Assembly (NCBI GenBank): GCA_965204745.1
Contig: OZ242010.1
Span: forward strand, 4,352,001-4,416,000
Source of the DNA: Candidatus Latescibacterota bacterium
GTDB lineage: Bacteria; Latescibacterota; UBA2968
Direction of reading: 5' to 3'
Length of the DNA stretch: 64,000 bases
Shown piece after piece: positions 1 through 64,000 of the stretch (positions are counted from its first letter, which is position 1; every line of letters begins with the position of its first letter). Made by a program: the position numbers and the translations under genes. Below the pieces are notes generated by a model that was not told the DNA's origin, searched no databases, and saw only the letters and a list, made by a program, of their open reading frames with translations.

Positions 1-286
1 GCACTTTGATCCCGGGAAAGCCCTCGGGATCTGTGGCGGCACAGGGAATCCCGCCGATGGTGTCTTTGATGTCGTCGCCGGTGACGACGGCCTTGACGCC
101 GGGCAAATTTTGAGCCGCGGCTGTGTCGATGGCATTGATGCGCGCATGGGCATAAGGGCTTCGCAAAATTGCCACATGCAAGGTATCGGGCAATTTAATG
201 TCATCGACGTAGTGCGCGAGGCCCTGGATCAATCGGGGGTCTTCGCGGCGCTTGATGCGGGCGCCGACGGTTTTGCTAACTGGCAT
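1..286 (-). CDS. Molybdopterin-binding large subunit, xanthine dehydrogenase/aerobic CO dehydrogenase (CoxL/CutL) family; 5' part only, runs off the window
   Basis: Manual translation from ATG 286: MPVSKTVGARIKRREDPRLIQGLAHYVDDIKLPDTLHVAILRSPYAHARI..., the typical family N-terminus. GGAGG RBS; directly downstream of the 2Fe-2S gene. Active-site motif is outside the window. Confidence 0.85.
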   Translation of the reverse strand, partial: MPVSKTVGARIKRREDPRLIQGLAHYVDDIKLPDTLHVAILRSPYAHARINAIDTAAAQNLPGVKAVVTGDDIKDTIGGIPCAATDPEGFPGIKV

Positions 287-298
287 GGGCGGCCTCCT

Positions 299-763
299 CT
301 AGGCGGTCATTTTCTCTGCGGCGTATTGCACCGCATCGACGATGTGTTGATAGCCAGTGCAGCGGCAATAATTGCCTTCGATGCCGCGGCGGATATCGGC
401 TTCGCTGGGTTTGGGATTGCGTTGCAAAAGCTGGTGCGCGGCGATGATCATGCCCGGGGTGCAAAAACCGCACTGCAAGCCGTGGCATTCCCAGAAGCCT
501 TCCTGAATGGGGTGCAATTCGCCGTTTTGAGCCAACCCCTCAATGGTGGTGATTTCAGCACCGTGGGCCTGCACTGCCAAAACCGTACACGCTTTGACGG
601 CCTCGCCATTGAGCATCACGCTGCACGCGCCACACAAGCTGGTTTCGCAGCCTACATGGGTGCCGGTCAAGCCGACGACTTCGCGCAAGAAGTGGACGAG
701 CAACATCCGGGGTTCGACATCGTGGCGTTGACGCTCTCCGTTGACTGTGACTTCAATTTTCAC
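299..763 (-). CDS. coxS: (2Fe-2S)-binding small subunit, CoxS/CutS family
   Basis: [10 protein letters not shown] and QCGFCTPG...CRCTGY motifs for two [2Fe-2S] clusters. Confidence 0.85.
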
Positions 764-869
764 GAGCGCGCCTCCTTTGAGAAGGGATGAATGAACACGT
801 CTGAAGGGGCGACAGTATATGGAGCATCGAGCCGAGATGCAAATAGTTTCTTGGGTGTATGAGATGAGG

Positions 870-1464
870 TTATTTTTTCGACGTTACTTACAGATTAGCA
901 AATGTGTTGCTTGCTCATTTAAGGCGTTTGGTCCTTTGATGGCTTCTCGCTCTGGTTGCTCTGATGGCGTTGACCGAGGGGACCTATCCCCCGGCCCCTT
1001 TCCTGCGAGGAAAGGGGAGTAAAGCACCTTTGATGGCTTAGGTTGCTCTGATGGCATTGCGCGAGGGGACCTATCCCCCGGCCCCTTTCCTACGAGGAAA
1101 GGGGAGTAAAGCACCTTTGATGGCTTCTCGCTCTGGTTGCTCTGATGGCGTTGACCGAGGGGACCTATCCCCCGGCCCCTTTCCTACGAGGAAAGGGGAG
1201 TAAAGCACCTTTGATGGCTTCTCGCTCTGGTTGCTCTGATGGCGTTGACCGAGGGCATAAAGCGATTAAAAATCCCTCATCAATCCCCTCGCAAAACCGC
1301 TCACAGTTCCCCCCTTCCTCGCAGGAAGGGGGGTTAGGGGGGTAGGTCCCGATAAGGCGCGACTATTCCAGTTTCTCAAACCGAGAGCATATTCTGCGAT
1401 ATGCCTTGATTTTTTCGATAAACTGCTCAAGCCAGTTGCTTTGCTCGTAAATGTCAACACAACC
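870..1464 (-). mobile_element. IS5-derived MITE, copy 1 (one TIR kept), with an expanded internal REP-like hairpin array
   Basis: Collinear with 16960-17375. TIR GGTTGTGTTGACATTT ends at 1464 with TA at 1465-1466. Minus strand encodes an IS5-like transposase tail (EQSNWLEQFIEKIKAYRRICSRFEKLE*). Similarity stops near 870 with no second TIR. Confidence 0.7.
935..1350. repeat. Tandem ~88-93 bp units, each with the hairpin GACCTATCCCCCGGCCCCTTTCCT(A/G)CGAGGAAAGGGGAG, plus one inverted variant
   Basis: Units at ~981, ~1068 and ~1162; inverted copy at ~1308-1350; near-identical linkers. Confidence 0.9.
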
Positions 1465-1530
1465 TACTGACTACTGATTGCGGTGGATGGGCGGGGGCTG
1501 ACTACTGACCACTGACTACTGACTACTGAT
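1465..1530. repeat. Heptamer tract (CTACTGA/CCACTGA)n
   Basis: Direct reading; contains the stop codon of the S8 peptidase gene. Confidence 0.85.
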
Positions 1531-4500
1531 TTTGGAATTGACGCTGAGGCCATAGAGACGGGCGAATGTGAGAAAGTCCGGGAAATTGACGACGCCATCG
1601 CCATCGAAATCAAAGGTGGGATCGGGGGTTTGAAAGGCGCGGGCAAAGGCGAGGAAATCCAGGAAGTCGATTACCCCGTTGCCATCTGCGTCTGCGCGTG
1701 CGAGCAGGCTCGGATCGCGGATATCTGTGAGGGTCGTCTGCCCGAGGGGGGTGCCGGTCGCGTCGGAGGCGTTGAGAATGGCGAGGGTGTACGGCGTGGG
1801 CAAGCGCGTTGGGAAGGACAGAACCGCGCGGGTATTTTGGCGATCCAAGATGACGGAGGTGGGTTGGCCCATCCCGGCGAGCAAATAGGCCGAGGGCCGG
1901 GCCGCATCCGCGCTCATGGCTTCGGAAAAGAAGAGCTGGATCTGATCGTCCGATAGAGTTTCGCAACGCACCACCTCGGGCCGGGCATTGGGGATGAGGG
2001 ATACGATGCCCGAGCGCAAGTCCGCATCGGCGATAGCGACGATCTGATAGCGATAGTTCTCGCCTTCGGTGAGCAACTCGTCGATGTACGCGGTGCGGTC
2101 ATGGATTTCATCGAAATTGACCAGCGCGCCTTCTCTGCCCACAGCGCGGTAGATCTGGTAAGCAGACGCATCGGGCACGGGCATCCAGTTGAGTTCAACG
2201 CGGGTCGGACCAAGGGCACGGGCGCGAATGATCTGCGGGGAGGGGACCGAGGCCGGAGGGGCATCGCGTTCGACGATGTGAACCGCGCCATCACAATTGT
2301 GAACCGCGCCATCACAATTAAAAAGCACTTCGCTGTGAAAATCCCCGTCCAAATCCGCGATGAGCGGGCGGTACGTCACCCCTACGGGCGAATGCCAGAA
2401 CGGCCGATAGCGATTGGGCGCGTCTGCGCGAAAAGCGTAGAGCTGGGGGGGCGTGCAAACGAGCAGATCGGACAGGCCATCCCCATCGACATCCCCAGTG
2501 GCGATCCCAGGCCCCGTGATCGCCACGCCGTTGATCCGCACAGCCCATTCGGGGGCAAACCCATTGGCACTCGCGCTGTAAATCTCCAATTCCCAAAAGC
2601 CATTGAAGGGATTAGTGTCGTCTTCATAAGCGCGGGCGACGGCAAATTCGATTACCCCGTCAGCGTCCAAATCCGCGCCACCGCCGATCCAACGCGCGTC
2701 TCCGGTCCCGTGTTCGAGCCAAGTCTGATCATATCTTCCCGCGCGGTATTCGTACATCCACAAGTCGCCAGCTTCGTCGCCGGTGAGGATTTCCCGGTGC
2801 CCGTTGTTGTCAAAATCCGCGACCACAAAGCGCGTGCCGGGCACGCCTCCGTCCGGCGAGGGATCGCGCAGAAAATCATCGCGGGTCTCGCCGCCGACAT
2901 AGCGAATGACGCGGATGCCGCGCCGCGTGCCTGCGATGATATCCGGGATCCTGTCGCCATCCACATCGGCAAACTGCCCGCCGGACAGGTCGCGCCATTC
3001 GTACTCTAAGCGCGTGGGATAGGGATTGGCGGCCGTGCCGGTCAAGAGCCGGAGACCCAGCGAGACCCCGCCCAAGAGGTCGTCGCGTCCATCGTCGTTA
3101 AAATCGCCGATAGCCTGCGGCGTAAAATGCTCCTCGGTTTGAAAGACATCGGAAAACGCGCCATTCAGTTCGTAAATGTGGACCGGGCCGAAGGGCGCGC
3201 CGCTGATGTAGGGCATGAGCGCGATTTCGGGTTTGCCATCGCGGTCGAAATCCGAGGCGCGGTCCGGCAAATAGCCATCGGGCAAGGTGCCGATTTTTGA
3301 AAAGCCATTTTGCGGGATGCGAAACGGGACGTAGTCAAATGCGCGGGCGGGTTCAATGGTGCGGGCACCATTTTCCCCGTCTGCGAGGATGTGGTATGTC
3401 ACCGCGCCTGCGGGCAAGGTGTGGGGCAAGACGACTCGGTGCTTGGTTTGCACGAGGCCGGTGTAGATCGTATCGACATCCGCGCCCAGGCGATAGGCCA
3501 TGCCCCCGTGGGCGCGTTGGTCCGTTTCCCAGCGGCATTCAAAAACTCGGCGGTCCGCCTCCAACACGTCGCCGCAGACGAGGTTTGTGATCGCGGGGCC
3601 GGTTTTCTGAATGGCAACGCGCACGCGGTCTTCGATGATCCCGCCGTCTGACAAATCCGCTTCGAGGCGCAAAACAGCGGCGGTTTGTGGGAAGTCGGAC
3701 ACGTCCCATGCATGGCGGATGGACGCGGATGGCGAACCCGATGCGAGGCGCGTCCAGTTTGACGGGTCGTGGCCCAAGCCGTAGGACAGGCGATACCCGG
3801 TTGGTTGCACGCCGCTAACAGTGGCGCGAATGTCGAACGCGGCGTCCGCGCCCTGATCGTTGTCGGGCGATAGGATGGCGACGGTCAGGGAATCGAATGT
3901 GCCCAGGCGAGCGGCGAGGCTGTCTCCGCTCACGCGCCCGGCGCCATGGCGATTGTAATTCCACGGTTCCTTGAGGTCAACAGCAGACGCGATGAGCAAC
4001 CCGCGGACGGATTGGGGCGAAAGTTCGGGCCGCCGCGAGAGGATGAGGGCGACCAAACCGGCAACATGGGGCGCGGAGAACGAGGTGCCAGAGGCCGTGC
4101 GATACTGGTTGTTGAGGGACGTAGTGAGCACGCGGAAGCCCGGCGCGACGAGATCGAGCGCGGCCCCTCTGCTGCTGAACGATGCCAGATAATCCTCGTG
4201 GTCTGTCGCGCCTATGGCGAGGGTCGCGTGATGCGCCGCGGGATAGGCCAAGGGGCCAGCCGAGTTGCCCGCAGAGGAGACGAGCACAACGCCCATCGCG
4301 TGCGCGTAGTGGAGGATGTCGCTCAAGACGAATGTGCGCTCCTCCCCGCCCCAACTCATGTTGATCACCTGCGCGCCGTTTTCCACGGCGTAGAGAATCG
4401 CCGCGGCGAGATCGTCTTCTTCCAAAAAACTACCGCCGCCGCCTTCGATCCGGTTCAGGCCAGCGCGCAGGGCCATGAGTTGTGCGTCCGGCGCGATGCC

Positions 4501-5214
4501 CGCGATACCCACCTCGTTATTTGTCGTGGCTGCGACAATGCCCGCGACGCGTGTTCCATGCGAGGATTCATCGCGGGGGTCGTTGTCCCGGTCGAGGTAA
4601 TCGCCCCTGCCTGGCACGCCCGGTGCATGGGTAAAATCCCATCCTCTGATGTCGTCGATGTACCCGTTGTCGTCGTCGTCAACCCCCTGTGTGCCGCGCA
4701 ATTCTGCGTCATTGTGCCAAATATTATCGCGGAGGTCTTCGTGGTCGTAATCTATGCCGGAGTCGATGATTGCGACGACGATTTGTTTTTTCATCGGGCC
4801 GAGGGACTGGTGCAGGGTTTCCCAACCGAGGGTTTGGAGACTTCGTTGCGCGTCGTAGCGCGGGTCATTGGATTGGTGCGTGAATATATGATTGGGCTGG
4901 GCATAGACCACGTCTGGGCGCGATGCGTAATCGGCTGCGGCTACCGCTGGGTCGCCGGACAGGTGAACGCGATATACGCCCATCAGGGGATGGGGATGCG
5001 CGGCTTTGGCACTCCTCGGCGCGAACAGGGGTTCGATCCGGGTCGCGCCATGGTGGTCGGACATGGCTGGCCCGAGAGCCGGCTTCGCGTTGCGGAACTT
5101 GACGAGAATTTGGCCGGGCGAATAATCGGGTTGCGCGTGTGCTATGTGGGAAAGACAAAGCGCAAAGGTGCAAAGTGCAACGCGCCACCGAGTAGGAGGA
5201 TGTGTGTAGGACAA
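1516..5214 (-). CDS. Secreted S8 (subtilisin-family) serine peptidase with FG-GAP/VCBS-like repeats, an Fn3-like domain and a C-terminal dockerin-like (paired EF-hand) module
   Basis: Catalytic motifs IIDSGID, HGTRVAG, GTSFSAPHVAG; several DFD/DVDGDG repeats; C-terminal ADADGNGVIDFLDF...DFDGDGVVNFPDF. Start chosen as TTG 5214 (AGGA upstream, signal peptide ending IAHA); the ORF is open to 5331. Confidence 0.88.
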   Translation of the reverse strand: MSYTHPPTRWRVALCTFALCLSHIAHAQPDYSPGQILVKFRNAKPALGPAMSDHHGATRIEPLFAPRSAKAAHPHPLMGVYRVHLSGDPAVAAADYASRPDVVYAQPNHIFTHQSNDPRYDAQRSLQTLGWETLHQSLGPMKKQIVVAIIDSGIDYDHEDLRDNIWHNDAELRGTQGVDDDDNGYIDDIRGWDFTHAPGVPGRGDYLDRDNDPRDESSHGTRVAGIVAATTNNEVGIAGIAPDAQLMALRAGLNRIEGGGGSFLEEDDLAAAILYAVENGAQVINMSWGGEERTFVLSDILHYAHAMGVVLVSSAGNSAGPLAYPAAHHATLAIGATDHEDYLASFSSRGAALDLVAPGFRVLTTSLNNQYRTASGTSFSAPHVAGLVALILSRRPELSPQSVRGLLIASAVDLKEPWNYNRHGAGRVSGDSLAARLGTFDSLTVAILSPDNDQGADAAFDIRATVSGVQPTGYRLSYGLGHDPSNWTRLASGSPSASIRHAWDVSDFPQTAAVLRLEADLSDGGIIEDRVRVAIQKTGPAITNLVCGDVLEADRRVFECRWETDQRAHGGMAYRLGADVDTIYTGLVQTKHRVVLPHTLPAGAVTYHILADGENGARTIEPARAFDYVPFRIPQNGFSKIGTLPDGYLPDRASDFDRDGKPEIALMPYISGAPFGPVHIYELNGAFSDVFQTEEHFTPQAIGDFNDDGRDDLLGGVSLGLRLLTGTAANPYPTRLEYEWRDLSGGQFADVDGDRIPDIIAGTRRGIRVIRYVGGETRDDFLRDPSPDGGVPGTRFVVADFDNNGHREILTGDEAGDLWMYEYRAGRYDQTWLEHGTGDARWIGGGADLDADGVIEFAVARAYEDDTNPFNGFWELEIYSASANGFAPEWAVRINGVAITGPGIATGDVDGDGLSDLLVCTPPQLYAFRADAPNRYRPFWHSPVGVTYRPLIADLDGDFHSEVLFNCDGAVHNCDGAVHIVERDAPPASVPSPQIIRARALGPTRVELNWMPVPDASAYQIYRAVGREGALVNFDEIHDRTAYIDELLTEGENYRYQIVAIADADLRSGIVSLIPNARPEVVRCETLSDDQIQLFFSEAMSADAARPSAYLLAGMGQPTSVILDRQNTRAVLSFPTRLPTPYTLAILNASDATGTPLGQTTLTDIRDPSLLARADADGNGVIDFLDFLAFARAFQTPDPTFDFDGDGVVNFPDFLTFARLYGLSVNSKISSQ

Positions 5215-5479
5215 GGTAGAATCCTGGCGGTTAGTGGTCAGTGGTTGGGTCGTGTTGACATCCAGCATTCTCGCTTTTGCTACCACGCTCATCTTATTCA
5301 CGGACGTTCCGCAGTTCAAAGAAGGCATCACAACAAGTACCCTCGCAAAACACCATCAGCTAAAGCCATCAGGCACAGCGCGCAAGGCCGTCTCGCAACC
5401 CACATCCATGTAGCAACCCACTTTGCAGGCTGGCGCATGTCGTTCTGTTACAAAAGCGATTTGCGCTGTGCAAGCCCCT

Positions 5480-5640
5480 CGGCGTTTGAGAGCGGCATTT
5501 TTTGCTTACTTTTTTTTGCTGTTGAAAAAAAGTAAGTCGCCGAAGGGATCGAAGGCAACCAACGAGGCTGTAGGACCAAACGCCTTAAATCAGCAAGCAA
5601 CACATTTGCTAAATTTCGGCGCAAGCGCAAGCATAACGTA
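5480..5640. repeat. Hairpin repeat remnant plus a segment shared with the IS5-MITE
   Basis: GCTTACTTTTTTTTGCTGTTGAAAAAAAGTAAGT hairpin. GACCAAACGCCTTAAAT(C/G)AGCAAG..CAACACATTTGCTA also occurs at ~17295-17335 and, reverse-complemented, at ~896-933. Confidence 0.55.
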
Positions 5641-5669
5641 AGTAATCCAGTGACTTTTTATTGTTGCGT

Positions 5670-6851
5670 CTATCTGTGTTCATCTGTGGTTGTTTGTTGC
5701 CTTTCTTTTTCTGAAGGCAGAAGCGCGACCAGCAGCGCGGCGGGGATGAGCAGGAGCGAGACAGCGGTGAGGGCGATGGGGGTGGATGTCCAGTCGGCGA
5801 GGTAGCCTACGGGTAGTATGATGAGGCCCGCGATGCTCCATGAGAAGCCCATCATCAAACCGGTTGCAGTACCCGTGTTGTGCGGCAAGGCGCGTTGGGC
5901 GAGGGAGATGTTCGTGGTGATGCCGAGGTCGTACAAAAACCCGGCCACAAAGAACGCGATGAGCGATAGGTAGCCATCTGTGAGGCAAAATACCATGTGA
6001 AAAATTGCGGATGACGCGCAGGAAAAGGCGAGGAGTTTGCGCGGAGACATGCGGTCTGCCAGATAGCCGCCCGTGATGCGGCCCAAGGTGCTGGCGAGCA
6101 AGTACCCGGAAAAGACCCAACCGATGAAGACCGTTGACCAGCCGCGAGACGCGCCCAAGATGGCCGTGAAATTGACAAAGCCCGTGTGGATGATGGAGCG
6201 CAATACGCTGATGGCGAAGAGCGTCCACAGGGTGCGGATTTTGGACTGGACGGAAAAGTCGATTTTGCCAGCGGCGATGCGGCGTTCATCGCGCGGGATT
6301 TTTCGCGCTTGGCGCAGGATCATGGGCGTGAGAATGAGGACCGGGATGCCGATGAGCCACAGGTATTCAATGCCGTATCGCGCCACGATTTGCGTGCCGG
6401 CAAGGGCCGCGATGGTCATGCCCAGGGTGCCGCCCGTGAGGAAAATCGCCATGGACAGATTCGCACGGCGCGGCGCCAATGCCGTGACCAATCCGCCGGC
6501 GGTGGGGTGAAAGAGAGACGACCCAAAGGAGGCGAAGATGAGAAACACCGCGAGGATGTACGCACTCGGGGAGAAGCCGATGCAGGAGACGAAAACCCCG
6601 CTGACAAAAAGCCCCAGCGCGACGAGTGCCATGCGGTCGCGCCCATCGCTAAAGTAGCCCATGAAGGGCTGTGCAACCGACCCGCAAAAGACGATGACCG
6701 TGGGCAAGTAGGCGAACTGCGCCACCGTGAGATTGAAATGCCCTTGAAAAAACGCCCACAATGGCGGGGTGAGGGTCATGTAAAAATCCAACGCCATGTG
6801 CGCGGCGGTGACGTAAAAAACCGGGCGAAGCGGTGTGCGGGAAGTAGGCAT
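5670..6851 (-). CDS. MFS transporter (Fsr/fosmidomycin-resistance-like)
   Basis: ~12 hydrophobic segments; QPFMGYFSDG, SSLFHP and GGYLADR motifs. Start at ATG 6851; the upstream ORF extension is translated heptamer repeat. Confidence 0.85.
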   Translation of the reverse strand: MPTSRTPLRPVFYVTAAHMALDFYMTLTPPLWAFFQGHFNLTVAQFAYLPTVIVFCGSVAQPFMGYFSDGRDRMALVALGLFVSGVFVSCIGFSPSAYILAVFLIFASFGSSLFHPTAGGLVTALAPRRANLSMAIFLTGGTLGMTIAALAGTQIVARYGIEYLWLIGIPVLILTPMILRQARKIPRDERRIAAGKIDFSVQSKIRTLWTLFAISVLRSIIHTGFVNFTAILGASRGWSTVFIGWVFSGYLLASTLGRITGGYLADRMSPRKLLAFSCASSAIFHMVFCLTDGYLSLIAFFVAGFLYDLGITTNISLAQRALPHNTGTATGLMMGFSWSIAGLIILPVGYLADWTSTPIALTAVSLLLIPAALLVALLPSEKERQQTTTDEHR

Positions 6852-6854
6852 GGG

Positions 6855-7010
6855 CGTAAGACGCAAGAGGGGAGAGGCAAGAGGTGAGATGAAAGGCGTA
6901 AGAGGTGAGAGGCGAGAGGCGAGATGAAAGGCGTAAGAGGTGAGAGGCAAGAGGTGAGACAACCCCGCCGCCATTAACCGTAGGGACAGGCACAGGGGCC
7001 TGTCCCCGAA
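6855..7010. repeat. Purine-rich heptamer tract (GAGGCAA/GAGGTGA variants) followed by a GTAG-type REP-like hairpin
   Basis: Direct reading; CGTAGGGACAGGCACAGGGGCCTGTCCCC at ~6979-7007. Confidence 0.8.
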
Positions 7011-7101
7011 TAACGCCTATACAAAGGCGAAATGTAATACCAATTTGATTTTATATTTTTTCTCCAGCCCTAGGCTCTCAAGCGGTGATGGTTCCGCGCC
7101 T

Positions 7102-8508
7102 CTAAGGCCAATCGCCGGTTACTTCTTGAAACGGTGCCACGGGTTCAAATGGTTCAGCGTAGTCCCCGCCGTTGTGGCTGTGTTCGCAGGAACGTAGCCA
7201 GTCGCGCAGGGTTTCTCGCGTTTGCCCCAATCGCTCGCGTTGTCGCGCCGCCAAATTGGTGGTCTCGGCGCGATCTGCGAGCATATCAAAGCACAAATCC
7301 TCGCGGCCATCGGGCGACAGATTGGTCAAACACTTGTACCGATTGTCGATCATCGCAATGGTCGGCGCGTCAAACATCGACGCCTTTGAGCTGATAAACC
7401 GATAGGGAATCGGCATCGGACGCTCGGTCATCTCGCCCGCGATCAACGGTAGCAAACTCGTCCCATCAATGGGCCGATCATCCGGCATCTCATAGCCCAT
7501 CACCTCGGCTATCGTGGGAAAATAATCCAGCGTGCTGCACGGCATATCCACCACGCGCTCGGCCGCGGCAACCCCCGGCCAGTGCAACAGCGCGGGCACG
7601 CCCACGCCGCCATCAAACAAAGACCGCTTTCGCCCGCGCAAGCCGCCCGTGGATCCCCGATGGCGACCACTTTCACCCGTCCTGCCTTCCGGCCCATTGT
7701 CCGAACAAAACCAAATCATCGTATTCTGCGCCACGCCCAATGCCTCTAGCGTCCGATACAACCGCCCGACCTGATCATCCACCGCCGTGACACAGCCGTA
7801 ATAATGTTGCTCGTCCTCGCTGTATGCCGCGTACATCGCCCGGTATTCCGGCCCGGCAACCACCGGGGCGTGCGGCGCGTGAAACCAGATCGTCGCAAAA
7901 AATGGCGCGCCATTTGCCACGGCCTTTTCGACAAATGGAATCGCCCGATCCATCAACACCCGCGAATCGCACCCGGATAAATTCTCCGTTGCCAAGTCGC
8001 CATTTTCGTAATACGGCGACGCCCACGCCCGATCCAACCGTTGCCCGGTCTTTTGGTCGATGTCTCGCGTCGGATCCCAAGTCGGCACCGCGTATTCAGT
8101 CGCAAAAGACACATCGTAATCGCGTTCCCACGGCGGCGCGTAATTGCGCGCGGGGTCGCGGTTGGCCTTGCCCGAATAATTCGCATTTAGCGTGCCCAGA
8201 TGCCACTTGCCAAAATGCCCGGTGGCGTATCCGCGTGATTTCAGCATCCGCGCCAGCGTGATCTCCTGCGCCGGCAAGTGCCCGCGATTGGCATGCGTGA
8301 TGCCGTATCGAAAATAATGCCGCCCGGTCAAGCATGTCCCCCGGGTTGGCGAACACACCGGCCCGCCCGCGTAAAACCGCGTGAACCGAATCCCCTGTTG
8401 CGCCAGACGATCCAAATTCGGCGTCTCGATCACCGCATTCCCATTAAACCCCACATCCCCATATCCGAGATCATCGCACATCATCATAATAATATTCGGC
8501 TCATTCAT
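7102..8508 (-). CDS. Formylglycine-dependent sulfatase (Cys type)
   Basis: PNIIMMMCDDLGYGD, CSPTR, GKWHLG and SDNG motifs; ATG 8508 overlaps the cupin stop (ATGA). Confidence 0.92.
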   Translation of the reverse strand: MNEPNIIMMMCDDLGYGDVGFNGNAVIETPNLDRLAQQGIRFTRFYAGGPVCSPTRGTCLTGRHYFRYGITHANRGHLPAQEITLARMLKSRGYATGHFGKWHLGTLNANYSGKANRDPARNYAPPWERDYDVSFATEYAVPTWDPTRDIDQKTGQRLDRAWASPYYENGDLATENLSGCDSRVLMDRAIPFVEKAVANGAPFFATIWFHAPHAPVVAGPEYRAMYAAYSEDEQHYYGCVTAVDDQVGRLYRTLEALGVAQNTMIWFCSDNGPEGRTGESGRHRGSTGGLRGRKRSLFDGGVGVPALLHWPGVAAAERVVDMPCSTLDYFPTIAEVMGYEMPDDRPIDGTSLLPLIAGEMTERPMPIPYRFISSKASMFDAPTIAMIDNRYKCLTNLSPDGREDLCFDMLADRAETTNLAARQRERLGQTRETLRDWLRSCEHSHNGGDYAEPFEPVAPFQEVTGDWP

Positions 8509-8987
8509 CGAAAACACGCTCCTTTTGGATCGGGGTGGATCGGATCGACCCAATACACTTCTTCGGGTTCTTCGACAACCGGAATATCCAAATTGACCAC
8601 CACAGGCTCTTGATCGCTCCGCACCAACACGCATTCCAAGGGTTCATCCGCGCTGGCATTGATCTCTTGATGCGGCACGTAGGGCGGCACGTAAATAAAA
8701 TCACCCGGGCCCGCTTCTGCCATGTACTCCAACTGCTCGCCCCAGCGCATGCGCGCTTTGCCGCGCACCACGTAGATCACGCTCTCCGATGCCCCGTGAT
8801 GATGCGCCCCGGTCTTTGCGTTGGGATGGATTTCAACCGTCCCCGCCCAGAGCTTTTCTGCCCCTGCGCTTGCGCGATTGATCGCCGCGGCGCGCGTCAT
8901 CCCCGGCGTCTGTGGCGTATTCAAATCCAACCGATCTCCCGTCACCACGCGCACCCCGCAATCGCGCCAGTCCTTTTTGTCGTCCAT
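8505..8987 (-). CDS. Cupin-domain protein
   Basis: GAHHHGASESVIYVVRG and GDFIYVPPYVPHQEIN cupin motifs; GGAG RBS. Confidence 0.88.
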   Translation of the reverse strand: MDDKKDWRDCGVRVVTGDRLDLNTPQTPGMTRAAAINRASAGAEKLWAGTVEIHPNAKTGAHHHGASESVIYVVRGKARMRWGEQLEYMAEAGPGDFIYVPPYVPHQEINASADEPLECVLVRSDQEPVVVNLDIPVVEEPEEVYWVDPIHPDPKGACFR

Positions 8988-9084
8988 AACTCCTCCAAAT
9001 AGTTGTTCAGGATTTCATGCGACATCGGGCAGACTTTTCTCTAATTTTCTGACGGAACTCCAAGTAGTAGCGATAATCGTTCGC

Positions 9085-9218
9085 CCTCCCCTCTTGCGTC
9101 TCACCTCTTACGTCTCCCCTCTTGCGTCTCACCTCTTACGTCTCCCCTCTTGCGTCTCACCTCTTACGTCTCCCCTCTTACGTCTCACCTCTTACGTCTC
9201 CCCTCTTACGTCTCACCT
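9085..9218. repeat. 14-bp (2x7) tandem tract CCTCTT(A/G)CGTCTC(A/C), about nine units
   Basis: Direct reading; contains the purB stop and perfect CCCCTCTTAC words (9172-9181, 9200-9209). Confidence 0.92.
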
Positions 9219-10576
9219 AAAACACCATCTACCAATCGCGGGGCAAGGCCGATATACGATTGGGGCGTCAGATTTTTTAGGCGTTTGAGATCGGCTTGTG
9301 GGAGTTTATCGAGGGTATTGAGAAAGGCGCGAATGTCGTCTTGGGTCATGTCCGTTCCCCTACTGAGGGCTTTCATCCGTTCGTAGGGATCCTCGTACCC
9401 GGCTTTTCGCATGACGGTCTGGATGGCTTCGCCCAAGATCGCCCATTCGGCGTTGAGGGCGCGGGCAATGGCCCGTTTGTCAATGGCGACTTTGCCCATG
9501 CCGCTTGCAAGGGATTTCAGGGCGAGGCACGCATGCCCGATAGCCGGCCCGATGTTGCGGCTGGCGGACGAATCGGACAAATCGCGTTGCAGGCGCGACA
9601 CGGGCAATTTGGTCGCTAGGTGTTCGAGCAGGGCCGTGCTGACGCCCAAATTGGCTTCGGCATTTTCAAAGTCGATGGGATTGACTTTGTGGGGCATGGT
9701 CGATGACCCGACTTCTGAGGCGATGGTTTTCTGCCGAAAATAGGATCGGGAGATGTAGGCCCACATGTCGCGGGCAAAGTCGAGCGCGATGGTGTTGAAC
9801 CGGATGATCAGATGAAAGACTTCGGCCATGTAATCGTGCGATTCGATTTGCGTGGTGAGCGGGTTGAATGTGAGGCCGAGGCGTTGGACGAACTCCCGGG
9901 CGAGGTCTTGCCAAAGTACGTCGGGATAGGCCGCGACGTGTGCGTTGTAATTGCCGGTGGCACCGTTGAATTTGCCCAGGTAGTCGAGGCGGGCCGCCTG
10001 GTTGAGTTGCCGCTGCCAGCGATAGACAAAGACCGCGAGTTCCTTGCCCATCGTGGTGGGCGTGGCCGGTTGCCCGTGCGTGTGCGCGAGGATGGGCACG
10101 TCCCGCAGGTGTTGCGCGTGTCGTGTGACTGTGTGGACGAGCTCTCGGGCGAGGGGCAAAAAGACTTCTGTGACCGCGGATTTGAGCATCAAGGCGTGTG
10201 CGAGATTGTTGATGTCTTCCGACGTACAGCAAAAATGCACGGCCTCTCGCACGTCTGCAAGCGAGGTTTCCGCGAGGCGTTCCCGGAGGTAGTATTCGAC
10301 TGATTTGACATCGTGATTGGTCGCGCTTTCAATGGCGACGACGCGCTCGGCTCGTCGCTCGTCAAAATCATCGATCCACGATTGCAACAGCCGATGTTCC
10401 GCGGCGGTAAATGCGCGCACATGCGACAGTTCGGGCCGTGCGGATTGAAAGCGCAACCATTCGATTTCGATTTGCACGCGATAGGCGATCAGCGCGAAAT
10501 GCGACAGGCACGGCGCGAGGGCCTGCAAGCGATTCGCGTACCGATTGTCGAGCGGAGAGAGCGCGGTGAGGTTCAT
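9206..10576 (-). CDS. purB: Adenylosuccinate lyase
   Basis: LTALSPLDNRY, TNHDVKSVEY, HTHGQPATPTT, GSSTMPHKVNPIDFENAE and SRLQRDLSDS motifs. Confidence 0.96.
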   Translation of the reverse strand: MNLTALSPLDNRYANRLQALAPCLSHFALIAYRVQIEIEWLRFQSARPELSHVRAFTAAEHRLLQSWIDDFDERRAERVVAIESATNHDVKSVEYYLRERLAETSLADVREAVHFCCTSEDINNLAHALMLKSAVTEVFLPLARELVHTVTRHAQHLRDVPILAHTHGQPATPTTMGKELAVFVYRWQRQLNQAARLDYLGKFNGATGNYNAHVAAYPDVLWQDLAREFVQRLGLTFNPLTTQIESHDYMAEVFHLIIRFNTIALDFARDMWAYISRSYFRQKTIASEVGSSTMPHKVNPIDFENAEANLGVSTALLEHLATKLPVSRLQRDLSDSSASRNIGPAIGHACLALKSLASGMGKVAIDKRAIARALNAEWAILGEAIQTVMRKAGYEDPYERMKALSRGTDMTQDDIRAFLNTLDKLPQADLKRLKNLTPQSYIGLAPRLVDGVLGET

Positions 10577-10598
10577 GGGATCCCTTAAAAGATAAGCA

Positions 10599-10787
10599 CT
10601 AATCCGGGTCGCCGTATTCGAGGGGGGCGTCGTCTTCGGGAAATTCATAGACATAGCCACACGGGCAGATCGGATGATCGGATTCGCGCGGGGTGTGACA
10701 TTCGGGACAGCGTTCGACGGGTTTGTGGAGGTATTTGACGAGAGCGACGACGATCAGAACCGTGGCGAAAAGGATGGTGTAGAACAT
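10599..10787 (-). CDS. Small membrane-anchored zinc-ribbon protein (62 aa)
   Basis: N-terminal TM segment followed by CPEC...CPCG and an acidic tail. Confidence 0.65.
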   Translation of the reverse strand: MFYTILFATVLIVVALVKYLHKPVERCPECHTPRESDHPICPCGYVYEFPEDDAPLEYGDPD

Positions 10788-10845
10788 GGATTGGTGTCGT
10801 AAAAAAACAACAGGCGAGAAGAATCCCGCCTGTTTGTGTGGTCGA

Positions 10846-11028
10846 TCAGGTCGCGCCCATATCGCCTCCGCGCGCAACGGCTTTGAGGCCCGCTGGTTTG
10901 TGTCGCGCGTTGGAGATGAGTTGGTCTATGCGATCCTGAAGGGTCTTAATGTCTTGCTCGAAGGCGTCGAGTTCTTTGACGAGATCGTCAAAATCGAGCC
11001 TAATCGCGGTGGCTTTCCTCAAACCCAT
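10846..11028 (-). CDS. Small coiled-coil hypothetical protein (60 aa)
   Basis: AAAGGA RBS; heptad pattern LVKELDAFEQDIKTLQDRIDQLI. Confidence 0.6.
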   Translation of the reverse strand: MGLRKATAIRLDFDDLVKELDAFEQDIKTLQDRIDQLISNARHKPAGLKAVARGGDMGAT

Positions 11029-11206
11029 TGCAGTTCCTTTCTGATACGGGATGGCATCAGGGGAGAGAGGGGAAGTTTGGGAAAGGGGAGTGGGAATATA
11101 GGACAAGGCGCGGGCGGCGTCAAGGGGGATTAGCCAACAGCGCGTCAATTTGTTCCCGCGTGGGCATGGCGGGTTGCAACATCCCCCGCTTAATCCGAAA
11201 ACGCGG

Positions 11207-11235
11207 TTGACTTTTGCCCTCGCATGCGGTATATT
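11207..11235 (+). promoter_or_regulatory. Sigma70-type promoter
   Basis: TTGACT-17 bp-TATATT. Confidence 0.75.
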
Positions 11236-11239
11236 GGGG

Positions 11240-11490
11240 GCACACGAGAAAGGAGGTGGTCGAATGAGTGACATGACCAGTGGAGGTGACTGTCGTTAGG
11301 TGCGCCCGCCAGGAGCGGAGACAGCATCTCGAAATGGTAGCGCGCCTGGCAATCCAACACAGTCATCGAGCGGTTCGTTATCTGCCACATCGGCGATTTT
11401 GATGATCGCGAGGCAGAAACGCCGTCAGACGAAGCGCCGCACGGAGATGGGTTGATTTTTCGACATCCGCCGCGCGGCGTTTTTTGTTGG
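11240..11490 (+). ncRNA. Candidate structured RNA / sORF-bearing transcript (sORF 11264-11299, MSDMTSGGDCR)
   Basis: Own promoter and terminator, no long ORF, several complementary segments, two SD-like motifs. Family not recognised. Confidence 0.5.
11432..11486 (+). terminator. Intrinsic terminator
   Basis: AAGCGCCGCACGG...CCGCGCGGCGTTTTTT. Confidence 0.6.
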
Positions 11491-11499
11491 CTTTCTAAC

Positions 11500-11527
11500 T
11501 TGACAAAATTGGATTATCCTGTACCTT
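11500..11527 (+). promoter_or_regulatory. rplM operon promoter
   Basis: TTGACA-16 bp-TACCTT. Confidence 0.6.
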
Positions 11528-11579
11528 CAAAAACTCCATTGCCCACAACACACATCGAGTTAAGCGAGGAATTGAAACG

Positions 11580-12011
11580 ATGAGGACACCGAGTGCAAAA
11601 AAAGGTGATGTCGAACAAGTCTGGTATGTCGCCGATGCAGAAGGCAAGGTGCTCGGGCGATTTGCCAGTGGCGTAGCTCGGATTTTGCGCGGCAAACACA
11701 AGCCCTTTTACACGCCCCACATTGACGCGGGGGATCACGTGGTGATCGTCAATGCGGAGAAAATTCGGGTCAAGGGCAATAACAAAGCCCGGCAAAAGGT
11801 TTATACGAGTTACAGCGGGTATCCCGGCGGGCTGAAAAAGCAGACGCTGGAAGACGCGCTCGAAAAGCGACCCGCATTTGTTCTCGAGCACGCGATTCGG
11901 GGCATGTTGCCCCACAACAAATTGGGCCGGCAAATGATGAAAAAGGTCCGGATTTACGCCGGCCCGGAACACCCACACCGCGCTCAGTCTCCCGAGCCAA
12001 TCGATTTGTAG
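11580..12011 (+). CDS. rplM: 50S ribosomal protein L13
   Basis: WYVADAEGKVLGR, LRGKHKPFYTPHIDAGD, YSGYPGG and GMLPHNKLGR motifs. Confidence 0.98.
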   Translation: MRTPSAKKGDVEQVWYVADAEGKVLGRFASGVARILRGKHKPFYTPHIDAGDHVVIVNAEKIRVKGNNKARQKVYTSYSGYPGGLKKQTLEDALEKRPAFVLEHAIRGMLPHNKLGRQMMKKVRIYAGPEHPHRAQSPEPIDL

Positions 12012-12066
12012 AGGAGTTAACGTCTTGTATATTGTTGACTATTGTTGTTTATTTATCGTGTTGTCT

Positions 12067-12654
12067 ATGGCGTATGTAAATACTCGCAAAGCGGTTGCTT
12101 TGCTTGGCGTTCATCCGAGCACATTGCGTAGGTGGGCGACTGACGGTCGGATTGAGCACATTCGTAGTCCGGGTGGTCGGAGGCTTTACAATGTCGATGC
12201 GTTCTTGCGGGAAGAAGTTGGGGTTGTGTGCTATGCACGGGTCAGCAGTTATGCCGAAAAAGACGACTTGCGAGGGCAAGTTGCACTCTTGCGATCCCGT
12301 TATCCCGAAGCAGAGATCGTCAAAGACATTGGGGGAGGTCTCAACGGGAAGCGGAAAGGCCTTGTTGCCCTACTGGAACGCTTACACAGCGGAGAGAAGT
12401 TGCGAATTGTGGTTGCCCACAAAGACCGTCTTGCAAGGTTCGGCTTTGAACTTATTGACTGGCTGGCAAAGCAAAACGGGGGCGCGGTCATGGTTCTCGA
12501 CGAGTCAAGTTGCAGTCCGGAACAAGAACTCACGCAGGATATTCTGTCCATTCTCGATTCGTTCTCTTGTCGGCTGTACGGACTCCGCAAGTATCGTGAC
12601 AAAATCGAAAAAGATAAGACTCTCTCTGACAAGCGAGCAGAAGGCGTTGGTTAA
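12067..12654 (+). CDS. tnpA: IS607 transposase TnpA (MerR-like HTH + serine recombinase)
   Basis: LLGVHPSTLRRW, SPGGRRLY, CYARVSS (catalytic Ser), HKDRLARFGF and SCRLYGLR motifs. Confidence 0.93.
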   Translation: MAYVNTRKAVALLGVHPSTLRRWATDGRIEHIRSPGGRRLYNVDAFLREEVGVVCYARVSSYAEKDDLRGQVALLRSRYPEAEIVKDIGGGLNGKRKGLVALLERLHSGEKLRIVVAHKDRLARFGFELIDWLAKQNGGAVMVLDESSCSPEQELTQDILSILDSFSCRLYGLRKYRDKIEKDKTLSDKRAEGVG

Positions 12655-13738
12655 GGTCTGGTTGGCAGGTAGCCGTTGGTGGTATAACGAGGCCGTGTCG
12701 TTGTATCGTGCGGGATTTTCCGTATCCGAGTATGAGATGCGTGCTCTTGTTCGTGCGGTGAGTCCTGAGTGGTTTGCGGATGTTCCGAGCAAGATATTGT
12801 GCGGTGCGATAGCAGATGCTCACAAAGCGAATCAGGCCGTCTGGCGTAAGCGGAAAGCGTTGAAGAAGAAAGGGATAAAGCGGAAAGTGATGCTCCATTT
12901 TCGCAGTCGTAAATGTCCTGTTCAGTCCTTGTATTTGTGCCATGTGGCGTGGAACAAGGCATTGACGACATTTTATCCGCGTCGTCTTGGCAATGTTCAT
13001 CTCTGCGAATCATTGTCTGTTGTTCCGAAGGATGGTCGTTTGGTCCGTCACAATGGGCGTTACTATGTGACGGTTCCCTATTCAAGTCCACGGCGCGTAA
13101 CCGAGAACCAAGGGCGCGTCGTGGCACTTGATCCAGGTATTCGCAGTTTCTTGACGTTCTATTCCGAGAAGGATTGTGGTAAGATTGGCGAAGGTGATTT
13201 TGGTCGTATTCAGCGTTTGTGCGTTCATCTTGACGGGTTGATCGGTCGCATGACAAAGGCTATCGGATTTCGCAAGGTGCGTTTGAAGCGTGCCTGCCAT
13301 CGCATGCGGTGGCGCATCCGAGATTTGATAGATGAACTACACAAACAGACGGCTCGCTGGTTGGTGGACAACTACGATGTGATTCTGTTGCCCACGTTTG
13401 AAACGCAGGATATGGTACAGCGTGGCAAGCGTTGCCTTCGTCGTAAATCTGTTCGCAGTATGTTGACCTTCGCCCATTACCGCTTCAAGCAGTTTTTGAA
13501 GCACAAAGCATTTGAGACAGGCAAGTTGGTCTTCGATGTGAATGAGGCATACACGTCCAAAACAGTCAGTTGGACAGGCGAGCGTGTGAAGAACTTGGGC
13601 GGTGCTAAGGTCATTCGCAGTCGGATAGATGGTCAAGTAATGGATCGAGATCTAAATGGCGCACGGGGTATTTTTCTCCGTGCTTTGGGCGATACACCCA
13701 AGTTGCGCAACTGCTTGGATGCAACTTGCACTGGTTGA
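12596..13738 (+). CDS. tnpB: RNA-guided endonuclease TnpB (IS607 type)
   Basis: RuvC-I ALDPGIRSF, ILLPTFE, NEAYTSKT, RuvC-III DRDLNGARGI. Start GTG 12596 is a best guess; the frame is open from 12095. Confidence 0.9.
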   Translation: MTKSKKIRLSLTSEQKALVKVWLAGSRWWYNEAVSLYRAGFSVSEYEMRALVRAVSPEWFADVPSKILCGAIADAHKANQAVWRKRKALKKKGIKRKVMLHFRSRKCPVQSLYLCHVAWNKALTTFYPRRLGNVHLCESLSVVPKDGRLVRHNGRYYVTVPYSSPRRVTENQGRVVALDPGIRSFLTFYSEKDCGKIGEGDFGRIQRLCVHLDGLIGRMTKAIGFRKVRLKRACHRMRWRIRDLIDELHKQTARWLVDNYDVILLPTFETQDMVQRGKRCLRRKSVRSMLTFAHYRFKQFLKHKAFETGKLVFDVNEAYTSKTVSWTGERVKNLGGAKVIRSRIDGQVMDRDLNGARGIFLRALGDTPKLRNCLDATCTG

Positions 13739-13802
13739 ACACTTATTGACGAGTCAATAATGGTCAACAGAAAGGTATCAGGTGATATTTTGGCTATTGA
13801 AC
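13670..13802 (+). ncRNA. Putative omegaRNA (right-end scaffold plus a guide from the rpsI 5' flank)
   Basis: Position at the tnpB 3' end/right end; hairpins TTGGGCGATACACCCAA and TTATTGAC-GA-GTCAATAA. Boundaries inferred from known TnpB systems. Confidence 0.55.
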
Positions 13803-14185
13803 CCTTGAGTTCTGCCACCGGGCGGCGCAAGACCTCGACCGCGCATGTGAAACTCTATCCCGGCACGGGCGCGATCACCATCAACGGGCATTCCGCCGCC
13901 GATTATCTCAAGCGAGAGACGTTGGTGATGATCATCGAACAGCCCTTAGACGTGACCGAGACCCGCGGCACCTATGACATTGTCGCCAAAGCAAAAGGGG
14001 GCGGTTTGACCGGTCAGGCCGGCGCCGTGCGATTGGGCATCGCGCGCAGTTTGCAGCGCGTGAACGAGGCCAATCACCAACCCCTTCGCGGCGCGGGATT
14101 GCTCACGCGCGACCCGCGCAAGGTGGAGCGCAAAAAGCCCGGGCAACCCGGCGCACGCAAAAAATTCCAGTTTTCCAAGCGTTGA
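13790..14185 (+). CDS. rpsI: 30S ribosomal protein S9
   Basis: [28 protein letters not shown] and FQFSKR motifs; TTG start after AGGTGA. Confidence 0.97.
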
Positions 14186-14222
14186 GTTTTTCCCAATCCC
14201 CGCGCGGAATGGGGCAATATTC

Positions 14223-14300
14223 CACATGCATCCCGATTGTCGCATGGGTGCTTATCGGCAATGCGGCGAGCCGAGGGGTGCAGAGGCCAAACCCAATGGA
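14223..14300 (+). promoter_or_regulatory. rpsB 5' leader resembling the t44/S2 autoregulatory RNA
   Basis: TGCATCCC...GGGGTGCA stem; GGGTGC and GAGGCCAAACCC segments (GGGU/ACCC pairing) directly before the rpsB RBS. Confidence 0.6.
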
Positions 14301-14306
14301 GGTCAC

Positions 14307-15059
14307 ATGGCGGTTGTTTCGATGAGGCAATTGCTCGAATCGGGCGTTCACTTCGGGCACCAAACCCGGCGGTGGAACCCCAAGATGCGGAAGTACATTT
14401 TTACAGAGCGCAATGGGATTTACATCGTCGATCTGCAAAAGACGCAGGCGCGAATCGAATCCGCGTATCAAGTCGTGCGCCAGATGGCAGAGACGGGCCA
14501 ACCGATTCTGTTTGTCGGCACAAAAAAACAGGCCAAAGACATCATCGCAGATGCCGCAGAACGCTGCGATATGTTTTTCGTCAACAACCGCTGGCTGGGC
14601 GGCATGCTGACGAATTTTCAAACCATTCGCCAAAGCATCCGCAGGCTGGACGCGCTGGACAAAATGGCCGGCGATGGCACTTATCAGCAGTTGACCAAAA
14701 AAGAAGTGTTGCGCCTCGAGCGCGAGCGCGACAAGTTGGAAAAATCCCTGGGCGGCATCCGCAGCATGGGGCGGTTGCCCGCACTCGTGTTTGTCGTGGA
14801 TACGAAAAAGGAGAGAATCGCCGTTGCCGAAGCGCGCCGCTTGGAAATTCCCATCGTGGCGGTCGTGGATACCAACTGCGATCCGGATGAGGTGGATCAC
14901 CCCATTCCGGGCAATGACGATGCGATGCGGTCCATCGCGCTCATTACGAATTTGATGGCCGAGGCCGTGCTCGAGGGCAACACCGTTCGACAGGATGAAC
15001 GGGACGCCGCGCCAACCACGGGCCCCGAGATTACGGAAATCGATCCCAGCAACAATTAA
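14307..15059 (+). CDS. rpsB: 30S ribosomal protein S2
   Basis: [35 protein letters not shown] and PGNDDA motifs. Confidence 0.98.
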
Positions 15060-15075
15060 CGAGGTGGAGACGACA

Positions 15076-15675
15076 ATGGCAATTTCTGCAAAAATGGTGC
15101 GAGAATTGCGCGTGAGAACCAACGTGGGCATGATGGATTGCAAGCGGGCACTCGAAGAGGCCGATGGCAACATGGATAAGGCCGTTGAGTTGTTGCGTAA
15201 ACGGGGCATTGCCAAAGCCGAGAGCCGATCCGGGCGTCAGGCAAAAGAAGGGGTTATCGCGTCTTATATCCACGCGGGAAACCAGTTGGGCGTTTTGCTC
15301 GAGCTCAACAGCGAGACCGACTTCGTGGCGCGCACGGACGAGTTTCAGGCGTTTTCAAAAGACGTCGCCATGCACATTGCCGCGGCCGCGCCTCTGGTCG
15401 TGAACCGCGAGGATTTGGATGCCGAGACCTTGGAAAAGGAACGCAATATTTACCGCGAGCAGACCTTGGGCGAGGGCAAACCCGATCATATTGTCGATAG
15501 AATCGTCGATGGGCGGATGGACAAGTACTATCAAGACGTGGTCTTGATGGAACAGGCGTTTGTCAAAGATCCGGACAAGACCATTCGGGATTTGCACTTG
15601 GAACTCGTGGCGAAGTGCGGGGAAAACATCACCATCCGCCGATTCGCCCGATTCGTTTTGGGTGAAGAGCATTGA
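15076..15675 (+). CDS. tsf: Elongation factor Ts (short ~199-aa form)
   Basis: GMMDCKRAL and ELNSETDFVA motifs. Confidence 0.97.
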   Translation: MAISAKMVRELRVRTNVGMMDCKRALEEADGNMDKAVELLRKRGIAKAESRSGRQAKEGVIASYIHAGNQLGVLLELNSETDFVARTDEFQAFSKDVAMHIAAAAPLVVNREDLDAETLEKERNIYREQTLGEGKPDHIVDRIVDGRMDKYYQDVVLMEQAFVKDPDKTIRDLHLELVAKCGENITIRRFARFVLGEEH

Positions 15676-15696
15676 GCGTCTAAGAGGAGGTGGGCC

Positions 15697-16254
15697 GTGA
15701 TCGATGATCTCATGGCGGAAGCGCGCACATCCATGCAAAAGTCCGTTACCGCCCTGCAAAACGAGATGGCGACCGTGCGTACCGGGCGGGCCAACGCACA
15801 TCTGCTGGATCAAATTCGGGTCGAGTACTACGGTTCGCAAGTGCCGATCAATCAGGTCGCCACGGTGGGCGTGCCAGAACCGCGGCTGATCGCGATTCAA
15901 CCCTGGGACAAGTCCGCGATTGCCCCGATTGAAAAGGCGATTCAGGAATCGAATTTGGGATTGACGCCATCCAACGATGGCACAATTATTCGCTTGCCCA
16001 TCCCGCAGTTGACCGAAGAGCGCAGGCGCGATCTCGTGCGCTTGGTGCGGCAATACGCCGAGGAGAGCCGGGTTTCCGTTCGCAATGCCCGCCGCGATGC
16101 CAATGAATTTATCCGCGATGCCCAAAGAGAGGGCGAGATCCCCGAAGACGATGCCCGCCGCGCAACGGACCGCACTCAGGCCCTGACCGACGAGTATGTC
16201 GCAAAAATTGACGACGTGCTCAAACAAAAAGAAGCCGAAATCATGGAAATTTAG
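15697..16254 (+). CDS. frr: Ribosome recycling factor
   Basis: VRTGRAN, GLTPSNDG, PQLTEERR and VRNARR motifs. Confidence 0.97.
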   Translation: MIDDLMAEARTSMQKSVTALQNEMATVRTGRANAHLLDQIRVEYYGSQVPINQVATVGVPEPRLIAIQPWDKSAIAPIEKAIQESNLGLTPSNDGTIIRLPIPQLTEERRRDLVRLVRQYAEESRVSVRNARRDANEFIRDAQREGEIPEDDARRATDRTQALTDEYVAKIDDVLKQKEAEIMEI

Positions 16255-16278
16255 CGCGACGCGACATCCGCTACGCCA

Positions 16279-16319
16279 AAAAGGCCATCTCCCGCTGGAG
16301 GTGGCCTTTTATTTTTTTT
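16279..16319 (+). terminator. Intrinsic terminator after frr (probably bidirectional)
   Basis: AAAAGGCCATCTCC-CGCT-GGAGGTGGCCTTTT followed by a T run. Confidence 0.85.
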
Positions 16320-16348
16320 CGCTACGCCCGTGTCTTTTGTCGCTGAGT

Positions 16349-16852
16349 TTAGTTCTTCCCCGCGTAGATTTCGACAAATTTCCCGTAGTGCCAGACGTAA
16401 TACGCCGTGCGATAGTGCGATTTGGATTTGCCGGTTCGGGCCGCGCGTTCGACCGCTTCGGGGGGGTTGGCGATCAAGAGTTTGCTGTCGAGGCGAAAGC
16501 GAAAGCCCAAGTGCGTGACAAACGGGGCAAAGATCACGCCGCCGGTTTGCGCGTCAACAACGGCGATTTGCTGGCACTCCCCCCCGCAAAACCACCGCAC
16601 AATGGTTTGATCGCCGGCAAAATTAGGGCCGATTTGCGCGCCTTGAATTAAGCGGTCTCGAAACCGAATCGCCCGCGGATGGCTCACGAGATTAACGGGA
16701 CGCGGTTTGTCTTTGTAAATTCGATACTCGGGCACTGCAAATTGTTCAAACGCCGGTCTTTCCGTCACGCGGTCAGGCGGAGGGGGCAATCTGGGTTCGG
16801 GCACGCAGGCGACGAAAAAAACGAGGAGGGGACAGATCGACTTGTATTTCAT
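16349..16852 (-). CDS. Putative lipoprotein, unknown function
   Basis: MKYKSICPLLVFFVAC lipobox; GPNFAG...WFCGGECQ motif. Confidence 0.7.
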   Translation of the reverse strand: MKYKSICPLLVFFVACVPEPRLPPPPDRVTERPAFEQFAVPEYRIYKDKPRPVNLVSHPRAIRFRDRLIQGAQIGPNFAGDQTIVRWFCGGECQQIAVVDAQTGGVIFAPFVTHLGFRFRLDSKLLIANPPEAVERAARTGKSKSHYRTAYYVWHYGKFVEIYAGKN

Positions 16853-16874
16853 CTCTTGATCCAAAGTGAATAAA

Positions 16875-16959
16875 AGGTGAGAGGTGAGAGGCAAGACGGG
16901 AGAGGCAAGAGGTAAGAAGTAAGACGGGAGAGGCAAGAGTCAGTGGTCAGTGGTCAGTA
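16875..16959. repeat. Heptamer tracts (GAGGTGA/GAGGCAA, then GTCAGTG)
   Basis: Direct reading; continues at 17376-17390 beyond the MITE. Confidence 0.85.
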
Positions 16960-17375
16960 GGTTCTGTTGACATTTACGAGCAAAGCAACTGGCTGGTTTA
17001 TCGAGAAAATCAAGCCCTATCGCAGAATATGCTCTCGGTTTGAGAAACTGAAACAGTCGCTCCTTATCGGGACCTACCCCCTAACCCCCTTCCTGCGAGG
17101 AAGGGGGAACTGTGATCGGTTTTGCGAGGGGATTGATGAGGGTATTTAATCGCTTTATGCCCTCGGTCAACGCCATCAGAGCAACCAGAGCGAGAAGCCA
17201 TCAAAGGAGCTTTACTCCCCTTTCCTCGTAGGAAAGGGGCCGGGGGATAGGTCCCCTCGCGCAACGCCATCAGAGCAACCTAAGCCATCAAAGGACCAAA
17301 CGCCTTAAATGAGCAAGAAGCAACACATTTGCTAATCTGTGCGTAACGTCAAAAAAATGAAATGTCAACACAACC
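16960..17375 (+). mobile_element. IS5-derived MITE, complete copy (416 bp)
   Basis: 16-bp TIRs GGTTCTGTTGACATTT / AAATGTCAACACAACC (1 mismatch); TA on both sides; IS5-like tail IEKIKPYRRICSRFEKL; internal inverted pair of REP-like hairpins. Confidence 0.82.
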
Positions 17376-17649
17376 TAGTCAGTAGTCAGTCCCCACCCTT
17401 CCACCCCAAGGCTGTAAGGCCAAACGTTTTAGACCAGCACCGCATGATCATTTATTTTTGATGTGAGGCAGGAGGCGGACAATATAAAATCAAATTGGTA
17501 TAAGATACAAGACGGAAGAAGACCTACACACGGCTCGCCTTTGAACGGGTTGTCGCCAGTTGTACGCACTTCCATCTTTCCCCTTGCTTGACTCTCTTTT
17601 GCTCATGGGGTACATTCCCATATCCGCATATCATCTCAAGGAGCCAGTT

Positions 17650-18729
17650 ATGAGCAGCACTTATGGTCACGCATTTCGCATCACCACTTGGGGAGAGTCG
17701 CACGGCGGTGGGGTTGGCGTGGTGTTGGATGGATGCCCGCCCGGGCTGGAACTCGGCGAGGAAGACATTCAAATTGAACTCGACCGCCGCAAGCCGGGCC
17801 AGAGCAAAATCACTACGCAGCGCAAAGAAGATGACCGCGTGGAAATCCATTCGGGTATTTTTGAAGGCCAGACCCTGGGCACGCCCATCTCGATGGTGGT
17901 GTGGAACCAAGACGCGCGTGCCAAAGACTACGCTGAAATGCGGACCAAATACCGCCCCTCGCACGCGGATTACACGTATCAAAAAAAATACGGCATTCGC
18001 AACTGGCAAGGCGGCGGCAGAGCCAGCGCACGCGAAACCATTGGCCGGGTTGCAGCCGGGGCAGTTGCGCGCAAATTGCTCAAACGCGATTGCGACATCG
18101 ACATTATCGCCTATGTCCGCCAAGTTCACACCCTCGTTGCCGCCGTCGACCCCATCGCCATCACCCGCGAGCAGGTGGAGGCCAACATCGCCCGCGTGCC
18201 CAACCCCGAGATTGCCGAGCAAATCATTCAACGCATTGACGCGGCCCGCAAAGATGGCGATTCCCTCGGCGGCATCGTCGAGGCTATCGCCCATCGCGTT
18301 CCCCCCGGCTGGGGCGAGCCGATCTTTGACAAACTCGAAGCGGACTTGGCAAAAGCCATGCTCTCGTTGCCCGCGTGCAAGGGCTTTGAATCCGGTTCGG
18401 GCTTTGCCGGCCTCGCCATGACCGGCTCGACGCACAACGATCCGTTTTACAACGACGGCAACGGGATTCACACGCGCACCAACCATTCGGGCGGGATTCA
18501 GGGCGGCATCTCCAACGGCGAACCCGTCATCATCCGCGCGGCTTTCAAACCCACGGCCACGATTTTGACCGAACAGGAGACGGTTGACATTTACGGCAAT
18601 CCCACCACCCTCAAAGGCCGCGGTCGGCACGACCCCTGCGTCTTGCCCCGCGCCGTTCCCATTGTCGAAGCCATGATGGCCCTCGTACTCGCGGACCACT
18701 ACCTCCGCCAACGCGGGCAACGAGGGTGA
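17650..18729 (+). CDS. aroC: Chorismate synthase
   Basis: [35 protein letters not shown] and GRHDPCV motifs. Confidence 0.97.
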
Positions 18730-18838
18730 GCAATAAAATGCAGCATTGAAGGGATGTCTTGGCGAATAGCAAAAGAACGACAGCGTTTTCAAAACCCATT
18801 TATCAAAGCGCGAATCGCTATATCACCGAGGAAACATT

Positions 18839-20491
18839 ATGATTGACGCGCAACTATTCACCTGCATCAAAAACGCGGGGCCACGTGCCTATCGGTTTGC
18901 GTGGCGGAATTTCGCGCATCTCTTGAAGGATCGCGCAGAACGACAACCGCACAGCCCCGCATTGATATTTTGCGATAGCGATTCGGATACTCGCAACGTC
19001 ATCACCTATTCTGAATTTGAACGCCGCACCGCCGCGCTCGCGGGCCGGATGCACCGGGAATTTGGCATCCAGCGCGGCGACTGCGTTGGGCTTGCCCTGC
19101 CCAACTGCGCGGAAATCCCCTTGCTGACCCTCGCCCTGTTTCGCTTGGGCGCGACCTCTGTGCCCCTCGACCTCGCCAAAGACGTTCCCGCACGCAAACG
19201 CTACAAACTCAAAAACGCCGGCGCGCGCCTGCTCGTCGTTTTGCCCGGATACGCGGAGGCCCAACGCCGGGAAGTGCCCGATATCCAGATCGCAACAACC
19301 GAACAATTGCGCCCTGACGCGCCCGACGCGGATCTCGAACCCGAGTGGGCGGGCGATCCAAAATGCGAACAGCATTCCAACATCATCCTCTACACATCTG
19401 GCACGACGGGCCAGCCCAAGGGCGTGTGCATCACCCGGCAAAGCCTCGCGTCCAATGCGGATGGCATCATTCGCTGGCTCGGGTTTGACGCACGCGAACG
19501 CCTGTCATTGGTCTTGCCCCTCCACCACATCAACTCCACCACGTTCTCCATTGCCAGCCTGATGGCGGGCGCCTGTCTGATTCTCAACTCCCGGTACAGG
19601 GTCTCGGCATTTTGGCGCGTCATCGCGCGGGAACGGGCCACGTCTGCGAGTATTGTGCCGACGATCATGGCCGACCTCCTCGGCCGCGCAGCCGAGTTTG
19701 AACGCGAAGGCCACGATATTTCTCGGCTCGAGAAAATCATGATCGGCTCTGCGCCCGTGCCGCCCAATGTCGCGTGTCAATTTGTGGATCGCTTTGGCGT
19801 GCGCTTGGTGCAGGGCTATGGCTCGACCGAAGTCAGCTTGCGCGTGACCGGCGTGCCCCCGGAGTTGCCCGATGATCAATACCGCGATGTGCTCGAACAA
19901 AACGCCATCGGCGTCGAACTCGCCAACAACAATATCCGCATTGCCGGCAGTGCGGGCGAAGGCGAGATCGGCGAAATCCTCGTGCGCGGCCCGGTGGTTG
20001 CCAATGGCTATCTCAACCAACCCAAAGCCACTGCCGAGGTTTTTTGCAATGGCTGGTTCCACACCGGCGACATGGGGTATTACCGAGACATCCACGCTCG
20101 GCGGTTCTATTTCATGCACGGGCGAAAAAGGGAAATCATCATCAAAGGCGGGATCAACATCTCGCCCATCGCCGTCGAAAACGCCCTGCGAGACGCCTGC
20201 CCCGAACTCGACGCGGTCTATGTAATCGGCCTCTGCGATGACCGATGGGGCGAAGCTGTGGGCGCGGCAACCATTTTCAACCCCTCGGTCAAACATCCCG
20301 AACGCACGGCCCGAGATATTCTCCGACGCGGGCAAACCGGACACATCCCCGGCCTGAGCGCGTACGAGGCCCCGTCGCGCATCATCCCCATCACCCACGA
20401 GGACTTACCCCTCACCTCAACCGGCAAAGTCCAACGCAGTGCCCTGCGGGAGAGGGTTCAAAACGAGTGCGTGCCCATCCGCTCCGCCTAG
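18839..20491 (+). CDS. Class I adenylate-forming enzyme (acyl-CoA synthetase / AMP-binding family)
   Basis: YTSGTTGQPKG, QGYGSTE, WFHTGDMG and LPLTSTGKV motifs. Confidence 0.9.
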   Translation: MIDAQLFTCIKNAGPRAYRFAWRNFAHLLKDRAERQPHSPALIFCDSDSDTRNVITYSEFERRTAALAGRMHREFGIQRGDCVGLALPNCAEIPLLTLALFRLGATSVPLDLAKDVPARKRYKLKNAGARLLVVLPGYAEAQRREVPDIQIATTEQLRPDAPDADLEPEWAGDPKCEQHSNIILYTSGTTGQPKGVCITRQSLASNADGIIRWLGFDARERLSLVLPLHHINSTTFSIASLMAGACLILNSRYRVSAFWRVIARERATSASIVPTIMADLLGRAAEFEREGHDISRLEKIMIGSAPVPPNVACQFVDRFGVRLVQGYGSTEVSLRVTGVPPELPDDQYRDVLEQNAIGVELANNNIRIAGSAGEGEIGEILVRGPVVANGYLNQPKATAEVFCNGWFHTGDMGYYRDIHARRFYFMHGRKREIIIKGGINISPIAVENALRDACPELDAVYVIGLCDDRWGEAVGAATIFNPSVKHPERTARDILRRGQTGHIPGLSAYEAPSRIIPITHEDLPLTSTGKVQRSALRERVQNECVPIRSA

Positions 20492-20514
20492 CCACCCGTG
20501 CGTGCCCTACCGCC

Positions 20515-21190
20515 ATAGACCTATCCCCCGGCCCCTTTCCTACGGGAAAGGAGAGTAGAGTTCCTTTGATGGCTTATATCTATGCTTGTTCTGATGGCTT
20601 TGCGCGAATGGATCGCGCCATAGAAACCCAATCTCGCACAAATCCCTCGCAAGACCCATCGCCATTCCCCCTTCCTTTTAGGAAGGGGGCCCAGGGGGTA
20701 GGTCCCAATCCCGCGCAGGACCTATCCCCCGGCCCCTTTCCTACGAGGAAAGGGGAGTAAAGCTCCTTTGATGGCTTATATCTATGCTTGTTCTGATGGC
20801 TTTGCGCGAATGGATCGCGCCATAGAAACCCAATCTCGCACAAATCCCTCGCAAAATCCATCGCCATTCCCCCTTCCTTTTAGGAAGGGGGCCAGGGGGT
20901 AGGTCCCACCTCGCAAAACCTATCCCCCCGGCCCCCGTTATTCGCTTCGCTCATTGTAGGCTACGCCTGTGCCTACAAGGAAGGGGAGCGCATGGCTTTT
21001 TGAAGTTTGTATCCTTGGCTGTTCTGATGGCGTTTGGGACCTATCCCCCGGCCCCTTTCCTACGAGGAAAGGGGAGTAAAGTTCCTTTGATGGCTTATAT
21101 CAATGGCTACTCTGATGGCGTTGTGCGAGGGCATAAAGCGATTAAAAATCCCTCATCATTCCCCTCGCCATTCCTCTCGCCATTCCCCCT
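20515..21190. repeat. Array of the REP-like hairpin family in alternating orientation, including a ~200-bp direct duplication
   Basis: 20517-20707 is nearly identical to 20719-20908; a further unit at ~21038-21077; same hairpin as at 981 and 17215. Confidence 0.9.
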
Positions 21191-21359
21191 GAGGTTGCAT
21201 AGACAAGGTCGGTAGGCTTGGCGCGAATGGTCGGGACGCGAACCCGAGCGCACACCAGATCCCTTACAAACCCCTCATCACAGGAGGCCCCCTATGTCGA
21301 ACTCTCACCCCGCTTTTGCCGGCATTGATGTCCGTGCCCGCACGTTGTCCATTGCCTTG
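21186..21359 (+). pseudogene. IS110 remnant: 3' part of the non-coding left end plus the first ~22 codons of the recombinase
   Basis: Near identity to the reverse complement of ~31925-32098; MSNSHPAFAGIDVRARTLSIAL vs MSKSHPAFAGIDVSARTLSVAL. Confidence 0.9.
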
Positions 21360-21523
21360 ATGATGCGTTGGGCAATCGGATTTTTTGGGGGTTGTTCCGA
21401 CAATGGCTCTTGCCCTTTGGCTTTCCATGTTAGAAATTCGAGGTACTCTTTCAGTTGTTCCGCCTCTCTATCTGGAAGCCCATCCACGGTCTTACGTATC
21501 CATTCTCTTGTTGGCGTCTGCAT
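21305..21523 (-). CDS. Small DUF2281-like (antitoxin-like) protein; 3' end replaced by the IS110 remnant
   Basis: VDGLPDREAEQLKEYLEFL; AAGGAG RBS; promoter TTGACA-17-TACATT at 21600-21572. Confidence 0.55.
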   Translation of the reverse strand: MQTPTREWIRKTVDGLPDREAEQLKEYLEFLTWKAKGQEPLSEQPPKNPIAQRIIKAMDNVRARTSMPAKAG

Positions 21524-21684
21524 GATCGTTCTCTCCTTAGCTGTATCTTCTACTGTTGTCGGATTGGGTTGAATGTACATAGTGAGATGGGTATTGTCAA
21601 TTGTGTATGGCCTGTTTTGGACATTTGCTGGTTGCCTCAACCGAAGAGGAAAGAGACAAGGCGGAAGGCAAGGGAAAGGTCAAA

Positions 21685-21727
21685 AAAAGAAAAGGGTCGT
21701 ACGAAAAATCGCACGACCCTTTTTTGC
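21685..21727. terminator. Bidirectional intrinsic terminator
   Basis: AAAAGGGTCGT...ACGACCCTTTTTT. Confidence 0.8.
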
Positions 21728-21766
21728 TGTCTCTACGAATCAGTGGCCTAATCAGTTGAAGATTTG

Positions 21767-23116
21767 TCAGTAACGGTTATTTCGCATTTTCTCGAGTTCC
21801 GCCCTGACCAAATCAAACGGCAATTTGAAGAAATTGAAATGCTCATAAAGCGGCGACAGTAAAGGATGAATAATCTCCGCGAGATTGTCTTTTATCTGTT
21901 GCTGAGTGATATGTTCCTTCACTGTGACCTCATCTGTATGCGATTTGTAGTAAATACCGGAGGATATAAACTGGTTACGATACATATTGGTCAAAACCCG
22001 TTCCTTCAATCCTGTGAAGCGGCAGTAAATGGCAATTTGATCTACCTCGTCAAATGTTTCTGCAAATCGGCTTGCAAATAACAACCCCTCGCCAATACGC
22101 AAAATTGAGGGGGTGACGCTAAACAGGCGACCAGGATTACTTTGATCAATCCTTGGACTATCCTCAAAATACCCACGGATAGTATAGAGTTTTCCATCGC
22201 GTGAAACTCGCCAAAAATCACAAGTTGATGGATCAGTGGGTCTCCCACCGGTGGGAGATGGACGACCAACCCATGCTTCTACAAAGTCCTTATCATAAGG
22301 ATATGGCCTCCATTCTGGTATATTATTTAAATTTAAGAATGGGGTCCATCCTGACAAGTTGATCCGTCTTGCAACATCAAGACGTTTTTGTAGTTCAGAT
22401 AAGCTCACCGGTTCCGCACCCACTAAAGCAAAACCCATCTCATAATAGCCATGTGGGAACCGAGATGGAGAAGCGGCAGGCTCATTTGCCACCAATTCTT
22501 CCCAACGATCACGGGTAGCAGTGCAGTAAGCCTCCAACTCGTCAAGCGTACTGGGTCTTGGGGGTTGTGTTTCGACACTTCCCGTGATAATAGATCGGAT
22601 CGCTTCGAGCATATCGTCTCGCGTAGCCCTTACGCAGCGATTGAGCAAAGTACGCCATTCATCCGCTGTCTTTGGTTCCTCGCTTCGTGGACCTGGTTTC
22701 CGAATGTAGCAACGGTGCTGGGCGATGTTTTCTAGACTTTCGCGCTTACTCATTACAGGTACAGTGAGTGTACCTGGCACAACGATAACCGGATGCTCTA
22801 CATTTGTGTCTGAACTTCGTACAGGATGCATCTCGCAGTGAAATTCTGGTTCGGCATATCGACATATGGCTCCGTTTATGGCGTCTTGTGTAATCGCCGG
22901 AATGGCTTTCGGACGTTGTTGTGAAGCAAGGATTTGGCCCTGCTCTTCAAATCCAAGGACGATGAACCCGCCGCCATGGTTGGCTAAAGCAATGGCCGCC
23001 TTAGCGAGTTTTGCTTTGTCCTCATTTTTTTTCAGATCTAGCCAACTCTTGTACTCGTAAGCAAGGTCTTCCCTTGGTTGATCAACAAGTGGCTGAATAT
23101 CTTCTCTAAGTGGCAT
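21767..23116 (-). CDS. Schlafen/AlbA_2-domain protein with an uncharacterised C-terminal domain
   Basis: EDLAYEYKSWLDL...KAAIALANHGGGFIVLGF; AT-richer than its flanks; AAGGAG RBS. Confidence 0.8.
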   Translation of the reverse strand: MPLREDIQPLVDQPREDLAYEYKSWLDLKKNEDKAKLAKAAIALANHGGGFIVLGFEEQGQILASQQRPKAIPAITQDAINGAICRYAEPEFHCEMHPVRSSDTNVEHPVIVVPGTLTVPVMSKRESLENIAQHRCYIRKPGPRSEEPKTADEWRTLLNRCVRATRDDMLEAIRSIITGSVETQPPRPSTLDELEAYCTATRDRWEELVANEPAASPSRFPHGYYEMGFALVGAEPVSLSELQKRLDVARRINLSGWTPFLNLNNIPEWRPYPYDKDFVEAWVGRPSPTGGRPTDPSTCDFWRVSRDGKLYTIRGYFEDSPRIDQSNPGRLFSVTPSILRIGEGLLFASRFAETFDEVDQIAIYCRFTGLKERVLTNMYRNQFISSGIYYKSHTDEVTVKEHITQQQIKDNLAEIIHPLLSPLYEHFNFFKLPFDLVRAELEKMRNNRY

Positions 23117-23317
23117 AACAAATCTCTCCTTGTGCTTATTTTTGGGGATTTCGCGCCTTTCTGCGTGTCCTTAGTGTTTTCCTTGTGGATTCACCTCTCC
23201 CCTTCTAATCTGCATTTATCGACGTTTTGAGTTGTGATACAGTTGTGGTTTGCACGGCATCTCCCTATGGGTCAAAAGGCGATTCAAAACGCGTCGGTTG
23301 AGGAGACTGACCACTTC

Positions 23318-26300
23318 CTACTTCCCTCCAACATCCGTAATGAATCCAAACAACAACGTAAAATAAATTTTCAACCCACTGCGTTCAAGGGGATCGCCAG
23401 CGCGTTGCAAGGGCACATGGTCAAAGCCGTAGGCCACGTCCAGACTGGCGCGCGTGGGGAAGAGGTAAAACGAGGTCGCGTCATAGCGCAACTGCGCGCC
23501 CAATTCGCGCTTCCAGCCGCGGTTGAGCACCGCATCGTCCGCCGTGCCATCCCAGGCGCGTCCGAGGCCGGCAAAGAGCGCGCCGTAGAGTTGATCGGAG
23601 TAGATCGGGCCGGTTTGTTGGTCGATGCGCGACAAGATGGGAAAGCGATAGGTCGAGCGCAACATCAGGGCGCGGCGGCCCTCCATGCTGTAAAACGTAT
23701 AGCCCTTCATGCCGGGCAAGCCGCCGAGAAAAAAGTCAAACGCGTCGTCGACCGCGCTGTCGATCAGGCCCCCGAAAACCCGGAAACTCAACGCGCTCGG
23801 CCCGGGGCCAAGGGGGATAAATTCGTTCCAATCCAGCGAGAATCGGTTGTAAAAATACCGGTCATACGTTTCGATGAGCAGCGAGGTATTTTCCTCAAAC
23901 CCGCTGATAAACCAGTTGAAATACCGGTGGTAGCGCAACGCGACGCGGCGGCCAGAGCGGGGGTTGATCGCCGAATCGCGGAACCGGCCCGTGGCATCGA
24001 GGCGATAGGTCAGCGCGAGGTCAAAGCCGTTGAGGGTGGTCGCGCCCACAACCTCGCGGTTGAGGCCGTTGAACCGCGCTTGATCCAGCACCGCGCCCGT
24101 GCGGTTGTACGCGAGACGCGCGTCGATGAGCCCGCCGCGTGCCATCGCGTAGTTGCCGCCGATTTCAATGCCGGTCAGCGTGAATGTGCGGTCGTAGATG
24201 CGAAAGTCCTCGTCGCGGCTGATCACGTCTTCCTCGACGTGGCGCGACAGGCGATAGGCTTCCAAGAAGAATGTGGGCCGGCGTTTGCGGTATTCGTAAA
24301 GGGCGTAGAGATCCATGTCCAAGTCGTGGGCGATCAGGCCGCTGATGACAAAGGTTTGTTTTCGCAACACATCGTCCGACCCGGCTATCGCGCCGAATTT
24401 GAACTTGCCGCTGTCAACCGCTAGGCGCGGGAGGATGGTGGTGGTCGAAAATTCACTCCTGTAAGGGCGGCTGCCTGGCGCGGGTTTGGGCATTGCGGGC
24501 ACGAGGGGTTTGACCTGAAAGATGCCGGGATCCACGGGTTCGTTCAATGGCCGGGCGAGCACGCGGATTTCGTAGGCGTTTTTGCCGTAATGGGCAAAGG
24601 CGATGCGGTCGCCTTCGGGATGCACATGGGGTTGAAACGCGCCGCCGTACACGCGGGTGAGGCGGCTGATCGCGCCGTCGGATAGATCGACGCGATACAA
24701 GTTGAAAATGCCGTCATGGTCAGAGGCAAAGACGATAGCCGATCCATCGGGCGTCCAGCAGGGGTCGCGGTCCGTTTCGCCAGAGGCGATCCGCACCGCG
24801 TAATCGCCCCCGGTCGCGGGGATGGTGGCGATGTCGCGCGATGTGCCGACTCGGTAGATCGAAAAGGCGATATGCGACCCATCCGGCGACCAGCGCGGGG
24901 TGGCGACCTGTGACCCATCTGAAAAGTGCGTGAGATAGCGCGTTTCCCCGGTGGTTGCGTCCAAAATCCCGAGGTTGGTGTTGCCCCCGCCATTTTTGAC
25001 AAAGGCGATTTGCGACCCATCCGGCGAGTAGGCCGGGTGCATGCCGCGCAAGCCATGGCTCAAGCGCGTTTCCCCCGGGAACGTGTCGTTCCCCAGGCCG
25101 ATGGCATTTTTGACGCTTTGAACCACGCCTGATTTTTCGGTCTCGAGATCCATCGTATAGAGGTCCCAGTGCCGAGAGCCGTATTTGTCGGGCTGGCTGT
25201 GGCGCGCATAGAGGACGCACCCGCTCTCGGGCGACCAGTCCCAAGCCGTCACCGCGACCGGGGCGATGCGTTCTGTGCTGCTGTCCGCGAGGGTATAAAC
25301 CATCAAACCCGTGCGCCCGTAATCGCGGCCTCGGTTGGAGAGAAAGGCGAGTTGCGCGCCGTCGGGCGACCAGCGGGGGTGCAGGTTGAGATAGCCATCT
25401 CCGTAAATGAGATCGCCCTGCGCGGGATCGGCCTCGATTTGCGCGACTTGATCCGCGTACCGTTTTTTGAGCGATGTGACCCAGCGGTCGTGCAATTCGC
25501 GCTCCGAGATGCCCAGCGCGGCCCGAACCGCGCCGCCAAAATCCGTGCGCCACCAGACCTTCATCTGCCGATACAATTCCGGGAGTTTGTCGCGCCCATA
25601 CGCATCGGCGATAAACGAGGTGAGCGAATAGCCGTGGTCATACACTTTTTCAAACCCGAGACCGGTCTTCGCGCCAAAAACGCCCATTTCGCTGCGCGTG
25701 AGCAGGGTGTTGTTGCGCGTGGCTTGGCGCAAGATCATATCCCGGTGCGAGTCCCAGCGGTCGTGCTTTGCCCCCGGCGCCATGTATTGCGCCGTGCCCT
25801 CGGCGAACCACGGCGGGATAATGGTGGCGGGAATGACGTAGGCAGCCAAAACATTGGGGTACCCGTCCAAGATGTCGTCGCGCTTGCCCTCGCCCTGATA
25901 GCGCAAGTAGTTGACGAGCAACCCGGGCATGCGCCGCGAGGCTTTGCGCGCGGTTTGCAGGGCGATGATGTGCGTCAGTTCGTGCGCGAGCACATTGGGC
26001 AGCCAATCCGTGGCGCCGCGCAGTGCAAAGTCGAGATTGGACACCCAGATTTCAATGGTGTTGTGATAATAATACGCCGCGCCATTGGCGTAGTCTTCGG
26101 TGTCTTTGAGGAGGATGCGGACCTTGGAATCGGGTTCAAAATCGTAAAATGCCGAGATCGGGCCATAAACATCTTCGGCGATTTGGGCCGCACGCGGGGC
26201 CAAGTTTTCCAAGCCCTGATGAAAATAGACCTTGAAATGCTCGGTCTCTATCACGCGCCAGTCCAGTTCCGGATGATTGGCGTCAAACTGCGCCATCGCG

Positions 26301-26353
26301 GGCGCGCCCAGCGCGAGGAAGATGAACAGGAGTTGTGCGAATTTGTGGTGCAT
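23318..26353 (-). CDS. Outer-membrane protein: gluzincin/peptidase-MA-like domain + PD40 (TolB-like) beta-propeller + Omp85-like barrel
   Basis: Signal peptide; AHELTH...WFAEG; repeated PRWSPDG; FFLGGLPGMKGY loop resembling the Omp85 (V)RG(Y/F) motif. Confidence 0.75.
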   Translation of the reverse strand: MHHKFAQLLFIFLALGAPAMAQFDANHPELDWRVIETEHFKVYFHQGLENLAPRAAQIAEDVYGPISAFYDFEPDSKVRILLKDTEDYANGAAYYYHNTIEIWVSNLDFALRGATDWLPNVLAHELTHIIALQTARKASRRMPGLLVNYLRYQGEGKRDDILDGYPNVLAAYVIPATIIPPWFAEGTAQYMAPGAKHDRWDSHRDMILRQATRNNTLLTRSEMGVFGAKTGLGFEKVYDHGYSLTSFIADAYGRDKLPELYRQMKVWWRTDFGGAVRAALGISERELHDRWVTSLKKRYADQVAQIEADPAQGDLIYGDGYLNLHPRWSPDGAQLAFLSNRGRDYGRTGLMVYTLADSSTERIAPVAVTAWDWSPESGCVLYARHSQPDKYGSRHWDLYTMDLETEKSGVVQSVKNAIGLGNDTFPGETRLSHGLRGMHPAYSPDGSQIAFVKNGGGNTNLGILDATTGETRYLTHFSDGSQVATPRWSPDGSHIAFSIYRVGTSRDIATIPATGGDYAVRIASGETDRDPCWTPDGSAIVFASDHDGIFNLYRVDLSDGAISRLTRVYGGAFQPHVHPEGDRIAFAHYGKNAYEIRVLARPLNEPVDPGIFQVKPLVPAMPKPAPGSRPYRSEFSTTTILPRLAVDSGKFKFGAIAGSDDVLRKQTFVISGLIAHDLDMDLYALYEYRKRRPTFFLEAYRLSRHVEEDVISRDEDFRIYDRTFTLTGIEIGGNYAMARGGLIDARLAYNRTGAVLDQARFNGLNREVVGATTLNGFDLALTYRLDATGRFRDSAINPRSGRRVALRYHRYFNWFISGFEENTSLLIETYDRYFYNRFSLDWNEFIPLGPGPSALSFRVFGGLIDSAVDDAFDFFLGGLPGMKGYTFYSMEGRRALMLRSTYRFPILSRIDQQTGPIYSDQLYGALFAGLGRAWDGTADDAVLNRGWKRELGAQLRYDATSFYLFPTRASLDVAYGFDHVPLQRAGDPLERSGLKIYFTLLFGFITDVGGK

Positions 26354-26398
26354 AAATTTCCTTCAACCGCCATGACGCCGCAACAATGCCGCCATTAT

Positions 26399-27373
26399 TT
26401 ACCCCTCCACCTTCGCATTGGCAAACAAATTACTGACGGATTCATCGTTGTTGATGCGGCGGATGGATTCGGCGAGAATGGGGGCCACGGAGAGCACCTT
26501 GATTTTCCCATTGCAGGCGCTTTTGGGCACGGGAATGGAGTTGGAGACCACGAGTTCTGTGAGCACGGAATTTTCCACGTATTCAACCGCGGGGTCTGCC
26601 AGAACCGGGTGGACGATAGTGGCGCGAATCTCGCACGCGCCTTTGTCTTTGAGCGCGGCAGCGGCTTTGGTGAGGGAGCCGCCCGTGGAGATAATGTCAT
26701 CGACGAGGAGGGCGTTTTTGTCTTTGACTTCGCCGATGATGTTCATGACCTCGATCCGTTGCCCACTCCAGCGGCGTTTATCCACAATCGCCAATGACGC
26801 GCCGAGGAGTTCGGCGTACGCACGCGCCATTTTGATGCCGCCGACATCGGGCGCGACGACGACGAGGTCTTCGAGGTTTTGTCGCTTGAAGTATTCGCCC
26901 AAAACATTGATGGAATAGAGGTGGTCGACCGGAATGTCGAAGAAGCCCTGGATCTGATTGGCGTGCAGGTCCAAGGTGAGCACGCGCCGCGCCCCGGCCG
27001 TGTAGATCATGTTGGCGATCAGTTTGGCGGTGATGGGCACGCGGGGGCGGTCTTTGCGATCTTGTCGCGCGTAGCCATAGTAGGGCACGACCGCGGTGAT
27101 GCGCCGAGCAGAGGCGCGCCGCGCCGCGTCGATCAAGACGAGCAGTTCCATCAAGGCATCGTTGGGCGAGATGCCCCGTTCTGTGTTTGTGCAAATGGGT
27201 TGCACGATAAACACGTCGCAACCGCGCACGTTTTCGTCAATTTGCACATGCGTTTCGCCGCCGGAAAAGCTGGTCACAGTGGCTTCGGCGAGCCGCGTGT
27301 CCAAAACGCGGCTGATGTCTTCGGCCAAGGGCCGGTTGGCATTGCCGGAAAAAATTTTGAGATCGTACCCCAT
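26399..27373 (-). CDS. prs: Ribose-phosphate pyrophosphokinase
   Basis: PYYGYARQDRK, DLHANQIQGFF, APDVGG and LVDDIISTGGS motifs. Confidence 0.97.
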   Translation of the reverse strand: MGYDLKIFSGNANRPLAEDISRVLDTRLAEATVTSFSGGETHVQIDENVRGCDVFIVQPICTNTERGISPNDALMELLVLIDAARRASARRITAVVPYYGYARQDRKDRPRVPITAKLIANMIYTAGARRVLTLDLHANQIQGFFDIPVDHLYSINVLGEYFKRQNLEDLVVVAPDVGGIKMARAYAELLGASLAIVDKRRWSGQRIEVMNIIGEVKDKNALLVDDIISTGGSLTKAAAALKDKGACEIRATIVHPVLADPAVEYVENSVLTELVVSNSIPVPKSACNGKIKVLSVAPILAESIRRINNDESVSNLFANAKVEG

Positions 27374-27431
27374 GGTTCTCCCTCCTGTTGTCGAGCGGTG
27401 AACGGGCAATATACGGGCGAGCGGATGCGGA

Positions 27432-28364
27432 TCAAATTGGATTTTTGTCCGCGAGGTCGAGCGCGATTGAAATGATCGGACTATCGGCGGTTGAGCACGG
27501 GGATTCGCGTTCTCGAAATCCGATTTTTTGGTAAAAGATGCGCGCTGGATTGTCTTCTTTAACCTGAGCCTCAAGGGTGGTGGCGCCGCCGGCTGTTGCC
27601 CATTGGACAACGGCGCGCACGATTTGTTCGCCTAATTTTTGCCCCCGAACTTCGGGCGCGACCCACATGGCGGTCAGCACTGCCGCGTGGGGTGCCGTGC
27701 GATAACAACCCGCCATTCCGCCCGGCGCGTCATCTACATAAGCTATGAAATAGGCGCGATCCGACAATGTCGCATGGTCTCGCGCCATGTCGCGCCACTC
27801 GCTGTCGGTTCTTTTTTGGGCTTCTGCCAACGTTGTGCAAAAGGCATCGGCCGCGTCTTCAAGTGCGCGGAGGCGCGTGGCTTTGAGGATTTGCCATTGG
27901 CCCGCACGGATGCGGGCTATCGCGACGTTCACGGTTTGCTCCGGCAAAATTTTGGGATCGACAACCGTCAGTTCTCCCCTGCGGATGCTGCGGTAATAAC
28001 ACCCGTAGCGCGCCCGGCCATTTTCGCGGGTATGGCACGCGCCCTCGCCTTTGAGGCGCACGAGATAGAGCAGGGAATTTTGCTCGCAGTTGATGCGGAC
28101 ATCGATCAATTCGAGCGCGTTGCCAGATGTGCTACCCTTGATCCAGAGTTCATTGCGCGAGGTGCTCCAAAACGTTGCGACGCGGTGCTCAAGCGCGTGG
28201 TCAAGGGCCTGTTGATCGGCATAGCCGATCAGGAGAACGGCTTTGCTCTCCACGTCCTGCACCGCAACCGGAATGACCGGATGATCGGCCCGTGCAACTG
28301 CGCGGAGTTTTTCAAAGTCGAGGCGAATCTCGCTGCCTTCTTCGAGTGGGCGATCTATGGACAT
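27432..28364 (-). CDS. hisI: Phosphoribosyl-AMP cyclohydrolase (HisI) fused to a C-terminal GNAT acetyltransferase
   Basis: FWSTSRNELWIKGSTSGN, NCEQNSLL and GACHT..CYYR, then MWVAPEVRGQKLG and NPARIFYQKIGF in one frame. Confidence 0.82.
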   Translation of the reverse strand: MSIDRPLEEGSEIRLDFEKLRAVARADHPVIPVAVQDVESKAVLLIGYADQQALDHALEHRVATFWSTSRNELWIKGSTSGNALELIDVRINCEQNSLLYLVRLKGEGACHTRENGRARYGCYYRSIRRGELTVVDPKILPEQTVNVAIARIRAGQWQILKATRLRALEDAADAFCTTLAEAQKRTDSEWRDMARDHATLSDRAYFIAYVDDAPGGMAGCYRTAPHAAVLTAMWVAPEVRGQKLGEQIVRAVVQWATAGGATTLEAQVKEDNPARIFYQKIGFRERESPCSTADSPIISIALDLADKNPI

Positions 28365-28377
28365 AGCGATTTTCAAA

Positions 28378-28415
28378 ATAAAAAGCCCGCTGCCGAAAAC
28401 GCGACAGCGGGCTTG
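28378..28415 (-). terminator. Intrinsic terminator (possible attenuator) just upstream of hisI
   Basis: Minus strand AAGCCCGCTG...CAGCGGGCTTTTTATTTT. Confidence 0.75.
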
Positions 28416-28431
28416 TTCACAGGATGAATTT

Positions 28432-28572
28432 TTACCACATCTCCACCGCCGAGCGCGTTTGGCAAAAGGCCGCGTGATGGGTGAGACGGTCGACGAGTTG
28501 GACAAACGCATCCCCGACCGAAATCGCGTTCGGATTTGAGGGGATGATCGCATTGTCGATTCGCGTGTTCAT
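28432..28572 (-). CDS. Putative leaderless leader peptide (46 aa, contains His-His)
   Basis: Promoter TTGACG-17-TATTTT ends 6 nt before the ATG; ORF ...DRLTHHAAF...; followed by the terminator and hisI. Confidence 0.45.
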   Translation of the reverse strand: MNTRIDNAIIPSNPNAISVGDAFVQLVDRLTHHAAFCQTRSAVEMW

Positions 28573-28858
28573 AACGAAAAAATAGAAAGGTAGCGTCGTT
28601 GCGTCAAGGTTTTTTTCGACCAAAACAGAGAAATCGGGATATTGAGACTGCCAACTTATCGTTCAGGCTGTGGTGGGTACGGGGCGTCCGGCATCTGACG
28701 AGGGAAATTCCTCGATACTTTCGAGCAACTAGAGGGGTAGGTCTGAAAGCCCTGCAAATGCCGTTTGTTGAAAGACTTGATATTGTCGGGTAGGTGCGTT
28801 ATTTTGGGTCCGAATTGGGGATGATGGACTGCTAGCGAACGGGTATTGATAGGAGGGC

Positions 28859-29956
28859 ATGCTTATGAAAATCACGGGCGTTGATTTGATTCCGGTCGCA
28901 TCCAGACGCGAGACCGGGTCTGTGTCCCGACACGTCATTATTCGTCTGCATACGGATCATGGACTGATCGGCTTGGGCGAAATGTCCGATGTGGGCGACT
29001 GGGGTGTGATGTACGATCTCGATGATGTCAAGCGCGCGTACGAGTCCTTGCTCGTCGGAAGGGATCCCCGCGCGTGGCGTGCCATAGTCATCGCAGCGAG
29101 GTCGCGCCTGCGAATGGGTGGGGCGATTCGCGCGGGCTTCGAGATCGGGCTGTTCGATTTGATCGGCAAGATCCAAAACCAGTCGGTGGCGGGCATCTTC
29201 GGGGGTGCGTTGCGAAATGAGTTGCGCGTGTGCTACCCGATTTTCAGAAACCATTCGCGGCGAGATGCCGAGGAGAATATCGCGCGCGTCAATCGCCGCA
29301 TGAAAGAGGGGCAAGACCTGTTTCGGCTGTATCACGGGGGCAATTTGGAAGCGGACGAGATCTTTTTGGATGGCGTGAAATCGACCTGGGGAGATCAATT
29401 CGTGCTGAAATCCCTGGACTTCAGCGGCGGACTCAAATGGAAACGGGTGGTGCAAGCACTCGAGGTTCTGTTGAGATACTACGCGCCCATTCTCTTGGAG
29501 TCCGTCTCGGATCGCAAGGACCTCGAGGGCCAGTACGAGGTCCGCAAGCGGATTGACTTGCCCATCAGCGAGCACGTCAGTTCGATAAACCAAGCGTACG
29601 AATTTGCCCGACACCGGTACGTGGATATCTTCAACATCAGCCTCTCGGGCGCGGGTGGATTCACAACCGCGCTGCACATTGCCCAAGTCGCGGACGCCGC
29701 GGGCCTGTCGTGTTTGGTGGGAACGACGCAGGAACTTTCAATCGGCGTGGCCGCGCAGGCCATGTTCGGCTCGGTCGTGGAAAATCTCGATTATCCGGGC
29801 GATCCAACGGGTGGTTTGCTCTACGAGAGCGATGTGGTCAAAGAGCGCGTGCAGTACGAAAAGGGCCATCTGATCGTGCCCAAAGGGCCGGGGCTGGGCA
29901 TGGCGTTGGACGAGGAAAAACTCGGCGCGATTTCAGAGCCTTTGCGCTCTGGGTAG
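28859..29956 (+). CDS. Mandelate racemase/muconate lactonizing enzyme family (enolase superfamily)
   Basis: HTDHGLIGLGE, FEIGLFDLIGK, metal ligands D/E/E (SLDFS, LLESV, ISEH) and PKGPGLG. Confidence 0.85.
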   Translation: MLMKITGVDLIPVASRRETGSVSRHVIIRLHTDHGLIGLGEMSDVGDWGVMYDLDDVKRAYESLLVGRDPRAWRAIVIAARSRLRMGGAIRAGFEIGLFDLIGKIQNQSVAGIFGGALRNELRVCYPIFRNHSRRDAEENIARVNRRMKEGQDLFRLYHGGNLEADEIFLDGVKSTWGDQFVLKSLDFSGGLKWKRVVQALEVLLRYYAPILLESVSDRKDLEGQYEVRKRIDLPISEHVSSINQAYEFARHRYVDIFNISLSGAGGFTTALHIAQVADAAGLSCLVGTTQELSIGVAAQAMFGSVVENLDYPGDPTGGLLYESDVVKERVQYEKGHLIVPKGPGLGMALDEEKLGAISEPLRSG

Positions 29957-29967
29957 GAGGCGAAACC

Positions 29968-30795
29968 ATGGCGCGACCAAGGACTTGGTTGCCGGTTGAA
30001 GGCGCGGTTGACGAGATTCTCGCCCGGGTTCCCCGGCCGTTCGACGCGATGCGGGCGGGCGAGATTCCGGCTGTGATTGTGCGGCGCGCATTTCCGGCAG
30101 AGCACTGCGCGGCACTCATCGCGCGGTTTTACAAACGCGGTCTCCTGTACGACCCGCGCGAAAAGGGCGAACCCCGCCGCGTTGACATCGGCACGAGCTT
30201 GGGCCATCTCGCCCGCGATCCTGACGCCTTCTACGACCATGCGCGGCAGACCCACGCCCTCTTCGCGTCCCTCTTCAACGGGTTCGATGATCCGGTGCAA
30301 ACGCTCTACGACGCGCTCGCCAAAATGCTTCCGCACAAGCGGGTGATGACAGCGCGTAGCCCTGACGGTCGGCTTTACGGCCCCGCGATTTTCAGAACCT
30401 ACTATGAGGGGTTGGGCCACTATCCGCATTATGATTCCGTATCCAAGCGGTCCAAACGCTACGAATTTTCCGCGTCTCGATTCGACCATCAGTTCGCGGG
30501 TGTGCTCTGCTTTCAGAACAGCGAAGTCCGAGGCGACAGCGGGGAGGGCATCCTGTACAACGCGCCCATGGCGCCCGAGTTTCAAGGCCCGCTCGACGAA
30601 AAGCGGTTTCGGGAATACGCGGATCAGCAGGGCATTGCGCGCGTGCAAGTCCACCTCGAACCGGGGGATCTCTACTTTTTTTATTCCGAGACGATTCACG
30701 AAGTCCCCTTTGTCGTCGGCGATGTGCCGCGCGTCGTCCTCGCGTCGTTCATCGGTATGTCCGAGGACGATCCCGAGGTCTATGTCTGGTCTTGA
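29968..30795 (+). CDS. Putative 2OG-Fe(II) oxygenase
   Basis: HYD (HxD) ... GDLYFF..ETIHEV ... PRVV facial-triad pattern. Confidence 0.65.
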   Translation: MARPRTWLPVEGAVDEILARVPRPFDAMRAGEIPAVIVRRAFPAEHCAALIARFYKRGLLYDPREKGEPRRVDIGTSLGHLARDPDAFYDHARQTHALFASLFNGFDDPVQTLYDALAKMLPHKRVMTARSPDGRLYGPAIFRTYYEGLGHYPHYDSVSKRSKRYEFSASRFDHQFAGVLCFQNSEVRGDSGEGILYNAPMAPEFQGPLDEKRFREYADQQGIARVQVHLEPGDLYFFYSETIHEVPFVVGDVPRVVLASFIGMSEDDPEVYVWS

Positions 30796-30814
30796 AGGCG
30801 ATCAGCTCCGCACT

Positions 30815-30966
30815 TCGGTGAGACGTAAGAGGGGAGAGGCAAGAGGGGAGAGGGGATTTTAGCCACAAAAGGCACAAAAGGCACAAAAGGTGAGCAGTGT
30901 GTAGGGGCAATGCCCCTGTGCTCGCCCAAAGCGGTGAGAGGGGAGAAGTAAGAGGGGAGAAGTAAG
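30815..30966. repeat. Composite intergenic repeat, left part (heptamers, GGCACAAAA triplet, GTAG REP-like hairpin), interrupted by IS110
   Basis: Same modules at 35985-36260 and 45578-45775; continues at 32258-32390. Confidence 0.85.
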
Positions 30967-30982
30967 ATACTCTCTTAAAAGG

Positions 30983-31990
30983 TCAAGGGGTTTTCGGGGT
31001 GATTCGATAGAATTTTTCGCCCTCAAAATCTTGGTCATGGCGCAACATGCCCCAGATCGAATGGAGCAACTTTCGCATCACCGCAACGATAGCCTGCAAA
31101 GGTTTCTTGCCGCGGGCGATGAGTTGGTCATAGAAGGCTTTGACATGGCCTTCGTGTCTGATGGCCACCCAGGCAGGCATATAGAGGGCATGGCGGAGGT
31201 ACTTATTCCCGGTTTTCGAGATGCGTCTTTGTGGATTGGCGGTTCCGGATTGTTTGGGTTTGGGATCCAGGCCTGCATGTGCGACCCACTGGGGCGGTTG
31301 CATCTCCTCTGGCAAAAGGGTCAACTCGGCCAAGAGCCGCAAGGCACTCGTTTGCGCGATGCCAGGCGTCGAGCAGAGGCGTTGGTAGGCACGCTTGAGG
31401 GGCTCATCGTGCAAAACGAGATCGAGGGCTTGGCTTTCCAAGTATGCAATCCGGCGTTTGAAGTGTCGAATATTCACCTGAATATCGCGTGCGATGAGAC
31501 GTGTGCTGCGGATGTGGTAGCTCTGCGCGTGGTTGCGGCTCTGTTCGCGGATGATCTCCTGCTTGAGTTGGTCAATGCGTCTGGTGAGGGCTTGCAGTTG
31601 AAGCCGTTGCTCGCTCGGCGCTTGCCAAGGCACAAAAGGCATGCGCTCGGCATAGTCGAGGATCAACAACGCATCCTTCGCATCCGTCTTCGCCCGTTGC
31701 ATGCAGGCTTGGGCGTACTTGCTCATCGCTTTGGGATTGACGACCATGACCTTTGTGTGGCGATGCCGATGCAAGGCCAAGGCCACCCCCAAACTGTAAA
31801 GCCCGGTCGCTTCGAGGCACACAGAGACCATGTGCCCGCCCTTCGTGAGCCACTTCAGCAACCGCTTATGCGCTTGGGGATCATTGGCAAAGGTCGCTTG
31901 CATGACAGCTTGTCCGGGTCTGGACAGGGCAACGGACAACGTGCGGGCACTGACATCAATGCCGGCAAAAGCGGGGTGAGATTTCGACAT
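30983..31990 (-). CDS. IS110-family recombinase/transposase
   Basis: DEDD RuvC-like motifs AGIDVS, CLEATG, KTDAKDA; C-terminal PGIA, QSGT (Ser) and AVMRKLL; AGGAGG RBS. Confidence 0.95.
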   Translation of the reverse strand: MSKSHPAFAGIDVSARTLSVALSRPGQAVMQATFANDPQAHKRLLKWLTKGGHMVSVCLEATGLYSLGVALALHRHRHTKVMVVNPKAMSKYAQACMQRAKTDAKDALLILDYAERMPFVPWQAPSEQRLQLQALTRRIDQLKQEIIREQSRNHAQSYHIRSTRLIARDIQVNIRHFKRRIAYLESQALDLVLHDEPLKRAYQRLCSTPGIAQTSALRLLAELTLLPEEMQPPQWVAHAGLDPKPKQSGTANPQRRISKTGNKYLRHALYMPAWVAIRHEGHVKAFYDQLIARGKKPLQAIVAVMRKLLHSIWGMLRHDQDFEGEKFYRITPKTP

Positions 31991-32044
31991 GGGGGCCTCC
32001 TGTGATGAGGGGGTTGTAAGGGATCTGGTGCGCGCTCGGGGTCG

Positions 32045-32245
32045 CGTCCCGACCATTGACGCCAAGTCTACCGGTCTTGTATATGCAGCCTCAAGGGGCT
32101 TAGATACTCTTCGGCATAGACCCGGCGGTCGGGGGGCCTATCTTACCTACAAGGTCATCGCCTTCAAGAGGGGCCGGCCTTCCCCGAGCCGGGCATCAAG
32201 ATGGCTTATCTCGATACGAGGGCGCAACTCCTAATTAACCCTTAC
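32045..32245 (-). ncRNA. Putative bridge RNA
   Basis: In order: GGCCCCTCT (32175-67), GTAAG (32146-42), AGAGTATCT (32110-02), ATACAAG (32082-76). These match target-left, target-right, donor-left and donor-right. Confidence 0.8.
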
Positions 32246-32416
32246 TTCCAAGATACAAGAGGGGAGAAGGCCACCGCGCTGTTCCTCAAGTGGTCAGTGG
32301 TCAGTCCGCCCCGCACAACCCCGTTCCGTTGATGTGCTTTTGAACTGGCTGTCGCCAGTTGTACCCCGCTCGTAGCGAAACTCGTCGTTCATCTCATTTT
32401 TTTTCAGGATTTCATC

Positions 32417-33418
32417 ATGAACCGACCTCCCGAATCCTTTGTGCGCGTGCGTGAAGATCGGCTTTTGGATTTTGCCAAGGCTTGTTTTGAAAAGGCCGGG
32501 CTTGACGCGGATCACGCGGGGATCATCGCACGCCTCCTCGTCAACAGCGATCTGCGCGGGGTTCGCAGCCACGGCACGCGAACCGTCAACGGGTATTGCA
32601 AGAGTTTTGAAAACGGGCACGCCAACCCGCGGCCCAATGTGCGGGTGTTGCACGAGACCCCGACGTGTGCGGTCATCGATGGCGATGGCACGCTCGGGTA
32701 TCTCCCAATGGTGCGCGCGGCAGAACACGCGATTCGCAAAGCCGAGGAACTCGGCATGGGCATGGGCTTGGCGCGGCACATCGGGCATATCGGATCCGCG
32801 GGCCACTATGCGCGGATGTGTTCCGAGGCGGGATGTATTGGTTTTTGCGTTCAAGGCAAACAACACGGCAAGGCGGACAATGACAGCAGGGGGCGGCAAC
32901 TCGGGTACTTTGGCAATCCGCCTATCTGCTTTGCCCTGCCCTCGGGCGACGAGCCGCCGGTGGTGCTCGACGCGGCGACCTGCATCTTGGCGGATTACCA
33001 GCGCGGGGCAACGTTCGACGCCCTGCTCGAAGTGATCCCGGCAGCGTTCTTCAAGAGCATCGGGTACACGGCGGTTGCGGCACTCATCGGCGGGGGATTG
33101 GCTGGCGTCAGTCTGCGGTCCTCCCGTGCCATCGAGGAGAAATGGCGCGCAACGGGCGCGGGGGGTTGCGTCATTGCCATCGATGTCGATGCAGTGATTC
33201 CGGGCGAGATCTTTCGTGAGGAATCGGACCGCATGGTTCGAGATGTCCGCAAGACGTACGACCCCATGCCGGGATATGACCGCGCGCTTTTGCCCGGTGC
33301 TATCGAAGAAGAACACCTGGCCCGGCACCGCGCCGAGGGCATCCGCTATGGCGAGATGGAGCAGGAAAACGCACGGGAAGTCAGCGTGCGATTGGGCGTG
33401 CCTCTGCCCTGGGATTGA
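32417..33418 (+). CDS. Ldh_2-family oxidoreductase (malate/L-lactate/L-sulfolactate dehydrogenase-like)
   Basis: SDLRGVRSHG, IDGDGTLG, GHIGSAGHY and FGNPPICFA motifs. Confidence 0.88.
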   Translation: MNRPPESFVRVREDRLLDFAKACFEKAGLDADHAGIIARLLVNSDLRGVRSHGTRTVNGYCKSFENGHANPRPNVRVLHETPTCAVIDGDGTLGYLPMVRAAEHAIRKAEELGMGMGLARHIGHIGSAGHYARMCSEAGCIGFCVQGKQHGKADNDSRGRQLGYFGNPPICFALPSGDEPPVVLDAATCILADYQRGATFDALLEVIPAAFFKSIGYTAVAALIGGGLAGVSLRSSRAIEEKWRATGAGGCVIAIDVDAVIPGEIFREESDRMVRDVRKTYDPMPGYDRALLPGAIEEEHLARHRAEGIRYGEMEQENAREVSVRLGVPLPWD

Positions 33419-33451
33419 TGCGAGTGAGACCGCTGAAAAAAAGAAACATCC

Positions 33452-33560
33452 ATGCAACCCAACATCATCATCTTCCTCGTTGACGACATGGGCACGGGCG
33501 ATACGAGTGCCTATCAGGATTGGACGGGCAACCGAGCCGACGAGCAACTCCACTTGACAA
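33452..33560 (+). pseudogene. Truncated sulfatase 5' stub
   Basis: MQPNIIIFLVDDMGTGDTSAYQDWTGN... breaks off before the CxPxR motif, at the tRNA 3' end. Confidence 0.7.
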
Positions 33561-33568
33561 TAAAAAAA

Positions 33569-33641
33569 TGCGCCCACAGGGAATCGAACCCCGAACCTAC
33601 TGATTAAGAGTCAGTTGCTCTACCAGTTGAGCTATGGGCGC
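33569..33641 (-). tRNA. tRNA-Lys(CTT), CCA not encoded
   Basis: GCGCCCATAGCTCAACTGGTAGAGCAACTGACT-CTT-AATCAGTAGGTTCGGGGTTCGATTCCCTGTGGGCGCA. Confidence 0.97.
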
Positions 33642-33657
33642 ATACAATAGCGGTGAA

Positions 33658-33686
33658 AATGTAAAAAAGCCCAAGGGCAATGTCAA
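33658..33686 (-). promoter_or_regulatory. tRNA promoter
   Basis: TTGACA-17 bp-TACATT. Confidence 0.75.
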
Positions 33687-33689
33687 GCC

Positions 33690-34169
33690 TCATCTTGAAT
33701 CTGATCTGCCGCGGACATAGGTGCCACTTTGCCCGCCGCTTTTGCTTAGCAGGCAGATGTCGCCGATGACCATGTTGCGGTCCGCGGCTTTGCACATGTC
33801 GTAAATCGTCAGCAGGGCCACGCTGACCGCGGTTAGGGCTTCCATCTCCACGCCCGTGCGCCCGGGCACGCGCACACATGCGGTCGCCGCAATGCCTGCA
33901 TCGTCCATCTCAAAGCGCAGATCGACGCCCGTAATGCCCAAGGGGTGACACATGGGAATGAGGTCAGATGCGCGCTTGGCGGCCATCACCCCGGCAATGC
34001 GCGCTGTTTCCAAGACATTGCCCTTGGGTGCTTGTCCGCCGGTGATGAGTTGCAGGGTCTCGGGTTGCATCGAGATCTTGCCCGCCGCCGTGGCCTCGCG
34101 GTCCGTCACTGTTTTATCCGTGACATCCACCATCTTCACATTGCCCTGTGGGTCGATATGCGTCAACAT
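33690..34169 (-). CDS. moaC: Cyclic pyranopterin monophosphate synthase
   Basis: [27 protein letters not shown] and IYDMCKA motifs. Confidence 0.97.
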
Positions 34170-34172
34170 GTT

Positions 34173-35972
34173 CTACTCCCATTCCACTGTGCCGGGGGGT
34201 TTGTGCGTGATGTCGTAACACACGGCAGCAATGCCCGGCAACTTCAGAATAGCGGCGGCTATCTCGCGCACCAAGTCGCGGGGCAAGGCGGCGAATCGCG
34301 CGGTCATAAAATCCGGCGTCGTAATCGGGCGCAAAATCGCGATCTCATCTCGTCCGTCTGTGGTGACAGGTGCCAACGCGGTCGGCATCTGCGATACAGA
34401 GGCCATGAGGCCCGCCTGTTCGAGGGCGCGCATGGCAATCGCGTCTGCCCGACGCAAGAGATCGAGGCGTTGCCGGGTTGTGAATGCGCGCTTGAGGCGC
34501 GTTTTGGGCGGCGCGTCTGGCGCGATGAGATACACCACGCGGTTGATGCTCGGAATGCTGTTGGTGATCCGCGTGGACACATCTTCGAGCACGGGCCAAT
34601 CCGCGGGGCCGGCCACGAGTGCGGGATGCGAGTACGTGCGAAAATCGCCTTGCACGCCCACGCTTTTGACGGGCAAAAGTTGCAGGTGCAAACCCGCCTC
34701 AGCCGCGATAGCGGACGCGGCCCGTTCTGCGACTTTGACCTCGTCCTTTGGCCCTCGTCCGTCCGAACACAAACAGCGCACGGCCAGGCCGGGGCCGGGA
34801 AACGGATGCCGCCAAATTAGGTGGTCGGGCAACCCCAACTCGCGGCCGAGTTCGCGCACCTCGTCTTTGTACAACTGCGCCAAGGGTTCCACGACCTTGC
34901 CCTGTGCGATCAATTCGTCGATCATGCCGATGCGGTTGTGGTGCGTCTTGATCAACGCGGCGTGCGTGCTACCTCCGGATTCGATGGTATCCGGATAGAG
35001 CGTGCCCTGCGCCAACACCCAGTCCTCTGCCTTGAGGTGCAATGTCGCCATGACGTCGTCTTTCACCGCCAAAAAGGTTCGCCCAATGGCCTCGCGCTTG
35101 GCTTCTGGATCGGTCAATCCCTCCACGCTCAGCAAAAAATCATCGCTGGCATCTTCGACCATCAAATTGTCAAACCCCTCTTTTTTCAGAAACGTTTTGA
35201 CCGCAGCGGTTTCGCGTGCGCGCATAAACCCGTTGTCGATGTGCAAGCCCAACACGCGATCCGCGCCGAGAGCCCTGTTGCACAGCACAAAAGCCACCGA
35301 CGAATCCACGCCGCCAGACACGAGCAAAAACACGTTGCGCTCGCCCACTTGTGCGCGCAGGTCTGCCATCAGTGTGTCTGCGTAATTGCCCATCGTCCAA
35401 GTGCGGGCCGCGTTGCAGATCGCCAAAAAATTGTCGAAAATATCCAACCCGCGTGGGGTGTGCGCCACTTCCGGGTGAAATTGCAAGCCGTAAATGTGAC
35501 GCTGGACATCGCCAATCGCAGCAGCGGGACAAGCCTCGGTCACGCCCAAAATTTCAAACCCGTCGGGCAATGTTGAGACGACGTCGCCGTGGCTCATCCA
35601 AACTTCCAGCGCGTCGCCAAGCCCGGCGAACAAGGCGGCTTCGCCCGCGACGTGCAATGTGGCAGACCCGTATTCTCGCACATCGCCGGGAACGACCTCG
35701 CCGCCCATCTGCACGCACAACAACTGATGCCCGTAACACAGGCCGAGGATGGGCACGGGCATGTCCAACACTTCGGCGTTGAACGCGGGCGGATCCGGAT
35801 CGTACACGCTCGCAGGGCCACCGGATAAGATCAAGCCGGAAACCCCGCGCAATGATGCGGGATCGACATGCGGCGGAAAAATTTCGGCATAGACCCGCAA
35901 CCTGCGAATCCGATTGGCGATCAGGTGGGCGTACTGCCCGCCAAAATCGAGGATGGCGATGCCGGTGGGCAT
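34173..35972 (-). CDS. guaA: Glutamine-hydrolysing GMP synthase (long form, 599 aa)
   Basis: LDFGGQY, GLCYGHQ, QFHPEV, SGGVDS, IKTHHN, HPFPGPGL and KPPGTVEWE motifs. Confidence 0.96.
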   Translation of the reverse strand: MPTGIAILDFGGQYAHLIANRIRRLRVYAEIFPPHVDPASLRGVSGLILSGGPASVYDPDPPAFNAEVLDMPVPILGLCYGHQLLCVQMGGEVVPGDVREYGSATLHVAGEAALFAGLGDALEVWMSHGDVVSTLPDGFEILGVTEACPAAAIGDVQRHIYGLQFHPEVAHTPRGLDIFDNFLAICNAARTWTMGNYADTLMADLRAQVGERNVFLLVSGGVDSSVAFVLCNRALGADRVLGLHIDNGFMRARETAAVKTFLKKEGFDNLMVEDASDDFLLSVEGLTDPEAKREAIGRTFLAVKDDVMATLHLKAEDWVLAQGTLYPDTIESGGSTHAALIKTHHNRIGMIDELIAQGKVVEPLAQLYKDEVRELGRELGLPDHLIWRHPFPGPGLAVRCLCSDGRGPKDEVKVAERAASAIAAEAGLHLQLLPVKSVGVQGDFRTYSHPALVAGPADWPVLEDVSTRITNSIPSINRVVYLIAPDAPPKTRLKRAFTTRQRLDLLRRADAIAMRALEQAGLMASVSQMPTALAPVTTDGRDEIAILRPITTPDFMTARFAALPRDLVREIAAAILKLPGIAAVCYDITHKPPGTVEWE

Positions 35973-35984
35973 GGGGACTCCGTA

Positions 35985-36260
35985 AGGTGAGAGGGAAGTT
36001 TAGCCACGAGCGGGGTAAAACTGGCGACAGCCAGTTCAAAGGCACAAAAGGCACAAAAGGGGTACAACTGGCGGTAGCCCGTTCAAAAGCGGGCAGTGTG
36101 TAGGGGCGATGCCCCTGTGCTCGCCCAAAGATACAAGAGGCAAGAGGGAAGAGGCAAGAGGGGAGAAGGCTACCGCGCTATCCCTCTCAAGTCGTCAGTT
36201 GTCAGTTGTCAGTTGTCAGTTGTCAGTTGTCAGTTGTCAGTTGTCAGTTGTCAGTCCGCC
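35985..36260. repeat. Composite intergenic repeat ending in a perfect (GTCAGTT)n tract (~36193-36256)
   Basis: Uninterrupted homolog of the IS110-occupied locus. Confidence 0.88.
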
Positions 36261-36353
36261 CAACCCCCAACACCTTCGGGGTTGGTACTCACAAGGGCCG
36301 ATGCAACAGGGAGCACAATACACCTTTTTTTACTTGGCGAGCCAAACTACTGA

Positions 36354-36725
36354 CTACTTGGTGGTCGGAGATTGAGTGGCATGCTCTCGCAACAAATATT
36401 CCACGAGCACCTTTCGCCGTGCGGGCGCGATTTCGACCTTGGGCATGGGCGTTGCATATTTTTTTGAGTAGGCTTGCAACCGCGCATTGTCTTTGGCGTA
36501 CGCGGGGGGATCGATCAGGAATGCCTCTAAGGATTCGGGCGTCCACTTGTCTTGCAAGTCCTCTAAGCGCGGGCCTTGCGCTGTGCCGGTGCCGGTGATG
36601 TCATGGCATCTCGCGCATCCGGATTCGACAAAGACCGCCTTGCCATCGGGCGGCGCGGCGCAGGTCAGCAGGAGGGTCAAGGCCCCGACAACACCACAGA
36701 GGGCAATGGCGAAGGATCGTTTCAT
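36354..36725 (-). CDS. Monoheme cytochrome c, probable lipoprotein
   Basis: Signal peptide ending LLTC; CARCH heme motif; distal Met (PMP). Confidence 0.85.
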   Translation of the reverse strand: MKRSFAIALCGVVGALTLLLTCAAPPDGKAVFVESGCARCHDITGTGTAQGPRLEDLQDKWTPESLEAFLIDPPAYAKDNARLQAYSKKYATPMPKVEIAPARRKVLVEYLLREHATQSPTTK

Positions 36726-36798
36726 AAAATAAATTTGTCCGATTCCCCGGTCGGGCCATATCTTGCGGTCTCTCAAAAACGCGACAGGAGGAAAGGTC

Positions 36799-37992
36799 AT
36801 GAAACCCATTTACATCACCGGTAGCAAGCGCACGGCCATTGGGGGATTTATGGGCGGATTTGCCGAGGTCTCCGCGCCTCAACTCGGCAGTGCGGTCACA
36901 GCGGCTTCGCTTGGGCAGGCGGGCGTATCGGGCGATGATGTCGATGAAGTGATCTTTGGCAATGTCCTCGGCGCGGGCCTAGGCCAAAACGTCGCGCGTC
37001 AAGTGGCGATAGGCGCGGGAATCGACGCTTCGGTGGGCGCGACAACGGTCAACAAGGTGTGCGGGTCGGGCCTCAAATCCGTGATGCTCGCGGCGCAGGC
37101 CATCCAGTGCGGAGACGCGGACTTGATCCTCGCGGGCGGCACGGAAAACATGAGCCGCGCACCCTATTTGCTCGAAAACGCACGCGCGGGTTACAGGCTT
37201 GGATCCGGTGAACTCGTGGACACCGTCATTCGCGACGGCTTGTGGGATGTGTACAACGACCTGCACATGGGCACTTGCGGCGACCGGTGTGCAAAACGCT
37301 GCGGGTTCTCGCGCGACGACCAAGATGCGTACGCCATCAACAGCTATCAAAAAGCACTTCGCGCCGACAAAGAAGGCGGCTTTCGCAACGAGATCGCGCC
37401 CGTACAAGTTCCATCGGGCGAGACGATTACGACCATAGACCGAGATGAAGAACCCCTGCGATTTGACGAAAACAAATTGCGCCACCTGCGGCCCTCGTTC
37501 TCAAAAGATGGCACTGTGACCCCCGGCAACGCGTCGAGCATCAACGATGGCGCGGCCGCTGTCGTCGTCCTGTCCGAACAAAAAGCAACACGACGCGGCA
37601 TCGCGCCCGAAGCCAAAATTTTGGGATATGCCACGCATGCACAGGCCCCCGAGTGGTTCACCCTCGCGCCCATCGGCGCCATTGCCAAACTATTGTCCAA
37701 ACTCTCTCTGCGCGTGTCGGACATCGATCTGTTTGAAATCAACGAAGCCTTTTCCTGCGTGCCCATGGCCGCGGCCCATGACCTGAACATCCCCGCGGAA
37801 AAACTCAATGTTCACGGCGGCGCGGTCGCGCTTGGGCATCCCATTGGCGCGAGCGGCACGCGCATTCTCGTCACCCTCATTCACGCGCTCAAGCGCAGAC
37901 GCAAGCGCGTGGGCATTGCCGCATTGTGCATCGGCGGCGGCGAGGCCGTGGCGATGGCGGTGGCGCGGATAGACGAATCGGCGAATCGATGA
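36799..37992 (+). CDS. Acetyl-CoA C-acetyltransferase (thiolase)
   Basis: NKVCGSG, EINEAF, GHPIGASG and LCIGGG motifs. Confidence 0.95.
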   Translation: MKPIYITGSKRTAIGGFMGGFAEVSAPQLGSAVTAASLGQAGVSGDDVDEVIFGNVLGAGLGQNVARQVAIGAGIDASVGATTVNKVCGSGLKSVMLAAQAIQCGDADLILAGGTENMSRAPYLLENARAGYRLGSGELVDTVIRDGLWDVYNDLHMGTCGDRCAKRCGFSRDDQDAYAINSYQKALRADKEGGFRNEIAPVQVPSGETITTIDRDEEPLRFDENKLRHLRPSFSKDGTVTPGNASSINDGAAAVVVLSEQKATRRGIAPEAKILGYATHAQAPEWFTLAPIGAIAKLLSKLSLRVSDIDLFEINEAFSCVPMAAAHDLNIPAEKLNVHGGAVALGHPIGASGTRILVTLIHALKRRRKRVGIAALCIGGGEAVAMAVARIDESANR

Positions 37993-38113
37993 ATCGCAGG
38001 GACAGGCCCCGTTACCTGTCCACATCAACGCCCCCGTCGTCCACGCCAAAAAACGCGACGCGAATCGCAGTGGCAGGTCCACCTGCCCGCCGATTCGCGG
38101 ATTTCCCAATTCA

Positions 38114-40570
38114 TCACAGACTCAAAAGATAGGAAAGTTTGACGAGAACCGAGCGGTTCTTTCGGGTGAGGCCCGCGTTCGTGTCGTACGCGCTGTCGAA
38201 AACCACGAAGATGTCGCTACCGGGGCGGTACCGGTAATTGAGGAGAAAATTCGCGCTGGCAAATGCCTTGTCGTTATTCCACTGCACGAACAACTTGACG
38301 AAAAAGTCTGTGGAAAACGAGTACTGAAGGCGGTTGCTGAGGGTGTGGAGGTTCAAATTGCCTTGGGGCAGGCGAATCCAATCGCCTTGATACTCCGCTT
38401 CAAAGGTCAAGCGTCCAGACGGGCGAAACGAACTCTCCGACCGCAGGGTGTAGCGTTTTCCCGTGTAATACGTTCCGGCTTCAAACGAGATGCCTGGGCG
38501 CAATTTTCGGGCGCGGCTAGGGCGCGGCCCCGTGGCAAATGACGTGAACGTATAGGTGCCGGGGGGAATGCCTAGGTCGTCCCGCCGGTCAGAGGGGTAA
38601 AATGTCTCATCCACCACATCGCGCGTCCGCGTCAGTTCAAACCGCCAGTAGTCGCCCGTGTTGAACATCGCAAATATCGAGAGTTCCGCGGTCCAATACT
38701 TCACATCGTTGTCCCGATCCGTAAAAACTTGCGCTTCAGGCCCCATCGAAATGTAGCGGATATTCCCGAAATTCGGCCGCGGGCGGTAACGCGCATAAAT
38801 GTCGTAACGCCTGAAACCGTCCAGTCCACTTCTGCGATTGATAAACCCCACTGCCGGTTCAAACCGATCCTCGACATCGAGAAATTTGAGACGCGCCCAA
38901 TACATAGTGCCGCGATAATTCATCGACGCGAATCGCGCGTCGTCTGCTACGCCGAGTTCCGAATCCCAGGTGCGCGCGGCAAAGGCTTGAAAATTCAGGT
39001 TTGGCGTGGGGGAATAATTGAAGTCGATGCCGCCCGCGCGATTGTATCGGTTCCATCCGCCTGCGAGATCATCGACCTGTTTGTTGACCGCGATAAAGCC
39101 CACATTTGACCGCGCAAACACATCGCGCCGCACCCTGATCACCGAGTAGTTGGTGCGGGGTACGCGCACGGTGTCGCCATCTTCATCCAAAAACGTTTTC
39201 GCATCCGTCAACGCATTCAGCGCGCCGATGCTCGTCCGCCCTTCTTTCCCCGCGATCTTCGTGCCCACGAGGATGGGGATTTTCGTTTTTTCTTCGAGGC
39301 CGATGCGCCGGGAGTAAAACAAGAGGGTGGGCGGGCGCGTGCCGCTGCCGCTGAGGCGCGCTTGTTCCCCGAATTGAAAGAGGTTCGCGCCTTCGAGGAA
39401 GAACTCGCGCTTCTCCGGAAAAAACAGGCGGAATTGCGTGAGGTTGGTCTGTTCCTGGTCCGCTTCGACCTGCGCGAAATCCGTGTTGTACGACAAATCG
39501 AGCGAGATGTTCGACGTGATGCCATAGCGCAAGTCAGAGCCGATTTCAAACGCGGCATTTTCCCCCGGGTCCGTGGCCTGATCGTCGATGGCCGTGCCCG
39601 GCAAGGCGTAGGGCTTGACGAGAATGGGACGGCGCGCGCGAATGTCTTTGAGGCCCTGAAGTTCTCCGATGTCCGCCATGCGATACCGCTCGGTGGAAGA
39701 CGAACTCCGTTGCCCCACCACGAGTTGGGCGGCCTGATTTTTGCGCGCATTGTAGCGCGACAGATTGATGCCCCAAGTGATGTCGTCCGATTGCTTAAAG
39801 CGCAGTTGGCTAAACGGGATTTCGACCTCCACGATCCAGCGGTCCGGATGGTGTTTGGTGCGCGCGGTCCAGTTGCAATCCCAATCCCGGTTGTACGTGC
39901 GTCCCTCGTTGGAGAGCATCAAATCGCTTTGCGCGCCCAAGGGGTTGACAAAAAAGAAAAAGCCGTTTTGCCGATCATTGTACGTGTCCAACAGGATTTG
40001 CACATTGTCATCGCCGTAAATTTCAGAGTCGCGGCGCATGTTGTTCGCGATGAACCGCGAGGAATCCGGGACGAAGCACTCAAACCCAAAGTAGATGCTC
40101 TTGTCCGTATAGACAATGCGCGCCACGGTTTGCTCCGCACTCGGCATCCAGTAGTTCGGATCGCGCTGGACAAATCCCGTGATCGGCCTCGCCCGCGCCC
40201 AGGCCGGGTCGTCCAAAACACCGTCCACCTCGGGCCGCTCGTCAACGCGCATCGCATGCACGACCCGCTTCGCCCGCCGCGCTGTGCCGCGTGTTCCAGA
40301 CACCACCACCACATCCCCGGGCTTCACCCCTGCGTTGTCCTCTGCGACGATACGCGCCACGACCAACTCGGGCAATTCCTTGATGACCTCGAGCCTCGCG
40401 CCCTCAACCCGGCCGTTTTGCACCGTGAGATTCGCCCACACAGGCGCCAACCCATTCAAACCCGCCACATAAGCGAGCTCGCCCGCAACGCGTTGTACGG
40501 TCCCCTCTCGCGCCACCCCCTCACTTGCACACAACAGGGAAAATACCAATGCGAAATGAATTTTTTTCAT
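38114..40570 (-). CDS. DUF5916 / CBM9-like domain outer-membrane protein
   Basis: Signal peptide; DGVLDDPAW, NTDFAQVEAD, FPEKREFFLEG and FYSRRIG motifs; barrel-like C-terminus. Confidence 0.8.
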   Translation of the reverse strand: MKKIHFALVFSLLCASEGVAREGTVQRVAGELAYVAGLNGLAPVWANLTVQNGRVEGARLEVIKELPELVVARIVAEDNAGVKPGDVVVVSGTRGTARRAKRVVHAMRVDERPEVDGVLDDPAWARARPITGFVQRDPNYWMPSAEQTVARIVYTDKSIYFGFECFVPDSSRFIANNMRRDSEIYGDDNVQILLDTYNDRQNGFFFFVNPLGAQSDLMLSNEGRTYNRDWDCNWTARTKHHPDRWIVEVEIPFSQLRFKQSDDITWGINLSRYNARKNQAAQLVVGQRSSSSTERYRMADIGELQGLKDIRARRPILVKPYALPGTAIDDQATDPGENAAFEIGSDLRYGITSNISLDLSYNTDFAQVEADQEQTNLTQFRLFFPEKREFFLEGANLFQFGEQARLSGSGTRPPTLLFYSRRIGLEEKTKIPILVGTKIAGKEGRTSIGALNALTDAKTFLDEDGDTVRVPRTNYSVIRVRRDVFARSNVGFIAVNKQVDDLAGGWNRYNRAGGIDFNYSPTPNLNFQAFAARTWDSELGVADDARFASMNYRGTMYWARLKFLDVEDRFEPAVGFINRRSGLDGFRRYDIYARYRPRPNFGNIRYISMGPEAQVFTDRDNDVKYWTAELSIFAMFNTGDYWRFELTRTRDVVDETFYPSDRRDDLGIPPGTYTFTSFATGPRPSRARKLRPGISFEAGTYYTGKRYTLRSESSFRPSGRLTFEAEYQGDWIRLPQGNLNLHTLSNRLQYSFSTDFFVKLFVQWNNDKAFASANFLLNYRYRPGSDIFVVFDSAYDTNAGLTRKNRSVLVKLSYLLSL

Positions 40571-40572
40571 AG

Positions 40573-41850
40573 CTAAAAAAGTGCGAGTTGTCGATCCAAA
40601 GCACCGCAGACGTATTGCGGTGTGTGTTTTTGACTGCCGCTCCAAGTGGCGTAAACGCAGTATTCGAAAAGCTCTTTTTTGCGTTTTCGGATGACCTCGC
40701 TGCCTATGTTCGAGAATCCGAGGTTTTTCAGGGAATTTTCGAGCACCTTTTCCGTGTGAACCCGAACCCCGTAGAAACTGGAATTGCCGACAATATACGC
40801 GAGCGCGGTGCCTTTCTTCAGGCTTTTTCGCAAATTTTGAAGGTGCATGTGCATATCGTGAAAATATTTCCAGACGTAGTTTGCCATCAGCAAGGCGTTC
40901 TTTTGTTCGGTTTCCAAAATTTGACAAACGACTGATTTCAACGATTCTGGAAGGTCGAGGCCGTTTGATTTCCAATCGTGAAGCCGGCTGGTGGCAACCC
41001 CCCATGTCCCGCCAATTGCTTTCCAATCCAATTCACCCGCTGCTCTGGCTGAAGCGAGAAATTTTGTCCAATACATGTAAGGGCGAAGTTCCCGGATATA
41101 ACTGATGCGATTGGGATATGGCGGAGACGTGACAACATGGGAATATTGCACCCCATCAATTGAAACGGGTTGCCGCGAATCCTCGTCATGCACCGACGCG
41201 GAACCGGTCAGCTCTTCACCGGCACTTTTGACGATTGCGTTCAATATCTTTTGGTACAGGGATTCAATTTGGTCGATCTCATAAGTCGTTGCTTTGTCGT
41301 GAAAGGACATGGACACATGGTTGAATGCCGCTGAAGACGTTTCGATGACCAAGCGACAAAACGCTATCCACGCCAAGTTCGCAACGCGGTCCTCTTTGGG
41401 TTCTCCAACTCGGTTGACCAGGGCTTTGCGAAGTGCTGCGAGTGCCTTCAAGGTGTGTTTGCACCACCACCGCGTAATATTGTGGATTTGGGGCATCCAG
41501 TTGTCTCGATTCGCGATCTCCTTGCAATCCGCCAGAGCTTTATCGCTTTCCGTTTTCAGCCTTTCCAATTCGACCTGTGAGTAGTTGCGGCACTTGGCGT
41601 TTCCAAGCCAAACGAGAAATGGGTTTATGTCGAGACAATGTGCGGATAATCCCCGTTCTGCGGCGACCAACCCGCTCGTCCCCGTACCGGAAAAGGGATC
41701 GAGGATAAAGGCATCCTTTGGGACGCCATCCATCATCTCCTCAACCAACTTGACCGAATAGGCGGGGGTCAAACGCAACCACCCATGCCTGCCGAGTTGC
41801 GCGTTGTATTTGAAGGTGTAATCCGACCGCTGTGTTAGTTTCGCGTCCAT
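40573..41850 (-). CDS. DNA methyltransferase, probably N4-cytosine (motif I before motif IV)
   Basis: LDPFSGTGT and VTSPPY motifs. Confidence 0.85.
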   Translation of the reverse strand: MDAKLTQRSDYTFKYNAQLGRHGWLRLTPAYSVKLVEEMMDGVPKDAFILDPFSGTGTSGLVAAERGLSAHCLDINPFLVWLGNAKCRNYSQVELERLKTESDKALADCKEIANRDNWMPQIHNITRWWCKHTLKALAALRKALVNRVGEPKEDRVANLAWIAFCRLVIETSSAAFNHVSMSFHDKATTYEIDQIESLYQKILNAIVKSAGEELTGSASVHDEDSRQPVSIDGVQYSHVVTSPPYPNRISYIRELRPYMYWTKFLASARAAGELDWKAIGGTWGVATSRLHDWKSNGLDLPESLKSVVCQILETEQKNALLMANYVWKYFHDMHMHLQNLRKSLKKGTALAYIVGNSSFYGVRVHTEKVLENSLKNLGFSNIGSEVIRKRKKELFEYCVYATWSGSQKHTPQYVCGALDRQLALF

Positions 41851-41884
41851 CACTCGGCACTCCGTAGTGTTTCAACTGGGGCAG

Positions 41885-42094
41885 TCATGCACTGATCGCG
41901 ACGGGCAATTTGTTGAGCGTGAGTTTTTTGAGTTCGACCTTCGCGCTGGCGTGATCGATGTCAATGCCGACCAGCTTGCCCTCTGCATCGTAGTCGAGGA
42001 TCACGCCTTCCGATATTTCCCGACTTTCAACGCTGGCTCGCTCAGATAGGTCGATGTACAGGGAATCCGTTTCCGGGTAGTAATTGAGTCTCAT
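41885..42094 (-). CDS. DUF2283-domain protein (antitoxin-like)
   Basis: YYPETDSLYIDL...ILDYDAEGKLVGIDI. Confidence 0.85.
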   Translation of the reverse strand: MRLNYYPETDSLYIDLSERASVESREISEGVILDYDAEGKLVGIDIDHASAKVELKKLTLNKLPVAISA

Positions 42095-43020
42095 GGCCTA
42101 AAACCTAGATACCAGGGATCAATTGACATCTTCGCAGGCTCGTCAAATGGTACAGGAAATAAATGCTCATAAAAAAAACGTCCAAGCATTAGTCCCGAAC
42201 AAATTATTTTTGTCGGATACTCGTCTTTAGATGTTTCTGGCGAATATCTATAGTACATACTGTCTTTGACCTGTTCTAACGCTGTCTGAAACCAATTTTT
42301 TTCAATTTTTGCTGGATCATGGCTATTCAAAATTGCCGTGTAATTGCTTTTCTCTATTCTATTGGCTATCCGCTCCCAATCTTGAATTTGTTGTTGCCTA
42401 TTTTTGTTTTTCAGTTCTTCTATATCTTTCTCAACTTGTGTTCTGAACTTGGAATACTCCTCGGCAAATATCTTGGATTCTGCTTCTATAGCAGCTTGAA
42501 GTTTTGGAGGCAACGACTGGTATATCTTTCTGAGATCATGCCCCGCATCAAATAAGAACTTTTCATTTTGCCGATATTCTGCATGTGTCTTGATCGCCTT
42601 TAAGCACAGTTCTATTGCTTGGGATATATTCGTCATCACAACTCTCTCGCGGTCTAATGTATTCTCCTGTGCAAATTTCCAGAGCTTCTCCATTTGCATG
42701 GAGTTGTGAAAAAAATAAAGTTGAAGGCGCGAGGAATGTGGTTTTTCATTATTTAGCAATATTGGTGCTACCATCCTTCTGTACTTTTGCCATATCGTGT
42801 CCAAGTGATACTCGTCTGCGAGTTTTCCTATCACGTAATAGACGTTACCTCGCTTCCAGAAATTATGATACTCAGCAGCTCGTGGCCCCGTAAACAGTTC
42901 GGGCTCAAACAGTTCATATTGCTTATTTTTTTTACTTACAACTTTGAAAGAATATGGCAACCTTTTCCGAAGGTCCTCGATCCAGTTATTCTCTTGTTGG
43001 AGGGCAAAATAATCTGACAT
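42091..43020 (-). CDS. HEPN-like domain protein with an unknown N-terminal region
   Basis: QAIELCLKA...GHDLRKIY...YYRY; strongly AT-rich; ATG 43020 with AAGGGG RBS. Confidence 0.6.
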   Translation of the reverse strand: MSDYFALQQENNWIEDLRKRLPYSFKVVSKKNKQYELFEPELFTGPRAAEYHNFWKRGNVYYVIGKLADEYHLDTIWQKYRRMVAPILLNNEKPHSSRLQLYFFHNSMQMEKLWKFAQENTLDRERVVMTNISQAIELCLKAIKTHAEYRQNEKFLFDAGHDLRKIYQSLPPKLQAAIEAESKIFAEEYSKFRTQVEKDIEELKNKNRQQQIQDWERIANRIEKSNYTAILNSHDPAKIEKNWFQTALEQVKDSMYYRYSPETSKDEYPTKIICSGLMLGRFFYEHLFPVPFDEPAKMSIDPWYLGFRP

Positions 43021-43039
43021 AACTAAACCCCTTTCGTTT

Positions 43040-43138
43040 TTAGTGGATGCGCTCGTCGCGGTCTTCGCTTGTAATTTCGGCGTGGTCCTCGGCAATTGCT
43101 TGGTCAAAGTAAGTCTCGTTTAGTGTTGTTGTTGCCAT
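43040..43138 (-). pseudogene. 32-codon ORF, probably a truncated gene start
   Basis: GAGGA RBS; MATTTLNETYFDQAIAEDHAEITSEDRDERIH*. Confidence 0.35.
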
Positions 43139-43177
43139 GTTTAATCCTCATAGAATCGCGTTGAAAGCCCCAATGCT

Positions 43178-44212
43178 TTAGAGCATGTGATCGACGCCGA
43201 GTTTGATGCCGGTTTCGGGGTGTGCGTTCATTTGCATGTAGGCTTCGGCGACGTGGGTGAATGGCACGATGGGATCGATCAGGCCCTCGGCGGTTAGGCG
43301 GCCTTCCACGAGCAGGTCAAAGGCTTCTTTGTTGCCGCGTGCTTTGTTCCAGCCGTAATCCAGCCAGGGTTCGCTGTCGGAGCGCACGGAAATGATGCTG
43401 ATCCGATTGCGATGCCATTCGCCGGTCAAATGCAGGTTTTGCATGGGCGCGTTGTAATAGGCGGTGGAGACCACCGTGCCCTGATAGCGCGTTGCGCGCA
43501 GCGCGTCTGTCATCGCGGCGGAAGACCCGCTGGTTTCCATAGCGACATCCACGCCGAGTTTTTCAGTGGCCCGTTTGATCGCCATGCCCACATCGGCCTC
43601 GCGTGGGTCCAACGCGATATCCGCGCCGTACGCCTCGGCAATCAGGCATCGCTTTTCAATGGGGTCGATAGCGGCAACCCAGCGCGCGCCTGCGACGCGG
43701 GCGAGTTGCACGGTCATCAACCCAATCGCGCCCAGGCCAAAAACCGCGACGCGATCCCCAATGCGAATGTGGGCATCGCGCACCCCACACAGAGCAACGC
43801 CCGTGGGATCGGTCGCCATCAGGCTTTGCCACGAAACGCCATCCGGCGCGCACTCAATGCGGGCAACGGAAAGGGTATGGGTCTCTCGCACAGAGGCATG
43901 ACCAAAAATGCGATCCCCCACGCGAACTGTTGACACCTCCGCTCCCACTTCCATCACCTCGGCCACAAACATATTGCCCAACCGCTTTGGAAACGCGGCT
44001 TTCTGCTTTTGCCCGCGCAAATGCAGGCGCCATTCCCAACTAAACACATCGGACGCGTCGAGCGTATTGGCTTGAAACCCCCGAAACTCCGTGCCGTGTT
44101 TCACCGCGGAAAACAGCGTTCTCGCACGCACTTGCTCGCGCTTGAGGGGTTCTTCATCGTATTCGCGCAGGGTCGCGTGACCCGGGCGGTCTGCAATGAG
44201 TTCGCGTGGCAT
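43178..44212 (-). CDS. Medium-chain (zinc-binding family) dehydrogenase
   Basis: SAVKHGTE, EVGAEVSTVRVGDRI and Rossmann motif VFGLGAIG. Confidence 0.85.
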   Translation of the reverse strand: MPRELIADRPGHATLREYDEEPLKREQVRARTLFSAVKHGTEFRGFQANTLDASDVFSWEWRLHLRGQKQKAAFPKRLGNMFVAEVMEVGAEVSTVRVGDRIFGHASVRETHTLSVARIECAPDGVSWQSLMATDPTGVALCGVRDAHIRIGDRVAVFGLGAIGLMTVQLARVAGARWVAAIDPIEKRCLIAEAYGADIALDPREADVGMAIKRATEKLGVDVAMETSGSSAAMTDALRATRYQGTVVSTAYYNAPMQNLHLTGEWHRNRISIISVRSDSEPWLDYGWNKARGNKEAFDLLVEGRLTAEGLIDPIVPFTHVAEAYMQMNAHPETGIKLGVDHML

Positions 44213-44379
44213 AAGTTCTCCTTTTTAAGTGCAGAGTTACAGGACGCGACAAATAGCGTGCAAAAAAATAAAAAAAGAAAAGTGGCGTGGCAAGCAGAAT
44301 AGGCGGAATTTGGCACTTGTGTTGGGATGAGAAATTCGTTTATTGAAAGCCACGCACCGGGAAATGATGGGGAGGCGAG

Positions 44380-45585
44380 ATGTCCAAAAATACCGAAGCC
44401 CTGTTGAAGCGTTATGGCGAGGTGCTCGTGCGCGGGTACATGCCCCACAAGAACATTTTTGGCATGGCGGGCCTGGGCTATCCCGCGTTTGTCCAACGCG
44501 CTGCGGGGGCGCGGTTTTGGGATGTGGATGGCAAGGCGTACTTGGATTACATCTTGGGATTTGGCCCCATTGTCTTGGGCTATGACGACCCGGCCGTGTG
44601 TCGGGCGATTGCGGAACAGATGGCACGCGGCGCGGTGTACGGTTTGGCGCATCCCAAAGAGTTGGAGGTCGCAGACTTGCTCATCGAAGTGATTCCCCAT
44701 GCCGAGATGGTGGGGTTTTTCCTCGGCGGCAGCGCGGCGACTTCTGCGGCTGTGCGCCTGTCCCGTGCCCATACCGGGCGCGACAAAGTGATCAGGTGCG
44801 GGTATCACGGTTGGCACGACTGGGCGCGGCCCGGGGACGTAGGCGTTCCGCAAACCGTCAGCGCGTTGACCCTCACTGTGCCCTACGGGGACTTGGATGC
44901 CCTCGAAAATTGCTTGAAACGGCATGGCGATCAGGTGGCCTGTGTGGTGATGGAGACGATTCAAGCGGACGGCCCGCCGGATGGATTTTTGCAGGGATGC
45001 GTGGATGTGACACGCACGCACGGCGCGGTCTGCGTATTTGACGAAACAAAGGTGGGATTTCGCATGGCGATGGGCGGCGCGGGCGACTACTACGGGGTGA
45101 TACCCGATATTGCGACTTATGGCAAGGCGTGTTGCAATGGGTATGCCGGGAGTTTTATCGCTGGCAAGCGCGACATTTTGGGGTCAAAAGCGTGCCGTGC
45201 CGCGTGGATGACCGCAACCGCACACGCGGACCCGCTCAGTTTGACGGCCATCTCGGTCGTGGTGCGCGAACTCCAGCAGCGCGGCGGCATTGCGTATCAA
45301 TGGAAAATCGGCAACAGACTCATGGAAGGAGTCAACGCGGCGTGCAAGGCGGCCGGGCTGAGTTATCGCCTCATCGGCGTTGGCCCGATGCCGCGTCCCG
45401 CAATCGCAGATGACGACCGCTCGCGCTGTCTCGACATGCTGCGCGGATGCCTCGCCCGCGGCCATTACTTGCATCCGTCCCATCCGATGTTCCTCTCGCT
45501 CGCCCACACAGAGGCAGATATCGAAGCCACTATCGCGGCGGTGGCAGAGGCCGTGGAGAGCATAGGTGAAAAGCGGGAGAGGTAA
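44380..45585 (+). CDS. Class III aminotransferase (GSA aminomutase-like)
   Basis: WDVDGKAYLDY, GYHGWHD, VFDETKVGFR and ATYGKA (PLP Lys) motifs. Confidence 0.88.
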   Translation: MSKNTEALLKRYGEVLVRGYMPHKNIFGMAGLGYPAFVQRAAGARFWDVDGKAYLDYILGFGPIVLGYDDPAVCRAIAEQMARGAVYGLAHPKELEVADLLIEVIPHAEMVGFFLGGSAATSAAVRLSRAHTGRDKVIRCGYHGWHDWARPGDVGVPQTVSALTLTVPYGDLDALENCLKRHGDQVACVVMETIQADGPPDGFLQGCVDVTRTHGAVCVFDETKVGFRMAMGGAGDYYGVIPDIATYGKACCNGYAGSFIAGKRDILGSKACRAAWMTATAHADPLSLTAISVVVRELQQRGGIAYQWKIGNRLMEGVNAACKAAGLSYRLIGVGPMPRPAIADDDRSRCLDMLRGCLARGHYLHPSHPMFLSLAHTEADIEATIAAVAEAVESIGEKRER

Positions 45586-45775
45586 GAGGCAAGAGGCAAG
45601 AGGCAAGAGGCAAGAGGCAAGAGGCAAGAGGTAAGAGGCAAGATACAAGACATGAGATGGGAGAGGGATTTTAGCCACGAGCGGGGTACAACTGGCGATA
45701 GCCTGTTCAAAGGCACAAAAACACAAAAGACGATCTGTATGTAGGGGCGATGCCCCCATGCCCGCCCAAAGAGAG
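45578..45775. repeat. (GAGGCAA)n heptamer tract plus the composite repeat with a GTAG hairpin
   Basis: Direct reading; shares AGCCACGAGCGGGGTA.AACTGGCGA.AGCC.GTTCAAAGGCACAAAA with 36001-36050. Confidence 0.88.
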
Positions 45776-45783
45776 GAGCAACC

Positions 45784-46755
45784 ATGAATCAACTCATCCA
45801 TCAAGACGGTCGCGCCATGCCCCTCGCGTCTGTGGCAGTGTGGGAGGAAAAGCGCGAGCGCGTTCTCGAGGCCGCGCAAGAAATTATGGGGCCTTTTCCG
45901 GGCGACGAGAAGCGGTGTCCGCTCGCTGTGGAAGTGGCCGAGGAAGTCGATTGCGGGAGCTATGTGCGGCGGTTGATCGCGTATGCGTCTGAACCCGGCA
46001 ACCGGGCGCGGGCGTATTTGCTCATCCCAAAACGCGCTTTGGATGGGCAGGCGTGTTCGGCTGTCCTGTGTTTGCATCCCACGCACGCGGTGTTGGGATC
46101 TAAAACGGTGGTGGGATTGGGCGACCGTCCGAATCGCAACTATGCCAGCGAATTGGCAGCGCGCGGTTTTGTCACCCTCGCGCCATCCTATCCGATGCTG
46201 GCAGACTATTGGCCCGATGTGTTTGGGTTGGGGTACGAAAGCGGCACGATGAAGGCGATTTGGGATAATGTGCGCGCGATTGATCTGCTGGAAACCCTAC
46301 CTTATGTCAAGCGCGGCCCCGTCGGCGCGATAGGGCATTCGCTGGGCGGGCACAATGCGGTTTATACCGCTGTTTTCGAGCCGCGCATCGGCGTTGTGGT
46401 GTCGAGTTGCGGGTTGGATTCATACCTGGATTACAAAGACGGCGATCTCGCGGGCTGGACGCAGGATCGGTATATGCCCAAGTTGCGGGCGTACGCCCAC
46501 CGGCTGTGGGAGATTCCCTTTGATTTTCACGACTTGATCGCGGCCTTGGCCCCGCGGCCGTGTTTTCTTGCCGCGCCCTTGCGCGATAGCAATTTTAAGT
46601 GGCAAAGCGTGGATGCCGTTGCCTGTGCCGCGGCCCGCGTGTACGCGCTTTATGGCGCCTCGGAAAATCTGATGGTGGCACACCCCGATTGCGAACACGA
46701 TTTTCCCAATGCGATGCGCGAACAGGCGTATTGCTCGGTTGAAAAACACCTTTGA
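45784..46755 (+). CDS. Alpha/beta hydrolase (dienelactone hydrolase/esterase-like)
   Basis: GHSLGG nucleophile elbow; C-terminal HDF. Confidence 0.85.
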   Translation: MNQLIHQDGRAMPLASVAVWEEKRERVLEAAQEIMGPFPGDEKRCPLAVEVAEEVDCGSYVRRLIAYASEPGNRARAYLLIPKRALDGQACSAVLCLHPTHAVLGSKTVVGLGDRPNRNYASELAARGFVTLAPSYPMLADYWPDVFGLGYESGTMKAIWDNVRAIDLLETLPYVKRGPVGAIGHSLGGHNAVYTAVFEPRIGVVVSSCGLDSYLDYKDGDLAGWTQDRYMPKLRAYAHRLWEIPFDFHDLIAALAPRPCFLAAPLRDSNFKWQSVDAVACAAARVYALYGASENLMVAHPDCEHDFPNAMREQAYCSVEKHL

Positions 46756-46774
46756 GTCATCGATAGGAGACCCC

Positions 46775-48046
46775 ATGCAAAGCAAAGTCGCCGTTCTCCG
46801 CACTGCGCCGCGGACGGTTTTTGAAGATTATTATCGCCTGCTCAATCTGGCGGATTATCGACAGGTGATTGCCAAAGATGTGGAAACCGCGCTCAAGATC
46901 AACATCTCTTGGCACTTCTTCTACCCCGGCAGTTCCACGACGCCGTGGCAACTCGACGGGGTTATCCGCGCCATGAAACGGGATGGCTACAATCGAGACC
47001 TGATGCACGCCTGCCACAACCGCACCGTGGTCATTGACGCGCATTTGGGCGAGCGGGAAAACAAACACCTGCCGGTTGTCGAAGCGCACGGCTTAAAAAA
47101 CATCCATCTCTACGAGGGCGAAGACTGGATCAATGTGCGCGATGCCGTGGGCGATTTGACCGAAAAATTTCTCTGTCTCAACGAGGTCTATCCCAAGGGC
47201 TTTCAGATTCCCAAACGCTTTCTCGGGGAAAACATCATCCATTTTCCCACGGTAAAAACCCACGTTTTTACCACCACCACAGGCGCGATGAAAAACGCCT
47301 TTGGCGGCTTGCTCAACGAGCGGCGGCACTGGACGCATCCCGTCATTCACGAGACCCTGGTCGATTTGCTGATGATCCAACAAAAAATCCACCGCGGCGT
47401 CTTTGCCGTGATGGATGGCACGTTTGCAGGCGACGGGCCGGGGCCGCGCTGTATGATTCCGCACGCGAAAAACGTCATCCTCGCCAGCGCGGATCAGGTC
47501 GCGATAGACGCGGTCGCGGCCAAAATGATGGGCTTTGATCCGCTGTCGATCAAATACATCCGCCTCGCGCACGACCTCGGCCTCGGTTGCGGGGACCCCG
47601 CGCAAATCGAAATTGCGGGCGACGCAGACGCCGCAGAAGAAAATTGGCACTTTGTCGGGCCGTACAACAAAATGACCTTTGCCTCAAAAATGCAGCACAA
47701 GATCTATTGGGGCCCCCTCAACAAGCCCATCGAATGGTCGCTCAAAACCGTCCTCGCGCCGTGGGCCTATCTGGCTTCGGTGCTCTACCACGACAGTTTT
47801 TGGTATCCCTTTCGCGCCAAGGCCAAAATGCGGGATGTGCTCAACAGCGATTGGGGCCGCCTTTTCCGCAACTGGGAACACCTCACCCCAGACGCGCAGG
47901 GCTTTCCCCATGTGGGCGATACCGCGTCCGAACTCAAAAAAACGGGCCTGCGCGCTTTTTGGGATTCACTCGGCATCTTGGGCACTTGCATCACCGAAGC
48001 CCCCGAGTTCCTCCGCGCGCGCAGAAAAGCCGCGCATCGCGGCTAA
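46775..48046 (+). CDS. DUF362-domain protein
   Basis: LKIN, PTVKTH, TGAMKNAFG, DGTFAGDGPGP and DQVAIDAV motifs. Confidence 0.85.
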   Translation: MQSKVAVLRTAPRTVFEDYYRLLNLADYRQVIAKDVETALKINISWHFFYPGSSTTPWQLDGVIRAMKRDGYNRDLMHACHNRTVVIDAHLGERENKHLPVVEAHGLKNIHLYEGEDWINVRDAVGDLTEKFLCLNEVYPKGFQIPKRFLGENIIHFPTVKTHVFTTTTGAMKNAFGGLLNERRHWTHPVIHETLVDLLMIQQKIHRGVFAVMDGTFAGDGPGPRCMIPHAKNVILASADQVAIDAVAAKMMGFDPLSIKYIRLAHDLGLGCGDPAQIEIAGDADAAEENWHFVGPYNKMTFASKMQHKIYWGPLNKPIEWSLKTVLAPWAYLASVLYHDSFWYPFRAKAKMRDVLNSDWGRLFRNWEHLTPDAQGFPHVGDTASELKKTGLRAFWDSLGILGTCITEAPEFLRARRKAAHRG

Positions 48047-48124
48047 AGAGAACAGAGGCGCGCAAACACAATAGGCGGATGATCGCGAGGATCATCCGCC
48101 TATTCTATTTCGCACGGGGAACGG

Positions 48125-49036
48125 TCACATGACGAGGCTTTGGCGCGCCAAGTGCCAGTCTTCGATGTGGTTGAGCACGACCGCAGAGCGCAGGTCGTTG
48201 ACGAGGTTGCCGTGGATACTCTGCGATTCCCGTCCCAGAGTGGCGCGAATCTTTGTGCGTTTGGCGTCGTTGTGGATGCGGTTGCACAAGTAGTCATTCC
48301 ATTCCGCAACGGCCTGCGCCGGGATTTGCCCGCCGCATTGTTCGCGCACCCAGGCTTCAAAATCGAGATAGGACGGCATCTCCTTGAAGATGTAAGCTAT
48401 TGTGGCGTCGATGTCGAGGTTCAAAGCGCGAAGCACGCGCGGGTCCAAGCCATTGTCCGTCATGTGGGGGTAGTCCGGATGCAGTATGCCCTTTGCCTTG
48501 AGGATGATTTTGTACCAGGTGCGGGGCAGTTGGCGCACGCCCAAGGGGCCAAAGTCGATGGTGGCGACGAGCGGCACGACCGATCCGGCGAGTGCGGGAA
48601 GGTCGCGCTTGTAAAACAACTGCCAGTCCTGAAGGCTGTTGAGCACGGTTGCAGACGTGATGCCCGCATCTTGTGGCAGGCCCGTATCCGCGTAAGTTTC
48701 CTCTATTTTTGCCTCGCGGTGGCGGCGCGCACGGACGGACGCATTCCAGCGCACGATGGCGTCTCGTTGGTCAAAGCCCCAAAACGCATCGCCCTTTTGA
48801 TCGAGAATCCACGCTTCAAAATCCAAGTATGACGGCATCTCGCCGCGCAAATAGGCGAATGTGGCCTCGCGGTCCAAGCCGAGCACCTCGAAAACTCGGC
48901 GGTCGAGGCCATCGCTGAAGTCGGGATAGGCGGCGTCCAAAACGCCTGCCGTGCGCGTGAGCACCTTCCACCATGTGCGGGGCAGTTGACACGCGCCGAG
49001 CGGGCCGTAAGCGAGGCTACTGATCAAGGGGATCAT
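48125..49036 (-). CDS. Protein with two tandem DUF5069-like domains
   Basis: Internal duplication GPLG..QLPRTW.K...YP...GLD.RV...PSYLDFEAW...LN...DW; AAGGAG RBS. Confidence 0.65.
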   Translation of the reverse strand: MIPLISSLAYGPLGACQLPRTWWKVLTRTAGVLDAAYPDFSDGLDRRVFEVLGLDREATFAYLRGEMPSYLDFEAWILDQKGDAFWGFDQRDAIVRWNASVRARRHREAKIEETYADTGLPQDAGITSATVLNSLQDWQLFYKRDLPALAGSVVPLVATIDFGPLGVRQLPRTWYKIILKAKGILHPDYPHMTDNGLDPRVLRALNLDIDATIAYIFKEMPSYLDFEAWVREQCGGQIPAQAVAEWNDYLCNRIHNDAKRTKIRATLGRESQSIHGNLVNDLRSAVVLNHIEDWHLARQSLVM

Positions 49037-49204
49037 GGATATGCTCCTTTTGGTTTTTTGGTGATATGCGACATTGTTGCGACTCCGCAAATACACGCGC
49101 AGGTGCGAGCACAGGGAGTCGGATGTTGGGAAAGACGGGATCCCTGTGCCTGTCCCCGCATCCAATCTCGCCATCTTCATCTGTGGCGGTCAAGGAACAG
49201 GCTT

Positions 49205-52200
49205 TCATTGGAAGTGGGAGTCGGGATAGAGGCTTCGGATGAAGGGTTCAATTTGTTGAGCGGTCGTGCGCGTAGCCTGTTGCTCGATGACGTTCCCTCT
49301 GAGGAGGGCCTCGTTCCGGAAGAAGAGGACGTATCGAATGATCAGGATTATATCCGAGAACAGCCTCACATCGCCATCGCCATCCACATCGAGAATGTTC
49401 TGATTGACCAATATGTCGAGGTAGGGTTCAATTTCTTGAGCAGTCGTACGCGTAGCCTGTTGCTCGATGACGTTCCCTCTGAGGAGGGCCTCTTCCCGGA
49501 AGAAGAGGACGTATCGAATGACCAGGATTATATCCGAGAACAGTCTCACCCGGCCATCGCCATCCACATCCAAGTTGGCACTCGGGGTTTCGTCATCGGT
49601 AATGGTCAGGGTCACGTCCGAGGGATCGTTGATGCCTTGGGTGTTGTTTGCGGTTGCAGACACCGTGACCGTCTTCTCGTCTGCCCGGGCGTCGTTGTCC
49701 ACGGCGGTGATCGTCACGGTGCCCGTGCTCGTCGTCTCACTCGCCGCGATGATCAGCGTGTCTGCACTCGATAGCGTGAAGTCGCTCGCAGTTGCAGGCG
49801 ACACAGCCTCCGCTGAAACAGTGATCGTCGTAACCGCGCTCGATGGATGCGATAGGGTCGCGCTCACCGTTGAAACCCCGCCGTTTTCCGAGATGGACGA
49901 GGGCATCAGCACCAACGTCACGGTCGGCGCGACCTCATCGTCTGTGATCGTCAATGTCACGACAGACGATAGCGACGCCATATTGCCACCCGCCACCGTC
50001 GCAGACACGGTCACGCGCTTGTCCGGCGCATCGGTCGTATCGTTCACTGCGGTGATCGTCACGCTGCCCGTGCTCGTCGTCACATTCGCCGCGATAGTCA
50101 GCGTGGTCGCACCCGATAGCGTGAAGTCACTCGCCTCCGCAGGCGACACAGCCTCCGCTGAAACAGTGATCGTCGTCGCCTCGGTCACGGTGCGATCCAG
50201 CGTCGCTGTGATCGTCGAAACCGCACCATTTTCAGAAATCGACGCCGGAGACAAAACCAACGTCACCTGCGGCACTTCGTCATCGATAATCGTCAGCGTC
50301 GCATCAGTGACCGATCCCGCGCCCACGCTGTTGCCCACCGTGCTCGACACGGTCACCGTCTTGTTCCCCGAAGTCACGGCGTTATCCACCGTCGTGATCG
50401 TCACGGTGCCCGTGCTCGTCGTTTGCCCCGCCGCAACGAGCAGCGTGTCCGCCGTGCTCAGCGTGTAATCGCCTGCAACAGCAGGTTGCACAGGCGTCAC
50501 GGAAACCGTGATCGTCGTCGCCGCGCTCGACGGGTGAGACAGGGTCGCCGTCACGGTCGAAATCGCGCCGTTCTCCAAAATCGACGCAGGTGCCACCGCC
50601 ATCGTCACTGTCGGCGCAGGGTCGTCGTCCGTGATCGTCAAAGTCGCACTGGTCACGCCCACGCCTTGGTCGTTGCTCATTACACCGGACACGGTCACAC
50701 GCTTGTCCGGCGCATCGGTTGTATCGTTCACCGCTGTGATCGTCACGATGCCCGTGCTCGTCGTCACACTCGCCGCGATAGTCAGCGTGTTCGCGCTCGA
50801 TAGCGTGAAGTCGCCTGCCACCGCGTCCGCGACCGTGATCGTCACCGCCGCGTTCAACGCTTTATTCAATGTTGCTGTCACAGTCGTCTGATTGGTTGGG
50901 CCACTCTCGTTGATCGTCGAGGGCGTGAGCACCAATTTCACCGCAGTCTGTGCGGCAAATTGCGCGGTGGTGTCCATACCGGAATACTTCAAGACCGGAT
51001 ACTGACTCGACGTGCCAAAGGTCCACGGATCGTCGTCGCCCGGTTGCCCGTCCAGGTTCTGGTTCCAATTCATGTAGATGTCGGTGTAGCCGGTGGGGGT
51101 TTGCAATACGCTGGTGGTCTTGCCCTCCGGCGCGGCATCGCCGGCGTCGTCGGCAATGCCGGTGCTTGCGGTGTTCCAATAGCTGTCGGTCACAATGGCG
51201 GCGGCAGATTTCGCCACAATAAACCCGGTGTTTGTGGTGGCGTCGCCGGTGGCTGTGACGTTGCCGATGGCGTAGGTGGCGTTTATTGAACTTACGTTTG
51301 TGCTGTTGCTGGCGAATGCGCCTATCAGTGCGCCTGCATACGCTCTGCTACTTGTGCCGGTGGCGGAGGAAGATACGTTACCTATGGCGTAGGCTGAGTT
51401 AATCGCGCTGGCTGCGCTGGCCGGGGTGGAAGTGGCAGCTATGAAGCCCACCAGTCCGCCGGTGTAACTTATGGAATTTGCGCCGGTGGAGGAGCCAGTA
51501 ACGGTGCCGGTGGCGTAGCCGCCATTTAGCGTCGCGCTTAGCATGTACCCCAGCAACCCGCCACCCATGACCCTGTTGCTATTGGGGCCGGATCCCGTGA
51601 CATTGCCGGTGGCATAGCTCGAGGTGACCGTGCCATTTCTTATTAGTTCTCCCACCAGTCCACCGAAGTAAATTCTGTAGTCGGCGGTGCCGACGACGTT
51701 GCCGGTGGCGTGGCTTGAGGTAATGCCTGCCTCTGCTCGCCCTACCAAGCCGCCAATTCTCAAGGATATTTCATCAGAACCGGTGGTGGCATTGACATTG
51801 CCGGTGGCGCGGCTTGAATTTATCCCACTTTGGGATCTTCCCACCAGACCGCCAACCATCGCCTGGGCATCGTCGGCGGTAACGGTGACGGTGCCGGTGG
51901 CGTAGCTTGAGGTAACGGTGCCCTTGTTCCGCCCCATCAAGCCGCCGATCTGTACAGTATTAGATTGCGGTGGTGAACCAACATAGGAGTCGGCGAGATT
52001 AACGCTGACGTCGCCGGTGGCGTAGCTTGAGGTAACGGTGGCACTTTGCCCCATCAAGCCGCCGACAGATATGTCTGCCCTTGCATGCGGAGCAGTGCCG
52101 GGGACTGTGGAATGAACGGATACGGTCACGCTGGCGTAGCTTGAGGTAACGGAGTCGACGGCGCCGACTAAGTCCGCCCCGATTAGACCGCCGGTGTAGT

Positions 52201-52891
52201 GCTGTCCACCGGCACCGGCGCCCGTGGGATAGTGGAAGGTGGATGAGACGGTGCCGGTGACGTGGCATCCGCTCACTCTGATGCCTTGCCCGCCCCCCAC
52301 CAGCGCGCCTACATAAGCTTTGTAGGCCGTGCCCGATATATCTACATTGGTCAGCCCCACATTCCGAATAGTTGCGCCCCTTACATACCCGAACAGCCCT
52401 ACGGGCATGTAAGGGGTATCTGTTGTGGTGCGGTTGATATACAGGGCGTTGATAGTGTAGTTGTTGCCCTCAAATATGGCGGTGAAGTTCAAATGGGAGA
52501 AAATGTAGGTAGCGCGAGCGATAGGCGTCCAGCCTGCGCCGCCGTTGTAGTAGTGGTCGCCGCTGTCTTTGCCATCGTCGTCGCCGTTGGCGTCGAAGTT
52601 CAGATTGTTCATCAGTTCGTAGCCGTTACAGCCAGTGGCCGGGCAACCCATGTTCGAGGTGGGGTTGGAGAAGGCGGCGACGTAGGCCGTGGAGTCGGTT
52701 GCCGAGGCGCTTGTATCCACCACGCCATCGCCGTTGAGGTCCCAGCGAATGGCATTCAGTTGCGCCAAGGTGGTGATGTCAATCAGGCGGTCGTTGTCCG
52801 AATCGTAGTCGGTTTGGGCAAAAGCCGGCCCCGATGCCACCAGCATGACCAGCGCGACCAGGGCCAACAAGTGAGCGTAGCGGGATGTCAT
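49205..52891 (-). CDS. Secreted surface protein: GLUG/ZmpB-like beta-helix head, Calx-beta/Ig-like stalk, duplicated dockerin-like C-terminus
   Basis: Signal peptide (AFA/Q); VGGLVG...SSYATG repeats; TLTITDDD repeats; 2x LDVDGDG.VRLFSDIIL. Confidence 0.88.
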   Translation of the reverse strand: MTSRYAHLLALVALVMLVASGPAFAQTDYDSDNDRLIDITTLAQLNAIRWDLNGDGVVDTSASATDSTAYVAAFSNPTSNMGCPATGCNGYELMNNLNFDANGDDDGKDSGDHYYNGGAGWTPIARATYIFSHLNFTAIFEGNNYTINALYINRTTTDTPYMPVGLFGYVRGATIRNVGLTNVDISGTAYKAYVGALVGGGQGIRVSGCHVTGTVSSTFHYPTGAGAGGQHYTGGLIGADLVGAVDSVTSSYASVTVSVHSTVPGTAPHARADISVGGLMGQSATVTSSYATGDVSVNLADSYVGSPPQSNTVQIGGLMGRNKGTVTSSYATGTVTVTADDAQAMVGGLVGRSQSGINSSRATGNVNATTGSDEISLRIGGLVGRAEAGITSSHATGNVVGTADYRIYFGGLVGELIRNGTVTSSYATGNVTGSGPNSNRVMGGGLLGYMLSATLNGGYATGTVTGSSTGANSISYTGGLVGFIAATSTPASAASAINSAYAIGNVSSSATGTSSRAYAGALIGAFASNSTNVSSINATYAIGNVTATGDATTNTGFIVAKSAAAIVTDSYWNTASTGIADDAGDAAPEGKTTSVLQTPTGYTDIYMNWNQNLDGQPGDDDPWTFGTSSQYPVLKYSGMDTTAQFAAQTAVKLVLTPSTINESGPTNQTTVTATLNKALNAAVTITVADAVAGDFTLSSANTLTIAASVTTSTGIVTITAVNDTTDAPDKRVTVSGVMSNDQGVGVTSATLTITDDDPAPTVTMAVAPASILENGAISTVTATLSHPSSAATTITVSVTPVQPAVAGDYTLSTADTLLVAAGQTTSTGTVTITTVDNAVTSGNKTVTVSSTVGNSVGAGSVTDATLTIIDDEVPQVTLVLSPASISENGAVSTITATLDRTVTEATTITVSAEAVSPAEASDFTLSGATTLTIAANVTTSTGSVTITAVNDTTDAPDKRVTVSATVAGGNMASLSSVVTLTITDDEVAPTVTLVLMPSSISENGGVSTVSATLSHPSSAVTTITVSAEAVSPATASDFTLSSADTLIIAASETTSTGTVTITAVDNDARADEKTVTVSATANNTQGINDPSDVTLTITDDETPSANLDVDGDGRVRLFSDIILVIRYVLFFREEALLRGNVIEQQATRTTAQEIEPYLDILVNQNILDVDGDGDVRLFSDIILIIRYVLFFRNEALLRGNVIEQQATRTTAQQIEPFIRSLYPDSHFQ

Positions 52892-52997
52892 TTCAGCCTC
52901 CTCTCGGGGGGATACACTGTACCGATCATCCTAATGGATTGTGCGGAAAAAGCAACCACGGATTGATATGGTTCAACGCTTAATTCGCATGACTTGC

Positions 52998-53040
52998 AGA
53001 AAAGCCCGGAGTCATTAGCGACCCCGGGCTTTTGTTTTTT
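52998..53040. terminator. Intrinsic terminator between the two surface-protein genes
   Basis: AAAAGCCCGG...CCGGGCTTTT. Confidence 0.7.
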
Positions 53041-53235
53041 GCGCCGTGTGCGTGCCCATCTGCTCCGCCTATCCGCCGTGCGGCCTCACCCCGCCACCCG
53101 TGCATTCCACTCCTGTCCCCATCCCGCCGTGTGCGTGACCCCCGACCTCGCGCCCCAAGGGGCCAGCGATCAGTTCAGTTCCACCTACCCTCCATCACCC
53201 GCCATCTTCATCTGTGGCGGTCAAGGAACAGGCTT

Positions 53236-56200
53236 TCATTCGAAGTGAGAGTCGGGATAGAGGCTTCGGATGAAGGGTTCAATTTCTTGAGCGGTCGTGC
53301 GCGTAGCCTGTTGCTCGATGACGTTCCCTCTGACGAGGGCATCTTCCCGGAAGAAGAGGACGTATCGAATAATCAGGATTATATCCGAGAACAGTCTCAC
53401 ATCGCCATCGCCATCCACATCGAGAATGTTCTGATTGACCAATATGTCGAGGTAGGGTTCAATTTGTTGAGCAGTCGTACGCGTAGCCTGTTGCTCGATG
53501 ACGTTCCCTCTGAGGAGGGCCTCTTCCCGGAAGAAGAGGACATATCGAATGACCAGGATTATATCCGAGAACAGTCTCACCCGGCCATCGCCATCCACAT
53601 CCAAGTTGGCACTCGGGGTTTCGTCATCGGTAATGGTCAGGGTCACGGGTGCGGGTGCGGTGATGCCTTGGGTGTTGTTTGCGGTTGCAGACACCGTGAC
53701 CGTCTTCTCGTCTGCCCGGGCGTCGTTGTCCGCTGCGGTGATCGTCACGGTGCCCGTGCTCGTCGTCTCACTCGCCGCGATGATCAGCGTGTCTGCACTC
53801 GATAGCGTGAAGTCGCTCGCAGTCGCAGGCGACACAGCCTCCGCTGAAACAGTGATCGTCGTGATCGCGCTCGACGGATGCGACAGCGTCGCGCTCACCG
53901 TGGAAACCTCGGCGTTTTCCGAGATGGACGAGGGGGTGAGCACCAACGTCACGTCCGGCGCTTGGTCATCGTCCGTGATCGTCAGGGTCTCGGAAGATGA
54001 TAGCACCGCCATATTGCCACCCGCCACCGTCGCAGACACGGTCACGCGCTTGTCCGGTGCATCGGTCGTATTATTCACCGCTGTGATCGTCACGGTGCCC
54101 GTGCTCGTCGCCACATTCGCCGCGATAGTCAGCGTGGTCGCACCCGATAGCGTGAAGTCACTCGCCTCCGCAGGCGACACAGCCTCCGCTGAAACAGTGA
54201 TCGTCGTCGCCACGGCTACGGTGCGATCCAGCGTCGCTGTGATCGTCGAAACCTCGGCATTTTCAGAAATCGACGACGGAGACAAAACCAACGTCACCTG
54301 CGCCGCTTCGTCATCGATAATCGTCAGCGTCGCATCAGTGACCGATCCCGCGCCCACGCTGTTGCCCACCGTGCTCGACACGGTCACCGTCTTGTTCCCC
54401 GAAGTCACGGCGTTGTCCACCGTCGTGATCGTCACAGTGCCCGTGCTCGTCGTTTGCCCCGCCGCGACGATCAGCGTGTCCGCCGTGCTCAGCGTGTAAT
54501 CGCCTGCAACAGCAGGTTGCACAGGCGTCACGGAAACCGTGATCGTCGTCGCCGCGCTCGATGGATGCGACAGGGTCGCCGTCACGGTCGAAATCGCGCC
54601 GTTCTCCAAAATCGACGCAGGTGCCACCGCCATCGTCACGGTCGGCGCGGCGTCATCGTCCGTCAGCGTCAAATCAGCCCCGGTCACACTGCCCACGCCT
54701 TGGTCGTTGCGCGCCATACCAGACACGGTCACGCTACGATCAAGTTCGTCTTGGGCGTTGTCCACCGCAGTGATGACCACCGTGTCCGACGCGTTCGCCA
54801 TTTGCCCGGCTGCAATGGCAATCGTCGAATCCGCCCCCACCGCGTAAGCACCAGCCACAGGGCGCACCGTGATCGTCGTCGCCGCGCTCGATGGGTATGC
54901 CAGCGTCGCTGTCACGGTGCTCACACCGCCGTTCTCCGAAATCGACACGGGCATCAGTGCCAACGTCACTACCGCGGGTTGTAGCGTAAATTGCGCGGTG
55001 GCGTCCAGACCGGCATACTTCAACACGGGATACTGATTCGTCGCGCCAAAGTTCCACGGATCGTCGTTGCCCGCTTGTCCGTCCAGATTCAGGTTCCAGT
55101 CGGCATAGATGCTACCGACGGTATAGCCGGTGATGCTTTGGAGGGCACTGGTGGTTTGAGCGCCAGTGGTGCTGCTACTGGTGCCAGCGGTGGTGGTCTG
55201 CCCGGTGGTTTGGGTGTCCCAGTAGCTGTTGGTCATCGGCGTGGCTGAACCACCCTGTTCTCCCGCCAGGCCGCCGGTGGCTGTGGTGCCGGTGCTGGTG
55301 TTGGAAACAGCGCCGATAGCATAGACGGCGGTTATCGAGTTGGCGTCATTGACCTGCACGCGGCCTGTCAGACCGCCCGCTTTGACGCCGGTGCCGCTAC
55401 CAGAAACGTTCCCGGTTGCGTAGCTGGCGCGCAGGTATTCGCCACCATCGAGATTTATCTCCCCCATCAGGCCGCCCACTTTGAGGCTTTGGATGGTGGT
55501 GGCACCGGTGCCGGTGCCACTACCGGAAACGTTCCCGGTCGCGTAGTTGGCGAAGCTGGAACCTCCCATTCTCCCTATCAGGCCGCCCACTCTACCTCGG
55601 CCGGTGGCTGTGACATTCCCGGTCGCGTAGCTGACGCTGACCCGGACAGTGGAATAACCGATCAGGCCACCGGCGGTGACGACGTCGCTCCCGGGCCCGG
55701 AGCTGGTGACCGTCCCAGTGGCGTAGGTGGAGTCGACGCTACCGCTCACATCGGATTCCCCGATCAGGCCGCCGAGGTTAAGCACATTGTTGTTCGTTCC
55801 GACCACATTGCAGGTGGCGTAGCTATCGCTGATGGTCCCATTGGAGTAGCCCAACAGACAGCCGATATAGCCGAAACTGCCACTGCCGGTGGTGTGGGTT
55901 ACGGAGCCGCCGGCAATGTAGCTCCCACGCACCGTGCCGCCGGCACTGAGTTTCCCCGCCAGAGCACCGGTTCGGCCAAAGTTAGTGCCGGTGGCAGTGC
56001 GGGTGTTGGTGATATTCACGTCCAACAAGCCCACATCTCTAATCGTGCCGCTGACATCGCCGAACAGACCGACGAAACTGCCGCCGGTGGCGGTGCTGGT
56101 GCTAGAATTGATAAACAAGTTGGAAATGGTGTTGTCATTGCCGTCAAAGATGGCAGAGAAGACGGTTGCAGCACCGCTGGCGTCAACACCGATGGCCGTC

Positions 56201-59200
56201 CAGTTGGGGTAGTCGTCGCCGGCATCTACGCTCCCGCTACCATTGGAGTCAAAGTCCAAGTTGTTCATCAACTCGTAGCCGGTGCAGGTGGCCGGGCAAC
56301 CCATGCCCGTGGCGGCGTTGGGGAATGCGGTGGTGTAGTTCGTCCAGTCGCTGGCACTGACGCTGCCTTGTGCGCCATCGCCATCGAGGTCATAGCGAAT
56401 GGCATTCAGTTGTGCCAAGGTGGTGATGTCAATCAAGTTATCGTTGTCCGTATCGTAGCCGGACCCGTCATCATCGGTGATCGTCCCGGTGCCGGTGAGG
56501 GTCGTGACCTCGCCGGTGAGGGTCGCATTGACAGGATTGCTCAACTCGACGACCACGGTCTCATTTAGCTCGATGGCGTCGTCACCGCGGACAGTCACGG
56601 CAATGGTATCGCTCGTCACGCCAGCCGCTAAGGTCAGCGTACCAGCAGTGATTGCTGTGTAGTCCGTGCCCGAAGTCGCGGTCCCGCTACCCGCGTCCTC
56701 ATAGCCCACCGTCACTTGCTGACCACTGACCGCGCTCAACGTCACGATGAACTCAAGAGACGCCGTCTCCGTATCGTCGCCCTCGGCCACACTCGGAGAA
56801 CTAATACTCAGCGTCGGCGCGCCATCATCGTCCATCAGCGTCAAATCAGCCCCGGTCACACTGCCCACGCCTTGGTCGTTGATCGCCACACCAGACACGG
56901 TCACGCTACGATCAGCCTCGTCTTGGGCGTTGTCCACCGCAGTGATGACCACCGTGTCCGACGCGTTCGCCGTTTGACCGGCTGCGATGGCAATCGTCGA
57001 ATCCGCCCCCACCGTGTAAGCACCAGCCACAGGGCGCACCGTGATCGTCGTCGCCTCGCTCGATGGGTGTGCCAGCGTCGCCGTCACCGTCGAAACACCG
57101 CCGTTCTCCGAGATCGACGCGGGCATCAGTGCCAACGTCACTATCGCGGGTTGTAGCGTAAATTGCGCGGTGGTGTCCAGGCCGGCATACTTCAACACGG
57201 GGTACTGATTCGTCGCGCCAAAGTACCACGGATCGTCGTTGCCCGCTTGCCCGTCCAGATTCAGGTTCCAGTCGGCATAGATGCTACCGGCGGTATAGTC
57301 GGTGATGCTTTGGAGGGCACTGGTGGTTTGAGCGCCAGTGGTGCTACTGCTGGTTCCAGCGGTGGTGGTCTGCCCGGTGGTTTGGGTGTCCCAGTAGCTG
57401 TTGGTCATCGGCGTGGCTGAACCATCCTGTACTCCCGCCAGGCCGCCGGTGTCTGTGATGCCGGTGCTGGTGCTGGAAACAGCGCCGATAGCATAGACAG
57501 CACTTATCGAGTTGGCGTCATTGACCATCACGCGGCCTATCAGACCGCCCGCTTTGACGCCGGTGCCACTACCAGAAACGTTCCCGGTCGCGTAGCTGGC
57601 GCGCAGGTATTCGCCACTATCAATCTCTATATATCCTGTCAGGCCGCCCATGTTGAGGCTTTGGACGTCGGTGGCACCGGTGCCGGTGCCACTACCGGAA
57701 ACATTCCCGGTCGCGTAGTTGGCGAAGCTGGGACCAGCCATTTTCCCTGTCAGGCCGCCCACGACGCCTCTACTGTCCCCGGAAACGTTCCCAGTCGCGT
57801 AGCTGACGCTGATCTGACCTTCGTTCCTACCGATCAGGCCGCCGACGGCAATCAGGCCGATACCGGTACCGGTACTGGTGACCGTCCCAGTGGCGTAGGT
57901 GGTATCGACAGTACCGCCAGCATCGGATTTCCCGATCAGGCCGCCGATATTAAGCGAATAGTTGTTCGTTCCGGCCAAATTGCAGGTGGCGTAGCTGTCG
58001 CGGACGGTGCCATCGGAGTAGCCCAACAGACAGCCGATATGGCTGGTACTGGTACTGCTGGTAGTGTGGGTTACAGAGCCGCCGGCAACGTGGCTCCCGC
58101 GCACCGTGCCGCCGCTACTGAGGCGCCCCGCCAGAGCACCGGTTCGACCATCGCTCGCACCGGTGCGGGTGTTGGTGATATTCACGTCCTCCAAGCCCAC
58201 ATCTCTAATCGTGCCGGTGACATTGCCGAACAGACCGACGAAACCGCCGCCGGTGGCGGTGCTGGTGCTCAAATTGATAAACAAGTTGGAAATGGTGTTG
58301 TCATTGCCATCAAAGATGGCAGAGAAGACGGTTGCAGCACCGCTGGCGTCAACACCGATGGCCGTCCAGCCGGCACCGCTGTTCCAGTAGGCGCCGCCGT
58401 GGTCGTTGGCGTCCACGGTACCGCTGTTGTCGCTGTCGAAGTCCAAGTTGTTCATCAGTTCGTAGCCGGTGCAGGTGGCCGGGCAACCCATGCCCGAGGC
58501 GGCGGCGGGAAAGGCGGCGTTGTAGTTCATCGTATCACTATCGGCTACGGCGCCATCGCCATTGAGGTCATAGCGAATGGCATTCAGTTGCGCCAAGGAG
58601 GTGACATCAATCAGGTTGTCGTTGTCCGTGTCGTAGTCAATTTGGTCATCATCTCTAATCGTTCCGGTGCCGGTGAGGGTTGTGGCCCCGCCGCTGAGGG
58701 TCGCATTGCTCGGACTGCTCAGCGTCACGATCACGGTCTCATTCGGCTCATTGGCGTCGTCACCGGTGACGGACACGGCAAGGGTATCGCTCGTCACGCC
58801 CGCCGCTAAGGTCAGCGTGCCGGCAGTGATTGCCGTGTAGTCCGTGCCCGAAGTCGCGGTCCCGGTGCCCGCGTCCTCATAGCCCACCGTCACTACCTTC
58901 GTACTCGCCGCACTCAACGAGACGATGAACTCAAGCGACGCCGTCTCCGTATCGTCGCTCTCATCCACACTCGCATCAGCAATACTCAACGTCGGCTCGT
59001 CGTCATCATCGGTGATCGTTCCGGTGCCGGTGAGGGTTGAACCACCGCCGGTGAAGGTCGCATTGCTCGGAGTGCTCAGCGTCACGATCACGGTCTCATC
59101 ATCCTCATCAAGGGCATCGCCAAGGACGGACACGGCAAGGGTATCACTCGTCACGCCAGCCGCAATCGTCAACGTACCGGAAGTAATTTCGGTGTAGTCC

Positions 59201-62200
59201 GTGCCCGAAGTCGCGGTCCCGCTAGTCGCGTCTGCATAGGCCACCGTCACTTGCCGACCACTGACCGCGCTCAACGAGACGATGAACTCAAGCGACGGCG
59301 TGGCGCCAGTGGTACCCTCGTCCACACTCGCATCAGCAATACTCAGCGTCGGCGTCGCGTCATCATCGGTAATCGTTCCGGTGCCGGACGCCGTGCTTAT
59401 CGCCGCATTGCTCGCACTGCTCAGCGTCACGATCACGGTCTCATCATCCTCATCAAGGGCATCGCCGAGGACAGTCACGGCAAGGGTATCGCTCGTCACG
59501 CCAGCCGCTAAGGTCAGCGTGCCAGCAGTGATTGCGGTGTAGTCATCTCCCGAAGTCGCGGTCCCGCTACCCGCGTCCTCATAGTCCACCGTGACTTGCT
59601 GACCACTCGCCTCGTTCAACGTCACGATGAACTCAAGGGATGAGGAACCGCTCCCCTCGGTCACAGTCGGAGAACTAATACTCAGCCTCGGCACGCCGTC
59701 ATCATTGGTGATCGTTCCGGTGCCGGTGAGGGTCGTGCCCCCGCCGCTGAAGGTCGCATTGCCCGCACTGCTCAACTCAACGACCACGGTCTCATCCGGC
59801 TCGTTGGCATCGTCACCGGTGACGGACACGGCAAGGGTATCGCTCGTCACGCCAGCCGCTAACGTCAGCGTGCCGGAAGTGATTGCCGTGTAGTCCGTGC
59901 CCGAAGTCGCGGTCCCGCTAGTCGCGTCCGCATAGCCCACCGTTACTACCTTCCCACTCGCCGCGCTCAACGAGACGATGAACTCAAGCGACGGCGTCTC
60001 CCCAGCGTCACCCTCGGTCACACTCGCATCAGCAATACTCAACGTCGGCTCGTCGTCATCATCGGTGATCGTTCCGGTGCCGGTGAGGGTTGCGTTCCCG
60101 CCGCTGAAGGTCGCATTGCTCGCACTGCTCAACTCGACGATCACGGTCTCATTCTCCTCATCGAGGACATCGCCAAGGACAGACACGGCAAGGGTATCAC
60201 TCGTCACACCAGCCGCAATCGTCAACGTACCGGAAGTAATTTCGGTGTAGTCTGTGCCCGAAGTCGCGGTCCCGCTAGTCGCGTCCGCATAATCCACCGT
60301 CACTTGCCGACCACTGACCGCGCTCAACGAGACGATGAACTCAAGCGACGGCGTGGCGCCAGTGGTGCCCTCGGCCACACTCGGAGAATCAATACTCAGC
60401 GTCGGCGTCGCGTCATCATCGGTGATCGTTCCGGTGCCGGTCGCCGTGCTTATCACCGCATTGACCGCATTGCTCAACTCGACGATCACGGTCTCATTAT
60501 CCTCATCGAGGGCATCGGCGAGGACTGATACGGCAAGGGTATCGCTCGTCACGCCAGCCGCAATCGTCAGCGTGCCAGACGCAAGGGCAGTGTAGTCCGC
60601 TCCCGGCGTCGCGGTCCGACCCGTAGCGGTTTCCGCATAGTCCACCGTAACTTGCAGACCACTCGCCGCGTTCAACGTCACGACGAACTCAAGGGATGAG
60701 GAACCGCTCCCCTCGGCCACAGTCGGAGAACTAATACTCAGCCTCGGCACGCCGTCATCATTGGTGATCGTTCCGGTGCCGGTAAGGGTCGTGGCCCCGC
60801 CGGTGAAGGTCGCATTGCTCGGATTGCTCAGCGTCACGACCACAGTCTCATCCGGCTCGTTGGCGTCGTCACCGGTGACGGACACGGCAAGGGTATCGCT
60901 CGTCACGCCAGCCGCTAAGGTCAGCGTGCCGGCAGTGATTGCCGTGTAGTCCGTGCCCGAAGACGCGGTCCCGCTAGTCGCATCCACATAATCCACCGTC
61001 ACTACCTTCCCACTCGCCGCGCTCAACGAGACGATGAACTCAAGCGACGGCGTCTCCCCAGCGTCACCCTCGGTCACACTCGCATCAGCAATACTCACCA
61101 CCGGCGGGTCGTCATCATCGGTGATCGTTCCGGTACCGGTGAGGGTTGCGTTCCCGCCGCTGAAGGTCGCATTGCTCGCACTACTCAGCGTCACGATCAC
61201 GGTCTCATCATCCTCATCGAGGACATCGCCAAGGACAGTCACGGCAAGGGTATCGCGCGTCACGCCAGCCGCTAAGGTCAGCGTGCCGGAAGTGATTGCC
61301 GTGTAGTCCGTGCCCGAAGACGCGGTCCCGCTAGTCGCGTCCGCATAATCCACCGTCACTTGCCGACCACTGACCGCGCTCAACGAGACGATGAACTCAA
61401 GCGACGGCGTGGCGCCAGTGGTGCCCTCGGCCACACTCGCAGAAGCAATACTCAGCGTCGGCGTCGCGTCATCATCGGTGATCGTTCCGGTGCCGGTCGC
61501 CGTGCTGATCGTCGCATTGACCGCATTGCTCAACTCGACGACCACGGTCTCATTCTCCTCATCGAGGGCATCGGCGAGGACTGATACGGCAAGGGTATCG
61601 CGCGTCACGCCAGCCGCAAACGTCAGCGTGCCGCCAGTGATTGCCGTGTAGTCCGCTCCCGGCGTCGCGGTCCGACCCGTAGCGGTTTCCGCATAGTCCA
61701 CCGTGACTTGCTGACCACTCGCCGCGCTCAACGTCACGATGAACTCGAGGGATGAGGAACCGCTCCCCTCGGTCACAGTCGGAGAACTAATACTCAGCGT
61801 CGGCACGCCATCATCATTGGTGATCGTTCCGGTGCCGGTCGCCGTGCTTATCGTCGCATTGCTCGGATTGCTCAGCGTCACGATCACAGTCTCATTCGGC
61901 TCGTTGGCGTCGTCACCGGTGACGGATACGGCAATGGTATCGCTCGTCACACCCGCAGCAAACGTCAATGTGCCAGAATCAAGGGCAGTGTAGTCCACCC
62001 CCGGCGTCGCGGTCCGACCCGTAGCGGTTTCCGCATAGTCCACCGTCACTTGCCGACCACTGACCGCGCTCAACGTGACGATGAACTCAAGCGACGCTGT
62101 CTCCGTCGCGTCGCTCTCATCCACACTCGGAGAACCAATACTCAGCGTCGGCGGGTCATCATCATCGGTTAGCGTCAAATTCGCGTAGGGCAAACCGCCC

Positions 62201-64000
62201 ACGCCTTGGTCGTTGACCGCCCAATGGGACACGAGCACGATGCGATTAGGCTCGTCGTCTTGGGCGTTGTCCACCGCCGTGATGACCACCGTGTCCGACG
62301 CGTTCGTCGTGTCCCCGGCTACAATGACAATCGTCGAATCAGCCGCCACCGTGTAGGTGTTGCCCAAGAGGGGACGCACCGTGATCGTTGTCGCCGCGCT
62401 CGACGGACGCGACAGCGTCGCGCTCACCGTGCTCACGCCGCCGTTTTCCGAAATCGACGCGGGTGACAGCGACAGCCTCACGTCCGGCGCGGCGTCATCG
62501 TCTGTGATCGTCAGGGTCCTGGAAGCCAGCGATGCCACATCGTCGCCTGCCACCGTTCCAGACACGCCTAAGCGCTTGGCCGGTGCATCGGTCGTGTTGT
62601 TCACCGCCGTGATGACCACCGTGTCCGACGCGTTCGTCGTGTCCCCGGCCGCAATGGTGATCGTCGAATCCGACCCCACCGTGTAAGCACCGGTCACCGG
62701 GCGCACCGTGATTGTTGTCGCATCACTCGATGGATGCGACAGCGTCGCGCTCACCGTCGAAACACTACCAGCCTCAGAAATCGACATGGGCGACAGTGCC
62801 AATGTCACCGTCGGTTTATCCAGCGCGAGGCCATAGGGCGTAGTCAATCCTGTGGTGATGAGGTCTTCGACATTGGAGCCATTGAGGTCGGCACGCTGAA
62901 TCTTATCTGTGCCACTGTCCGTCCAGTACATCTTTCCGCCCCCCACATCCAGCGCGATGGCCTCTATCCCACTCAATCCTGTGGTGATGAGGTCTTCGAC
63001 ATTGGAGCCATCGAGGTCGGCACGCTGAATCTTAGCCGGGATCTGGTCCATCCAGTACATCTTTCCGCCCCCCACATCCAGCGCGAGGCCCCATGGCCTA
63101 TCCAATCCTGTGGTGATGAGGTCTTCGACATTGGAGCCATCGAGGTCGGCACGCTGAATCTTATTCGTGCCACTGTCCGTCCAGTACATCTTTCCGCCCC
63201 CCACATCCAGCGCGATGGCCCATGGCGTTCTCAATCCTGTGGTGATGAGGTTTTCGAAATTGGAGCCATTGAGGTCGGCACGCTGAATCCTACTCGTGCG
63301 ACTGTCCGTCCAGTACATCTTGCCGCCCCCCACATCCAGCGCGATGCCATATGGCCTACTCAATCCGCTGATGAGGTCTTCGACATTGGAGCCATCGAGG
63401 TCGGCACGCTGAATCTTATTCGTGCCATAGTCCGTCCAGTACATCTTGCCGCCCCCCACATCCAGCGCGATGCCAAATGGATTATTCAATCCTGTGGTGA
63501 TGAGGTCTTCGACATTGGAGCCATCAAGGTCGGCACGCTGAATCTTATTCGTGCCATAGTCCGCCCAGTACATCTTGGGCGCGTCATCGTCTTCCAGCGT
63601 CAAAGCCGCACCGATCACACTGCCCAGGCCATGGTCGTTGCGTGCCACACCGGACACGGTCACGGCGCGATTAACCTCGTATTGACCGTTGTCCACCGCC
63701 GTGATCGCTACCGTGTCCGACGCGTTCGTCGTGTCCCCGGCCGCGATGGTGATCGTCGAATCCTGTCCCACCGTGTAGGCATTGGCTAAGGGACGCACCG
63801 TGATCGTTGTCGCCGCGCTCGACGGATGCGACAGCTTCGCGCTCACCGTGCTCACGCCGCCGTTTTCCGAAATCGACGCGGGTGACAGCGACAGCGTCAC
63901 GACCAGCGTGGCGTCATCATTGGTGATCGTCCCGGTACCGGTCGCCGTGCTTATCGTCGCATTGACCGCATTGCTCAACTCAACGACCACGGTCTCATTT
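53236..64000 (-). CDS. Giant adhesin-like protein (>3580 aa, start outside the window): YWTD propeller, Calx-beta array, two GLUG-like modules, shared C-terminus
   Basis: Six KMYW(T)D...IQRADL(D/N)GS repeats at ~62815-63580; about ten ~117-aa Calx-beta units at 58640-62160; GLUG modules at ~54960-56460 and ~57130-58640. Confidence 0.92.
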   Translation of the reverse strand, partial: NETVVVELSNAVNATISTATGTGTITNDDATLVVTLSLSPASISENGGVSTVSAKLSHPSSAATTITVRPLANAYTVGQDSTITIAAGDTTNASDTVAITAVDNGQYEVNRAVTVSGVARNDHGLGSVIGAALTLEDDDAPKMYWADYGTNKIQRADLDGSNVEDLITTGLNNPFGIALDVGGGKMYWTDYGTNKIQRADLDGSNVEDLISGLSRPYGIALDVGGGKMYWTDSRTSRIQRADLNGSNFENLITTGLRTPWAIALDVGGGKMYWTDSGTNKIQRADLDGSNVEDLITTGLDRPWGLALDVGGGKMYWMDQIPAKIQRADLDGSNVEDLITTGLSGIEAIALDVGGGKMYWTDSGTDKIQRADLNGSNVEDLITTGLTTPYGLALDKPTVTLALSPMSISEAGSVSTVSATLSHPSSDATTITVRPVTGAYTVGSDSTITIAAGDTTNASDTVVITAVNNTTDAPAKRLGVSGTVAGDDVASLASRTLTITDDDAAPDVRLSLSPASISENGGVSTVSATLSRPSSAATTITVRPLLGNTYTVAADSTIVIVAGDTTNASDTVVITAVDNAQDDEPNRIVLVSHWAVNDQGVGGLPYANLTLTDDDDPPTLSIGSPSVDESDATETASLEFIVTLSAVSGRQVTVDYAETATGRTATPGVDYTALDSGTLTFAAGVTSDTIAVSVTGDDANEPNETVIVTLSNPSNATISTATGTGTITNDDGVPTLSISSPTVTEGSGSSSLEFIVTLSAASGQQVTVDYAETATGRTATPGADYTAITGGTLTFAAGVTRDTLAVSVLADALDEENETVVVELSNAVNATISTATGTGTITDDDATPTLSIASASVAEGTTGATPSLEFIVSLSAVSGRQVTVDYADATSGTASSGTDYTAITSGTLTLAAGVTRDTLAVTVLGDVLDEDDETVIVTLSSASNATFSGGNATLTGTGTITDDDDPPVVSIADASVTEGDAGETPSLEFIVSLSAASGKVVTVDYVDATSGTASSGTDYTAITAGTLTLAAGVTSDTLAVSVTGDDANEPDETVVVTLSNPSNATFTGGATTLTGTGTITNDDGVPRLSISSPTVAEGSGSSSLEFVVTLNAASGLQVTVDYAETATGRTATPGADYTALASGTLTIAAGVTSDTLAVSVLADALDEDNETVIVELSNAVNAVISTATGTGTITDDDATPTLSIDSPSVAEGTTGATPSLEFIVSLSAVSGRQVTVDYADATSGTATSGTDYTEITSGTLTIAAGVTSDTLAVSVLGDVLDEENETVIVELSSASNATFSGGNATLTGTGTITDDDDEPTLSIADASVTEGDAGETPSLEFIVSLSAASGKVVTVGYADATSGTATSGTDYTAITSGTLTLAAGVTSDTLAVSVTGDDANEPDETVVVELSSAGNATFSGGGTTLTGTGTITNDDGVPRLSISSPTVTEGSGSSSLEFIVTLNEASGQQVTVDYEDAGSGTATSGDDYTAITAGTLTLAAGVTSDTLAVTVLGDALDEDDETVIVTLSSASNAAISTASGTGTITDDDATPTLSIADASVDEGTTGATPSLEFIVSLSAVSGRQVTVAYADATSGTATSGTDYTEITSGTLTIAAGVTSDTLAVSVLGDALDEDDETVIVTLSTPSNATFTGGGSTLTGTGTITDDDDEPTLSIADASVDESDDTETASLEFIVSLSAASTKVVTVGYEDAGTGTATSGTDYTAITAGTLTLAAGVTSDTLAVSVTGDDANEPNETVIVTLSSPSNATLSGGATTLTGTGTIRDDDQIDYDTDNDNLIDVTSLAQLNAIRYDLNGDGAVADSDTMNYNAAFPAAASGMGCPATCTGYELMNNLDFDSDNSGTVDANDHGGAYWNSGAGWTAIGVDASGAATVFSAIFDGNDNTISNLFINLSTSTATGGGFVGLFGNVTGTIRDVGLEDVNITNTRTGASDGRTGALAGRLSSGGTVRGSHVAGGSVTHTTSSTSTSHIGCLLGYSDGTVRDSYATCNLAGTNNYSLNIGGLIGKSDAGGTVDTTYATGTVTSTGTGIGLIAVGGLIGRNEGQISVSYATGNVSGDSRGVVGGLTGKMAGPSFANYATGNVSGSGTGTGATDVQSLNMGGLTGYIEIDSGEYLRASYATGNVSGSGTGVKAGGLIGRVMVNDANSISAVYAIGAVSSTSTGITDTGGLAGVQDGSATPMTNSYWDTQTTGQTTTAGTSSSTTGAQTTSALQSITDYTAGSIYADWNLNLDGQAGNDDPWYFGATNQYPVLKYAGLDTTAQFTLQPAIVTLALMPASISENGGVSTVTATLAHPSSEATTITVRPVAGAYTVGADSTIAIAAGQTANASDTVVITAVDNAQDEADRSVTVSGVAINDQGVGSVTGADLTLMDDDGAPTLSISSPSVAEGDDTETASLEFIVTLSAVSGQQVTVGYEDAGSGTATSGTDYTAITAGTLTLAAGVTSDTIAVTVRGDDAIELNETVVVELSNPVNATLTGEVTTLTGTGTITDDDGSGYDTDNDNLIDITTLAQLNAIRYDLDGDGAQGSVSASDWTNYTTAFPNAATGMGCPATCTGYELMNNLDFDSNGSGSVDAGDDYPNWTAIGVDASGAATVFSAIFDGNDNTISNLFINSSTSTATGGSFVGLFGDVSGTIRDVGLLDVNITNTRTATGTNFGRTGALAGKLSAGGTVRGSYIAGGSVTHTTGSGSFGYIGCLLGYSNGTISDSYATCNVVGTNNNVLNLGGLIGESDVSGSVDSTYATGTVTSSGPGSDVVTAGGLIGYSTVRVSVSYATGNVTATGRGRVGGLIGRMGGSSFANYATGNVSGSGTGTGATTIQSLKVGGLMGEINLDGGEYLRASYATGNVSGSGTGVKAGGLTGRVQVNDANSITAVYAIGAVSNTSTGTTATGGLAGEQGGSATPMTNSYWDTQTTGQTTTAGTSSSTTGAQTTSALQSITGYTVGSIYADWNLNLDGQAGNDDPWNFGATNQYPVLKYAGLDATAQFTLQPAVVTLALMPVSISENGGVSTVTATLAYPSSAATTITVRPVAGAYAVGADSTIAIAAGQMANASDTVVITAVDNAQDELDRSVTVSGMARNDQGVGSVTGADLTLTDDDAAPTVTMAVAPASILENGAISTVTATLSHPSSAATTITVSVTPVQPAVAGDYTLSTADTLIVAAGQTTSTGTVTITTVDNAVTSGNKTVTVSSTVGNSVGAGSVTDATLTIIDDEAAQVTLVLSPSSISENAEVSTITATLDRTVAVATTITVSAEAVSPAEASDFTLSGATTLTIAANVATSTGTVTITAVNNTTDAPDKRVTVSATVAGGNMAVLSSSETLTITDDDQAPDVTLVLTPSSISENAEVSTVSATLSHPSSAITTITVSAEAVSPATASDFTLSSADTLIIAASETTSTGTVTITAADNDARADEKTVTVSATANNTQGITAPAPVTLTITDDETPSANLDVDGDGRVRLFSDIILVIRYVLFFREEALLRGNVIEQQATRTTAQQIEPYLDILVNQNILDVDGDGDVRLFSDIILIIRYVLFFREDALVRGNVIEQQATRTTAQEIEPFIRSLYPDSHFE

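Follow-up and report, generated by a model that had tools for sequence, protein, structure and literature searches.

A stand-alone small RNA gene occupies positions 11207–11485 on the forward strand of the window, a 64,000-nucleotide stretch of the Candidatus Latescibacterota contig OZ242010.1, as confirmed at the sequence level by its own conserved promoter, structured RNA, and conserved terminator. Its predicted product belongs to the Ms_IGR-5 sRNA family as a distant member or a variant, and it brings together a covarying core, a segment complementary to the 3′ tail of 16S rRNA, and a mini-ORF of which the boundaries, and not the peptide, are conserved. With modest confidence, we lean towards a ribosome-engaging RNA that would be translated so as to unzip its own fold, its role not being exerted via the peptide.

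Transcription Unit

The near-consensus promoter reported in the preliminary description is present. In a consensus scan, the sRNA promoter (11207–11235, +), with a −35 TTGACT (11207–11212), a 17-nt spacer, and a −10 TATATT (11230–11235), matches 10 of 12 consensus positions, and neither hexamer varies in any of the 13 relatives of the order. The same scan detects three promoter-like sites in the sRNA region, with 0.8 expected. The predicted small RNA transcript, of about 244 nt, runs from 11242 to 11485 (+); its end corresponds to the T-run, and its start was inferred from the position of the −10 hexamer and from the onset of conservation and of the model match.

The intrinsic terminator (11434–11485, +), also described earlier, consists of a long G+C-rich hairpin (11434–11480), which is part of the minimum-energy fold, followed by T6 (11480–11485). 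It is kept with compensatory changes among the relatives, and a T-run follows it in 13/13. A simple terminator scan did not list it on the + strand because of its long hairpin loop. The fold of the whole sRNA region has a z-score of −2.5 relative to shuffles. Two longer ORFs in this region, of 51 aa (11300–11455, +) and 66 aa (11190–11390, −), were rejected on account of the 1- and 2-nt indels found inside both of them among close relatives.

Family Assignment and Distribution

At gathering thresholds, a tRNA (33569–33641) is the only Rfam match in the whole window, and the only one there of the tRNA/tmRNA class. The RNA shares with tmRNA a structured, stable form and a short internal ORF read by the ribosome, but it is devoid of a tRNA-like domain, and entry would proceed via the Shine-Dalgarno (SD) motif and the start codon. 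With E-values up to 10 over 11100–11620, RF02471 (Ms_IGR-5, "Actinobacteria sRNA"; Rfam type 'Gene; sRNA') is retrieved, and the only other match, to a miRNA, is a fortuitous one on the terminator.

The Rfam check proposed in the preliminary description thus returns a full-length, sub-threshold match: positions 1–184 of the 184 of the RF02471 model align to 11242–11445, with 39.0 bits (E 1.9e-7), below the curated gathering score of 45 bits. The relatives behave in the same way, all 20 genus-level ones scoring 37–41 bits and only one of 61 relatives exceeding 45. Actinobacterial loci found by pattern search reach 95–185 bits and those of other phyla 28–50, the scores grading continuously (185, 111, 50, 42, 39, and 28 bits). 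The loci at 95–185 bits align with the window's lineage in two alignments (A1 and A3), and the core architecture and sequence blocks are common to the undisputed members via intermediates, with 91–92% pairing and compensatory changes. A cross-phylum model (R1) gives 70.1 bits over 11238–11371, which is its sole match in the window's genome.

The earlier statement that the RNA could not be assigned to a known family needs some qualification: given the full-length alignment and the intermediates leading to the 95–185-bit members, a hit of this kind to a known family, which the preliminary description took as speaking against its reading, means that this is not a wholly new RNA. Sequence comparison places it in the Ms_IGR-5 family, either as a remote member or as a variant. 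The element order is the same (ACAC, AAGGAGGUGGUC, hairpin, GAGGUGGCUG, stop, insert, GAAUCC, CAGUCACC, and 3′ hairpin), as are the full-length covariance-model alignment, the single copy per genome, and the free-standing arrangement, and true members also carry a mini-ORF. The RNA of the window differs by a 1-nt shift that places the ORF in another frame, by an extra hairpin (P4), a classical T-run terminator, and adjacency to rplM, and by its 39 bits against the 45-bit cut-off.

It also departs from the actinobacterial range of RF02471, as its close kin L108 (L13 90% identical) and L071 are metagenome-assembled genomes (MAGs) labelled Candidatus Latescibacterota, not Actinobacteria. The sRNA family, present in a single copy per genome among unrelated neighbours, occurs in Acidobacteriota, Planctomycetota, Latescibacterota-labelled MAGs, and others as well.

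Ms_IGR-5 was reportedly first described by Li et al. in 2013, in Mycobacterium smegmatis. Later studies report ribosome footprints on the M. abscessus and M. smegmatis homologues (PMC4974804), an RNA-seq-validated transcript of the S. lividans homologue (PMC8079986), and a separate sRNA transcription unit for the homologue of S. avermitilis (PMC8780764). Within the literature searched that mentions the family, no description of its function was found.

Conserved Structure

Comparison across phyla shows a conserved core of four paired elements, all on the + strand: helices P0 and P3, hairpin P1, and the long-range helix P2, with a large purine bulge between P0 and P1. P0, P1, and P3 were drawn by eye and then tested for pairing and covariation. 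P0 (11243–11282; CAC 11243–11245 with GTG 11280–11282) closes a domain containing the SD bulge and P1. It has just 3 bp in the window's lineage and is invariant within the order; across phyla, 3/4 of its pairs are changed on both sides, with 95% of cells paired. P1 (11257–11279; TGGTC 11257–11261 with GACCA 11275–11279) shows 94.9–100% of cells paired and G-C to A-U exchanges. P2 (11285–11367), which joins GGTGACTGT (11285–11293) to ACAGTCATC (11359–11367), is predicted by RNAalifold and is paired in 93–97% of cells, with A-U, G-C, and G-U exchanges; it includes, with compensatory changes, the TGACTGT/ACAGTCA pairing first noticed by inspection.

P3, with its variable apical insert (11295–11350), comprises 11 bp (11295–11305 with 11340–11350). 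Within the order, 99.3% of its cells are paired; across phyla, the figure is 84%, and five of six pairs are changed on both sides. The GCCAGG/CCTGGC pairing suggested initially is not the best-supported one, as in all lineages CCTGGC (11345–11350) pairs with GTTAGG (11295–11300) within P3. An unpaired joint, AATCCAAC (11351–11358, +; family consensus GCGAAUCC), connects P3 to the 3′ strand of P2, and its A, A, and C columns are nearly invariant in a 70-sequence alignment. Further downstream, the TCTGCC/GGCAGA pairing of the preliminary description corresponds to a lineage-specific hairpin, P4 (11381–11417, +), with an outer stem TCTGCC 11381–11386/GGCAGA 11412–11417 and an inner stem GCGAT 11393–11397/ATCGC 11405–11409; among 13 relatives, these are 100% and 95% paired, with two-sided changes in 4/6 and 4/5 pairs, respectively.

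As for the core as a whole, a model-fitted alignment across phyla has 91.6% of cells paired, against 23–53% with slid partners, two-sided changes in 13 of 24 core pairs, and a covariation of 0.285, against 0.132 when shuffled (0/500). A MAFFT alignment gives 90.9% paired and a covariation of 0.224, against 0.124; on this alignment, RNAalifold recovered P2 alone. Within the order, 96.9% of cells are paired, and 18 pairs show two-sided changes.

Complementarity to the 16S rRNA 3′ Tail

The first SD motif, GAAAGGAGGTGGTC (11248–11261), was noted early on as complementary to the 16S 3′ end, and the genome's own 16S gene bears this out. As this gene ends in ...GGATCACCTCCTTTCT, the segment AGAAAGGAGGTGGTC (11247–11261, +) is able to form 15 contiguous pairs with it, of which 14 are Watson-Crick and one is G-U. 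Positions 11247–11256 are located within the large 5′-side bulge (11246–11256) between P0 and P1, and 11257–11261 are both 16S-complementary and the 5′ strand of P1. Bulge and P1 5′ strand together are, thus, shown at the sequence level to be complementary to the entire single-stranded 16S tail. The match covers the tail to the final base of the Rfam-defined 16S match; since the RNA 5′ of 11247 reads ACACG, with no match to the 16S downstream spacer (AGGGAG...), it does not extend into this spacer.

For comparison, among 3647 long ORFs of the genome, no run of this kind ahead of a candidate start exceeds 12 (two ORFs), and a run of 15 is reached at only four sites genome-wide, one of which is simply the strand opposite the 16S gene. 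At another place in the genome, an SD of comparable length is found ahead of an unremarkable ORF of 80 codons, so that the length of the SD is not diagnostic by itself. All 137 distinct family sequences are complementary to the 16S tail over 15–23 nt (mode 17), and in most of them the complementarity enters helix 45 by just 1–2 bases. Of the 16S-complementary bases, 12 were prescribed by the search pattern with which 120 loci were collected, and their conservation among those 120 loci is, therefore, by construction.

Mini-ORF

The 11-codon ORF described earlier, MSDMTSGGDCR (11264–11299, +, ATG...TAG), is embedded in this structure. Its start codon lies in the P1 loop; from there it passes along the 3′ sides of both P1 and P0 and then the 5′ side of P2, and its stop codon, TAG (11297–11299), is found within the 5′ strand of P3. 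The second SD-like motif of the preliminary description, GGAGGTGA (11283–11290), is inside the mini-ORF and part of P2.

Neither start nor stop codon was part of the family search pattern. A stop triplet is present 3–8 nt past the P2 5′ strand in 137/137 distinct family sequences, and an in-frame ATG, GTG, or TTG is found 3–16 nt past AAGGAGG in 129 of them, the other two frames giving 5 and 27. Counting ATG alone, the correct frame contains 74, and the other two frames 1 and 7. The remaining eight of the 137, of Acidimicrobiia type, have just CTG at the start position. The length is 11 codons in 32 sequences and 12 in 89, and none of the 20 distinct sequences from the window's lineage has lost the mini-ORF.

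The frame in use varies between lineages (106, 20, and 3 sequences), with unrelated peptides as a result (..EVAAR, ..SGGGCR, and ..NQRWLL), and inside the window's lineage residues 2–4 vary freely. Start, stop, unbroken frame, and length are, thus, shown by comparison to be conserved across phyla, and the peptide is not; as the three frames are used by different lineages, it is the act of translation that appears conserved. This settles, at the level of sequence conservation, whether nucleotides or peptide are maintained, a question raised at the outset: RNA structure and ORF boundaries are kept, and the peptide is not. As much of the ORF consists of structure-conserved nucleotides, the frame could in part be conserved as a consequence of the fold, an origin against which both the use of three frames and the frame control speak, without excluding it.

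Proposed Mechanism and Alternative Explanations

In the mechanism we favour, a 30S subunit would dock at the exposed bulge by an unusually long SD/anti-SD duplex, which would invade P1 and free the start codon. The ribosome would then read the mini-ORF, unzipping P0, P2, and P3, and after termination the RNA would refold, so that the cycle could be repeated. With such a cycle, binding and translation would themselves be the activity of the RNA, which would serve as a decoy for free ribosomes, or as their buffer or sensor. Candidate gains for the cell are the titration or protection of the anti-SD tail, or the sensing of translation capacity. A pure sponge would have no need of an ORF, and an output domain is not apparent, which makes any physiological role conjectural.

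The preliminary description had suggested an RNA that engages ribosomes, as a 30S sponge or a translation-coupled switch, or a dual-function sRNA. The core of this idea is strengthened by the 16S complementarity of 15–17 nt, the in-frame start and stop in 129/137 sequences, the use of three frames, and the footprints on mycobacterial homologues (PMC4974804), with sponge and switch as putative roles. Dual-function sRNAs (SgrS/SgrT, RNAIII/hld, and SR1/SR1P) likewise contain a short translated ORF inside a regulatory RNA, but their peptides are conserved, whereas three frames and unrelated peptides in the window's family do not fit that class.

As an alternative, we consider rather doubtful a trans-acting base-pairing sRNA, which would bind target mRNAs through conserved single-stranded segments, for instance the joint (GCGAAUCC) or the strand that resembles the anti-SD (GCAGUCACC). 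The mini-ORF would then be incidental, stabilise the RNA, or gate the exposure of the seed, as in a dual-function or translation-gated sRNA. The free-standing unit with variable neighbours, the filing of the family by Rfam as 'Gene; sRNA', and the unpaired, nearly invariant joint are all in line with this, and the 3′ strand of P2, which resembles the 16S anti-SD, could once freed pair with SD regions. However, the most conserved bases are the 16S-complementary ones and the ORF boundaries, neither of which is needed by an sRNA of this type, and sRNA seeds are rarely conserved over five or more phyla.

An antisense to the 16S tail acting outside translation, which would keep 3′ exonucleases off the tail of idle 30S subunits, or else direct or restrict 3′-end maturation, is improbable. 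It would account for a complementarity that reaches the last tail base, stops before the downstream spacer, and mostly enters helix 45 by 1–2 bases, with a mode of 17. Context is provided by the reported protection of S. aureus ribosomes from RNase R by HPF (PMC8406268), and by the RNA contacts of the E. coli pre-16S 3′ extension (bioRxiv 10.1101/2025.09.11.675593). Nevertheless, it leaves unexplained both the conserved in-frame start and stop and the ribosome footprints on homologues (PMC4974804).

The genomic position raises the further possibility of a cis-acting leader or attenuator of rplM-rpsI, autoregulated by L13, S9, or ribosome availability, which is still less probable. Structured leaders often control ribosomal protein operons, the sRNA is located immediately 5′ of rplM-rpsI on the same strand in 28/30 loci of relatives, as rplM leaders are (L13_leader RF00555 of Firmicutes and the L13-controlled leader of E. 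coli), and read-through of the terminator is possible in principle. However, the conserved terminator with its T-run is followed by a second promoter outside the sRNA (11499–11527, +; CTTGACA 11499–11505, a 16-nt spacer, and TACCTT 11522–11527), ahead of the rplM start at 11580 (product matching Pfam Ribosomal_L13). In 13 relatives, CTTGACA is invariant and TAYYYT conserved, and the flanking sequence diverges; rplM, therefore, has the promoter of its own that the preliminary description attributed to it. The stop codon of the mini-ORF is also 135 nt ahead of the terminator, too far for direct coupling, and no match to RF00555 was obtained at E up to 10 within 11100–11620.

In other genomes, rplM is downstream of the sRNA in only 2 of 80 long-flank loci, both from the window's kin, and Pfam analysis of 115 flanking ORFs from 17 diverse loci revealed no recurrent neighbour family. 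By this comparison, adjacency to rplM is a trait of the window's lineage and not of the sRNA family; the link to rplM drawn at first is incidental, and in this lineage, too, the sRNA would not act as an rplM leader. In leader-peptide attenuators (trpL, ermCL, and mycobacterial Cys-rich sORFs), translation itself and not the peptide would matter, as in the mechanism favoured here, but they control a downstream gene of their own transcript, whereas no gene is consistently found downstream of most family members, and in the window a terminator and a second promoter intervene.

Finally, that the locus is simply a gene encoding a functional peptide of 11 residues, for which a strong SD, a well-spaced canonical ATG, and an ORF kept in 20/20 distinct lineage sequences could be invoked, is hardly credible, as the three frames yield entirely different peptides between lineages, residues 2–4 are free to vary within the lineage, and the surrounding RNA is conserved as structure, with compensatory changes.

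Implications

6S RNA, and Ms1 of actinobacteria, are RNA decoys of RNA polymerase. 6S RNA mimics an open promoter, and its release occurs when the polymerase copies a short product (pRNA) whose sequence is irrelevant. By analogy only, the RNA of the window would likewise be an abundant housekeeping RNA that mimics the natural substrate of a machine, in its case a translation initiation region, and its short ORF with an irrelevant peptide would be the counterpart of the pRNA. It is tempting, if speculative, to regard it as a ribosome counterpart of 6S RNA, a housekeeping decoy that might capture free 30S subunits via the 15–17-nt anti-SD duplex and release them on translation of the mini-ORF, an idea we hold to be unlikely as it stands. 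Indirectly, a ribosome decoy is backed by the 15-nt match to the 16S tail, the conserved limits of the ORF, and the footprints on homologues. The machine here would be the ribosome and not RNA polymerase, there is no relation in sequence or structure and no Rfam match to 6S RNA, and sequestration and release are hypothetical in the present case.

If this analogy were true, 30S capture would shield the 16S tail and withdraw SD-dependent initiation capacity, the 11–12-codon ORF would serve solely to open up the decoy, in the way that 6S RNA is opened by pRNA synthesis, and soil-type bacteria of several phyla would share an RNA that buffers or senses idle ribosomes. By titles and abstracts, the literature searched contained no sRNA acting as an anti-SD sponge or 30S decoy, and no housekeeping RNA class acting through its own translation was met there.

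For annotation, the conserved "non-coding" unit 5′ of rplM in this lineage is explained, and it is not a ribosomal protein leader. As regards the family, Ms_IGR-5 has so far been listed as an sRNA of Actinobacteria, with no function attached. The present comparison adds single-copy RNAs of this type in at least five other phylum-level groups, a covariation-supported core, a 5′ part that matches the whole free 16S tail, and a mini-ORF of which the boundaries, and not the peptide, appear to be under selection. Taken together, the distribution, the core, the 16S match, and the mini-ORF point to an RNA that may work through being translated.

Family Membership and Distribution

The predicted small RNA (sRNA) at 11242-11485 (+), about 244 nt long with an 11-codon mini-ORF (11264-11299), belongs, as a distant variant, to a catalogued but uncharacterised sRNA family, and constitutes neither a new class nor an rplM leader. 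At gathering thresholds, the sole Rfam match in the whole window is a tRNA gene (33569-33641, -). Under permissive thresholds, 11242-11445 aligns to 184/184 positions of RF02471 (Ms_IGR-5, "Actinobacteria sRNA"), with a score of 39.0 bits (cut-off 45 bits) and an E of 1.9e-7. The preliminary description had been unable to assign the RNA to tmRNA, 6S, SRP, or RNase P; this full-length alignment, though just under the cut-off, points to RF02471.

The RF02471 model detects exactly one site each in 51 of 61 relatives (29/30, 21/22, 0/5, and 0/3, by family of relatives), with only one of the 61 above the cut-off. When 16 pattern-found loci were rescored against Rfam, RF02471 was recovered at E up to 0.01 in 12, and was absent at that level from L054, L096, L107, and L121. 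Scores reach 95-185 bits in actinobacterial loci, 49-50 in one Blastocatellia and one Acidimicrobiales locus, 30-39 in the window's kin, and 28-42 in other loci, forming a continuum without a gap. The sRNA observation is real, and well above chance.

Expression has been reported for members of this family. Ms_IGR-5 is among the expressed, RNA-seq-validated sRNAs of S. lividans (PMC8079986), is transcribed as an sRNA unit of its own in S. avermitilis (PMC8780764), and has homologues carrying significant ribosome-profiling reads in M. abscessus and M. smegmatis (PMC4974804). In the literature searched, neither a function nor an ORF is described for Ms_IGR-5.

Scanning a species-level genome collection for two conserved motifs yielded at least 120 loci, 80 of them with known titles. 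Among the matches listed, most belong to Actinomycetota (Mycobacterium, Streptomyces, Micromonospora, Nocardioides, and others); other listed loci are Acidobacteriota by title (Pyrinomonadaceae, Blastocatellia, Terriglobales), and further listed titles are Planctomycetota, Candidatus Latescibacterota, Candidatus Eisenbacteria, a Syntrophobacter MAG, and a Heliobacteriaceae MAG. The L13 protein of one Latescibacterota locus (L108) is 90% identical to that of the window, so the window's organism belongs to this phylum.

R1, a cross-phylum covariance model with a seed of 70 diverse sequences, scores 70.1 bits on the window, with no second match in its genome, and gives one match apiece in five genomes of other phyla. 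Among sampled genomes, it matches 53/151 in the window's phylum, clustering in the window's own order (29/29 and 18/19, versus 2/64 and 0/13 elsewhere in the phylum), 57/121 in Actinomycetota (six of those genomes being flagged unpublished), and 10/101 in Acidobacteriota; these counts are lower bounds, because the model is biased to its seed phyla and filters were stricter beyond 40 genomes. Corynebacterium glutamicum, one of several control genomes, contains no RF02471 match. Where present in the searched genomes, the sRNA is single-copy, except in G181, from the Actinomycetota sample, which has R1 matches of 62 and 53 bits on different contigs.

Transcription Unit and Genomic Context

All motifs listed in the preliminary description were found where it had placed them. 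A promoter scan locates a site at 11207-11235 (+), with TTGACT and TATATT separated by a 17-nt spacer, and the unit is closed by a terminator recognized from sequence and fold, a G+C-rich hairpin (11434-11480, +) followed by T6. The fold of 11243-11480 is stronger than that of 200/200 shuffles (z = -2.5). Downstream lie rplM (11580-12011; Pfam Ribosomal_L13) and rpsI (13760-14185; Pfam Ribosomal_S9). Alignment of 13 relatives shows no variation in the sRNA promoter hexamers and conservation of both the terminator hairpin and its T-run; 3′ of the terminator, an invariant CTTGACA, with a TAYYYT box 16-17 nt on, stands in diverged surroundings. This conservation within diverged sequence indicates a separate rplM promoter, as had been claimed.

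The rplM-rpsI pair is found downstream on the same strand in 28/30 relatives' loci. Outside the window's lineage, rplM is downstream in 2/80 long-flank loci among the matches listed, both Latescibacterota kin, 40 loci with short flanks being uninformative. Neighbours of 17 diverse loci (Pfam, 115 flanking ORFs) are unrelated, and include PAS, PMSR, MFS, ABC, aminotransferases, and DAHP synthase. Given these unrelated neighbours and the 2/80 linkage, rplM adjacency is a lineage-specific accident or co-option. A role of the sRNA as rplM leader is argued against by the conserved terminator, the separate rplM promoter, and the unrelated neighbours in other lineages.

An IS607-type pair lies between rplM and rpsI (12025-13738, +), consisting of a serine recombinase with a MerR-type HTH (12025-12654, +) and a TnpB/Cas12f-like ORF (within 12095-13738, +). 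Since rpsI starts within about 10 nt of rplM in relatives, the pair is a recent insertion splitting the operon. Seven relatives (L010, L026, L028, L029, L004, L027, L030) carry a 30-40-nt hairpin-forming insert between the rplM Shine-Dalgarno (SD) motif (GAGAGGAGGTGA) and the start codon, at columns about 565-600 of the within-order alignment A2; its hairpin could draw SD and start together. The window is without this insert. Upstream, a divergent small ORF of about 60 codons (MGLRKATAIRLDFDDLVKEL...; 10846-11031, -), with no Pfam match, is preceded by a promoter-like TTGACG-17-TATATT site (11123-11095, -) and a AAAGGAAC SD. A 142-aa ORF (10846-11274), overlapping the sRNA start, is probably a chance extension of this gene.

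RNA Structure

RNAalifold, on a MAFFT alignment of 70 sequences, recovered the long-range helix P2 alone. Four core helices were drawn by eye and then tested: P0 (CACN with NGUG), P1 (GGUCC with GGAC), P2 (GGUGGCUGC with GCAGUCACC), and the base of P3 (GCUAGC with GCUGGC). In the MAFFT alignment (A1, 70 sequences), 90.9% of cells are paired, versus 27-47% with partners slid, 8/24 pairs are changed on both sides, and covariation is 0.224, versus 0.124 shuffled (0/500). The model-fitted alignment (A3, 100 sequences), biased towards the structure to which it was fitted, gives 91.6% versus 23-53%, 13/24 pairs, and 0.285 versus 0.132 (0/500). The within-order alignment (A2, 13 sequences), tested against all 54 pairs of the window's structure, gives 96.9% versus 28-46%, 18/54 pairs, and 0.300 versus 0.184 (0/500). 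Within the order, both sides are changed in 4/6 pairs of the lineage-specific 3′ hairpin P4, 4/5 of its inner stem, and 5/10 of the terminator outer stem. The GCCAGG/CCTGGC pairing proposed earlier is not the conserved one, CCTGGC being part of P3. There is no conserved domain beyond the core and the terminator, because the 3′ parts of the RNA vary among lineages.

The Mini-ORF

The mini-ORF was surveyed in 137 distinct sequences from 150 loci, using a search pattern that contains neither start nor stop. A stop triplet lies 3-8 nt 3′ of the P2 5′ strand in 137/137. An in-frame ATG, GTG, or TTG is found 3-16 nt after AAGGAGG, with no intervening stop, in 129/137, the other two frames having 5 and 27; for ATG alone, the figures are 74 in frame, and 1 and 7. 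The remaining eight sequences (Acidimicrobiia-type) have CTG at the start position. The ORF spans 11 codons in 32 sequences, 12 in 89, and 13-17 in eight.

With frames defined relative to the invariant GAGGUG, 106 sequences read ..EVAAR, 20 read ..SGGGCR (the window's lineage plus one Eisenbacteria MAG), and three read ..NQRWLL (two from Planctomycetota-titled loci, the third untitled). The joint between P2 and P3 differs by 1 nt in the window's lineage; this moved the stop into a different frame, and the start followed. As to whether conservation acts at the nucleotide or peptide level, a check suggested in the preliminary description, the peptide is not conserved; the use of three frames with boundaries kept argues for selection to keep a frame open over a fixed length, from the P1 loop to P3. 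The stop codon of the 129 is TGA in 14, TAA in seven, and TAG in 108, versus 795/3647 long ORFs (22%) ending in TAG in this genome, and within the window's frame group each of the 20 distinct sequences has TAG. This excess may reflect a P3 pairing constraint or RF1 preference.

Complementarity to the 16S rRNA 3′ Tail

The single 16S gene of this genome ends in ...GGCTGGATCACCTCCTTTCT, and 11247-11261 (AGAAAGGAGGTGGTC) is able to pair with the 15 bases at its 3′ end. The pairing stops at the 16S end, because the preceding RNA bases mismatch the 16S spacer. Positions 11247-11256 are part of the large one-sided bulge that separates P0 from P1 (11246-11256), and 11257-11261 form the P1 5′ strand. 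Where P1 carries A in place of G at the exchange position, the partner changes from C to U (12/70 sequences), and both variants pair with the 16S U. Contiguous complementarity spans 15-23 nt (mode 17, G-U allowed) in the 137 distinct family sequences, a count that assumes the same 16S tail throughout and in which 12 bases are fixed by the search pattern and the rest are not.

Before candidate starts of the 3647 long ORFs in this genome, the longest complementary run is 12. Runs of 15 occur at four genome sites: the 16S antisense, the sRNA, an ordinary gene start with AGAAAGGAGGTGATC, and a G-U-rich site. The ordinary start, outside the window (G000:C1, about 585040-585061, -, in the same genome), has this 15-nt motif before an 80-codon ORF (MQSGRVAFTFDERSLDALEDM...), so extreme SDs are also present on normal genes of this genome.

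Possible Function

The core exposes a tail-complementary bulge and holds the start codon in the loop of a hairpin, the 5′ strand of which overlaps the stretch complementary to 16S; the ORF passes the P1 and P0 3′ strands, then the P2 5′ strand, and stops in P3. All that is conserved bears on how ribosomes enter, pass along, and leave the RNA, which therefore most likely acts by engaging them. A 30S subunit would dock via a very long SD/anti-SD duplex, opening P1; translation of the ORF (33-36 nt from start to stop) by one ribosome at a time would unzip the core, and the RNA would refold upon termination. 6S RNA, from which RNA polymerase escapes through synthesis of a short product, may be an appealing analogue. 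The sRNA could serve to decoy or buffer the anti-SD tail, or to sense translation capacity. In the literature searched, no description was found of the spread across phyla, of the complementarity to the full 16S tail, or of the frame-independent mini-ORF, and together they make this a family that merits experiments.

Follow-up and report, generated by a model that had tools for sequence, protein, structure and literature searches.

The rplM-rpsI operon of a Candidatus Latescibacterota bacterium (GenBank assembly GCA_965204745.1, contig OZ242010.1) raises the question of how a transposable element can reside between two essential ribosomal protein genes, in the Shine-Dalgarno (SD) sequence of the second. 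We analyzed a window of 64,000 nucleotides (positions 4,352,001 to 4,416,000 of the contig); coordinates below refer to this window and all features lie on its + strand. The upstream open reading frame, rplM (11580..12011; ribosomal protein L13, Pfam PF00572, E = 1.6e-44), ends with a TAG stop codon at 12009-12011, and the downstream gene, rpsI (13790..14185; ribosomal protein S9, PF00380, E = 1.2e-46), begins with TTG and was the single match to an S9 query in the genome. Between them, in the orientation of the operon, lies a 1765-bp IS607-family element (12017..13781, delimited by comparison with empty sites and counted with one copy, the right one, of its AG core) which contains a serine-recombinase tnpA, a Fanzor-like tnpB and a predicted omegaRNA. 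A preceding sequence-only reading had placed an IS607-family element inside the rpsI SD, and the family assignments of TnpA and TnpB together with the flanking rplM and rpsI confirm this; the strings it quoted are present in the sequence where it located them. We consider the anatomy of the insertion as described here to be nearly certain.

Core dinucleotide and the empty site

The uninterrupted site could be read directly from relatives. In all 20 same-genus genomes it is TAGAGGAG|GTGAT, or, from the rplM stop codon to the rpsI start codon, TAG-AGGAGGTGATT.T-TTG, with GTG as the start codon in the closest relative; the insert is also absent from nine further loci listed from more distant relatives. 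The left junction agrees with the empty site through ...GAGGAG, to position 12016, and the right junction agrees with it from AG|GTGAT, position 13780 onward, so that the exchanged dinucleotide is AG (12015-12016 / 13780-13781) and not GG. This AG is embedded in the GGAGG SD as GG[AG]G. What remains of the SD on the left, according to the comparison with the 20 empty sites, is AGGAG (12012..12016), the last two bases of which (12015-12016) are the left core copy, whereas the right copy (13780..13781) constitutes the last bases of the element. The dinucleotide is present once in 20 of 20 empty sites, and there is accordingly no target-site duplication: the element integrated by conservative exchange of 2 bp at AG.

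Public sequencing runs yield the same joint. Logan contigs from three of four runs connect 12014 to 13780 and skip 1765 nt, with a two-letter ambiguity (12014-12016 to 13780-13782). The empty-site contig of run X2 has a depth of 90.2, the same as its own flanks, the empty joint is also found in runs X8 and X10 (in the latter on a 2485-nt contig), and contigs of run X1 run into the element on either side. Near-identical strains differ in whether they carry the insertion, and the empty site of close strains is precise. This polymorphism with its precise joint, together with a head-to-tail junction of right end, GG and left end at metagenome locus L231, is an indirect sign of possible TnpA-catalysed excision as a circle and reintegration.

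These boundaries bear on the crossover proposed in the sequence-only reading, which put the junctions at rplM-TAG-A-GG/AGTT and TATCA-GG/TGATATT, with exchange at GG (12013-12014 / 13781-13782), an empty site TAGAGGTGATATTTTG, a guide starting at T13783 and a TnpB target-adjacent motif (TAM) ending in GG. GG is indeed the canonical IS607 core in the relevant passages of the literature (PMC6188088; PMC10711439; 10.1101/2023.11.20.567912), and GG is also the crossover used by sister elements of the genus and by those from metagenomes. However, where that model predicted TAGAGGTGAT..., the 20 congeners have TAGAGGAGGTGAT..., a site 3 nt longer in every case, the proposed junctions are displaced by 2-3 nt relative to the empty sites and contig joints, and one copy with TG at both ends covaries precisely at the AG position. 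Crossover at GG is thus barely credible for this element. The comparison of empty alleles in relatives, suggested as a check at the time, revealed boundaries different from those expected, so that the boundary model fails while the biological idea behind it survives.

The core is AG/AG in five full copies of this genome and TG/TG in a sixth, and this recurrence, combined with the presence of TG at both ends of the same copy, indicates that core identity goes beyond chance. GG directly precedes the core in all eight copies with a known left end. The sub-lineage has switched its core from the usual GG to AG, whereas its parent clade recombines at RRGG. The AG core is a variant within the IS607 family and provides no ground for exclusion from it, because the mechanism needs two identical cores rather than GG as such; AG and TG cores represent natural cases of core-dinucleotide switching.

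The insertion leaves the translation signal of rpsI in place. The right end, ...GGTATC[AG], abuts GTGAT..TTG, producing the SD AGGTGAT (13780..13786), to which the element contributes AG and the host GTGAT, with unchanged spacing to TTG. With GGATCACCTCCTTTCT as the 16S tail, the predicted anti-SD duplex at rpsI amounts to -16.4 kcal/mol in the occupied and -19.4 kcal/mol in the rebuilt empty allele, and in seven copies the gap between the two states is 0-3 kcal/mol. The earlier proposal that AGGTGA(T) is retained at the same distance from TTG was therefore correct, and the SD of an essential ribosomal protein gene is largely rebuilt by the element's own end.

Proteins, ends and predicted guide RNA of the element

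The tnpA gene (12067..12654) is intact and encodes a serine recombinase of 195 aa with a MerR-type N-terminal helix-turn-helix (HTH) (Pfam MerR, residues 8-41; Resolvase, 53-175), the serine motif YARVSS and a score of 170.3 bits against the IS607 family transposase model NF033518 (cut-off, 110). In some sister copies tnpA is broken, by TAA in L002 and L003 and by TAG in L005. The tnpB gene (12596..13738) overlaps tnpA by 59 nt and encodes 380 aa from a GTG codon at 12596, a start chosen from the alignment of homologues; its assignment relies on Pfam, on NCBIfam (NF040570, 103.2 bits; cut-off, 100) and on a structure match. The RuvC triad, D179 (in DPG), E317 (at the alternative position) and D352, is invariant in 8 of 8 aligned TnpBs and aligns to that of Fanzor2, the mimivirus TnpB-like L79 (PDB 9b0l), which is the best match of solved structure (E = 4.1e-21, residues 126-361). 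Both proteins have DPG as their RuvC-I motif and a rearranged glutamate, which precedes the first zinc-finger position by six residues, but the protein studied here is bacterial, linked to a serine recombinase, and has all four zinc-finger cysteines replaced (TSKTVSWTGE...DGQ). The CxxC...CxxC finger between RuvC-II and RuvC-III is likewise devoid of all four cysteines in each of the eight aligned TnpBs; among 80 metagenomic homologues, the anchoring motif was found in 59, of which 49 have a cysteine-free segment and 10 a single cysteine. The Fanzor-related IS607 TnpB clade of Yoon et al. 2023 (PMC10711439) counts, along with Fanzor2, among its closest known systems. The existence of a zinc-finger-less TnpB clade near Fanzor2 bears on the simplification of the TNB domain, and with these cysteines missing the TnpBs of this clade are only putative nucleases. 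Pairwise dN/dS of tnpB is 0.12-0.31 over 21 pairs, and 0.12-0.20 between lineages at dS of 0.58-1.28; tnpB thus appears to be under purifying selection and the lineages coexisting within one genome appear to be old.

A repeat search of the element ends returned no terminal inverted repeats; the sole end-related repeat is subterminal, formed by TGTTGACTATTGTTG (12033..12047) and, inverted relative to it, CAATAATGGTCAACA (13755..13769), 15 nt with 87% complementarity, and is likely to be the TnpA binding motif. The organization closely resembles that of IS607 of Helicobacter pylori and ISXfa1 which, in the pertinent sections of PMC6188088 and PMC10711439, also have a small serine recombinase TnpA with a MerR-like N-terminal HTH, a downstream tnpB overlapping tnpA, a reRNA/omegaRNA running out of the right end, and exchange of an identical 2-bp core without terminal inverted repeats or target duplication. 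The present element differs from them in its core, which is AG, or TG in one copy, rather than GG, and in a target that is embedded in GGAGG, with insertions concentrated at SD positions in one orientation.

The putative omegaRNA comprises two helices predicted with RNAalifold and pair counts. Helix 1 is a GCACGGGG ... CTCCGTGC hairpin in the 3' coding region of tnpB (13661..13683), and in helix 2 the 5' arm GATAC (13691..13695) pairs with GTATC (13775..13779), located directly before the core. Compensatory changes affect four of eight pairs in helix 1 and three of five in helix 2 (7/13 together), and 97.1% of cells are paired, compared with 82.1% in shuffles (none of 500 reaching the observed value) and 25-43% when slid, so that covariation supports the predicted RNA. 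In published systems (PMC10711439; 10.1101/2023.11.20.567912) the core dinucleotide closes the scaffold, and by analogy with ISXfa1 and CboIStron, AG 13780-13781 would be its last bases here. Since the 3' helix lies directly against the boundary, the initiation region of rpsI would serve as guide: a predicted TnpB target of ~16-20 nt (13782..13801), placed by reference to the boundary and to IS607 TnpB systems in the literature, covering the 3' part of the SD, the spacer, the TTG start and the first rpsI codons. The suggestion that the guide derives from the rpsI flank is thus supported by the predicted scaffold, although its start would be G13782, one base earlier than proposed, and the TAM would be expected to end in GGAG rather than in GG (such as AGAGG).

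CboIStron, an IS607-type IStron of Clostridium botulinum, offers a parallel to this boundary in the corresponding passages of 10.1101/2023.11.20.567912: its scaffold ends in UCGG and ours in AUCAG, both including the core, and in both elements positions -3/-4 set the right end apart from the TAM, a difference that would protect against self-cutting. Each also has some route to harmlessness for the host gene, in CboIStron by group I intron RNA splicing and here by landing between SD and start codon with the SD rebuilt. A group I intron or IStron reading of the present element was rejected: a search of 12017-13781 against Rfam gave no match to any family at E values up to 1, and the left end lies only ~50 nt before tnpA.

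An alternative is that the right end and omegaRNA, perhaps with TnpB, have been domesticated and now serve the downstream gene as a 5'-UTR or as a device for translation control. Remnants of the right end, 55-140 nt long and lacking tnpB, persist directly upstream of start codons (three in this genome and five in two relatives), tnpB of old lineages has remained under apparent purifying selection, and the predicted guide falls where translation of the downstream mRNA is initiated. Nevertheless, domestication is very unlikely to account for the rpsI copy, in which tnpA is intact and the RuvC residues are those invariant throughout, and whose polymorphism among near-identical strains and absence from all 20 congeners are as for a mobile element.

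Landing sites and their possible causes

If SD motifs are a general landing site, as had been conjectured from the rpsI copy alone, other copies should likewise precede start codons. A right end was scored as start-adjacent when followed by a co-directional open reading frame of at least 50 codons; controls based on such frames are crude, with no gene caller and uncertain start codons, and copies and relatives are non-independent samples, copies L004 and L007 sharing one site in paralogous regions. In this genome, 10 of 11 right ends are followed by a start codon at a distance of 6-9 nt; across the genus, a co-directional start follows within 2-12 nt in 23 of 27 cases, and in a second subfamily a start codon was found downstream of 8 of 10 right ends. 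The same holds for five of six right-end remnants in two relatives, a count leaving out L045, L054, L056 and L060, four hits to the right-end motif that were treated as chance matches, being otherwise dissimilar to the element. Genome-wide, start-adjacency characterizes 17% of GGAG sites, 37% of AGGAGG sites and 33% of those GGAGG sites that fall outside long open reading frames. In the metagenomic clade, 22 of 59 unique junctions are start-adjacent, again within 2-12 nt, compared with 16.8% among 2826 RRGG sites taken as controls (binomial P = 1.3e-4); the 59 were obtained from 80 loci after setting aside 12 without a callable right end or with too short a flank, dropping four with a mis-called right end (L252, L255, L257, L258), and merging near-duplicates. 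Left flanks are RRGG in 25 of the 30 non-redundant metagenomic loci matching the left-end pattern that entered the logo. The conjecture is therefore borne out for this clade: both motifs, GGAG-type and RRGG, are SD-like, and the elements are located overwhelmingly 4-11 nt upstream of co-directional starts, although with only 37% of junctions start-adjacent in the wider clade the bias is not absolute. A separate scan of genome contigs with a 17-nt right-end pattern (one N) gave at least 115 matches, judged to be chance hits; tblastn detected no TnpA or TnpB relatives among those listed.

We propose that the element integrated co-directionally into the GGAGG SD of rpsI through a site choice that would be mainly sequence-driven, exerted by TnpA and a co-evolved TnpB with a TAM of ~GGAG, the non-palindromic core setting the orientation. 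Element, omegaRNA and downstream gene would then share transcription from the host promoter. A scan against shuffles identified no sigma-70-like promoter on the + strand of the element, and no convincing terminator between element and operon rose above shuffles. Once the element has excised, TnpB guided by GTGATATTTTGGCTAT... would cleave the re-formed rplM-rpsI joint and thereby promote recopying. Joint cutting and recopying have been demonstrated for other TnpB elements. In IS200/IS605 elements (ISDra2 and relatives), a right-flank guide and a left-flank TAM recognize the excised donor joint; the proposed role of TnpB is similar, but those elements use a Y1 transposase acting on single-stranded DNA and target a T-rich pentanucleotide, not an SD. 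We regard this combination of sequence-driven integration at the SD, co-transcription and TnpB-driven recopying as probable.

A competing explanation is survivorship, whereby any (R)GG or GGAG is used and only co-directional insertions just before starts persist, since these leave genes unbroken, keep the SD and receive host transcription, which TnpB and omegaRNA would need to maintain the element. The promoter scan makes such dependence on host transcription plausible, and the enrichment in the wider clade is only two-fold (22/59 vs 16.8%). Moreover, reported targets contain little beyond (G)GG or TGGG: in the target-site passages of the respective papers, IS607 inserts at (G)GG with "no additional sequence relationships" (Chen et al. 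2018, PMC6188088), and TGGG serves CboIStron both as TnpA target motif and as TnpB TAM (Zedaveinyte et al., 10.1101/2023.11.20.567912). Several observations nevertheless speak against survivorship. All eight left flanks have GG ahead of the core, and the 10 of 11 start-adjacent right ends far exceed the 33% seen for GGAGG outside long open reading frames. No antisense or non-SD intergenic copy was found. One copy, L006, resides in an intragenic SD look-alike, GAGGAGGTGA (GAGGAGG[TG]A), within a CBS-domain open reading frame and 14 codons short of its stop, which argues for sequence-driven site choice. Finally, copies L004 and L007, belonging to two different subfamilies, share their SD target across paralogous regions; since the subfamilies differ, TnpB-guided homing was rejected as an explanation for this coincidence. 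Survivorship as the main cause is therefore rather unlikely, but the two explanations are not mutually exclusive, and selection against intragenic insertions must contribute to the bias.

Empty sites of two further copies give a mixed picture of the target. For L008, the relatives' site is GAGGAG/TTTTGAC.CATG in five of seven listed, with the motif shifted by one base in the other two, in support of a sequence-driven choice. For L003, relatives have GAAAGG/ACGAATATG, without AG after GG and with a diverged local flank, and this copy thus does not confirm the model.

A broader reading, which we put forward tentatively and hold to be somewhat doubtful, is that the whole IS607 clade uses the SD both as attachment site and as TAM: TnpA and the zinc-finger-less TnpB would read RRGG / GG-AG-G, the asymmetric core would force sense insertion between SD and start codon, and the element end would restore the SD. 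Our literature search returned no report of SD targeting by IS607 or other serine-recombinase insertion sequences, with the proviso that GGAG- or RRGG-type IS607 clades may already appear among the bioinformatic TAMs tabulated by Zedaveinyte et al. and by Yoon et al.; target choice of IS607 has been described as nearly random apart from GG. Were the SD the attachment site, the tolerance of an element between two essential ribosomal protein genes would be explained, and serine transposases and their TnpB partners could be seen to acquire a functional 'safe harbour' by co-evolution. Alongside IStron splicing, this would be a second route to near-harmless TnpB transposons even in essential operons. 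The host gene's initiation region would then serve as guide, so that guide RNA and mRNA leader would share a transcript and may compete, and the clade would supply natural TnpBs with a TAM of ~GGAG and guides addressing translation start regions. Even if survivorship alone were at work, host transcription and SD retention would still shape where TnpB elements persist.

An IS607 element in the rpsI Shine-Dalgarno motif

An insert of ~1.77 kb separates rplM (11580-12011, stop codon TAG at 12009-11) from rpsI (TTG start, 13790-14185), which lies 3' of it and is followed by rpsB and tsf. Its first ORF encodes a 195-aa protein with MerR-type HTH and resolvase catalytic domains (Pfam) that scores 170.3 bits against the NCBIfam IS607-family transposase equivalog (cut-off 110); the other product is a 380-aa TnpB (NF040570, 103.2 bits, cut-off 100; Pfam Cas12f1-like TNB and OrfB domains), whose gene overlaps tnpA by 59 nt. 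The domains and scores of both proteins bear out the IS607 identity proposed in the sequence-only reading. The tnpB frame (12095-13738), in +1 relative to tnpA, is open far 5' of its start and across the greater part of that gene, and in 16 of the 17 copies compared, from different subfamilies, it spans 472-554 codons from stop to stop. Within tnpA, stops in this frame are depleted relative to synonymous shuffles (1 versus a mean of 4.27; 2 versus 6.53). The long open frame could result from codon usage, or it could mark a frameshift fusion or an overlapping extension.

The boundaries were defined by comparison with the rpsI region of 40 relatives, 20 of them of the same genus. In all 20 congeners rplM and rpsI are adjacent and the site reads ...TAG-AGGAGGTGATT.T-TTG, with GTG instead of TTG in the closest relative; the SD and start codon are also uninterrupted in 9 further listed loci from more distant relatives. 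The left junction tracks the empty site up to ...TAGAGGAG (12016) and then diverges (TTAACG...), and the right junction is unlike it until ...GGTATC, matching again from AG|GTGATATTTTG (13780 onward). The sequence common to both junctions is exactly AG, and the element measures 1765 bp (12017-13781, right AG included). A crossover at GG and an empty site 3 nt shorter had been proposed earlier; the empty site is longer in 20 of 20 congeners, with which the junctions share AG. The empty allele is also found in contigs of public sequencing runs X2, X8 and X10, which join 12014 to 13780, skipping 1765 nt with a two-letter ambiguity. The depth of this joint is 90.2 in X2, equal to its flanks, and 4 in X8, and the X10 contig is 2485 nt long with a shorter side of 215 nt; contigs of run X1 enter the element from both flanks. 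Since the flanks of the run contigs carry only 0-4 differences per ~215 nt, very close strains differ in whether they carry the insertion. In X8, contigs of depth ~8-11 end at both element boundaries (12016 and 13788) beside the depth-4 empty joint, and occupied and empty alleles may coexist in that sample.

After insertion, AGGTGAT remains 3 nt 5' of the rpsI TTG, consistent with the suggested rebuilding of the SD. Predicted duplex energies between the 20 nt upstream of the start and the 16S rRNA tail, which is canonical in this genome (GGATCACCTCCTTTCT), are -16.4 kcal/mol for the occupied and -19.4 kcal/mol for the rebuilt empty rpsI site. The corresponding values for sister copies in the same genome are -13.9 and -16.8 (L004), -13.8 and -16.7 (L007), -11.2 and -13.3 (L005), -9.8 and -11.6 (L003), -8.4 and -8.1 (L002), and -6.4 and -7.2 (L008), so that the predicted cost is 0-3 kcal/mol and pairing is never abolished in the seven copies. 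Because rpsI has a single match in this genome and is essential, S9 must presumably come from the occupied allele. rpsI lies in frame with tnpB, the sole separator being the tnpB TGA stop at 13736-38 (13736-13792), and translation from an in-frame ATG within the right end (13760) would extend S9 by 10 residues (ORF 13760-14185); both features are probably coincidental. Between rpsI and rpsB, a weak match to the Rfam t44 RNA (14205-14292; 27.8 bits, gathering threshold 44) may be an rpsB leader.

Sister copies and their position before start codons

The genome carries seven other copies (DNA identity 78-87%) and three right-end remnants. In the aligned copies, GG[AG] immediately precedes the left end, and ...GAAAGGTATC[AG] closes the right one; in the sixth full copy, TG stands at either end, a covariation predicted by a 2-bp crossover core. 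L007 and L008 have lost most of tnpA and retain the left end, tnpA of L002 and L003 is interrupted by TAA, and tnpB is broken in L002. The tnpB lineages are separated by dS of 0.58-1.28, with dN/dS of 0.12-0.20 between lineages and 0.12-0.31 across all 21 pairs. Judged by these divergences, they are old but constrained, and the copies make up long-lived lineages of low copy number, not a recent burst. The remnants (G000:C1:609071-609125, 1110305-1110362 and 2785254-2785321), like those in the congeneric genomes G018 (L048, L050, L052, L058) and G016 (L043), span 55-140 nt without tnpB immediately 5' of start codons, and may be fossils retained as the 5' leader of the downstream gene. Two right-end remnants have ~140 nt more in common and resemble a small non-autonomous family. 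At G000:C1:5434616, 3056210 and 3848839, GGTCAACAATGATCAACAAGAAAGG precedes AGCGG; these three weak nhmmer matches to the right-end profile may mark where a further related element ends.

Each junction was assigned its distance to the first ATG, GTG or TTG that has the same orientation and opens at least 50 codons. For the 11 right ends of this genome the distances are 8, 9, 8, 6, 8, 8, 8, none, 8, 6 and 8 nt; 10 of 11 thus lie 6-9 nt before a start codon, in line with the earlier suggestion that SD motifs are a general target. A start at 5-10 nt follows 17% of all GGAG sites in this genome, 37% of AGGAGG and 33% of GGAGG outside long ORFs. A second subfamily, from four congeners, has a TnpB 52-56% identical, a GG core and a right end reading ...AAAAAGGATC[GG]; here a start codon lies 4-11 nt past 8 of 10 right ends. 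Such a codon is also found near five of six remnants of two congeners, giving 23 of 27 for the genus. A metagenome scan with the TnpB alignment yielded 80 loci (43-61% identical) and 59 callable non-redundant right junctions. A start lies at 2-12 nt in 22 of these (at 7-10 nt in 18 of the 22) versus 16.8% of 2826 RRGG sites on the same contigs (binomial P=1.3e-4, P values being only indicative given related samples and a crude ORF criterion).

GG directly precedes the core in all eight known left flanks of this genome (GAGG five times, AAGG, CAGG and TTGG) and G follows it in most copies, which defines a preferred site (R)AGG-AG-G, the SD core. AGGAG or GGAGG occurs upstream of ~15% of first-ATG starts (background 1.3%). 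The metagenomic clade has ends [GG]TTGAC.AACAG (left) and GTTAGCAAAAAAGTATC[GG] (right), and in 25 of 30 cases purines occupy both positions before the core. At the metagenome locus L231 (600-720), two copies meet head to tail, the right end of one joined through a single GG to the left end of the other, which is the arrangement that a circular intermediate or tandem dimer would give. The empty site of L008 reads GAGGAG|TTTTGAC.CATG in five of seven listed relatives, as the AG model predicts, and shows the same motif with a one-base shift in the remaining two. The L003 site in relatives, GAAAGG|ACGAATATG, is an SD without AG after GG; the local flank having diverged here (ATG to GTG), it is uninformative or mildly contrary to the model. 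The 7 nt before the L003 start and the start codon itself (G000:C1:3136046-3136053) are unlike those of the two closest relatives (L277, L278), to which the downstream coding sequence is 95-97% identical; these differences may be compensatory changes after insertion. The L008 left flank (G000:C1 ~754960) lacks 24 nt found between two GG motifs in G016 (L286), which could be an adjacent recombinase-made deletion or simply a variable spacer.

In sum, this IS607-family element combines a variant core with an SD-like target, varies in presence between strains and is nearly neutral towards the SD, and its clade is strongly inclined to sit before start codons. We regard recognition by TnpA together with TnpB as the probable cause of this habit. 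That it mainly reflects survivorship is a minority possibility. L006 lies in an intragenic SD look-alike, GAGGAGG[TG]A, within a CBS-domain ORF, 14 codons before its stop. L004 (G000:C1:2875032) and L007 (3120986), of different subfamilies, occupy the same SD in two paralogous regions of two genes each, in front of a small ORF that is rich in repeats and starts MYFFDFLSNRRE; one is a full copy, the other lacks most of tnpA, and their tnpB dS is ~1, which together indicates independent hits on one site. Both cases favour sequence-driven choice over pure survivorship. Of the sequence-only reading, then, the IS607 identity stands, the empty site does not, and the interpretation is partly supported. 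Chen et al. 2018 (PMC6188088) give the IS607 target as (G)GG in otherwise unrelated sites, and Zedaveinyte et al. (10.1101/2023.11.20.567912) describe TGGG as both target and TAM of CboIStron, with integration only partly reprogrammed by altered cores. Full-text literature searches turned up no description of IS607 elements inserting specifically at SDs; curated supplementary TAM tables may already list RRGG- or GGAG-type clades.

TnpB and its predicted guide RNA

The best solved-structure relative of TnpB is mimivirus L79, a Fanzor2 (9b0l, E=4.1e-21). The DPG motif and a rearranged glutamate, E317, are invariant among 8 aligned relatives, and the canonical glutamate position is variable (E, G, N). 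According to Yoon et al. (PMC10711439), these features are the signature of a Fanzor-related IS607 clade; unlike in the TnpBs described there, none of the four zinc-finger cysteines is kept, other residues taking their place in an invariant TSKTVSWTGE segment. The anchoring motif is present in 59 of 80 metagenomic homologues, of which 49 are cysteine-free in this segment and 10 have one cysteine, in a count whose search pattern itself selected for this clade.

An alignment of the 3'-terminal 180 nt from 51 elements, folded with RNAalifold, predicts an omegaRNA hairpin (13661-13668 with 13676-13683) within the tnpB 3' coding region and a long-range helix (GATAC 13691-95 with GTATC 13775-79) ending directly before the core. 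Pairing cells reach 97.1%. Column shuffles give 82.1%, with 0 of 500 attaining the observed value, and sliding gives 25-43%; 7 of 13 pairs show compensatory changes. In ISXfa1 and CboIStron (PMC10711439; 10.1101/2023.11.20.567912), the core dinucleotide closes the scaffold, and the guide comes next. By analogy, the guide would start at G13782 and run through the remaining SD bases and the TTG into the first rpsI codons, and the left flank ...GAGGAG would serve as TAM. The element's own right end, ...GTATCAG, is unlike this putative TAM at -3/-4, which would prevent self-cutting; the right end of CboIStron likewise differs from its TAM at -3/-4.

Follow-up and report, generated by a model that had tools for sequence, protein, structure and literature searches.

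Does the IS110-type element that interrupts a CT-rich tandem repeat in this stretch of DNA carry, in its own non-coding end, an RNA that specifies the repeat as its target? The question is raised by positions 30965-32259 of the window, by which we mean the whole 64,000-nucleotide stretch analysed here, from the genome of an uncultured Latescibacterota member. Context for it is provided by IS621 of E. coli, described as the founding bridge-RNA element (PMC11208160, PMC11208158). A first-pass annotation of the window had proposed a variant bridge recombinase whose guide specifies a non-palindromic 7/14-bp microsatellite. On the strength of the anatomy, the predicted fold, the guide-target and guide-donor complementarity, the natural covariation and the occupancy profile, all of which are shown below, we conclude that the locus is very probably an autonomous IS110-subgroup insertion sequence moving by bridge-RNA-guided recombination in the manner of IS621. 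The term "variant" was an overstatement, as the mechanism is of the ordinary, already known IS621 type; it is the target class that is unusual, and new to the literature searched.

Window positions 30965-32259, read on the minus strand, consist of a 1291-bp IS110-type element together with one CT on each side. The features are as follows.

32258..32259, minus strand: left CT core copy (LT/core/left end), read from sequence; CT precedes the left end in 52/52 copies
31991..32257, minus strand: non-coding left end, 267 nt, the predicted bridge-RNA source; conserved among 23 variant sequences from three genomes
32250..32255, minus strand: TATCTT, the -10 half of a promoter that would exist only at the circle junction; read from sequence, with a counterpart in four related lineages
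32167..32175, minus strand: left target guide GGCCCCUCU, of which only CCCCUCU fits the targets; 5' strand of internal loop 1
32142..32148, minus strand: right target guide AGGUAAG, complement CTTACCT; 3' strand of internal loop 1
32139..32141, minus strand: AUA directly after the right target guide, complementary to TAT, the final 3 nt of the right end; candidate handshake guide (concept from PMC11208158)
32102..32110, minus strand: left donor guide AGAGUAUCU; 5' strand of internal loop 2, matching right end plus core at 9/9 positions in 51/52 copies
32076..32082, minus strand: right donor guide AUACAAG, complement CT-TGTAT; 3' strand of internal loop 2, 7/7 in 51/52 copies
30983..31990, minus strand: gene of the 335-aa recombinase, its ATG preceded by AGGAGG; PF01548, PF02371, ISCro4 and IS621 homology
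30967..30986, minus strand: right end, with terminal AGAGTAT; its TTGACC at 30981-30986 is the -35 half and overlaps the stop codon; read from sequence
30965..30966, minus strand: right CT core copy, read from sequence; 52/52 copies
30937..30964, minus strand: right half of the interrupted heptamer tract (right target TACTT...), from sequence and TRF
32260..32269, minus strand: left half of the interrupted tract (left target ...CTTCTCCCCT), read from sequence

On the minus strand the left junction reads CCCCT-CT-TGTATC (core 32259-32258; at greater length, ...GGTGGCCTTCTCCCCT-CT-TGTATCTTGGAAG...) and the right junction AGAGTAT-CT-TACTT (core 30966-30965; ...TTGACCTTTTAAGAGAGTAT-CT-TACTTCTCCCCTCTTAC...). 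The CT that the first-pass annotation placed at both junctions is read directly here, and again in every one of the 52 genome copies. Its claim that removal of the element restores a tandem is also borne out: excision in silico of the element and one CT leaves three 14-nt units, two of them TTCTCCCCTCTTAC and the third with one mismatch; before the flanks were joined, TRF reported 2.2 repeat copies at 30937-30967. The word CCCCTCTTAC, said to recur at 9172, 9200, 30825 and 30948, occurs at exactly these four places in the window, against 0.04 expected from shuffles. The window copy is placed between open reading frames, one ending at 30795 and the next starting at 32417.

Analysis of the recombinase revealed matches to PF01548 (1.2e-24, 87.3 bits) and PF02371 (4.8e-20, 72.2 bits), both above cut-off, and both the DEDD RuvC-like domain and the Tnp domain are present. 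Residues 7-326 align with the two solved bridge recombinases, IS621 (E 5.8e-36) and, as the best solved-structure match, the ISCro4/IS622-type protein (PDB 9t56; E 7.6e-40), the latter a comparison of the proteins alone. The homology to both is full length. D12, E60, D103, D106 and S248-G249 stand opposite the catalytic residues of IS621, given as D11, E60, D102, D105 and S241, with G242 (PMC11208158), and all five are kept. As to subgroup, the element has 267 nt of non-coding sequence upstream of the recombinase gene and only 16 nt past the stop codon, and a search for inverted repeats joining its two ends found none. These two features assign it to the IS110 subgroup and not to the IS1111 subgroup. 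The seekRNA elements of the IS1111 group are described as sharing the DEDD recombinase and RNA-guided, sequence-specific insertion, at targets that include REP, attC and short linear sites, but with the non-coding region downstream and with 11-13-bp subterminal inverted repeats (PMC11187229); here the region lies upstream and such repeats are absent, so that membership in that group is ruled out.

The left end carries four guide-like words, which run 5' to 3' on the minus strand in the order GGCCCCTCT, (AG)GTAAG, AGAGTATCT and ATACAAG. In the single-sequence MFE fold, GGCCCCU... and ...UAAGAUA form the two sides of internal loop 1, and AAGAGUAUCUA and GCAUAUACAAGAC those of internal loop 2. 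RNAalifold, applied to 23 left-end variants from three genomes, returned the same two stem-loops. The placement of the four words on both strands of two internal loops, which the earlier proposal required, is agreed on by the MFE fold, RNAalifold and the pair counts. Scored on a 14-sequence alignment that includes two more distant relatives, the fold had 96.8% of cells paired, against 31-54% when slid; four pairs changed on both sides, and none of 500 shuffles reached the covariation score. With a mean column identity of 87% the aligned sequences differ little, and they are also the source of the structure, so that these statistics support the fold without being independent of it. Rfam 15, searched with E up to 1, gave no matching family, its sole match (ylbH, 19 bits) being noise; this may simply reflect the absence of a bridge-RNA family from Rfam.

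The arrangement of the predicted RNA follows that reported for IS621: the target loop lies 5' of the donor loop, the left guides pair with the bottom strand and the right guides with the top strand, and the CT core is included in all four guides. The donor guide words identified in the first-pass annotation hold at 9/9 and 7/7 in 51/52 copies each. Its target guide words needed adjustment. The right target word GTAAG is present and pairs, but the guide is longer, the 7-mer AGGUAAG. As for the 9-nt left target word, its CCCCTCT part fits in 41/45 main-family copies but its leading GG pairs in 0/52, from which it follows that the specified target is 12 bp. Against the consensus site, the left and the right target guide each fit at 7/7. 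In the left-end alignment, variation gathers in the target loop, and the left donor guide is nearly invariant. Candidate handshake pairings were also noted: in the target loop, AUA is complementary to the last three bases of the donor, TAT; in the donor loop, AC pairs with only 1/2 target bases.

A putative promoter is split between the two ends. The joined ends would read TTGACC-18-TATCTT, a spacing that a direct count upholds as originally given, and in IS621, too, the -35 box is reported in the right end. In genomes B and C and in G042 and G057, the related genomes introduced below, a -35-like TTGAMY is followed by a 17-nt spacer and TATCTT (TACCTT in G057); at the sequence level, the split -35/-10 arrangement is conserved across five lineages. 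A search for a promoter-like site upstream of the predicted RNA in the integrated state found none, so that expression would rest on the circle model.

Taken together, these features suggest the following pathway. Circularisation would unite the right-end -35 box with the left-end -10 box, and the 267-nt left end would encode an RNA predicted to form two internal loops. Of these, the donor loop (AGAGUAUCU / AUACAAG) would read the element's own joined ends, AGAGTAT-CT-TGTAT, and the target loop (CCCCUCU / AGGUAAG) would read CCCCT-CT-TACCT within CT-rich heptamer tracts, available at hundreds of places in the genome. The DEDD-plus-serine recombinase would then exchange strands at the CT core. 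RNA production, circle formation and present-day activity are the steps of this pathway that we infer.

The genome of the window (5.48 Mb, one contig; hereafter also G000) allows the pathway to be compared with the distribution of the element. A blastn search with the element against this genome returned 77 rows, among them 52 full-length copies: 30 at 100% identity, 7 at 99.1-99.9%, 8 at 96.1%, 1 at 95.75%, 1 at 94.8% and 5 at 88.5-89.1%. The remaining rows are fragments from about 20 truncated copies. The 30 identical copies match over 1294 bp and have intact reading frames. A genome scan with PF01548 gave 57 matches, every one from this element's family, which makes it the sole IS110-type family in the genome. 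When the flanks of the copies (100-600 nt from each end) were compared, 0/5356 pairs shared an alignment of at least 300 nt; the copies are therefore separate insertions and not segmental duplications. That 52 independent copies share one 12-bp target is more than chance.

The consensus target, CCCCT-CT-TACCT, is a 12-bp sequence (CCCCTCTTACCT) that is non-palindromic and set in tandem heptamers, and membership among REP-targeting elements is on both counts rejected. The logo of the 45 main-family copies reads tCTCCCCT-CT-T[A/G]CCTCTT. With copies deleted in silico, 47/52 insertion points fall within the period-7n tracts called by TRF, to which 1.03% of the genome belongs, and at 50/52 the core is surrounded, within 30 nt, by two or more in-register heptamer units. 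The possibility that other copies would lie in unrelated sequence, raised at the outset as a refutation, is answered by these counts. The earlier reading of the target as a non-palindromic 7/14-bp microsatellite was right about the non-palindromic heptamers and wrong about the 14-mer: the recognised unit is the junction of two particular heptamer variants, CTCCCCT then CTTACCT, and not the 14-mer as such.

TRF found about 1,320 period-7n tracts in the genome, of which the CT-rich kind accounts for 411 (25 kb). With a period of 7 the tract is unreadable in a single frame, and the intergenic position of the window copy would fit a landing zone that does the host no harm. Two copies only 7 bp from each other share one tract, which indicates that an occupied tract still offers sites. 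The heptamer tract may constitute an expandable safe harbour, as the first-pass annotation had put it. Orientation relative to replication was approached through the cumulative GC skew, which gave an implausible origin/terminus pair; the orientation of the copies (32:20) simply mirrors that of the empty sites (45:25).

Occupancy of candidate sites was counted in the IS-less genome, that is, with the copies removed in silico. The perfect 12-mer CCCCTCTTACCT, for which the chance expectation of a random 12-mer in this genome is below one, is present at 25 sites, 20 of them occupied. The U:G wobble form CCCCTCTTGCCT is occupied at 17/82 sites and TACCTCTTACCT at 4/87. Overall, 18/238 one-mismatch sites and 5/1090 two-mismatch sites are occupied, and abundant near-cognate junctions are unused: CCCGTCTTACCT (0/53), CGCCTCTTACCT (0/27) and CCCCTCTTACGT (0/18). 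By this profile, perfect sites are nearly saturated and a single rU:dG wobble is tolerated, and sites with other mismatches are hardly ever used.

Natural variation in the guides provided a further comparison. Copies of the main class (GGCCCCTCT / AGGTAAG, n=45) have CCCCTCT on the left side in 41 cases, and the other 4 fit only 5/7 positions. On the right side, CTTACCT is found in 24 copies, CTTGCCT (rU:dG wobble) in 17, CTTACTT in 1, CTTGCCC in 1 and CTCCCGT in 2; two of the 45 have a right target that fits just 4/7. The window copy is the sole main-family copy on CTTACTT, an rG:dT wobble. The copy at 1297034 has the guides GGTCCCTCT / AGGTGAG and sits at TTCCCT-CT-CACCT, with 14/14 compared positions fitting. 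The 88-89% subfamily, with guides GGCGCCTCT (GG[C/T]GCCTCT) / AAGTAAG, is found at CTCGCCT or a wobble variant, followed by CT-TACTT. A single copy, at 602780, misfits its own guides (6/7 and 5/7) and may be a hybrid of two subfamilies.

Four of 60 related genomes carry relatives whose protein identity is 54% or higher. The 18 copies of genome B (G018) have guides CTCGCCTCT / GGGAG and target a CTCGCCT- or CTCACCT-type unit followed by CT-CCCGT, in heptamer context for 17/18. The 7 copies of genome C (G016), with guides GATCC[T/C]CCT / AGAAAAG, are at sites of the form ...CCYC-CT-TTTCT, and the heptamer context is found in 0/7. In G057 and G042, the same loop positions pair with non-repeat sites. 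In total there are eight guide classes over three genomes, four of them within this genome, plus G057 and G042. Using 10,000 shuffles over the 10 non-core positions, we compared each copy's own guides with its own target. The matches number 665/770 overall, against 538 +/- 10 when shuffled, and 480/520 against 459.8 +/- 2.8 for this genome only; in both cases 0/10,000 shuffles reached the observed value. The prediction that a change in guide is accompanied by a change in target is thus borne out by the natural guide classes, the subfamilies and the relatives.

These observations bear on three other ways of explaining the locus. The site could be chosen by the recombinase itself or by the DNA structure of polypyrimidine tracts, with the guide-like words as functionless leftovers of the tract. 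The targets are indeed strand-asymmetric pyrimidine-rich repeats, and a structural layer over base pairing has been reported for ISPpu10 (10.64898/2026.03.19.712850). Nevertheless, just 1 of about 30 abundant heptamer junction types is used, occupancy tracks the number of guide mismatches, and changed guides sit at matching changed sites, two such relatives having non-repeat targets; we give this explanation very little credence. Alternatively, the tracts might have been made by the element, as footprints or through recombinase-driven duplication of units, and not have pre-existed as a target. In its favour, this genome has 1283 windows of four CT-heptamer units and G018 has 1196; the elements of these two target them, and the other 19 congeners have 0-20 (3 in G016). 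The rpoB tree, (G016,(G018,G000)) with 100/100 support, makes G000 and G018 sisters, so that the association of expanded tracts with heptamer targeting counts as a single historical event, which could have run in either direction; with G016 in the same clade, the co-occurrence of tracts, IS and REP-like elements (see below) amounts to one or two events and not to independent support. Small numbers of like tracts are present in 15 genomes of the same genus in which a search gave no copy of the element, the 411 CT-rich tracts far exceed the 52 copies, and known IS110 insertion duplicates nothing beyond the core. Tracts of the element's own making are accordingly, in our estimate, highly improbable.

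The remaining alternative accepts the guides but holds that the family is now inert, a record of a past burst, and that production or use of the left-end RNA has ceased. The approximately 20 truncated copies would suit such a history, and no contig for the circle or the empty site was recovered from the Logan contigs of four runs, which break in repeats; no piece covers the whole stretch, and every joint has short sides (at most 35 nt) in repeated DNA. Against this stand guides and ends that are intact in 51/52 copies, and the 30 copies identical over 1294 bp with intact frames, which point to very recent movement; there is scarcely any room for an extinct family. The preferred reading remains bridge-RNA-guided movement to a particular heptamer junction.

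Compared with known systems, this element shares with IS621 a natural target that is a repeat of the host genome. It differs in what is repeated, the IS621 target being described as a REP palindrome and the present one being a non-palindromic two-heptamer junction, and in its host. The guides differ in length as well: the left target guide is effectively 7 nt here versus 9 in IS621, and the right target guide is naturally 7 nt, a length to which the 4-nt guide of IS621 is reported to have been extended by engineering to raise specificity. ISPpu10 of Pseudomonas putida is likewise an IS110 element, with all insertions reported at one conserved intergenic repeat (10.64898/2026.03.19.712850). There a target-encoded stem-loop is described as adding specificity, whereas the flank logo here has no conserved stem-loop adjoining the 12-bp site.

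The natural IS110-type targets named in the literature consulted are REP, attC, a short linear site and transposon ends. Our search found no report of a tandem heptamer repeat as the target of an IS110 element, although supplementary target tables could list such cases. These findings extend natural IS110 targets beyond palindromic REPs, attC sites and transposon ends, and they identify an orthologue of compact size (1291 bp, 335 aa) whose right target guide is long by nature, at 7 nt. They also make of one genome a natural specificity experiment, in which 52 independent insertions can be set against four guide classes and a graded series of more than 1,300 candidate sites. For the element, a tandem heptamer tract represents many non-coding landing sites, with a fresh intact site 7 bp from an occupied one.

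A second repeat of the host is related to the element by sequence. REP-like elements (about 85-119) begin with CT-TGTATCTT[T/C]GGGCGAGCACGGGGGCATCGCCCCTAC; over the initial 10 nt they coincide with the left end of the element, core counted, and the likeness to the left end of genome B covers about 20 nt. This shared start is the right-donor half-site of the element. No orphan right ends exist. Placement of the REP-like elements by the resident left target guide was rejected, the sequences upstream of them being diverse (20 G016 copies examined), and their interpretation as ordinary RAYT-driven REPs is unsupported, PF01797 (Y1 transposase) having no match in G000 or G016. In a 2026 preprint, half-matched donor arms are described at the boundaries of expanded IS110 loci. 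It is conceivable, if rather unlikely, that the element and the intergenic repeats of its host form one co-evolving system. Co-resident subfamilies would then split the heptamer "address space" through one or two guide-base changes each, with expansion of the CT tracts in G000 and G018 enabling multiplication, and the REP-like element would be a possible non-autonomous partner or substrate through half-matched donor-arm recombination. Counts of the REP-like motif are 85, 105 and 182 for the three genomes that carry the element, compared with 0-2 for the remaining 18 congeners.

CT-rich heptamer tracts, the target of the IS110-type insertion sequence (IS), are greatly expanded genome-wide in the window's own genome (G000) and in its sister in the rpoB tree (G018), with 1283 and 1196 four-unit windows, respectively, versus 0-20 in 19 other genomes of the same genus. 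When loci L031-L055 were set against the rpoB tree, the G000 recombinase was found to be nearer to that of G016 (80-84% identity), which branches outside this pair, than to that of G018 (76-78%); the descent of the element thus does not simply track host descent. A second heptamer class, with units CTGACTA, GTCAGTG and AGTTGTC, is the commonest period-7 unit class across the genome, and the IS makes no use of it. Within the window it is located as follows:

1498-1529, 16939-16958, 32289-32305 and 36190-36255: second heptamer class

A REP-like element of the form CT-TGTATCTT[T/C]GGGCGAGCACGGGGGCATCGCCCCTAC, identical over its first 10 nt to the core and start of the IS left end, is present genome-wide and represented in the window by:

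about 35990-36140, minus strand: REP-like element
30893-30935: copy of the REP-like element lacking the TGTAT border

Its CTTGTATCTTYGGRCR motif occurs 85 times in G000, 105 times in G016 and 182 times in G018; counts in 18 congeners were 0-2. No RAYT-type gene was found in the two genomes searched, G000 and G016.

Partial and paired copies of the IS were also identified. One fragment, spanning the gene start and part of the RNA region, lies within the window:

21185-21356, plus strand: 172-bp IS fragment, element positions 162-332, 91% identity

At about 10 places in G000, truncated copies begin exactly at element position 1 and end after 42-880 nt; such truncations are commoner than fragments retaining only the right end. 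Elsewhere (G000:C1:1121592-1124182), a single tract carries two copies that are separated by 7 bp, point the same way and belong to different subfamilies (96% and 100% identity to the window copy).

The window holds further repeats:

58645-62169, 62818-63577, 49243-49570 and 53274-53601: long repeats, tandem or dispersed, with lengths of 357, 129/384 and 180 nt
933-1255 and 20509-20935: tandem repeats of 94 and 202 nt

The long repeats are probably repetitive coding sequence. The 94- and 202-nt repeats, which have in common the motif ...ACCTATCCCCCGGCCCCTTTCCTACG.GAAAGG.GAGTAAAGC, constitute a further intergenic repeat family.
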